A DNA stretch of 29,427 nucleotides from IMG/VR virus record IMGVR_UViG_3300048590_000053, positions 1 through 29,427 of that record. One strand, given 5' to 3'. This document shows positions 1-29,427 of the stretch, piece after piece (position 1 is the first letter of the stretch; each line of letters opens with the position of its first letter). A program made the position numbers and the translations under genes. This stretch comes from a virus (taxonomy: Duplodnaviria > Caudoviricetes). Under the pieces are notes generated by a model that made no database searches, was not told the DNA's origin, and was given only the letters and a program-made list of their open reading frames with translations.

Positions 1-3000
1 GACTGCAATTTGTCAATAGGGAGTGCCCTGGTTGTCTCCACAATACCAGCCAATGGACCGCGCTGATTCTGGTTGGTCATCATGTTCATGGCACCAAATG
101 AATTCAGAGCACCACTTTGCAACTTAGAGATAATGTCGAATTGCGAGCCAGCGTTGAGTTTGGAGTTGCGAACCATATCTGCAACCATCATGCCCTGAGC
201 ATCCCCGGCATCTTTAATCATTGTTGTCAGCGAGTCAAGAACGGAACCCTTTTGAGCATCGCTTGCGCTATCAAACATCGCCTGCATGCTTTGTGCAGTA
301 GAATTAAGGCTTGTTCCTAGTTGATTAATGCCATTCTTGGTTTCTGGGATTGCCTTGTTGAGGTACTGAAGTCTCTGCTGCTCATCTTCTGAAAGAACGC
401 CATCGCCCTTCTTCTCTTGCAGTGCGGAGCGCTCATCAATCAGGCCATTCAACTGCGCTTCTAGTGCTAGTCTATTTTGCAATCCGCTTTGAATTTGGCT
501 ATTCCATACAGACGCCACTTCGCCACCGATGCGCTGTGCAACCCCACGCATTTCGACACCGCGCATCGCTTGAGAAGCGCCCATCGTGGCCATTGGACCG
601 CCCATACCAAGTGTTGACCCGGCGAGGGCCATGCGTTGATACCACGGCATATCAGTCATTGGGTTCTTCTGAGCCTGCGCCTCTTGACTTTGTTTCAATA
701 TGGAAATGGCAGTGTTGGCGTTATCTGCCTGCTTAGCATAAACATCATTTGCCAATTGAGCAGGAGTCTTGTCAAGTTTAGCGCCCATCAGACCTTTTGT
801 ATAGCGTTCAATTTGACTTCCCATCGCTGGGCTTTCTTGCTTCAGCGCTGCCAGATACGCTCTTACATCGGAGGTTCCCATGACCCCGTTGATAACATAA
901 CTTGCCAACTTAGAAGCAAGAGACGTTCCAGCAACAGATTGATTGACTTTCATTGCCGTTGACGTGTAGTCTGACAACAGTTTCTTGCCAACGTCAGACT
1001 GCATAAACTGAGTTGCGGCGTCTAAAGACTCCTTTTTAACTCCCTGCTCCTGGCGAATTTGCTTCTGTACAAAACCCTCACGGCCAAACGCAGTGCCTAC
1101 TTCATCAATGCTGTCAGTAGTATTGTTAATAGCCGTGCCTAATTCGATACCCTGCTTGCGGCTTCGTTCATTAAATACCTTCCAGGCCATTGCACTTGCA
1201 CCAATTGCCGCTACCGCTGCACCAATTGCCACCCCCCACGGACCAAGGGCACTAACAACTGCTGGGATAGCACCAGACAAACGAGCAAATTGGTTAGGCA
1301 TCATTTGCGCCGCCATGCCTACACCCATGAGACCTTGTGCAGCAAATTGTGCAGCGGCAGGAACTTGCTTCCCGGCCATTTCAAGTCCCATAAATGCAGT
1401 ACTTGCTAGCATTCCGGCACCCATCATGCCCATACCAGGCATCTTGCCATACATTTGAGATTGTGGCTTAGGGGTCTTTGGCATAACTGGCGTAGGCGGC
1501 TTCATAGCCCCAGGGACTTTGCCAAACTGATACGTCTTACTTCTCGTTGCTTGATCCATACCGCTAACGCTTGAAGCGAGTCTTTTTCCGACTGCCTTTG
1601 CCTTTTCATTCGTTCCAGATGGAACAAGTAATCCTGATGGATGCTGTTCTAGTCCAGACATATTCAAGTTTGCCGAAGCGGCGATGGCGTCTTGTGTACG
1701 GACTCCCCTTCCACGATATGCGGCAAATGATCCTGGCGCAGCATCAATAACGCCCTTTTGCACACTCACTCTAGATTGCCCTTTAATCCCATACTGCTCT
1801 GGCTGAAGCATTTTGGCATAGCCGCGAGCATATTCGGGCGCAACGTCTTTGATGGTTCCAAGAATTGGTGACGCTACCTTTGCCACGTCTGGGTCTTTAA
1901 ACTGCTGAACGGTAGATTGGGCGATGCCCTCATGCAGAGACCTTACAGTGGCATTTGCCCACGTTTGCACGCGGGGGTCGCGCATCACTTGTTCTACTGG
2001 AATTCCAGCATTTCTTGCTAGGTCATCTAGGAATGGCGCAATGACTTCTTGCGGACGCATTTGAAGTTGGCTCAACAGCCTAGACTTCTCTACCCCGCGA
2101 GACTTGGCAGAATCCGAAAGATCAAGGTTGGTAGTGGAGCCCCAACCCAAAGCAACAGAAGAGTACCCCTGCAAGCGCCCCTCTTGAGCGGCTTTCACGA
2201 ATGCAATATTTGACGCCCCTGTCTTGCCCTGGTGGTATTGCATGGCGGCAGCAGTTTGTTCCTTTGTCAGCGAGAATGGCTGACCAACGTGTGAGCGGAC
2301 GGTCTGCCCTTCTTGAGCAAGCATTTTAGCAACCTGCGCTTGAGTGAAGGTCTGCGATACTCGTGGTGTAGCCTGAGCAGCAGTTGACGCACTAGTAGTT
2401 GCCCTACCGGTGCTAGTAGCCAGCCCAGCAGCACTTGCAGCAGCACCTGTTTGAGCGCCTGTCAATGCTGCAAGTTGTTGTGTAAGTAGTTGGGCAGCAC
2501 GAGCCTCTGCCATAAGTCCTGCGGCTGCCTTTTGAGATGCCCCAGCCAGTGAATTAGCGGCGGCACTTGCATTGAGTTCGTCAGTAGTCAAATACGCCAG
2601 ACTCTTTTGCCCAGTAATAAATCTGAAGAATGTTCGTACTGCCATTCCAGCCTTGACCATCATACCGGCGAAGTTAGCAAACACACCAACAACCATTGTG
2701 ACAACACCGGCTAGTGCCGCTAATCCTGCTCCACCAACTAGTGCCCATTTCGCCATATCGTTATTACTGAAGAAGTTGACTACCGGCGTAGCAAAACCCA
2801 CTAGTTTAGCAGCAATGTCAGATAGCAAAGCACCTAGCGGAGCAGCGGCAGCCTTAAGCCTTTCCAGTGATGCTTGCAGTTTGATCATAGGCGAGTCTGA
2901 AATCTGTGCCAATTCCTGAGAACTCATCTTCGCAAGTTCTTCATTGGTAGCAGTGGCCAGCCTCATTACCTCTTTTACCGGTTTACTGTCAATGTTCTTG

Positions 3001-4337
3001 AACAGTGCTCCCATGCGAGCATACTGATACTTGCCAAACAAGGCCTCAAGTGCCTGTTGGCGCTTATAGTTAGTTAGTCCATCAAAAGCCTTGCCCAAAT
3101 CCTGAACTGTACCAATAATGTCCCCGCGATTTCTCTTGGTGATCTTGTCAAGATTAATGCCCATCTCGCCTAGTTTTGCAGAGGCCGTATCGGTTGGGTT
3201 AATCATAGATGCAAGACCAGACTTCAACGCGTTAGCACCTTGCTCAGCAGTTACACCACCTTGACGCAAAGCAGTCATCATGATGGCAAGTTCTTCTACG
3301 TTACCTCCCAAGCCCTTAATAACCGGAGCAACGCGAGGTACAGCAGAGGCCATATCTTCCATGCTCAAGATCGTCTGGTTTTCCACAGCGTTTAGGAAGT
3401 CTGTTTTACGGCCCATCTCATCAGCGGAGATACCAAAGGCGGTCTGAGTAGCAATAGTGGACTCAAGGGCTTTGTTGTAATCCATTTCACCCAATGTAGC
3501 CAGTCGCATCGTTTCACGGGTAGCGGCAATCAGGTCTGCTCCCTGCGCACCAGTGGCAGCAGCGCGAGCGGCAACCGTCAGCGTGTCTGCAACCGACACA
3601 CCATACTTTGTCATGTCTTGTGCTACACCAGACTGCACCTTAGAAAGCATCTGAGACTTCTCGGCAACGCTGGTAGCGGAGTCACCATACACACGCTTGA
3701 ATGAAATGCTGGCCTTTTCAATGTCGTTGAATGACTTGATTGCCCCCGCCGATGCAATGGCAATGGGAATACCCATACCAACCATCATCTGGCGACCGGC
3801 CCACTGAGTATTCTTACCCCAGTTTACCAAAGCAGTAGAACCCATTTGTAGATTGCGTCTAAAAAGAACAGCCTTCTGATGAGCGTACATCGCGTCTGCC
3901 CCGAACTCACGCATCATCTTGTCTGGCTTGATCTGCATAGCCTTTTGAACGCCGCCCATCTCTTTACCTAGAGCAACATATTGGCTTTGCAGCATGCGAA
4001 CGCGGTCAGCGGCCATGCGGTTGATGTTTGAATGGTCAGAACTCCATCGCTTAGAATTTTGACGATACTTCTGCATTGTGGTAGAGCCACGGTCAAACTC
4101 CTGGTGCATTCTACCTAGTTGGGTATGGACATTCCTAATTCCGGTCGTAAACATACCACTGCCAGAGAGCACATTGCTCATCCGACGAATTGCTTTTTCC
4201 TGGGCCATTACCCCGCCAGCAGTAGCGGCGAGCATGCCCTTGTTCATGTTCGCTACCTTGCCCTGCAAGGCGGCTAGTTGTGCGGCGGCATTAGCAGCAT
4301 TAATCTGAACATTAATTGTTGCATTGACGCTAGCCAT
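1..4337 (-). CDS. Tape measure protein (3' end outside window)
   Basis: Absent from the ORF track, presumably because no stop lies in the window. ATG at 4337 overlaps the upstream ORF end, with GAGGTG SD. Spot-checked translation: MASVNATINVQINAANAAAQLAAL...LVNWGKNTQWAGRQMMVGMGIP...; Ala/Gly-rich with hydrophobic segments, same frame near 1400, 2300 and position 3. Lies directly after the tail chaperones. Confidence 0.93.
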   Translation of the reverse strand, partial: MASVNATINVQINAANAAAQLAALQGKVANMNKGMLAATAGGVMAQEKAIRRMSNVLSGSGMFTTGIRNVHTQLGRMHQEFDRGSTTMQKYRQNSKRWSSDHSNINRMAADRVRMLQSQYVALGKEMGGVQKAMQIKPDKMMREFGADAMYAHQKAVLFRRNLQMGSTALVNWGKNTQWAGRQMMVGMGIPIAIASAGAIKSFNDIEKASISFKRVYGDSATSVAEKSQMLSKVQSGVAQDMTKYGVSVADTLTVAARAAATGAQGADLIAATRETMRLATLGEMDYNKALESTIATQTAFGISADEMGRKTDFLNAVENQTILSMEDMASAVPRVAPVIKGLGGNVEELAIMMTALRQGGVTAEQGANALKSGLASMINPTDTASAKLGEMGINLDKITKRNRGDIIGTVQDLGKAFDGLTNYKRQQALEALFGKYQYARMGALFKNIDSKPVKEVMRLATATNEELAKMSSQELAQISDSPMIKLQASLERLKAAAAPLGALLSDIAAKLVGFATPVVNFFSNNDMAKWALVGGAGLAALAGVVTMVVGVFANFAGMMVKAGMAVRTFFRFITGQKSLAYLTTDELNASAAANSLAGASQKAAAGLMAEARAAQLLTQQLAALTGAQTGAAASAAGLATSTGRATTSASTAAQATPRVSQTFTQAQVAKMLAQEGQTVRSHVGQPFSLTKEQTAAAMQYHQGKTGASNIAFVKAAQEGRLQGYSSVALGWGSTTNLDLSDSAKSRGVEKSRLLSQLQMRPQEVIAPFLDDLARNAGIPVEQVMRDPRVQTWANATVRSLHEGIAQSTVQQFKDPDVAKVASPILGTIKDVAPEYARGYAKMLQPEQYGIKGQSRVSVQKGVIDAAPGSFAAYRGRGVRTQDAIAASANLNMSGLEQHPSGLLVPSGTNEKAKAVGKRLASSVSGMDQATRSKTYQFGKVPGAMKPPTPVMPKTPKPQSQMYGKMPGMGMMGAGMLASTAFMGLEMAGKQVPAAAQFAAQGLMGVGMAAQMMPNQFARLSGAIPAVVSALGPWGVAIGAAVAAIGASAMAWKVFNERSRKQGIELGTAINNTTDSIDEVGTAFGREGFVQKQIRQEQGVKKESLDAATQFMQSDVGKKLLSDYTSTAMKVNQSVAGTSLASKLASYVINGVMGTSDVRAYLAALKQESPAMGSQIERYTKGLMGAKLDKTPAQLANDVYAKQADNANTAISILKQSQEAQAQKNPMTDMPWYQRMALAGSTLGMGGPMATMGASQAMRGVEMRGVAQRIGGEVASVWNSQIQSGLQNRLALEAQLNGLIDERSALQEKKGDGVLSEDEQQRLQYLNKAIPETKNGINQLGTSLNSTAQSMQAMFDSASDAQKGSVLDSLTTMIKDAGDAQGMMVADMVRNSKLNAGSQFDIISKLQSGALNSFGAMNMMTNQNQRGPLAGIVETTRALPIDKLQ

Positions 4338-4680
4338 CGTACACCTCGTACTCTATGCCATTGTCAATGAACTCTTTGATGTTGGGATCGACTTCTTCTA
4401 CCCCAGTCAGTTCCTCAACTTTTTTGCGTGCATTATCGAAGACTTTGCCAACAGCATCTTCAGTTGCTTCTTTATCAAGATCAATACCCTTGAGAGCAGC
4501 AAAGAATTTGCGGTCTTCGGAACGTTGGGTTCTAGCCTCAATCAGCAGCGAATTTAGTTCTGGCATCGACAAAGAATCCTCCAATTCCTGAAAATTCTTC
4601 CATATCCCTAATAGGAATACTTCGGTTTCCAGTGCGGCGAGGTCTAAGTCTACCCACTTAGCCCCGCCACCAGATTTGGG
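4330..4680 (-). CDS. Tail assembly chaperone, frameshifted (GT-type) C-terminal part
   Basis: The frame of track ORF 4330..4584 is open upstream to 4680 (PKSGGGAKWVDLDLAALETEVFLLGIWKNFQELEDSL...). It begins exactly at a CCCAAAT slippery heptamer in the preceding gene. Confidence 0.8.
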   Translation of the reverse strand, partial: PKSGGGAKWVDLDLAALETEVFLLGIWKNFQELEDSLSMPELNSLLIEARTQRSEDRKFFAALKGIDLDKEATEDAVGKVFDNARKKVEELTGVEEVDPNIKEFIDNGIEYEVYDG

Positions 4681-4979
4681 TCACTGTCGTCCATCTTAAT
4701 TCCAGATGCGACCTCAATAATCTTATAGATGGTGGGCAAGTCTAGTTCGTCCTCGATTGCTTCCTTGTCTTTAGCAAGTTCGGGATCGTACTGCTGCATG
4801 GCAATGGCCACGCAATCAACCATCTTGGACAAAGACTGGTCATTATCGCTTGCCACGTCGCTGAGTCCTTCGAACTCACGCATGAACTTACGTAGCAGCG
4901 ACAACTTTAGTGGGCGCAATACAAGCACCTTACCACTAAACAATTCAATTTCAACCGACTGATATACGGTTGTAGCCAT
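4650..4979 (-). CDS. Tail assembly chaperone (G-type)
   Basis: 109-aa acidic helical ORF between major tail and tape measure genes; AAGGAG SD; slippery site near its 3' end. Confidence 0.85.
   Translation of the reverse strand: MATTVYQSVEIELFSGKVLVLRPLKLSLLRKFMREFEGLSDVASDNDQSLSKMVDCVAIAMQQYDPELAKDKEAIEDELDLPTIYKIIEVASGIKMDDSDPNLVAGLSG
4674..4680 (-). other. -1 programmed ribosomal frameshift site C CCA AAT
   Basis: X XXY YYZ heptamer in the correct phase (GAC CCA AAT). The -1 frame has TGA immediately before it and is open for over 110 codons after it. Confidence 0.85.
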
Positions 4980-5008
4980 TCAATAACTCCTTAAAGTGTA
5001 GTGATTAT

Positions 5009-5017
5009 ATTATAGCA
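5009..5017 (-). promoter_or_regulatory. Extended -10 promoter TGCTATAAT for the chaperone gene
   Basis: Matches the recurring motif; SD-led gene downstream. Confidence 0.75.
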
Positions 5018-5052
5018 CACGAAAGCCCACCCGATTTGTAGTCAGGTGGGCT
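5017..5052 (-). terminator. Intrinsic terminator after major tail gene
   Basis: AGCCCACCTGA/TCGGGTGGGCT 11-bp stem (one G-U) followed by TTCGTGT. Confidence 0.75.
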
Positions 5053-5067
5053 AACGTATTTGGCTTC

Positions 5068-5712
5068 TTAGACCCAAGTACGGTCAACGATCTTACCGTA
5101 TGATCCAGAAACATCTTCGGGCAGAAGCCTGAAGTTTGTTTCGAACGCAGTCTGTTCATCTCTCTTTGCAGATAGTGTGACGGACTCAATCGAAAGAGCA
5201 CGGTACGCAATGTACACCCGCTCAGTCTTGTTGGACACCGCACAGTCTCCTGTACCAGCACCCACAGCAACGAGACCTCGCTCAACGGGGCACTCACCAA
5301 TGTCACCAGCAGACAAGTCCAGGGTCTTTGGAGGCCCAGCAGTCAACTTGCTTGGGTTGTATGCAAGTGCGACCAAGAGGTTTTCCAGAGTTGCCTCTGC
5401 CATAGAAGTTTTCATTGAAACCTTCATTCCCTGCTTGTACAACTTGGCAACGTCTAGAATCTGATCGACCATAACCTCTCCGAAGTCTGGTTCGAACGTG
5501 ATTTCAAGACCGTTAGTTGTGTATCCTACATTGCGGAAGTCCTTGTCGTCGTTAAGGGTTTCCTTGTATGACTTGTTTCCTTCAAATGTCGGATATGCGT
5601 TGTCGTCACCAGTCAGCGATACCGCTGGGGTAGCAGACAATGGTGCGTCGGCAACAAACAGTGCTGCTGCGCCAACAATGATATTCTTCGAATCTCCACG
5701 TTTGTATGGCAT
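5068..5712 (-). CDS. Major tail (tube) protein
   Basis: 214 aa; siphovirus tube-type motifs NIIVGAAALFV, VGYTTNGLEITFEP, SMAEATLENL; position; AGGTG SD. Confidence 0.88.
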   Translation of the reverse strand: MPYKRGDSKNIIVGAAALFVADAPLSATPAVSLTGDDNAYPTFEGNKSYKETLNDDKDFRNVGYTTNGLEITFEPDFGEVMVDQILDVAKLYKQGMKVSMKTSMAEATLENLLVALAYNPSKLTAGPPKTLDLSAGDIGECPVERGLVAVGAGTGDCAVSNKTERVYIAYRALSIESVTLSAKRDEQTAFETNFRLLPEDVSGSYGKIVDRTWV

Positions 5713-5767
5713 TTATTTTTCACCTACCTTCACTGAAAGTTGTTTGGCGGCGTTCCTCACATGTATC

Positions 5768-5776
5768 ATTATACAC
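5768..5776 (-). promoter_or_regulatory. -10 promoter GTGTATAAT for major tail gene
   Basis: Perfect TATAAT in the intergenic gap just after the upstream stop. Confidence 0.65.
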
Positions 5777-5781
5777 CCTAT

Positions 5782-6288
5782 TTAATCAAACTTCCCGGTT
5801 TTTGTCAGGTGGTACTGATATTCAATAACCATTGTCGATAAGTACTTCTGATTAACTGCAAAGTCCATACGGTTTTCGGCTGCCTGATCAACTTGCATCA
5901 CTCTGAACCAATGAAAATATACCCCGGCGCTTGGGTGGTTTTGAGACAGCCATGCATTGACGTCCTGACCAGCAGCATCATGCCTGTCAAGTATTACTCC
6001 GATTGCATTTGACCAGGCCAGAACCTCAGTCGGGGTGCCTTTTACAACATACAGCAATTGGCTTTTGCGTACCACATACAACGGACTTGATCTAAACCTT
6101 AACAACTGGTCATAGATCACATACGGTTTGGTTTGCCACGGCCAATCATCAGCGCGAGCGTCTGAAATGGGGAAGAATGGAACTATGTTTCCGTAATTGG
6201 ACAATCCTGGGTCGAGTGACTTTAGGGAGTCCCACACATACTTATTAATATAGGTAGGTGGTACTGGCAGTACGTCTTTTAGGCTCAT
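5782..6288 (-). CDS. Putative tail terminator/completion protein
   Basis: 168 aa immediately upstream of the tube gene; PYVIYD motif; ATGA-coupled. Call is mainly positional. Confidence 0.6.
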   Translation of the reverse strand: MSLKDVLPVPPTYINKYVWDSLKSLDPGLSNYGNIVPFFPISDARADDWPWQTKPYVIYDQLLRFRSSPLYVVRKSQLLYVVKGTPTEVLAWSNAIGVILDRHDAAGQDVNAWLSQNHPSAGVYFHWFRVMQVDQAAENRMDFAVNQKYLSTMVIEYQYHLTKTGKFD

Positions 6289-6950
6289 ACCACTACTCCA
6301 ACATCAGGAGATGTGATCCACTTATACCCCGCTGAAAATCCGGTTCCGAATCCACCACCGCGAGCGCCAGCAGGGAATGATGCAGCAAACTCATCTGCTG
6401 TGGCCAAGTCTGCCAACATTGCTATCAACAATGATTGTGATAGGTATTCAGTAAAGAACTTATTGGAGTACCGTGCCCAACTACCCACCGTTGCCGGTCC
6501 ACCGGGGTGGGCAACGAACACATCGTTAGGTGTGAACACATCATCCCAATGTAGGTAATTAACGTTCACCGGACTAATAGTAACACTCTGCCCAGACTCC
6601 ATCACGTCTGCCTTGTTGTAGAAGGGAACCCGTGATCCATTGGGAATAGATGAAGACGATTGTGTTTCACCAGTAATGATGATGGTGTTGCCACCTACTG
6701 TAAAGTCATATTCGAATAGACGTGCCCCCGCGCTGCCTGTCTGATACCACTCATAAACGTGGTGGAGTGCCGCGTGGTTACCACCAGCCATAGCATCCAT
6801 CCACAGACCCATTGCTTCAGTGATTACCTGACCCATTTTAGTCAACAGCACCGGAAGTCCATCTTCTCCACCGGCAATGAAGCCAGCACAGTATTCTGCG
6901 GTACTCTTGAGCACCATCTCTAGGTCAGATGTATCAATTAAAAGAGTCAT
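6285..6950 (-). CDS. Putative neck/tail-completion protein
   Basis: 221 aa, ATGA-coupled within the head-tail joining block. Confidence 0.55.
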   Translation of the reverse strand: MTLLIDTSDLEMVLKSTAEYCAGFIAGGEDGLPVLLTKMGQVITEAMGLWMDAMAGGNHAALHHVYEWYQTGSAGARLFEYDFTVGGNTIIITGETQSSSSIPNGSRVPFYNKADVMESGQSVTISPVNVNYLHWDDVFTPNDVFVAHPGGPATVGSWARYSNKFFTEYLSQSLLIAMLADLATADEFAASFPAGARGGGFGTGFSAGYKWITSPDVGVVV

Positions 6951-7369
6951 GTTGCCACCTGCTCGTCCGCTCTGTTGAGAACAATCTTAATGTAGTCCAC
7001 CTTACCGAATGGGTCAATGTGTGGTGAATACCCCATCACTTCATACATTGTGCTGTCCCCTGCGCGGTCACCAGCAGTTTCCGTGAATGCTGACTCTCCA
7101 CATGAAGACCTGATATTGGTAATCAACACGTCCGTTAGCGCATGCATTTCACCGAATGAATCAATACGCACGTCTTCGGTAACTTGGGCATTGATTTGAT
7201 CGAGAATCCTCATGCGTTGTTCGGGAAAGACGTTTTGATCTTTATAGTTTGTATTGGAGGCCACTCTGCATGGGATGGTTCGGTCGTATGTCCACACAAC
7301 CTCCAACTCTCCGTAATCATTTTGCAACGCTGTCGAGTATCCAATATCCATCAGTGTTGGATAGAACAT
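6947..7369 (-). CDS. Putative head-closure (stopper) protein
   Basis: 140 aa beta-rich; N-terminal QNDYGE...W and C-terminal YEVMG...KIVL pattern resembling SPP1 gp16-like proteins. Confidence 0.65.
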   Translation of the reverse strand: MFYPTLMDIGYSTALQNDYGELEVVWTYDRTIPCRVASNTNYKDQNVFPEQRMRILDQINAQVTEDVRIDSFGEMHALTDVLITNIRSSCGESAFTETAGDRAGDSTMYEVMGYSPHIDPFGKVDYIKIVLNRADEQVAT

Positions 7370-7370
7370 T

Positions 7371-8237
7371 TTACAACACTCCTATGTTATTGAAAATAGT
7401 GCGTCCCCAATAACGCTTGAGTGTTTGGTCAACAAGTAAATCTCCGGTACCGGCAAATGCACGCCGATCAAAGTCAGTGCGATACTCGTCGGTTTCATAC
7501 TTCACAATGTACCTCTGCAAGTAGTTAGGAGTGCCACATGCCAACTCATTGATCATACGCTTAACGCATGTTTTTATGTCAGTAGGGACTACCGGATACC
7601 CAACCTCAGCGACAACTGTGTATACGTAATCCCCTCCGAATTGTGAGCCGTAATACACGTTGTAGTGGGTGTCAGATGATCCAGTAGGTATTCTGAGCGG
7701 GGAACCTTCAAGTATGTCCTCGGTAGATGCTACCTTTACGTACAGTCCGTTATCAGATAGTACATAGTCATAGATGTTATCATTACCATCAAATACTACC
7801 TGGCCATTTTCGGCAATCGAGATGAGTTTACGTACATTGTATCCAAGTGGAAGCACGTCCGATCCCGTTCCCATGCGTTCAAACGTTTGCTTGTAGTAGT
7901 AGAACCCGCCGACAATATTGTCAATAGCCAGCCGTGCAATCTTTTCATACTCGCTATACGTAGCAAAGTCTTTGTCTGGGTATTCTTTGGCAACGTCGAT
8001 GTATGGCCTTGCTACCCGTAGCGTGTCTTCAACGACTACCCCGGTGTCTTTGACCACTAAGGAATATTCGCCGTCGTACTTTTCGTGCGTTTCTGGAATC
8101 TCAACAGATACTGCGGAATTCCCATCAGATAGGTGAGTCTCTGTAGCATCACAAAACTCTACGGTATACGTAGTGTTTGGCAATGGGACTTCGATGTCAA
8201 ATGATAGCGGGTATGGGGGGAGTCGTCTAATATCCAT
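7371..8237 (-). CDS. Putative head-tail adaptor with N-terminal extension
   Basis: 288 aa; ARLAIDNIVG, GYPVVPTDIK and VDQTLKRY motifs typical of adaptor proteins. Confidence 0.7.
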   Translation of the reverse strand: MDIRRLPPYPLSFDIEVPLPNTTYTVEFCDATETHLSDGNSAVSVEIPETHEKYDGEYSLVVKDTGVVVEDTLRVARPYIDVAKEYPDKDFATYSEYEKIARLAIDNIVGGFYYYKQTFERMGTGSDVLPLGYNVRKLISIAENGQVVFDGNDNIYDYVLSDNGLYVKVASTEDILEGSPLRIPTGSSDTHYNVYYGSQFGGDYVYTVVAEVGYPVVPTDIKTCVKRMINELACGTPNYLQRYIVKYETDEYRTDFDRRAFAGTGDLLVDQTLKRYWGRTIFNNIGVL

Positions 8238-8764
8238 TATAGATTAAAGTGCAGTCGTACTTCGTCGGCAGTTGCCTCTCGCACCCCACGAATTGTCAAC
8301 CACTTCTCTGCTTCCTCCTTTGATACAAAGTTGTATCCTCGTTTCAATTGGCCTACTCCATCCCATGAAACGTTCCTCTTACAGTATACCGCAATTTTCT
8401 CTGGTGTTCCCTCGGCTTTGCGCTGTGCCCTGCGTCGTCTGCGACTATGACTAGGCATCTTTTCAAATTCATCTGGTGGCAATACCTTCCTCCATTGCTC
8501 ATCTATCATTTCGCCTTTAGCCGCACGGTAGTCGTGACTCTCTTTTGCGCTAGGGGTTCCTGTCTTTGGCCCACCGACCACCTGCACCAACGGCAGTATA
8601 TCGGGGATTTCATAACCCTCTCCAACCTCAGAGACGATTGCTCTGCATATCTCAAGTTTACGCATCGTATTCTTAAATGGAACATTGTTGTGTTTAGCAA
8701 TGCTCTGCAACTGCGGCTTACTATATAAATCGTACAGTTTATGTACGGGGTCGTCGTATTTCAT
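8237..8764 (-). CDS. Hypothetical protein with Rho-N/HeH-like N-terminal domain and Arg-rich tract
   Basis: YSKPQLQSIAKHNNVPFKNTMRKLEICRAI resembles helix-extension-helix domains; contains SRRRRRAQRK; leaderless start. Confidence 0.6.
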   Translation of the reverse strand: MKYDDPVHKLYDLYSKPQLQSIAKHNNVPFKNTMRKLEICRAIVSEVGEGYEIPDILPLVQVVGGPKTGTPSAKESHDYRAAKGEMIDEQWRKVLPPDEFEKMPSHSRRRRRAQRKAEGTPEKIAVYCKRNVSWDGVGQLKRGYNFVSKEEAEKWLTIRGVREATADEVRLHFNL

Positions 8765-8770
8765 ATTTCT

Positions 8771-8779
8771 ATTATATCA
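8771..8779 (-). promoter_or_regulatory. Leaderless extended -10 promoter TGATATAAT
   Basis: Exactly 6 nt before ATG 8764; no SD. Confidence 0.8.
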
Positions 8780-8812
8780 AACGAAAGAAGGGAGGCCCGA
8801 AGACCTCCCTCC
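8779..8812 (-). terminator. Intrinsic terminator after capsid gene
   Basis: GGAGGGAGGTC-TTCG-GGCCTCCCTTC stem with cUUCGg tetraloop followed by TTTCGTTT. Confidence 0.85.
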
Positions 8813-8837
8813 AATCATGCCTGTTAAGGCGTACCCG

Positions 8838-9896
8838 TTAGTACGGGTTTGCTGCTGCGTCTGCGAACGCCACGGCGTCCAATTCCTCCCAAGCAACTCC
8901 GAAACGAACGAATACTGTGTACTCAATCGTATCTTTCTTAGGCTTGAACTCCCGGTGGACGGTTACGTCGCGCTGGAATCCCCAAATACGGTTCTGTGGG
9001 AACGTCAACTCAACGTAGTCGTCTGGGAAGTATGGAACCTCCATAACGTCAACACCAAGGGCACGGGTCTGTCGCGCTCCACCTACAGTCTGATCGTTTC
9101 CGTTCAACCAAGTGTTACGGAACTGCTCTGTGTAGATCGAGTCGGCAATCGTACCATTGTGCTTGACGATACCGGCAAACGTGTCTGTGCTAGCATAGAA
9201 CTTCAGCCCAGTCTTGAGAGCGCGGTACTTACGCGGCAAAGCATGAATTACCTTCTCAAGAACCTCTGGCTTCCATTCGTTGTTAGTAACAGTCACCACG
9301 GCTTCGTGTGCATCGCTACCAGCGACAACCTGATTTACAAATCCATTCATGATTGACAAGAATGGAGCGGTAGAGCCGTCACCGTTGATTGCCAAATCCT
9401 CAAGGTCATTAGCAAAAGCGTTGGTCATTAGACGGACCAAGTGGTCTTCTAATGCTGCGCCCTCGATGTTGTCCTCAAGAGACTCGGTGGAAACTTCCCA
9501 ATCAAGACGAATCTTATTTGTGGTAAGTTCAATCTTAGTGAAAACTGCGTTAGCGTTCTGGTATTCTCCGTCAGCCTGTTTCGCTGCGCGGATTACCCTT
9601 TCACCAACGTTAACCTTATCTAGTTCCATTGTATTTGCACGCATGGTCACCTTGCGACCGTCGTTGGCAAGCACAGTTGCGTCCCAGATGTAGTCAATAA
9701 AGCGACGAGACTGCTCAGGCTGGAGAATACCACCAGGGTCACCAGTGGGATTTACGGCATTTGGGCCAGTGGTTACACCGCTAAGACCTCCTGGTACGTT
9801 ACCAAGGACGCCAGCAGCGGGATTACTTACACCACCGATACCACCCGATGCAAACGAACCTGCCTCGGCTGACTTTTCAATGATTTCTTCCGACAT
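8838..9896 (-). CDS. Major capsid protein (HK97 fold)
   Basis: 352 aa after the protease; GGILQPEQSRRFI, DWEVSTESLEDNIEG, FANDLEDLAINGDG; strong GGAGGTG SD; terminator downstream. Confidence 0.93.
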   Translation of the reverse strand: MSEEIIEKSAEAGSFASGGIGGVSNPAAGVLGNVPGGLSGVTTGPNAVNPTGDPGGILQPEQSRRFIDYIWDATVLANDGRKVTMRANTMELDKVNVGERVIRAAKQADGEYQNANAVFTKIELTTNKIRLDWEVSTESLEDNIEGAALEDHLVRLMTNAFANDLEDLAINGDGSTAPFLSIMNGFVNQVVAGSDAHEAVVTVTNNEWKPEVLEKVIHALPRKYRALKTGLKFYASTDTFAGIVKHNGTIADSIYTEQFRNTWLNGNDQTVGGARQTRALGVDVMEVPYFPDDYVELTFPQNRIWGFQRDVTVHREFKPKKDTIEYTVFVRFGVAWEELDAVAFADAAANPY

Positions 9897-9937
9897 TTTT
9901 TATTTTCACCTCCTAGTGAATATTCTCTATTGTGTTT

Positions 9938-10402
9938 CTATAGTTCGGATACTGTGAGGAACGATCCTCCCCATAGAGATTTGGTCTTTTGGACCTTTTC
10001 CTGAGCGACCTCGCCAAGATCGCCAGACTTGCGGAAAGCGGTTGTGTCTTCAACTTTATCAACTCGCTCACCAAACTCTTCTACAGTTTCGGAAGTTTTC
10101 GTTACCTGAGTTTCAATGGAATCCATGCGCTCAGCAACTGACTTCTCGATACCCTGAACCTTCTCGGTCAACGCATTTAGCGTATCTACCATTGACTCAA
10201 GTGCCTTAATGACAAGATCGCTGACTTTATCGTCAACTTCTGCTGCCTCTTCGACTTCATCAGCCTTGACAACTTCCTCTACCGGCTCTGTAACCGCTGG
10301 CTCTTCAACCGCCTCAGACTTCTCAACCTCTGGTTGCTCAACTGTTTCTTCAACCAATTCGGTCTTTTCAACTTCCGTTGTAGTGTCGTCTTGTTCTGCC
10401 AT
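9938..10402 (-). CDS. Nested in-frame scaffolding protein (internal start)
   Basis: AAGGAGG (10411-10417) lies 8 nt before in-frame ATG 10402 (MAEQDDTTTEVEK), at the start of the acidic domain; 154 aa. Confidence 0.65.
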   Translation of the reverse strand: MAEQDDTTTEVEKTELVEETVEQPEVEKSEAVEEPAVTEPVEEVVKADEVEEAAEVDDKVSDLVIKALESMVDTLNALTEKVQGIEKSVAERMDSIETQVTKTSETVEEFGERVDKVEDTTAFRKSGDLGEVAQEKVQKTKSLWGGSFLTVSEL

Positions 10403-11143
10403 ACTATTCGCCTCCTTTACTGTTTCTGGCTTCATATATGTGGAAACCATATCATTAATAATACCAGCCTTTTCAGAGTCTTTTGACTCGACATAGCCGA
10501 CATCATGCATTTGCTTGTGACACACCGGACAATTAATCAACTCTTCTTTGGAGACCTTCACTACGTGGTCTGCTCTACATACAAAGACGGTTTCTAAATC
10601 ACCTTTAATCTCCATACCCTCCATTACCTCGCCCACCTTCTGCACCAACGTAACGTTGGCCAATGGGTTAGCAGGTGTGTCTACTAGGGAAAGTTCTACC
10701 ATTTCGTATTCATCTACGATTCTTACCAGTGCATCAAGGTCTTCATCAAAGACAGAGTGGGTTTCATTGAGTTTACCACCGATTGAAAAGCCGGATAGGG
10801 TTCCGTCAAGTACTTTCTCCCATGTGTCCTGTGCCCCACGAGATACGTAGGCACTCACAAACACTCCACTGTACACTTTATTAGTTGCTTCATCATAGAC
10901 CGATTCTGGTTTGAAAGAAATCATGCGACCAACAGCCTTTTTAGGGTCGTGTTGCTCACGAATATTGCCACGGAAATTCTGAAAAGCCTTGATACTGGCT
11001 TCTAGGGGAACGATATCGCTTTGCTTGTCTAGATTGTCAAGCGTGGCAAAACCATGCACTGTACGTCGTTCGATATCAACTTTGCTGACCGGCAGAGACA
11101 GACGTAGTTCGTCGTCTTCTACGGAATAATTAGTCTCGTACAA
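9938..11143 (-). CDS. Prohead protease fused to scaffold domain
   Basis: HK97-type protease motifs IREQH, GFSIGG, ELSLVDTPANPLA; then a Cys/His cluster and an acidic coiled-coil tail; TTG start with GGGAGGA SD. Confidence 0.9.
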   Translation of the reverse strand: MYETNYSVEDDELRLSLPVSKVDIERRTVHGFATLDNLDKQSDIVPLEASIKAFQNFRGNIREQHDPKKAVGRMISFKPESVYDEATNKVYSGVFVSAYVSRGAQDTWEKVLDGTLSGFSIGGKLNETHSVFDEDLDALVRIVDEYEMVELSLVDTPANPLANVTLVQKVGEVMEGMEIKGDLETVFVCRADHVVKVSKEELINCPVCHKQMHDVGYVESKDSEKAGIINDMVSTYMKPETVKEANSMAEQDDTTTEVEKTELVEETVEQPEVEKSEAVEEPAVTEPVEEVVKADEVEEAAEVDDKVSDLVIKALESMVDTLNALTEKVQGIEKSVAERMDSIETQVTKTSETVEEFGERVDKVEDTTAFRKSGDLGEVAQEKVQKTKSLWGGSFLTVSEL

Positions 11144-11160
11144 GCGTTCCTCCCAGGAAC

Positions 11161-11169
11161 ATTATACCA
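11161..11169 (-). promoter_or_regulatory. Extended -10 promoter TGGTATAAT for protease/capsid genes
   Basis: Motif in the portal-protease gap; predicted start ~11154, at the SD itself. Confidence 0.75.
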
Positions 11170-11179
11170 TAGTATTTTG

Positions 11180-12730
11180 TCATTTTGGGCCGCTGCCCTG
11201 TGGGTTCCTTCCGGCTACTGTAGTGGGGGAGTCAGACGAGTTATTTTCCCTATCAATTGCACGAGAATCATCCCCCCGCGCTTGATTTGCAGCATCAGCA
11301 TTTTGCCTGGCAGTCAATTCAATGACCTCATCCCCACCTGGAATTGGTGGTTTACCAACTTTCTCACGCACCTCATTGGGAGTGAATACCTTGTTGCGCA
11401 GATACTTCTCATCAATTTGCGCCTGAGCAAGTTCGTCCGTCAACGTTAGTTCATTGAGTTTGAGTACCAATACGTCGGTGAATTCTTTGACCACCTTGTT
11501 GAGCATCTTCTCTATTTGGCGCTGCCGTGGTCTGGCTACCTGCTCTTTGAACGTTCTATCGCTAGCCAGCGCCTCTGCCGCGCCACCTTCAGACATACCA
11601 ATCTTAGACAATGGAACTTGGTGTGCTGTCAGAATGTCGTTTCTGTTTTGCCTGTGATACTTTTCAAACGACCCTTCTTGCACACCATTCTCAACGGCCT
11701 CCATCTTGAATTCCACTTTAGTTTGTTCATTATCTGGCGGAAGCGGAATATACAGTGTTCGGTGATTAGTACCACGCAAATCAGTTTGAAGGAACCTAAA
11801 CAACTTCTCTTCAGACTGCGGATCGAGTTGAGCACCCTTAACAGTAATGATATATCGCGGCACCGCTTTGTTTTGAAAGAAGTCGATATTATACTGATTA
11901 GCGTACTGATCGCCAACTATTGCTTGCCCAGCGGCAATGGTGTCAGGTACTCCGTAGTACGTATTCAGTGGAGAATACAGTTTGAAATGGATGATTTCAT
12001 TGGGATTCTGGTCATTTGTTACCGGATTCGGAGCATCGTCTTGAAAGTTACGGAAGAATACTACTTGCCTTCCTATGATTTGGCAATATCCATCGCGTAA
12101 TCTACGCACTCTCATAGTCAGTGATGGAATGTGCCCAACATAACCAATGGTTCCATTTGACTTCCGGCCAATTTCAAGGTATCCATTACCTGTGGCTTCT
12201 GTGTCTGTAATGACCTTTTCAAGAATAGTCATTAGCGTTTCAGAGTCATTGAAGTCATCGAATAGCGAGTCCATGCCCACCTTAAGGCGTTCGATCTTCT
12301 TGCGTGCGGCCTGACGCTGCTTATCAGTTTCTTTAGCATCTACTTTTGATACTGCATCAGCAGACAACTCCCAATGGTACCCTAGACCAACCATATTTGC
12401 TACTTTAGTGTCTACAGCCGCATGGTTAGCAAACGACGTTTCATAATATCGTGCAAGTTCATCAAGGCTATATGGTGGGGTGATAACGTCCAACATGCCG
12501 TATGCCGTAATATATGATTGCTCAGTAGTAATGGCAGTGGAGCCGTCTCGCTTTTCAAGTCTAGTAGCACGACGCTTAAAGTTTGGTGACAGACCAGTTA
12601 GATCGTCTTTGATATCAGACCATTTAGTCATGAATACATCATGAGTTTTAGCGGCTTCTTTTACTTCATTACCCGCCTTGACTCCTGAAACGACATAACT
12701 GCCGTCTTCATCTACCCACCAATTACTCAC
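11180..12730 (-). CDS. Portal protein
   Basis: 516 aa; DTEATGNGYLEI, NEIIHFKLYSPLNTYYGVP, FFQNKAVP, ILTAHQVP, FTPNEVREKVGKPPIPGGD. Confidence 0.93.
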   Translation of the reverse strand: MSNWWVDEDGSYVVSGVKAGNEVKEAAKTHDVFMTKWSDIKDDLTGLSPNFKRRATRLEKRDGSTAITTEQSYITAYGMLDVITPPYSLDELARYYETSFANHAAVDTKVANMVGLGYHWELSADAVSKVDAKETDKQRQAARKKIERLKVGMDSLFDDFNDSETLMTILEKVITDTEATGNGYLEIGRKSNGTIGYVGHIPSLTMRVRRLRDGYCQIIGRQVVFFRNFQDDAPNPVTNDQNPNEIIHFKLYSPLNTYYGVPDTIAAGQAIVGDQYANQYNIDFFQNKAVPRYIITVKGAQLDPQSEEKLFRFLQTDLRGTNHRTLYIPLPPDNEQTKVEFKMEAVENGVQEGSFEKYHRQNRNDILTAHQVPLSKIGMSEGGAAEALASDRTFKEQVARPRQRQIEKMLNKVVKEFTDVLVLKLNELTLTDELAQAQIDEKYLRNKVFTPNEVREKVGKPPIPGGDEVIELTARQNADAANQARGDDSRAIDRENNSSDSPTTVAGRNPQGSGPK

Positions 12731-13071
12731 TCGGCGTCACCATACTGGGCTGCCCCGCGCTTTGCGTCCATGACAGCCCCAACATCATTGAGAGAAGGAA
12801 TGTAGCCTTGCTTTAGTCGATCAACTTGCTCGGAGTACTCTTCATCGGTGGCACGCGCTCCACCGGCCAGGAAGTATGGGTTGCCCTCAGGCTGTCCGTA
12901 GTACGCAGCGGCTTGACTAATCAAAGTCATCTTTGAAATGTCGCCACGCAATGACTGCACATTCAAATAGTTACCATCGTCATCTTTGAAAAACTTGCCG
13001 TCTGGCTTTTTCCATAGATACAATCCATAATCTGCATCGTTTTCAACTCTTTGTACACGCACTTTACCCAT
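12727..13071 (-). CDS. Hypothetical protein coupled to portal (start revised to 13071)
   Basis: Promoter motif 6 nt before ATG 13071 (MGKVRVQRV); the revised start removes the overlap with the upstream gene; GTGA coupling to portal. Confidence 0.75.
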   Translation of the reverse strand: MGKVRVQRVENDADYGLYLWKKPDGKFFKDDDGNYLNVQSLRGDISKMTLISQAAAYYGQPEGNPYFLAGGARATDEEYSEQVDRLKQGYIPSLNDVGAVMDAKRGAAQYGDAE

Positions 13072-13077
13072 GAGCCA

Positions 13078-13086
13078 ATTGTACCA
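13078..13086 (-). promoter_or_regulatory. Leaderless extended -10 promoter TGGTACAAT
   Basis: 6 nt before ATG 13071. Confidence 0.8.
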
Positions 13087-13088
13087 TA

Positions 13089-16000
13089 CTATTTGGTAAT
13101 AACGCCCATTGGAGCCCACTCGATATCTCTCACAACGAATACGTCGTGCATTTTGGTACCAACGGAGGCCGCAAACTCTGCCTGTGGCGCAATTCCAGTC
13201 AACAGGTCGGCCATTTCTGCCCGTTCAATATCCACTTCAACAACGCTACCAAGATCGTACAACTGCCGCCATGTGGCGTCATAATCTCCACCTGGCGTTC
13301 TCCAATAGTCCCAATCGTCAATGCCAAGTTCCTCCCAGCGGCGATAAACAGCAGTACCACGAACGCTTGCATTGAGTCGTCCATGAATAGTGATATTGTC
13401 ATAAGACAATCTCCCACCTAATCTCAAATATGCCACTTCGTTCTGAGTGTCGTATGGTGTGGTAAGTGAAATCTGTACCAGTGACCATTCTCCAACATGG
13501 ATCATGGGATTGACCGCCAACTTGCCTGACATATACCATTGGATATTTGTGTGCGGCTGGCCAGATGCATCCCTTGCCTCTAACGTGTATCGTGAACCTA
13601 GCGGCTTAGCATAGATGTGAAACACCACGTTAGCACCAACCTCTAATGTTGCCACCTTAAACTCGCTAAGTACTGGGTATTCAGAATACAACATCATGCT
13701 TACCCCTGCAATTTGACGAGTTGCAATGGCATTCGATTTACGGTGCCAGCGCATAGCGAAGCCTGAATCGTACCCCGGCAGAATCTGAGCCTTTGGCTTG
13801 TATCCACTTCTATTTGATTTATACAGGTAATTGAATCCTCGTTTAGTAGTTTCAAACACGTTGGGGTAATCCATCAAGTAATACGAACCATTGTGATGAT
13901 ATGGGTACACCTCATTCCCCTCTTGGGTTCCGATAGCAGTCCACTTCGTAGCATCTGAGGCCCATGACGTTAACTCAAAACTCTTCAACTTGACGGGGGT
14001 AGACCTGACGCCTTGAGAGGTCAATACATGATAGAACGTTAGTGCATATTGAGATTGATCCTGGTATGGAACTACAATCGCATACCCGTCTTGAATCAAC
14101 TGTCGCTTATTGTCGTTGTCCAGGTACACCGTTGTCATTCCATCAACCGGCAGCGGCTCCCTGAGTGTATAGTCTGTAGGAGAGTCGGTAAGTAGATGCA
14201 GTGCCGCCCACGTTTGCACATCTGTGTGCGACGGATCATATACCGGGATTCTAATATCTGATAGCGCTTGATAGTCTACATGATCATTGAGAAGGTTGGT
14301 ATAGTCTTGCCCATGATACAAAAGGCTGAGTTGACGGTAATCAATCTGCATATCGTGCTCGTTCAACTCTTTGTCCTCTGACAGCGTAGCGTATGACGCA
14401 TAATCTGCCAGTAGATCAGCGTATGTCTTGGCCCAATACCTTTGCTGAAGTTGAAGGTAGGTAATCTGTTCATAACTTGACGTTGGCAGTGTAGGTCGAG
14501 TCTTGCCTATTGTTGCCTGAATGAAATCAAACATATCCACGTTCTCGCCCACTACGTTGCTCACTCGCTTAGTGAATAGTGAAGCGGGTATGGTTTCTTG
14601 CCAATGCCCACTGGATGCAACGTCAAGTGTAAAGTTGCCAAATTCTGTAACTGACTTCAATGTGTAGGTTCCCACCGGCATCGGCTTGGTGTACGAGTCC
14701 ATCATGAGGTCTGCTATGCCATCGACAAATGTGGTGGGTGAGTGTTGGGTCTGCCACCCATCATTGAATGTGACCCCATACACCTTACCTGAAAACGATA
14801 CCCCCTCACCGCCGCCGAACAGGATTTCAGTAGATGCAGGTTGAGAGAACAATTGGCTCATCTGCGGATACTTCGTTAGCAACTGAGCAATGTGAATTCC
14901 TATGGTAAATTGACGATTCAACTCAATGGTCTTTGTGGTTAGGATGGTTGATCCTGTATAATCGCTATAGTCGTAGACTAGGGTGGTTCCACTAATTGAT
15001 ACGGTAAGTGCTGTCTGAGTGTCCATTTTGCGAACGGTAAGGATGGTTGCATTACCCCCGCTTGATTCAATAACCGATTCAATAGATTGAATAGCGGCCC
15101 CTCTGAGGAAGTTCAGCGAGTCCCAATACAAATAAGGCTCTGACGTAAAACCCGTTGGCTTTACTCTAAACGGTTGTTCTGGATATACGAACTGGCAATA
15201 GACGTTTGAGAATTGAGCAAAGTTGGTACCGGCTGGTGCCTTGACACCCCAAGTAATAGAAGTTGTGCCCTCAGGAACAACGCTACCAATCTTGCACACC
15301 GATGGGTTGCTGCCAGAGAAGTCTGTCACGCGGGTAACGCCATTTATTGTCGTTGTGATTTGTGGAGTAGTACCTGAGTATTTAGACTCAGCACTGACGA
15401 TGAAGATGGTGCCCCTGGGCAAATTAGCAGGAATAGATATTGTATTCGTACAACTACTGTTAGCAACCGATGTGTACACGCTACCCATTGATGCATTAGT
15501 AGAAAACCCAGTACCACTAGTGTTATTGGCAGAGTGATCTAGCGGGGTAGTGTTTCCAGATGTTTTAGAAGCAGATGGTCTACTGAATGCATTGGACTGA
15601 CTCCATGACTGACTTCCCGGCCTAACGATGTCTGGCAATTCGTACATAGAAAGAGATAGTTCGTCAGAGGTCTCTAGGTTAACTGATGCTCCGCTAGAGT
15701 AACTCATGTTGTCTGGATATGTAAGGTTAGTAGCAAATTTAGACGTTGAGAAGTCAGCACTAAATGTTTTACCGTCAAAGCGGTCAGCGATCAATGCGTA
15801 TGGATCAGTACCCTGCCCAGCGACGAATCTTGCTTTAGCAATCATTGATGGTACGCCATACGGATACGTGGCAACAGAAGATATGTGAACCGGATGAATG
15901 GAAGTATCTGTATAAAAACCAATTGACAAATCATCTGAGAAGTACGATGTGTCCGGTGAGCGGTCCACCTCAATCACTACCTCGCCATTCACCATAACGT

Positions 16001-16997
16001 ATGACTTGGAAGTCTCTACTACCCAATGCACTAGCATTGGATAATCAATAGTACCTATATCATGACCAAACTCTACCCCCGCGATTGATAGAACCAACGT
16101 CGTGTTCTTAACATATAGTCCATCCATACTTCCCATCGGGCCAACCAATCTAATCGGTTTGGTACCCGCCTTGCCAATCTTTGTCCAGAATTCTAAGGTG
16201 ACCGCTCCATTGGCATTATTGACACCCATAAAGTTAGACCTCTTCAACTCAAGACATGGCTGCTCTGGAATCCAAGGGCATAGCATGGTAGCATAGTCTG
16301 TACCGAAATGAATAGGCAGCCCAGACTTAATAGCAGTGAGGTGCCCACCACCATTCTTTACCTCTAGTGTGCTGGGACCGCCATTGAGCGACGTTATCTC
16401 GTATCCACTTGGCAGCCCTAGACACACAGACGCCATTGATTCAGCATCCTGGCCAACGGTGAGCGCATTGATGTAGTACTCGTAGTGCTCAGCGCCTCCA
16501 CCAGTTGTGTAGTTCAATTCGAATACCGCCCTTTGCTGATAGGGGCCGGGTACTACATCTGAAATATCAAATGAATTGGCAAAGTACAACCATCGTGGGG
16601 CAGGTATCGGTGGCACTGGAATGGTAACAGACTTCGTTTGCCACGTTCCCGTATTCCACTGATACTTGACGGTAACAGTAGAGACCTTGTTAGAGTGAAT
16701 CCTAATGTGCGCCCCTACATGCATGTTAAGGCCAGCGCGATTTTCTTTAACCAAGCCTAAATCTGGGGTAGTTACTGACAATACCCCGTTTGATGCAGGA
16801 ATAGAACGATAGAACTTGCTGACTATTGAACGTTGTACCGGCGCGTCTTCATCTAATGAGAACGAGTTAGTAACGGTACAGTTGGAGCCAACAAGCGATC
16901 CTCGCTGTTCTTCTGTAATTAGTGATCGGTACCCACACAATGCCCCCTCAAAATATGCCGAGGGCAAGTCTTGAAGGATTTTGTTCTTGTAGTACAC
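13089..16997 (-). CDS. Large virion structural protein with LamG/concanavalin-like domains
   Basis: 1302 aa beta-rich; MYYKNKILQDLPSAYF N-terminus and VTLEFWTKI...LVHWV...VMVNGE LamG-like pattern. Confidence 0.65.
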   Translation of the reverse strand: MYYKNKILQDLPSAYFEGALCGYRSLITEEQRGSLVGSNCTVTNSFSLDEDAPVQRSIVSKFYRSIPASNGVLSVTTPDLGLVKENRAGLNMHVGAHIRIHSNKVSTVTVKYQWNTGTWQTKSVTIPVPPIPAPRWLYFANSFDISDVVPGPYQQRAVFELNYTTGGGAEHYEYYINALTVGQDAESMASVCLGLPSGYEITSLNGGPSTLEVKNGGGHLTAIKSGLPIHFGTDYATMLCPWIPEQPCLELKRSNFMGVNNANGAVTLEFWTKIGKAGTKPIRLVGPMGSMDGLYVKNTTLVLSIAGVEFGHDIGTIDYPMLVHWVVETSKSYVMVNGEVVIEVDRSPDTSYFSDDLSIGFYTDTSIHPVHISSVATYPYGVPSMIAKARFVAGQGTDPYALIADRFDGKTFSADFSTSKFATNLTYPDNMSYSSGASVNLETSDELSLSMYELPDIVRPGSQSWSQSNAFSRPSASKTSGNTTPLDHSANNTSGTGFSTNASMGSVYTSVANSSCTNTISIPANLPRGTIFIVSAESKYSGTTPQITTTINGVTRVTDFSGSNPSVCKIGSVVPEGTTSITWGVKAPAGTNFAQFSNVYCQFVYPEQPFRVKPTGFTSEPYLYWDSLNFLRGAAIQSIESVIESSGGNATILTVRKMDTQTALTVSISGTTLVYDYSDYTGSTILTTKTIELNRQFTIGIHIAQLLTKYPQMSQLFSQPASTEILFGGGEGVSFSGKVYGVTFNDGWQTQHSPTTFVDGIADLMMDSYTKPMPVGTYTLKSVTEFGNFTLDVASSGHWQETIPASLFTKRVSNVVGENVDMFDFIQATIGKTRPTLPTSSYEQITYLQLQQRYWAKTYADLLADYASYATLSEDKELNEHDMQIDYRQLSLLYHGQDYTNLLNDHVDYQALSDIRIPVYDPSHTDVQTWAALHLLTDSPTDYTLREPLPVDGMTTVYLDNDNKRQLIQDGYAIVVPYQDQSQYALTFYHVLTSQGVRSTPVKLKSFELTSWASDATKWTAIGTQEGNEVYPYHHNGSYYLMDYPNVFETTKRGFNYLYKSNRSGYKPKAQILPGYDSGFAMRWHRKSNAIATRQIAGVSMMLYSEYPVLSEFKVATLEVGANVVFHIYAKPLGSRYTLEARDASGQPHTNIQWYMSGKLAVNPMIHVGEWSLVQISLTTPYDTQNEVAYLRLGGRLSYDNITIHGRLNASVRGTAVYRRWEELGIDDWDYWRTPGGDYDATWRQLYDLGSVVEVDIERAEMADLLTGIAPQAEFAASVGTKMHDVFVVRDIEWAPMGVITK

Positions 16998-17003
16998 TAA
17001 TTC

Positions 17004-17012
17004 ATTATATCA
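17004..17012 (-). promoter_or_regulatory. Leaderless extended -10 promoter TGATATAAT
   Basis: 6 nt before GTG 16997; its TGA is also the RNR stop codon. Confidence 0.8.
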
Positions 17013-19007
17013 GATAGCGCAGGTGTCATTTGAGCAGTACTTTTCTCCAATTGCCTCAAGGTTGTCTACTCCGGTGTAGATTGCGTCGAAGTCGATCTTT
17101 TTGAGTTGGCCAAGGTATGCATTGTATTCGTCTTCGGTGATTTGTGTATAGGGCATTTGAGCATACGTTGTATTGCTCATCGGCAGCATTGATACTGTTT
17201 TAAGGTCACCCTCATACATCTTCAACACCTTGTCGATGTCTTTTCGTTCCGACTCTGGATCAAATGTCACCGTCACCGACACTGAGTTATCAGCCCAGTA
17301 TCTTTGCACTTCAGACGCCAAATGAATCTTCTCATAAATAGATACATCTTTTTCACTGCGCACCATATCAGTTTTAATCGGGAAGTATACAACATACGTG
17401 TCGTCGGAATATTGATCCTCTTCAATTTGGTATCCAGCAATCCTAAACAAATGTAACATTTTGTCATTTGATGCGAAGCGGACTGCCCTCTTGTAGAACT
17501 GCCCCCCTGGAGGCCAATGGACACCTGGAGTCGATCCTGATAGAAGAGACACGCTACCACTTGGCTTTGCGCATGTCGTTCTAATTGACTCCCTCACACC
17601 AAGCCATTCAGAATATACTTTATCTAGCCTTTGAATTTCATCATAACCAGCATCTGCCCATTTCCTAAACAAAGGCAACCCTTGATTATCAACAAATTCG
17701 GCTATGCCAGTAATAGACGTTCCAATACGCCTGTTGCGCTGAATGACAGCGTTAGTCTCTGGCCAGTGAGTCGGCATTAGCGTGATTGTCTTGCTAAACA
17801 GATAGGCAAACTTAAGTGTGCGTAAAAAGTCTTCTAGCGAGTCGTGATTCCTGATATGAATTTCATTGAGATTACAAAGTTCTTTAGACTCTAGCGAAAT
17901 TTCAGCACAGGGGTTGGTCCCGATGGAGCGATGATCTTTGTAATCCGGCTCGTCTTTGGTGCGACCGTACTTCTGCATATTGTCAAGAAACAAGAACCCT
18001 GGCTCACCGTTATCTGCAATGCGGTCTGCTACTTTTGAATAGTCATATCCATCTTCATCAACAACGATTGTATTATTAGACGCCCACCCGTATTCTGCTC
18101 GCTCTGGATTCTTGTCATAGTTCTTAAGGTCTAAGAATTCTTCATCATTTTTGTTGCCAAGCGCAATGAGTGCGCTTCGCCTAATATTTCCAGCCACGAC
18201 CATTCCGGCAATCATATTGACAATATCAACAATAACTCTGCTGTCTAATACGCACCCAGTTTTCTCATCTAGCAGTTTTACAATTCGTTCGTGAAATTTG
18301 GTCAATGGCGCTGGGCCGGAACTGGTGCCCCCGAAACCCTTAATGGGCTGGCCTGGGCCGCGAATCTCTGAATAATCAAAACTTATTTGCTTGTTGGTGC
18401 GCAAATATGAATTGAGCAGCAGTCTAACGCTTTCTACCCACCCCTCTCTACTATCTGGAATGACAAAAATGTCGTCGCTTGGCTCTGGCTTAGAAATATA
18501 AATATTTTTTTCGCCCCCCCTAGTATCAAACCCAGCGCCAATTCCTAGCATAAGTGCATCAGTAATCCATGCAAACACGGCACCTGGATTGTGACGCTCA
18601 ATGTCGCCAGTAGAAATGAACGAGCAGTTGTACTGACCAGCAATTAAACCGCGTTCGTGAACCATTGAAGTACCAGACACCCACAACCCACGCCCTGGCG
18701 GCGTCCACTTAAGATTAAACATTCTATCAAACGCTTCCTTGGCAGAAGCCTGTGCCTTATTGTCATTCCAAGGGAGTTTGTTATTTTTAGCCCAGTCCTT
18801 TTGAATGGAGTACATACCATTGATAACGCGCTCGCATACCTCCCACCACTTTTCTTTGGTGCCATCGTCTTTGATGCGCGAATACGTCCTGATGAAGGTA
18901 ATCTCCCCCAGACTATTACCACCGGCATCTCTGAATCCAAATGGTGGCTCTACTGCTTTGTACTTCTCAATGAAGTCTGGTAGTAGTTTAAAACTAAAGT
19001 CCGACAC
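17010..19007 (-). CDS. nrdJ: Class II adenosylcobalamin-dependent ribonucleotide reductase, monomeric RTPR type
   Basis: RTYSR, PPGRGLW, YNCSF, GNIRRSA, TNPCAEI (catalytic Cys), KPSGSVSLL, C-terminal CSNDTC; AGGAG SD. Confidence 0.95.
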   Translation of the reverse strand: MSDFSFKLLPDFIEKYKAVEPPFGFRDAGGNSLGEITFIRTYSRIKDDGTKEKWWEVCERVINGMYSIQKDWAKNNKLPWNDNKAQASAKEAFDRMFNLKWTPPGRGLWVSGTSMVHERGLIAGQYNCSFISTGDIERHNPGAVFAWITDALMLGIGAGFDTRGGEKNIYISKPEPSDDIFVIPDSREGWVESVRLLLNSYLRTNKQISFDYSEIRGPGQPIKGFGGTSSGPAPLTKFHERIVKLLDEKTGCVLDSRVIVDIVNMIAGMVVAGNIRRSALIALGNKNDEEFLDLKNYDKNPERAEYGWASNNTIVVDEDGYDYSKVADRIADNGEPGFLFLDNMQKYGRTKDEPDYKDHRSIGTNPCAEISLESKELCNLNEIHIRNHDSLEDFLRTLKFAYLFSKTITLMPTHWPETNAVIQRNRRIGTSITGIAEFVDNQGLPLFRKWADAGYDEIQRLDKVYSEWLGVRESIRTTCAKPSGSVSLLSGSTPGVHWPPGGQFYKRAVRFASNDKMLHLFRIAGYQIEEDQYSDDTYVVYFPIKTDMVRSEKDVSIYEKIHLASEVQRYWADNSVSVTVTFDPESERKDIDKVLKMYEGDLKTVSMLPMSNTTYAQMPYTQITEDEYNAYLGQLKKIDFDAIYTGVDNLEAIGEKYCSNDTCAI

Positions 19008-19014
19008 TGCTCTC

Positions 19015-19230
19015 CTAAGTACTTGTTAGATTTGAAAGTTCTCTGTAAGCGTCATGTGGACAACTTTGACTTTCGGCAAGTACTCTCATTGTACCATACC
19101 TTTTAGGAGACTGTGATGGTCCGGTGTTACCTTTCTTCGGCACCACTGCATTTGGCACTTCAACTGTTACATTAGTCTTTTTAGGTGATACCGCAACACT
19201 TGGCTTAGATGAGTTTACTGAGACGTTCAT
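19015..19230 (-). CDS. Short, possibly vestigial fibre N-terminus
   Basis: ATGA-coupled to the adaptor gene; Val-rich beta N-terminus ending KGNTGP; its 3' part overlaps the nrdJ promoter and leader. Confidence 0.45.
   Translation of the reverse strand: MNVSVNSSKPSVAVSPKKTNVTVEVPNAVVPKKGNTGPSQSPKRYGTMRVLAESQSCPHDAYRELSNLTST
19088..19096 (-). promoter_or_regulatory. Extended -10 promoter TGGTACAAT for nrdJ
   Basis: Motif ~80 nt upstream of the nrdJ GTG. Confidence 0.7.
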
Positions 19231-19583
19231 GATACGTCAGATGTGACAACAATTCTACCAATTACAGGAGTCCACTTTGTTCCATTACCTTTGGTGATTT
19301 GTAGATCAAAGAGCAGTTGGGTTTGATTGACACCTACCCCACCCCATTCAGCAGTAATAGAAGAAGGCGCAGTGATAGTGACAACGTTATTAACGGCAGT
19401 TGGTGTCAACGTATATACAGATACACCCCGCTTTGCCTTGGAGGTGTACGTCCAGTCCTGAGTATTGACTGGTAGGCCGTCGTCATCAAATAGTGTAATC
19501 TCAATTGACGAGTCGTCACCACGCACAACATTCCAGACTATTTTAGCCGGGGTTGCTCCAGCATGCGCATCAATTGCAGACAT
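19227..19583 (-). CDS. Ig-like fibre adaptor (BppU N-terminal-like)
   Basis: VVRGDD...LFDLQITKGNGTKWTPVIGRIVVTSDVS; paralog of 24470..24820. Confidence 0.65.
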   Translation of the reverse strand: MSAIDAHAGATPAKIVWNVVRGDDSSIEITLFDDDGLPVNTQDWTYTSKAKRGVSVYTLTPTAVNNVVTITAPSSITAEWGGVGVNQTQLLFDLQITKGNGTKWTPVIGRIVVTSDVS

Positions 19584-19589
19584 GCTCCA

Positions 19590-19598
19590 ATTGTAGCA
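19590..19598 (-). promoter_or_regulatory. Leaderless extended -10 promoter TGCTACAAT
   Basis: 6 nt before ATG 19583. Confidence 0.8.
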
Positions 19599-19602
19599 TT
19601 AT

Positions 19603-20268
19603 TTACGCCATCATGTATCGAATGCATGCTGAAATCTTAACTGCTGGACGTGGAGATGGCAAAGTGTACCTAATGTCGTTGGCGCTAACGACTGGTACTG
19701 AGTAGTTTGGCAACCCCAGCCTCCACCACGACCACGAACTATTGTTGTACCCGGTATCTCTAGCAGACCCGCTATTACCATTCAACTGCCTGTTCCATGC
19801 CCAATCGTATGAAAGGTTGTCAATTGCCCACTGGTCCACTCCAACAGACGTTTTGATGGCTTGAATTGCCATGTTACCCGGCAAGTTTGGAAATGTGGAC
19901 ATGACGATCTTGCCCTGCTCGGAAGGAATACTCCACGGAGCACTTTGCACCTGCCAAAATCCCTGACCTATTGGCTTTCCAGCACCGCCAGCATTCCACG
20001 TTTTACCAGCAATAATGTAAGGTAGTTCGATATCCCAATGGCTCCTAGTTCCGCCATAATTGCTGTTTGCTGACATGAGCATGTTGAACATTCCAAAAAA
20101 CTCACCGTTGTGAGTTGTATACTTTGAACCGGCATAACTAACGTTAGTGATTCCGTTGTACCCTGGAAACTCAATTGCTGTAGGGCTTGGCACGTCAGAT
20201 ACCAGTCGCACATTTGGCGTCCAACTCACCCACTGAGAGCCTAGTGCCGTTCGTTTAGTCCACGTCAT
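19603..20268 (-). CDS. Putative fibre tip / receptor-binding beta domain 3
   Basis: MTWTKR start, WVSWTP, WDIELP, terminal IRYMMA; ATGA-coupled. Confidence 0.6.
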   Translation of the reverse strand: MTWTKRTALGSQWVSWTPNVRLVSDVPSPTAIEFPGYNGITNVSYAGSKYTTHNGEFFGMFNMLMSANSNYGGTRSHWDIELPYIIAGKTWNAGGAGKPIGQGFWQVQSAPWSIPSEQGKIVMSTFPNLPGNMAIQAIKTSVGVDQWAIDNLSYDWAWNRQLNGNSGSARDTGYNNSSWSWWRLGLPNYSVPVVSANDIRYTLPSPRPAVKISACIRYMMA

Positions 20269-20708
20269 GCTGCCTCATAAAACATCTGTAGACTTAAACC
20301 TTGTGGCACATTACTCTCGGCTATGCCATATGGAAATTCGCTAATGTAGTCGTATGCGGTATACTGCCTTGAGTTGACAAGCGCCGCCTTGTTTGGATCA
20401 ATCGTCAACGCCACATAGCCATGTGCCATGTACCATGATGATGCGCCAGCAGTCAGCAGCGTCCAGGTGCCTATGGTATGAAAGTCTCCTGTAACGGCTG
20501 GGACGGGAAGTGAAATCCTCCACCGACCAGAACCACTGGAGTTAGAAGTGCCTGTTGTGTACATGCGAGCATGAGCCAATACCAGATCACCATTTTTTTG
20601 ATAAACGTTAGCGCCATTGCTTAAATACCACGTATAAGGGTTGGTATCTGCGGTAAGTTGTGGTGACCAGTTTGCCCAGTCTGTAGACGATCTTTTTGTC
20701 CAACTCAT
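20265..20708 (-). CDS. Putative fibre tip / receptor-binding beta domain 2
   Basis: MSWTKR start, WANWSPQL, YQKNGDLV, WRISLPVPA, terminal FYEAA; resembles the C-terminal domain of 22881..24473. Confidence 0.65.
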   Translation of the reverse strand: MSWTKRSSTDWANWSPQLTADTNPYTWYLSNGANVYQKNGDLVLAHARMYTTGTSNSSGSGRWRISLPVPAVTGDFHTIGTWTLLTAGASSWYMAHGYVALTIDPNKAALVNSRQYTAYDYISEFPYGIAESNVPQGLSLQMFYEAA

Positions 20709-21235
20709 ATAAAGTACTCCAAACTAAAAGTGATTGGTCCGTACTCGAAATAGAATGATCCGATCAACTCATTCTTGTTTGCTTCTGTCAGCCACGTCCA
20801 ATTACCGTCTTTTATTGGCCACAAGTCCATTGTGAAGCCGTTTCTATATTGATGTTGCGGCACTCGCATGTACTGAAGTAGTGTACCACTAGAGCCACTA
20901 TAATATACCCCGAACTGAGCGCTATACCCTCCGAAGACCACATGGCTGGCGTGCCCTACTTGCAACCAACCTCCACCATATTTTGGCTTTGGAAGAGTAT
21001 TGTCAGCGAACCATATCTTCCAATTATAATTGGCAGGGGCATTCTGCCACCTAGCAGTAGGGTTAAATACAACTTGAGCGTTTACGAGATTTCCACGAAC
21101 AGTGTAATATGACTCATCAGTGCAGTAGTCGTATGAAGTATCCATCATGTAATTGCCTGACTCTGCTCCAATAATAGAGTGTCCAGCAATAGAGACCTTA
21201 TTGCTGCGTGCGTACCCGCGAGATACCCAGGTCAT
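20705..21235 (-). CDS. Putative fibre tip / receptor-binding beta domain 1 (start revised to 21235)
   Basis: ATGA overlap at 21232-21235 with GGGAGG SD gives MTWVSRG; YTVRGNLV, terminal LEYFI. Confidence 0.6.
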   Translation of the reverse strand: MTWVSRGYARSNKVSIAGHSIIGAESGNYMMDTSYDYCTDESYYTVRGNLVNAQVVFNPTARWQNAPANYNWKIWFADNTLPKPKYGGGWLQVGHASHVVFGGYSAQFGVYYSGSSGTLLQYMRVPQHQYRNGFTMDLWPIKDGNWTWLTEANKNELIGSFYFEYGPITFSLEYFI

Positions 21236-22200
21236 GCATCCTCCCAAATTTCTCCGGTAAGCCTATTGTAATACCAGTCTCCTATCTGCTGACCAAGTGC
21301 GCCTGGATTTGCCGTTCCTGTAAACCACATATTGCCACGAATTTTCTTCCACGTTCCTTCATAGACCCACAATGAATCTGAGTCTCCACCAGACTTAATG
21401 TGCAGGCTACCACCGACAGTTACACCTGACGGATTAGAGGTAGATGCGGTTATCTTTGCCAACTGAGTTTGTGTTGAAAAGTCTATTCCCGCCCTTGCTC
21501 TAATTACATCTGTTGAATCAACTCCTGCCGTTGTTGTCAATCCAGTTGCAGTTAGCGACCCATTGACTGTGACAGCACCTAGCAATGCGACGGTAGCCCC
21601 CACTGAGTTACCAATATTAACAACAGTTGACCCGCCTGTGGAGCCAGTACCAATGTTGATATATTTGGTACCACTCGACTTTGCGCCGGTACCAATATTA
21701 ACGGATACTGTTGGTGGAGTGGTTGCATTACCAATAGTTAAAGAACTTAGTCCACTACCACCAAGAACAATAGATGATACGCTTCCGCCTGTTCCGATAT
21801 TAGACAACTTTTCAAACGCCGTTGAGTCGGTGGTGGCTACCGTTCCATTTACCGCTGGTAAATTAAGAGTTGCAGTTGTACCCAGCCCTGTTGCCTGAAT
21901 ATTCAGGGTTCCATTATCACTAACGAACTTAAGTGTTGGAGAAGACGTACTATCATTATCAATGGTTAGCGATGTTTTGGCAATGCCATTCAGTATATTG
22001 AGTTTATCGGTGTTAAGTCTGTAAATGTGGTATGCGATTGATTCGGCAGGTAGTTCTGCTGGATCAGTTTGAACATCTCCATCTTCATGACCATAATAAA
22101 ATACCCTCAGTCCCTCTTGAATGTGAGCGATGTCAGTAAGGTTGGGAAGTCTTGTTGGGTACACGATACCGCTTTTTACTCCCTGGGCGGTTAATGGCAT
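21232..22200 (-). CDS. Fibre shaft protein
   Basis: 322 aa Gly/Thr/Ser-rich; repeated VNIGTG/INIGTG/VNIGNS; ends in GDWYYNRLTGEIWEDA. Confidence 0.7.
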   Translation of the reverse strand: MPLTAQGVKSGIVYPTRLPNLTDIAHIQEGLRVFYYGHEDGDVQTDPAELPAESIAYHIYRLNTDKLNILNGIAKTSLTIDNDSTSSPTLKFVSDNGTLNIQATGLGTTATLNLPAVNGTVATTDSTAFEKLSNIGTGGSVSSIVLGGSGLSSLTIGNATTPPTVSVNIGTGAKSSGTKYINIGTGSTGGSTVVNIGNSVGATVALLGAVTVNGSLTATGLTTTAGVDSTDVIRARAGIDFSTQTQLAKITASTSNPSGVTVGGSLHIKSGGDSDSLWVYEGTWKKIRGNMWFTGTANPGALGQQIGDWYYNRLTGEIWEDA

Positions 22201-22206
22201 AGTACT

Positions 22207-22215
22207 ATTATAGCA
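22207..22215 (-). promoter_or_regulatory. Leaderless extended -10 promoter TGCTATAAT
   Basis: 6 nt before ATG 22200. Confidence 0.8.
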
Positions 22216-22662
22216 TTATTTAGCAGTCCAGCCAGTATTGCTACTACCCCCCGCAGTTTTGAGGTACAGTGTGGTGTTTACTGAACCATTAGTTCTTGTG
22301 TACATTGATCCCTGTGGAGCGGCAACCACTCCTTCTGGTGAGTTTGCCCCGGTAATGACTTCAGGCTGAGTGATCCTTTGAATGATACGTACCCAATCAT
22401 CACCGCCAGGTAGTGATCTATACTCCCATACGTCACCGATGTTTTCTCCTGATCTTACCAGGAACATGTCACCAACAACGAACTCAGCAATCCCCCCAAA
22501 ATAAACATGGTCTGGTTGAAGTCCTACCGGAGACGTGTCACCACTGAATATGCGCGATCCACGCTTGCCTGGGGTACCTACTTCAGTCTCAATAACAATC
22601 TTCGACACCATTCCTGCAACGGTTACTTCGTTAGTAGAAACGATAATCGGTATTTCTGTCAT
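22216..22662 (-). CDS. Short fibre protein (start revised to 22662)
   Basis: TATACT 6 nt before ATG 22662; N-terminus paralogous to 22881..24473; C-terminal GANSPEGVVAAPQGSMYTRT...NTGW module. Confidence 0.7.
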   Translation of the reverse strand: MTEIPIIVSTNEVTVAGMVSKIVIETEVGTPGKRGSRIFSGDTSPVGLQPDHVYFGGIAEFVVGDMFLVRSGENIGDVWEYRSLPGGDDWVRIIQRITQPEVITGANSPEGVVAAPQGSMYTRTNGSVNTTLYLKTAGGSSNTGWTAK

Positions 22663-22668
22663 GATACT

Positions 22669-22677
22669 AGTATACAC
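22669..22677 (-). promoter_or_regulatory. Leaderless -10 promoter GTGTATACT
   Basis: 6 nt before ATG 22662. Confidence 0.65.
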
Positions 22678-22867
22678 TATGTGCTAATGATGCAGTTGAG
22701 CAAGATCGTAGGTTGCATATTATTGTGCGCTGATGCGGCGTTCGCAGCCACGTTGACCCGCAGTTGCAGGCCGGGGTCTTGCGCGGCGTTGGCGGTGATA
22801 CTGAACGGGTGAGCCAGGGTGACGCTCACAGCGCGGCCACCAGCAGCGATCCGATCTGCGTGTTCAT
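22677..22867 (-). pseudogene. Recombination scar: 13-aa mini ORF plus 50-aa chimeric ORF with tail-collar-type C-terminus
   Basis: AAGGAG-led MNTQIGSLLVAAL* (22826-22867), GTGA-coupled to MSVTLAHPFSITANAAQDPGLQLRVNVAANAASAHNNMQPTILLNCIIST* (22677-22829). Confidence 0.55.
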
Positions 22868-22880
22868 GTGCTGCTCCTTC

Positions 22881-24473
22881 TTAGGCAATCTCGTAGGTGC
22901 CGTAAAGACGGATGGAGTCGCCACTGGCCCACGTTTCTGGTGCGCTTGCACTCAGGTCCGCGTAGTGGCTTGAGCCGTCAATGTAGTAGATGTTCACTGA
23001 CGTACTCGTGGCGTACGACCACACCCCCGGCCAGGCGTAGTTGGGTTGCAACCGAGCGTTCCCCATCGCGCCTGCATAAGAGATCGACAATGGCAATGTG
23101 ACAGTCACGGCCCCCGTCGGCGCTGCTGACAGAGTGCCGGAGATGGTGAAATCGCAATGCTTACCCGTGCGGGTGTGCCTGGCGGTGGTTGACGACATCG
23201 ACACGTTCGTCCATGTCGGCGCAGGTGATGCGATCCACCGACCTTCGTAGTCCACCAGCCAGTCCGTGCCCTCAGCGTTCGTACCGGGGTCTGTAACCCG
23301 CCTCCACAACAACCCTTTCAGTGAGCCGTGGGACGCGTTGGCGTCGGTCTGCCGCCACGTTGAGCCGACGGGGGCGCTGATACCGGACGGCCCGCCCGTG
23401 CCGACCATGATGCGGGGGCCGCTGGAGCCGAACTCCAAACCGGCAGTCGAGCCGACGTCGCCGAAGGTGATCTTGCCGGTAGCCCGGTTGATCGTGATGG
23501 GGTACGACAGCCCAGAGCCATCATCGGCGCGGCGGTACAGCCGGAAGTTGGAACCGGCGTTACTGCCGGACTCTGCCTCGTTCGTCTTTTGGATGATCCA
23601 TCGCTCATTGCCGCCGGAACGTAGGCGCACATCCGTGGACACGCCTGCATTGGCGTTGGCGACAAGCATTGAACTCGCCGCTCCGCCGTCACCGAACAGT
23701 GTCCCCGCGAAGTAGAGATTGTTGACACCCTGGACAGTGTTGTTATCCGCAATCGTGACGCCACTGTTTTGAATAACACCATTTACCCCATCAAATCTAG
23801 CGATGGCATTGTCTGTTGAAGTAGGCTTTGATACTTTTGAACCAAGATCACTCACCAAGTTGGTTACCGCCGACTGCGCAATGGAGATATCAATTGCTGA
23901 CCCTATATTAGTAACACGTCCCTTGGTATCTACTGTAAATGGTCTCACTTGACTTGCAACATTGTTGTATGTACCGGAACTTACGCCAGAGTTAGCCAAC
24001 GAAAGCGCTATTGACGTTTTACCTGAACCGGAAACATCACCACTCAGAGTAATGGTTTCATTAGAAGTAAGATAGTTGTTGGTATCAAATGTCCATGTGT
24101 TGGGGGCAAGTTTTTTCAGTACCCCGGTTCCATTGAGGTCTGCTATCGCTTGTAAATCTGAGTCCAGTACATACGGTGGGGTTGTACTGTCAATATTGTC
24201 TACAATGCGTACCCATTCATACCCACTACCTGCGGCTCTCCACTCCCAGTATGAGAGCAGTCCGGTACTTCTTTCGATGAATATGTCACCAGGGATGAAC
24301 TCTGTGTACCCCCCGAAGAACGGACTATTAGCAGATAGTGTATTAGGAGGTGCATTGCCAGTGAATGTTCTCGTACCCCGTTGACCTGGGGTACCTACGC
24401 CTACTTGAAGATCAATTTGACGAACGTTGCCTGCAACAGTAATCTCATTAGTTGCAACTATTACTTCGGTCAT
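22881..24473 (-). CDS. Mosaic fibre protein
   Basis: 530 aa; ITLSGDVSGSG, VDTKGRVT and STDNAIARFDG fibre motifs; high-GC C-terminal half. Confidence 0.8.
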   Translation of the reverse strand: MTEVIVATNEITVAGNVRQIDLQVGVGTPGQRGTRTFTGNAPPNTLSANSPFFGGYTEFIPGDIFIERSTGLLSYWEWRAAGSGYEWVRIVDNIDSTTPPYVLDSDLQAIADLNGTGVLKKLAPNTWTFDTNNYLTSNETITLSGDVSGSGKTSIALSLANSGVSSGTYNNVASQVRPFTVDTKGRVTNIGSAIDISIAQSAVTNLVSDLGSKVSKPTSTDNAIARFDGVNGVIQNSGVTIADNNTVQGVNNLYFAGTLFGDGGAASSMLVANANAGVSTDVRLRSGGNERWIIQKTNEAESGSNAGSNFRLYRRADDGSGLSYPITINRATGKITFGDVGSTAGLEFGSSGPRIMVGTGGPSGISAPVGSTWRQTDANASHGSLKGLLWRRVTDPGTNAEGTDWLVDYEGRWIASPAPTWTNVSMSSTTARHTRTGKHCDFTISGTLSAAPTGAVTVTLPLSISYAGAMGNARLQPNYAWPGVWSYATSTSVNIYYIDGSSHYADLSASAPETWASGDSIRLYGTYEIA

Positions 24474-24820
24474 GAAACGCCTTCAGTAACATTGATGTTA
24501 CCAGTTAAATAGGTGTATACCTCCCCACCACCAGATACCTCAACGTCATATACATAAGAAACCCCGGCTTTTAATTGGTTTCCTTGGGCTGGGGTAATTT
24601 TAATCTCAATACGTGATCCACTAATAGTTGATTCACATAGTACTGTGGCAGGGAATCCACTTCCCGGCGCTGGTGGGTTTGTTCCTCTTTCAGTAGCGAT
24701 GGTAAACTTGGCAAGGAATCCACTCAAGTCAATGGGTAGACCCGCACCGTCTTTGATATTCAAATACGTCTTGAAGGTGTCACCTCGATAGTACTCGAAG
24801 TTGGTTGTTGCTGGCATCAT
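24470..24820 (-). CDS. Ig-like fibre adaptor (BppU N-terminal-like)
   Basis: YYRGDTF...PIDLSG...YVYDVEV...YLTGNINVTEGVS; ATGA-coupled to the fibre gene. Confidence 0.7.
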   Translation of the reverse strand: MMPATTNFEYYRGDTFKTYLNIKDGAGLPIDLSGFLAKFTIATERGTNPPAPGSGFPATVLCESTISGSRIEIKITPAQGNQLKAGVSYVYDVEVSGGGEVYTYLTGNINVTEGVS

Positions 24821-24826
24821 GTATAT

Positions 24827-24835
24827 ATTATAGCA
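24827..24835 (-). promoter_or_regulatory. Leaderless extended -10 promoter TGCTATAAT
   Basis: 6 nt before ATG 24820. Confidence 0.8.
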
Positions 24836-24838
24836 TGA

Positions 24839-25114
24839 CTAAACTTCTTCGTAGTCACCGAATTCTGTTTCGTCTACGGGAAGTTCAGGTTCTTCAAGTC
24901 GCTCTACTGTAGCGGGGGCATATACTGATCCACGAGTCAACTCCCCCTGCAAAATAGGAACAACTACTACCAAGAATGCAATCAGACTAGTCACTGTTGC
25001 ATCCACTTCTGTAGTTACTGATACTCCAAGAGTACCAAGCAAAGCGATTACTGCAATCCATACCGCCCGAAGTCGGGCTGGCTCAAATTTGTTAAGCCAT
25101 GTGAATTTATCCAT
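24839..25114 (-). CDS. Putative holin / two-TM membrane protein
   Basis: 91 aa; two hydrophobic segments (AVWIAVIALLGTLGVSV; VTSLIAFLVVVVPIL) and a charged C-terminus. Confidence 0.6.
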   Translation of the reverse strand: MDKFTWLNKFEPARLRAVWIAVIALLGTLGVSVTTEVDATVTSLIAFLVVVVPILQGELTRGSVYAPATVERLEEPELPVDETEFGDYEEV

Positions 25115-25120
25115 AATGCT

Positions 25121-25129
25121 ATTGTATCA
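25121..25129 (-). promoter_or_regulatory. Leaderless extended -10 promoter TGATACAAT
   Basis: 6 nt before ATG 25114. Confidence 0.8.
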
Positions 25130-25156
25130 TAGATTACAGGCGGCGCTGCCAATAAC

Positions 25157-25351
25157 TCACGTCGGCAGTGTCGCAGATGTCCATGTTCCGGCGTAGGCGT
25201 CCGCGATGGACTGCTTACCGACCACCGCCCACTGAATCTGGTCGGCCCCGCCCAGCGGATGCGGGTCGGTGCGCCCTAGCGATGACAGGCACCCGGCAAT
25301 CCGGTTGCGGAGGTCTCCGTTGGTGGCGGCTGCTGCGATATCGGCGTACAT
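25157..25351 (-). CDS. Small fibre-associated protein, probably truncated
   Basis: AAGGAG SD; high GC; MYADIAAAATNGDLRNRIAGC resembles small proteins found after actinophage fibre genes (recalled, not searched). Confidence 0.55.
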   Translation of the reverse strand: MYADIAAAATNGDLRNRIAGCLSSLGRTDPHPLGGADQIQWAVVGKQSIADAYAGTWTSATLPT

Positions 25352-25388
25352 GATTCTCCTTGAGGGTTAGGCGGCTAGCGTTGGGTGT

Positions 25389-25499
25389 GTGGACATGGAT
25401 GCGCTGTTGCGGCTCACCCCAGCGATACGGGAGACGGTGCTTGACCTGGCGTTCGCGGACCCGTGGCCGGAAGTGCTACCCGGTAAGCCGGTGGTCTGA
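25389..25499 (+). CDS. Candidate 34-36 aa peptide resembling the fibre C-terminus
   Basis: (VD)MDALLRLTPAIRETVLDLAFADPWPEVLPGKPVV*; TAGCGT -10 at 25376-25381, 7 nt before GTG 25389; GC3-rich codons. Confidence 0.45.
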   Translation: MDMDALLRLTPAIRETVLDLAFADPWPEVLPGKPVV

Positions 25500-25503
25500 C
25501 GCA

Positions 25504-26931
25504 TCAGACGGCCACCCCTGGTAAGGACGAGGGCCAGGGGTCGATCGTTGTGTAAGTGAGTGTGCCGCGTGGAGCCTTGCCCACGACGGGTGTCAGCTCC
25601 AGACTTGCGCCAGAACTGGTGTTTACTGCGCCTTCAAATACCCCCGCCGCGCTAAACATCGCGTGCCGGAAGTCAGTCACTAACGCCGCATAACGGAATC
25701 CGGTCGGTGTTGCGTAGACGCCAGAGCCAGACGCCGACCCGCCTCCCGCCCACGCGAACCGCCACGCGACAACGCCTCCGATACGCCGCAGGTGGACCTT
25801 GACCGCTGAAACGCCCGTCCAGCCGGATACGTCCCCGCTCACATCCCGCCACCTGGTGTCGGCTTCCGGCCCAGCGACCCAGCCGGTGTTCCCGGTGCCG
25901 GTGGCCTTCACCCAGCGAATCCAGCCCTTCACGTCGGTGGTGGAGTCGGTTTGCAGGAACGCCGAGCCGGGCGGGGCGGCGATCACACCCTCGGGGACTC
26001 CGGTGCCGGACAGATCGACGGCGTTGTTGATGGCGATGTGACTGCTGCCGACCACCGGGGTGCCCGGCATGGTCCAGGTGCCGCCCGCGCCGACCCAGTA
26101 CCCAATATCGTCGGTGTAGAACGTCCCCGCCTGGGGTGTCGTGCCGGTGTCCAGAAAGACCGTCGCGTCAGTGACACTCCCCGCGCCGACCTCGCCTGCC
26201 GTGGCGGTGTGCTGCACCGTTGTCCACACACCGGCAGGGACCGTGACCGTCTTCGCGCTGTTGATGTACCCTGCGGCTGTTCGGAAGATGCCCACGCGAA
26301 GCGTCAGTTGCGTAGTCGCGTAGACCTTCGCCTGGACTGTGACTGTGGCATATCGATACAGCGGCAGCGTGGCGGTCGTCGTCCATCCCTGGTATGTGGA
26401 AACACCGTCGGAGACACACTTCAGGGCGCGGCTTCCACGGTAGGCGTAGTCGGTGCTGCTCGTCAGCGTGCCGCCCGCCGACTGCGGTGCGAACCCCGTC
26501 GTGTCCCCAAGCGTGTCCGTGCCGCTGGCCTGGTTCGCGGTGAGCAGGTTGCCGATCCGAAACACGTTCAGACCGCTCGCCTGCGTGCTGTCGTAGCCGA
26601 TCAGGGTGCCGTCCGCGCCCGCAGGCAACCGGCCCACCGTGTCGTTCGCAGTTCCTACAATCAAATCACCTTTTGCATCTACTAATGACTTTGCAATGGA
26701 TACCGATTGAACATGACTTTCAACAAAAGACTTGTTAGCCGCATGCCCCGCTACTGTGGGGGTAGGAACATTGGGGGATTGACTGAAGTTGACTAATCCT
26801 GTAACACTGCCCCCGGTGGTAGCCAGCATTTTAGCATCTACGTCTTGTGCTAGGTTCTTTACATCATCGGGCACTGCAACTGGTCCGGTATATTCAGGAT
26901 ATCTCAGTGCATGGTTAGTAGTTGTTCCCAC
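25504..26931 (-). CDS. Mosaic fibre / minor tail protein with carbohydrate-binding-like domain
   Basis: 475 aa; TTNHALRYP anchor, KGDLIVGTA motif, GNLLTAN...GSRALK CBM-like segment, GTGVPEGVIAAPPGS...GNTGW module. Confidence 0.8.
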   Translation of the reverse strand: MGTTTNHALRYPEYTGPVAVPDDVKNLAQDVDAKMLATTGGSVTGLVNFSQSPNVPTPTVAGHAANKSFVESHVQSVSIAKSLVDAKGDLIVGTANDTVGRLPAGADGTLIGYDSTQASGLNVFRIGNLLTANQASGTDTLGDTTGFAPQSAGGTLTSSTDYAYRGSRALKCVSDGVSTYQGWTTTATLPLYRYATVTVQAKVYATTQLTLRVGIFRTAAGYINSAKTVTVPAGVWTTVQHTATAGEVGAGSVTDATVFLDTGTTPQAGTFYTDDIGYWVGAGGTWTMPGTPVVGSSHIAINNAVDLSGTGVPEGVIAAPPGSAFLQTDSTTDVKGWIRWVKATGTGNTGWVAGPEADTRWRDVSGDVSGWTGVSAVKVHLRRIGGVVAWRFAWAGGGSASGSGVYATPTGFRYAALVTDFRHAMFSAAGVFEGAVNTSSGASLELTPVVGKAPRGTLTYTTIDPWPSSLPGVAV

Positions 26932-26937
26932 ATAGCA

Positions 26938-26946
26938 ATTATATCA
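26938..26946 (-). promoter_or_regulatory. Leaderless extended -10 promoter TGATATAAT
   Basis: 6 nt before GTG 26931. Confidence 0.8.
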
Positions 26947-27109
26947 CATGTTTGATGAGCCAGTTGTGGACATACCCGTGCTTAAGCACACACCTATTGT
27001 CGATATTCGGCAGCAAAGTCACTTTTGTTGTTTGGAAGGTTTTGTCATGATTATCGTTGTTTTCAAGGTCTTATCGTACTTTAGATACACGTATTCTACC
27101 CCCCCGTGT

Positions 27110-27472
27110 GTGTTCCCCAAGACAGTAGGGATGGGGAAAATACTTTTCCTGTCTTGCCAGTGAGTTTTTCAATCTTGTTACGGTTGCGTCCTCCTGGTCA
27201 CACGAGCACAACTTCACGGTCCTAGTGCATTCACTAGTAGTTTCTTTAGTTTTCAGGTGGTGAGTCTGTCAGGCCAGGAGGAACGGAAGGTACACGATGA
27301 AACGGGTAAAAGATCGCTGGCCTCTATGAATAACAAGACAACTCATAGAGCAGGTACCTTCCGCTGCGAGAGATGGTATGAGTTTCTCCAAACCCACCTT
27401 CAACTGGTTCTATGTACGCACCTCTCAGAGCCAGGCTAGTCGTTGTCGGGACAAGTCAACCTAGACGACGGT
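27110..27472 (-). ncRNA. Candidate large structured RNA, family not recognised
   Basis: Own promoter, no credible ORF, at least seven helices of 6-11 bp; wobbles read as G-U only on the minus strand. The 3' end is uncertain. Confidence 0.6.
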
Positions 27473-27478
27473 AACTTT

Positions 27479-27487
27479 ATTGTACCA
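27479..27487 (-). promoter_or_regulatory. Extended -10 promoter TGGTACAAT (no ORF downstream)
   Basis: Exact motif; predicted +1 at ~27472. Confidence 0.7.
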
Positions 27488-27489
27488 CA

Positions 27490-27539
27490 TGCAAGATTCC
27501 CCCGCCATTCGTGGGTGCGACACGAACAACGAGGGAACT
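27490..27539 (-). ncRNA. Candidate ~50-nt hairpin RNA
   Basis: Uninterrupted 17-bp stem (4 G-U) with 7-nt loop at 27497-27537, starting 2 nt after the predicted +1. Confidence 0.55.
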
Positions 27540-27545
27540 ACGTCT

Positions 27546-27554
27546 ATTGTACCA
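27546..27554 (-). promoter_or_regulatory. Extended -10 promoter TGGTACAAT (no ORF downstream)
   Basis: Second copy of GTGGTACAATA, 67 nt from the first. Confidence 0.7.
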
Positions 27555-27557
27555 CAC

Positions 27558-27586
27558 TTGTAATCCGCGTGCGTGTATGGTAGGAT
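27558..27586 (+). promoter_or_regulatory. Divergent leaderless promoter TTGTAA-N17-TAGGAT with TGn extension
   Basis: -35-like hexamer at 27558-27563; TGGTAGGAT at 27578-27586; 6 nt before ATG 27593. Confidence 0.75.
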
Positions 27587-27592
27587 GATGGT

Positions 27593-27760
27593 ATGCTCAC
27601 AACATGTAACCGTAAGGCATGCGACCTTACCACAGACATGCCAGACAGCGATTGGTTGTACGTCAAGCAAGGCCATGGAATCTTTGAGGATCATTGGTCA
27701 TTTTGTTCTTGGCGGTGTATGAGTATGTATGCTACCGAATACCGCCCATCATTTATGTAG
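27593..27760 (+). CDS. 55-aa putative treble-clef Zn-finger protein (not in ORF track)
   Basis: MLTTCNRKACDLTTDMPDSDWLYVKQGHGIFEDHWSFCSWRCMSMYATEYRPSFM*; Cx4C...FCSxxC; leaderless promoter; ends 9 nt before the next gene. Confidence 0.7.
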   Translation: MLTTCNRKACDLTTDMPDSDWLYVKQGHGIFEDHWSFCSWRCMSMYATEYRPSFM

Positions 27761-27769
27761 AGGAACACT

Positions 27770-28000
27770 ATGCTTATTAGATCAGACATTCTAGAACTAT
27801 ACATTGAGCCACCAAGGGTGCCGCTCGACACAAGCAAGATTGCAGACGCACGCTTCTATGCTGAAGTCGAACTTGTTGACGGAAGAGCATTTAATGGGTA
27901 CGTAGAGGACCACAGTTATATGCATTTAGACACAGACTTCGTATCAATTAAAATCAATACAGATACAGGTATCGTTACAATCGAAGGGTACAAGGTATGA
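27770..28000 (+). CDS. Hypothetical protein
   Basis: 76 aa; GAGGA SD; ATGA-coupled to thyX. Confidence 0.7.
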   Translation: MLIRSDILELYIEPPRVPLDTSKIADARFYAEVELVDGRAFNGYVEDHSYMHLDTDFVSIKINTDTGIVTIEGYKV

Positions 28001-28662
28001 CAGGATATGTAAAACTAGTAAGAGTTGACGGCACGGAACTGGATATTGTCAATAGTGCCAGGCTATCTTACAACAAGCAATCAACAACATTGAGTGATGC
28101 AGACAGGAAACTCATTAGGTTCCTCGTCAGAGAAAACCACACAAGTCCATTCAGGCACGTCCACCTATCACTAGAGTTTAAGGCTCCACTGATTGTCGCA
28201 CGACAGCACTGGCGTCATATTGTCGGGGCAAGTACATTAGAGGACGGTACTCCATTTAGTGAACTTTCCAGAAGATATGTTCGTGATGATGAAGAGTACT
28301 ACATGCCGACAACGTGGCGTACTGCGCCTGCTAATAGCAAGCAGGGAAGCGGAAAAGATATAACTGATGCGGAAACTATTGCCTTGATCAATGAACTATA
28401 TTCAGACTTTATCGAATACGGTGATAATCTATATCATAGGTTGATGGATTTGGGCGTAGCACCTGAGCAAGCCCGTCTAGCGCTACCGGCATACTCACTG
28501 TACACAAAGTATTTGTGGACTCCATCACTTCACGCCGCCATGAACTTTGTCGATCTTCGTCGTGCATCTGACGCGCAGGCAGAAATTAGAGAGTACTCAG
28601 ACGTGGTAGAGGGTATGATTAAAGATAACTTTCCGACTGTGTATGAGGAATGGACAGCCTAG
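27997..28662 (+). CDS. thyX: Flavin-dependent thymidylate synthase
   Basis: IVNSARLSY, HTSPFRH, APLIVARQHWRH, SELSRRY, NSKQGS, EQARLALP, AQAEIREY. Confidence 0.95.
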   Translation: MTGYVKLVRVDGTELDIVNSARLSYNKQSTTLSDADRKLIRFLVRENHTSPFRHVHLSLEFKAPLIVARQHWRHIVGASTLEDGTPFSELSRRYVRDDEEYYMPTTWRTAPANSKQGSGKDITDAETIALINELYSDFIEYGDNLYHRLMDLGVAPEQARLALPAYSLYTKYLWTPSLHAAMNFVDLRRASDAQAEIREYSDVVEGMIKDNFPTVYEEWTA

Positions 28663-28664
28663 TA

Positions 28665-28673
28665 TGGTAGAAT
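28665..28673 (+). promoter_or_regulatory. Leaderless extended -10 promoter TGGTAGAAT
   Basis: 6 nt before ATG 28680. Confidence 0.75.
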
Positions 28674-28679
28674 CAAGTC

Positions 28680-28898
28680 ATGGTTGAATACCCGGTCTAC
28701 GCCACTGAAGGCTATGACTCATTTATTGATGAATTGATTTTGGCTCGTAAGGCAGAAAACCTTGAGATTGATCAACTTGCCATGCCCCTGCATCTAGCGC
28801 GAGGTATCGAAGAGAAGACCAATTACGATATCAGAGATATCCTGTGGTATGCTGATTGCATTGGCCTTGATATCAATTTGGCATCGTCTCTATGGTGA
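28680..28898 (+). CDS. Putative XRE-like helix-turn-helix protein
   Basis: LILARKAENLEIDQLA...RGIEE...ILWYADCIGLDI matches the XRE pattern, with an apparently shortened HTH. Confidence 0.55.
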   Translation: MVEYPVYATEGYDSFIDELILARKAENLEIDQLAMPLHLARGIEEKTNYDIRDILWYADCIGLDINLASSLW

Positions 28899-29158
28899 GT
28901 AAGAGGGCAACCCGTCGGGCAGCGATATGGAAACTGTTGCAAGACTATAAACTTATCCAAGGATGCTGTAACTGCGGGTATAGAGACCATCCAGTAGCAC
29001 TACACTTTCACCACTTAGTAGACAAGAAATCTAATGTATCAGATTTAGTACGCAGCGACTACGCACTGACAACAATTATGAAAGAAGTATCAAAATGCAT
29101 AGTTATGTGTTCGAACTGTCATGCTGTAGAAACGCATACGTTGCGCAACATTAAATGA
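28892..29158 (+). CDS. HNH endonuclease-like protein
   Basis: CCNCGY...ALHFHH...KCIVMCSNCHAVETH. Confidence 0.8.
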   Translation: MVSKRATRRAAIWKLLQDYKLIQGCCNCGYRDHPVALHFHHLVDKKSNVSDLVRSDYALTTIMKEVSKCIVMCSNCHAVETHTLRNIK

Positions 29159-29427
29159 TCCTGTCGATTTCTTTTTTTAGTGAAGCAATCTCTAAGGCCA
29201 AGAATTCATTTTGCTCTAGCAACAGTGTATTTTGGTCATGTAATTTGTCCAGTGATTCCTCTAGCAGTTTGTTTTGAATCTTGAATTTGGCCAGTTCTTC
29301 TTTTGTCGCTTTGAGTTCTTCGCGCAGAGAGTCCATTACGTCTCTGATAGCATCCACCGCGCTTCCAGACGCAACTGCAATGCTGCCGGAAATATCGGTT
29401 CCGGTCTTCTTCTTGTTAAGTAGCCAT
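29151..29427 (-). CDS. Coiled-coil protein, possibly membrane-anchored (5' end outside window)
   Basis: Frame is open to the window edge (WLLNKKKTGTDISGSIAVASGSAVDAIRD...), then a heptad-rich coiled coil; convergent with HNH. Confidence 0.6.
   Translation of the reverse strand, partial: WLLNKKKTGTDISGSIAVASGSAVDAIRDVMDSLREELKATKEELAKFKIQNKLLEESLDKLHDQNTLLLEQNEFLALEIASLKKEIDRII

Follow-up and report, generated by a model that had tools for sequence, protein, structure and literature searches.

What function resides in the stretch at which gene direction switches in this phage DNA? The window, by which we mean the whole stretch of 29,427 nucleotides that was analysed, is a phage contig of 29.4 kb. 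Its minus strand carries the genes for portal, protease, capsid and ribonucleotide reductase, its plus strand those for ThyX and HNH, and the capsid protein shares 45% identity with Streptomyces BE-cluster phage capsids. DNA nearly identical to it was detected in runs of wastewater, sludge, freshwater, marine and groundwater origin, of which four DNA and four RNA runs were examined. On the divergent side of the junction, the 55-aa ORF region has a DNA homolog in contig L121, and three clusters were found for the 76-aa protein. Within the tail-related genes, the segments 22900-23500 and 25100-26600 are GC-rich (58-67%, versus 46% for the genome) and one RNA-run contig skips 22794-24308, which together suggests exchangeable cassettes. 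At the junction itself, the initial annotation had placed a candidate novel structured non-coding RNA, on the minus strand and behind its own promoter, at 27110..27487. The features of the locus are given below, in the order in which the minus strand is read.

27593..28662, plus strand: divergent genes, namely a 76-aa ORF, ThyX and a likely 55-aa ORF
27546..27554, minus strand: upstream putative promoter motif of the extended -10 type, an exact 9-mer match
27496..27538, minus strand: leader hairpin lacking a U-tract, at the site where homologs have a short leader RNA and a terminator
27479..27487, minus strand: second promoter motif (9-mer match), immediately 5' of the element
27094..27472, minus strand: structured element (module A) of about 375 nt, proposed origin transcript, from covariance model and profile matches
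27259..27398, minus strand: alternative 10-bp helix 27389-98/27259-68, from complementarity; its probability in the nested ensemble is 0
27283..27364, minus strand: 11-bp helix 27354-64/27283-93 around the hairpin 27322-27350 and a pyrimidine tract (27299-27311)
27172..27339, minus strand: long-range pseudoknot between the hairpin loop 27332-27339 and 27172-27179, from covariation
27222..27237, minus strand: small hairpin 3' of an A-rich linker, from the predicted fold
27183..27212, minus strand: hairpin with the invariant loop motif CGUGUGAC...GAGG (27190-27204)
27118..27156, minus strand: 3' hairpin with a variable loop (98% paired; two-sided change in 6 of 7 pairs)
27099..27105, minus strand: G-run, 7 G here and 7-10 G in homologs, proposed anchor of an RNA-DNA hybrid
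27075..27098, minus strand: AT-rich stretch 3' of the G-run, proposed zone of unwinding and of the RNA-to-DNA switch
25504..26931, minus strand: first gene in a long block of leftward genes (tail-related, RNR, portal, capsid, tape measure)

The element is real and longer than initially flagged, since it continues past 27110 to the conserved G-run and occupies approximately 27094-27472 of the minus strand; homology of its 5' part was read by eye from alignment A6. The promoter-like 9-mer on which the claim of an own promoter was based is found, exact, at 27479-87, and its spacing would place the transcript start near 27472. The count of this 9-mer is not enriched (12 matches at no more than one mismatch, versus 8.5 expected), and at least 6 of the 12 matches are located in gaps, immediately 5' of either a gene start or the element. 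The 9-mer of 27546..27554 also heads the homologous unit in the satellite-like contig L209.

As noted at the outset, the element is not recognisable as a tRNA, tmRNA, RNase P or intron. Specifically, Rfam 15 (6S/Ms1, tmRNA, RNase P, introns, riboswitches, GOLLD, ROOL and raiA) gave no hits on the window apart from weak sub-threshold ones, and ARAGORN found no tRNA or tmRNA in it. Neither an Rfam match nor the core motifs were found for tmRNA, RNase P, group I and group II introns, T-box, cobalamin riboswitch or 6S/Ms1, all of which were rejected on these grounds; phage MulchMansion has a separate, annotated tmRNA. On 11 other loci, Rfam found only tRNAs. Sequence look-ups retrieved no look-alike of the element, and no description of it emerged from literature searches on the Stanwilliamsviridae replication origin and on the satellites.

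Homologs of the element were identified in large phages (19 named Streptomyces BE-cluster phages and three further contigs) and also in the satellite MulchRoom and two contigs that resemble it. A BLAST search with the window tract gave no match among cultured phages, and the link came via contig L117: nhmmer matched the 3' half of the element to an intergenic region of L117 (E 1.8e-5), and L117 in turn gave a match to phage StarPlatinum (E 5e-15). With Jay2Jay as the query, 31 records were retrieved, comprising 25 from Streptomyces (the 19 named helpers and MulchRoom among them) and six short unrelated matches, and a motif scan of viral contigs gave nine loci, four of them new. With the window left out, covariance model R3 matched 27094-27278 (52.7 bits, E 2.1e-17) and a 13-row profile matched 27099-27309 (E 3.5e-9, versus 2.8 for the reversed control). 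A full-length profile of 12 Streptomyces rows, not including L117, missed the window in 1.86 Mb; the window is therefore a divergent member, whose 5' third is aligned by eye only. No convincing match emerged from 50 related contigs, three of them near complete (best E 0.02), exact-pattern scans for the element were empty, and loci picked by ThyX, capsid or a 116-aa gene contained no homolog of it. A 15-base pattern occurred at 52 loci, only the L117 contig being a homolog; 15 pattern matches in cellular genomes failed the model and were taken as chance.

The folding z-score, suggested initially as a check, is at chance level for the whole flagged region (-0.53 on the minus strand, with 33 of 100 shuffles as good, and -0.67 on the plus strand). 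For seven family members, whole-region values lie between +0.2 and -2.6, and such scores are uninformative for this element. Among 10 sub-windows, chosen after the fact, strong stability was found for 27280-27366 (z -4.9) and for the leader hairpin region, 27485-27545 (z -3.7 on the minus and -1.6 on the plus strand), and two more reached about -2.

Comparison of the homologs delineates a conserved fold. In an automatic alignment of 14 sequences, 41 pairs in eight helices show 96% paired cells and two-sided changes at 33 of the 41, versus 36-43% paired cells and 5-9 such pairs in the slid control; these figures are optimistic, because the helices were selected from the same alignment on which they were scored and the sequences amount to only about seven lineages by eye. 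The pseudoknot (columns 179-186 with 341-348) has 97% paired cells and two-sided changes in 6 of 8 pairs, and the invariant-loop hairpin (columns 307-313 with 332-338) is 99% paired, with two-sided changes in 6 of 7 pairs and its loop motif unchanged in 14 of 14 sequences. Both structures, together with the 3' hairpin, are retained with different letters in the window and L117, and the stem arms of the 3' hairpin are identical to those of MulchRoom. In addition, the architecture of 27283..27364 recurs in the homologs as family helices 2-5, and a hairpin of different sequence takes the place of 27222..27237.

The helices listed in the initial annotation are all present and all belong to the predicted fold, and part of them is conserved; the family fold adds to them the pseudoknot and one hairpin. 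In the automatic alignment they are 58% paired, versus 96% for the family helices, a figure that is unfair to helices 27354-64 and 27341-50 because the middle of the window row is misplaced. Helices 27419-26/27368-75 and 27379-96 find no clear support in the homologs (36% and 18-61% of cells paired, respectively), while helix 27274-82/27189-97 has a counterpart in L117 with one compensatory change and 64% paired cells family-wide. The alternative helix 27389-98/27259-68, which competes with two of the 5' helices proposed initially, is possibly homologous to the outer helix of the family. A first closing stem, 27466-75/27177-90, was dropped because it competes with the covarying pseudoknot and hairpin.

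Strain variation was compared in four DNA runs, one of which spans the whole stretch. Just one of 25 substitution sites in 901 bases lies inside 27146-27540; this sole change in the core, at 27327 within 27283..27364, converts a U-A into a U-G pair. Near the leader hairpin a single substitution (27542) was observed across the four runs. In one strain nine loop bases of the 3' hairpin are deleted and the stem is retained, the G-run is longer in two strains, and the AT-rich stretch 27075..27098 differs between strains. Common to all 14 sequences is the end of the element, where G7-G10 is followed by AT-rich DNA (A/T at 8 of the 12 bases after the G-run in the window, and at 10-12 of 11-12 in homologs). 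Within the first 120-123 kb, this G-run is the only run of at least 7 G/C in 6 of 6 helpers with module A, and no such run exists in 5 of 5 genomes with module B, described below.

The wobble cells over the 41 family pairs, 29 G-U versus 3 A-C, indicate that the folding strand is the minus strand in the window, as had been argued from the wobbles at first. In conclusion, these data bear out the proposal of a novel structured RNA insofar as an uncatalogued, conserved and covarying single-strand structure lies behind a promoter-like motif; covariation is compatible with either RNA or single-stranded DNA.

The satellite MulchRoom, according to PMC10690885, has capsid and packaging genes and no replicase or primase; the available texts of PMC10690885 and PMC13587820 name no origin for satellites. 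Between MulchRoom (14.8 kb) and its helper MulchMansion (134 kb), the element is the only nucleotide match at E no higher than 0.05 (273 nt, 72%, E 5e-32), and in MulchRoom module A lies within a 1-kb gap. The element is also the best match to helpers in the two MulchRoom-like contigs, L299 (G053, 14.8 kb) and L300 (G054, 13.3 kb), which carry terminase, portal, capsid, integrase and Lsr2 genes. In these contigs, possibly incomplete, none of 35 ORFs scanned (38 called) matched primase, helicase, polymerase or Rep families, and 10 of the 35 were without any match; additional ORFs follow the capsid gene in L299, and one of them gives a weak minor-tail match. Neither module was found in the satellite MiniFlayer, whose helper has module B, and the helper-satellite match of modules is therefore not general. 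The largest intergenic gap of MiniFlayer (L220:11500-11910) holds promoters and terminator-like hairpins and neither module.

A sequence common to helper and satellite, and located 5' of virion genes in the window, could be a packaging RNA or packaging signal. We consider this highly improbable, as the satellites have terminase, portal and capsid genes of their own, which lack DNA similarity to those of the helper, and the element is outside the terminal repeats.

The locus is flanked in BE phages by the divergent glycosyltransferase-RNR block on one side and by small leftward genes on the other. Module A occupies 7 of the 23 BE loci read and a second module, B, the other 16, the two never occurring together (6 A and 13 B in the first 19 loci, 1 A and 3 B in four more). 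Module A is single copy in each positive record (12 of 20, the other eight being seven B phages and MiniFlayer). When close A/B genome pairs (84-99% identity) are compared, the locus is unaligned in 5 of 5, and one pair is 99.2% identical with just three unaligned stretches; no ORF tracks the allele in the five pairs (ATG-started ORFs of at least 45 aa in the first 120 kb, six reference genomes). Module B (L191, L194-L205, L221-L223), likewise uncatalogued, measures about 210 bases and combines an AT-rich core with what seems to be a pseudoknot of its own and as many as three mini-hairpins of DNA type. Its perfect hairpins have G..A loops in 33 of 43 cases on the bottom strand and in none on the top strand, with none in Coruscant; in 4 of 5 B genomes three of them are clustered in a stretch of about 60 bases, whereas elsewhere such loops are scattered. 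PMC13037366 describes hairpins of this type as much more stable in DNA form and places them at the G4 and RSF1010 priming sites. In module A, G..A loops are found in 3 of 18 hairpins, two of them downstream of the G-run; MulchRoom and L214 have one such mini-hairpin each, downstream of the G-run. A candidate for a third type of origin is found in a related contig that lacks module A (L009:8420-8720), where an AT-rich tract with short repeats rich in A is accompanied by a C-rich hairpin.

In the window and in 10 of 11 helpers, the cumulative GC and AT skews reach their minima no more than about 2 kb from the locus, the Mandalore record having its minimum elsewhere; these minima are not independent evidence, because gene direction switches at the same place. 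The satellite, allele-swap and skew evidence would fit equally well an origin in which the fold acts as single-stranded DNA, loading primase or helicase like G4 or ssi sites, with transcription at most opening the duplex. The DNA-type loops of module B, and the terminator that precedes the element in BE phages, agree with this form of origin. We nevertheless regard it as unlikely, given the near absence of G..A-loop hairpins from module A, and since the 29 G-U cells, the long-range pseudoknot and the promoter directly 5' in the window would suit RNA better.

Promoter and element are separated by a terminator in BE phages and satellites; there, either read-through must be assumed or the DNA form of the origin holds. 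The leader 5' of module A or B (L183, L188-L205, L207, L209, L214, L215) consists of a promoter, a variable-loop hairpin and a terminator hairpin with a complementary loop. Loop sequences co-vary between phages; an automatic scan without shuffle control counted complements of at least 6 nt in 11 of the 23 leaders, inspection by eye suggests more, and the leader is possibly an attenuator or incompatibility switch. In L117 (5075-5390), two more promoter-like sites and a structured leader ending in a UUCG terminator stand ahead of the module. The leader-hairpin loop of the window (27514-27520) has a 6-base complement within the element (27417-27422) and resembles the Jay2Jay leader loop, both of which may be chance. 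The hypothetical ORFs Jay2Jay 45 and Bmoc 39 and the tRNA-Arg EGole 42, annotated over modules or leader (coordinates among L189:668-832, L197:710-1024 and L196:797-891), are probably annotation artefacts.

This arrangement, and the fact that the element heads co-directional genes in every context read, recall a cis-acting transcription leader, that is, a put- or EAR-like antiterminator or attenuator for long operons through which satellites would sense the helper. It is doubtful that this is its role: the element comes after, not before, the terminator, and the downstream genes differ in kind: they form a virion block with promoter motifs of its own in the window, are small and of early type in BE phages, and encode endonucleases in satellites. 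A leader function would also leave unexplained the G-run and the exchange with a DNA-hairpin module.

Metatranscriptome coverage, the remaining check suggested initially, yielded in each of four RNA runs one low-depth contig over part of the element (2.9-4.3x). The resulting evidence for transcription is weak, because depth is low and, for three of these runs, similar depth is seen elsewhere in the phage. In run X16, 27177-27445 is the only clean contig of the phage (15 kb examined); position 27445 was rejected as a 5' end, as the RNA contig ends there in one study only. A stable trans-acting RNA, such as the polymerase or protein decoy or the anti-defence RNA suggested at first, would agree with the X16 contig, with the promoter motif and with an elaborate RNA-like fold bearing an invariant loop. 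However, a helper would supply such an RNA to its satellite, yet the satellite retains its own copy; in addition, the unit ends at the G-run with no closing terminator, its depth in the RNA runs is low, and in other BE phages a module with DNA-type hairpins takes its place. We therefore judge a trans-acting RNA improbable, and the trans roles together, packaging RNA included, less likely than a cis role at a replication origin.

An origin is the best reading of the locus because the element is single-copy, non-coding, self-contained, kept by satellites devoid of a replicase and exchangeable with a DNA-hairpin module. We start from what is observed for module A, namely conservation, a covarying fold and its strand, the G-run, one copy per genome, presence in satellites and module exchange. 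Taking RNA and DNA forms together, module A is probably an origin; by analogy with ColE1 RNA II, the chances are about even that it is a self-contained one whose transcript serves as an R-loop primer. A match to the replication origin had been listed as refuting the RNA, but the two are compatible: what works within the origin may be the RNA itself.

According to PMC6317783, the transcripts of ColE1 (RNA II) and of mitochondrial CSB II are hybridised at a G-rich stretch and processed to a primer, the ColE1 origin lying downstream of the G-rich stretch needed for R-loop formation. Module A would resemble RNA II as a non-coding folded transcript with a G-rich stretch 5' of the proposed start of DNA synthesis, and no dedicated initiator gene tracks it in the five pairs. 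It would resemble CSB II (PMC6317783) in the succession of promoter, transcript, G-run and proposed transcript priming. It differs from RNA II in that Rfam gives no sequence match, in being pseudoknotted and in residing in lytic phages with their own replisome, where an R-loop would form; no equivalent of RNA I or Rop was noticed at module A. ColE1 RNA II is about 555 nt long, versus about 320-375 nt for module A. CSB II has a two-tract G-run, whereas that of module A is a single run of G7-G10. The T4 oriF/oriG R-loop origins are similar to the proposed mechanism in their AT-rich unwinding zone and in priming by a transcript. Neither CSB II nor oriF/oriG is known to have a counterpart of the conserved 300-nt upstream fold. 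Mini-hairpin priming sites (the G4 origin, RSF1010 ssiA and the N4 promoters, PMC13037366) are similar to module B and to two satellite flanks, on one strand, whereas module A of the window has no G..A-loop cluster. GOLLD, ROOL and raiA are likewise phage-borne, multi-helix, pseudoknotted and covarying, but the element has no Rfam match, ends in a G-run and is common to satellites.

Transcription would begin at the adjacent promoter in the window, or proceed by read-through of the leader terminator in BE phages, and folding of the transcript would leave the 3' G-run free; all later steps are likewise inferred. The transcript would stay hybridised to its template, forming an R-loop at the G-run and the AT-rich DNA, from which the phage replisome would be primed or its helicase loaded, and satellites would run the element on the replisome of the helper. 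Helpers encode their own primase, and a primer made by RNA polymerase is therefore not required; a shared phage initiator protein is possible although no ORF tracks the allele. As a broader and tentative proposal, which we hold to be possible rather than probable, module A may exemplify a new class of portable, protein-independent RNA origins of large actinophages, in which a pseudoknotted preprimer swaps with a DNA-hairpin origin between phages that are otherwise near-identical and is captured by satellites devoid of a replicase, and a leader with variable, complementary loops and a terminator would license firing.

In conclusion, the element belongs to a real, uncatalogued structured family and is most likely a transcript-primed origin of a new variety. 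Should the origin idea fail, an uncatalogued pseudoknotted family with strong covariation would still stand. If it is true, BE-type phages would gain a mapped origin, with two exchangeable origin types at one locus, and Streptomyces an infection-triggered replicon. For MulchRoom, the element is a precise origin candidate in cultured phages, directly testable, and the origin reading, if true, would explain how satellites without a replicase borrow the copying machinery of their helper.
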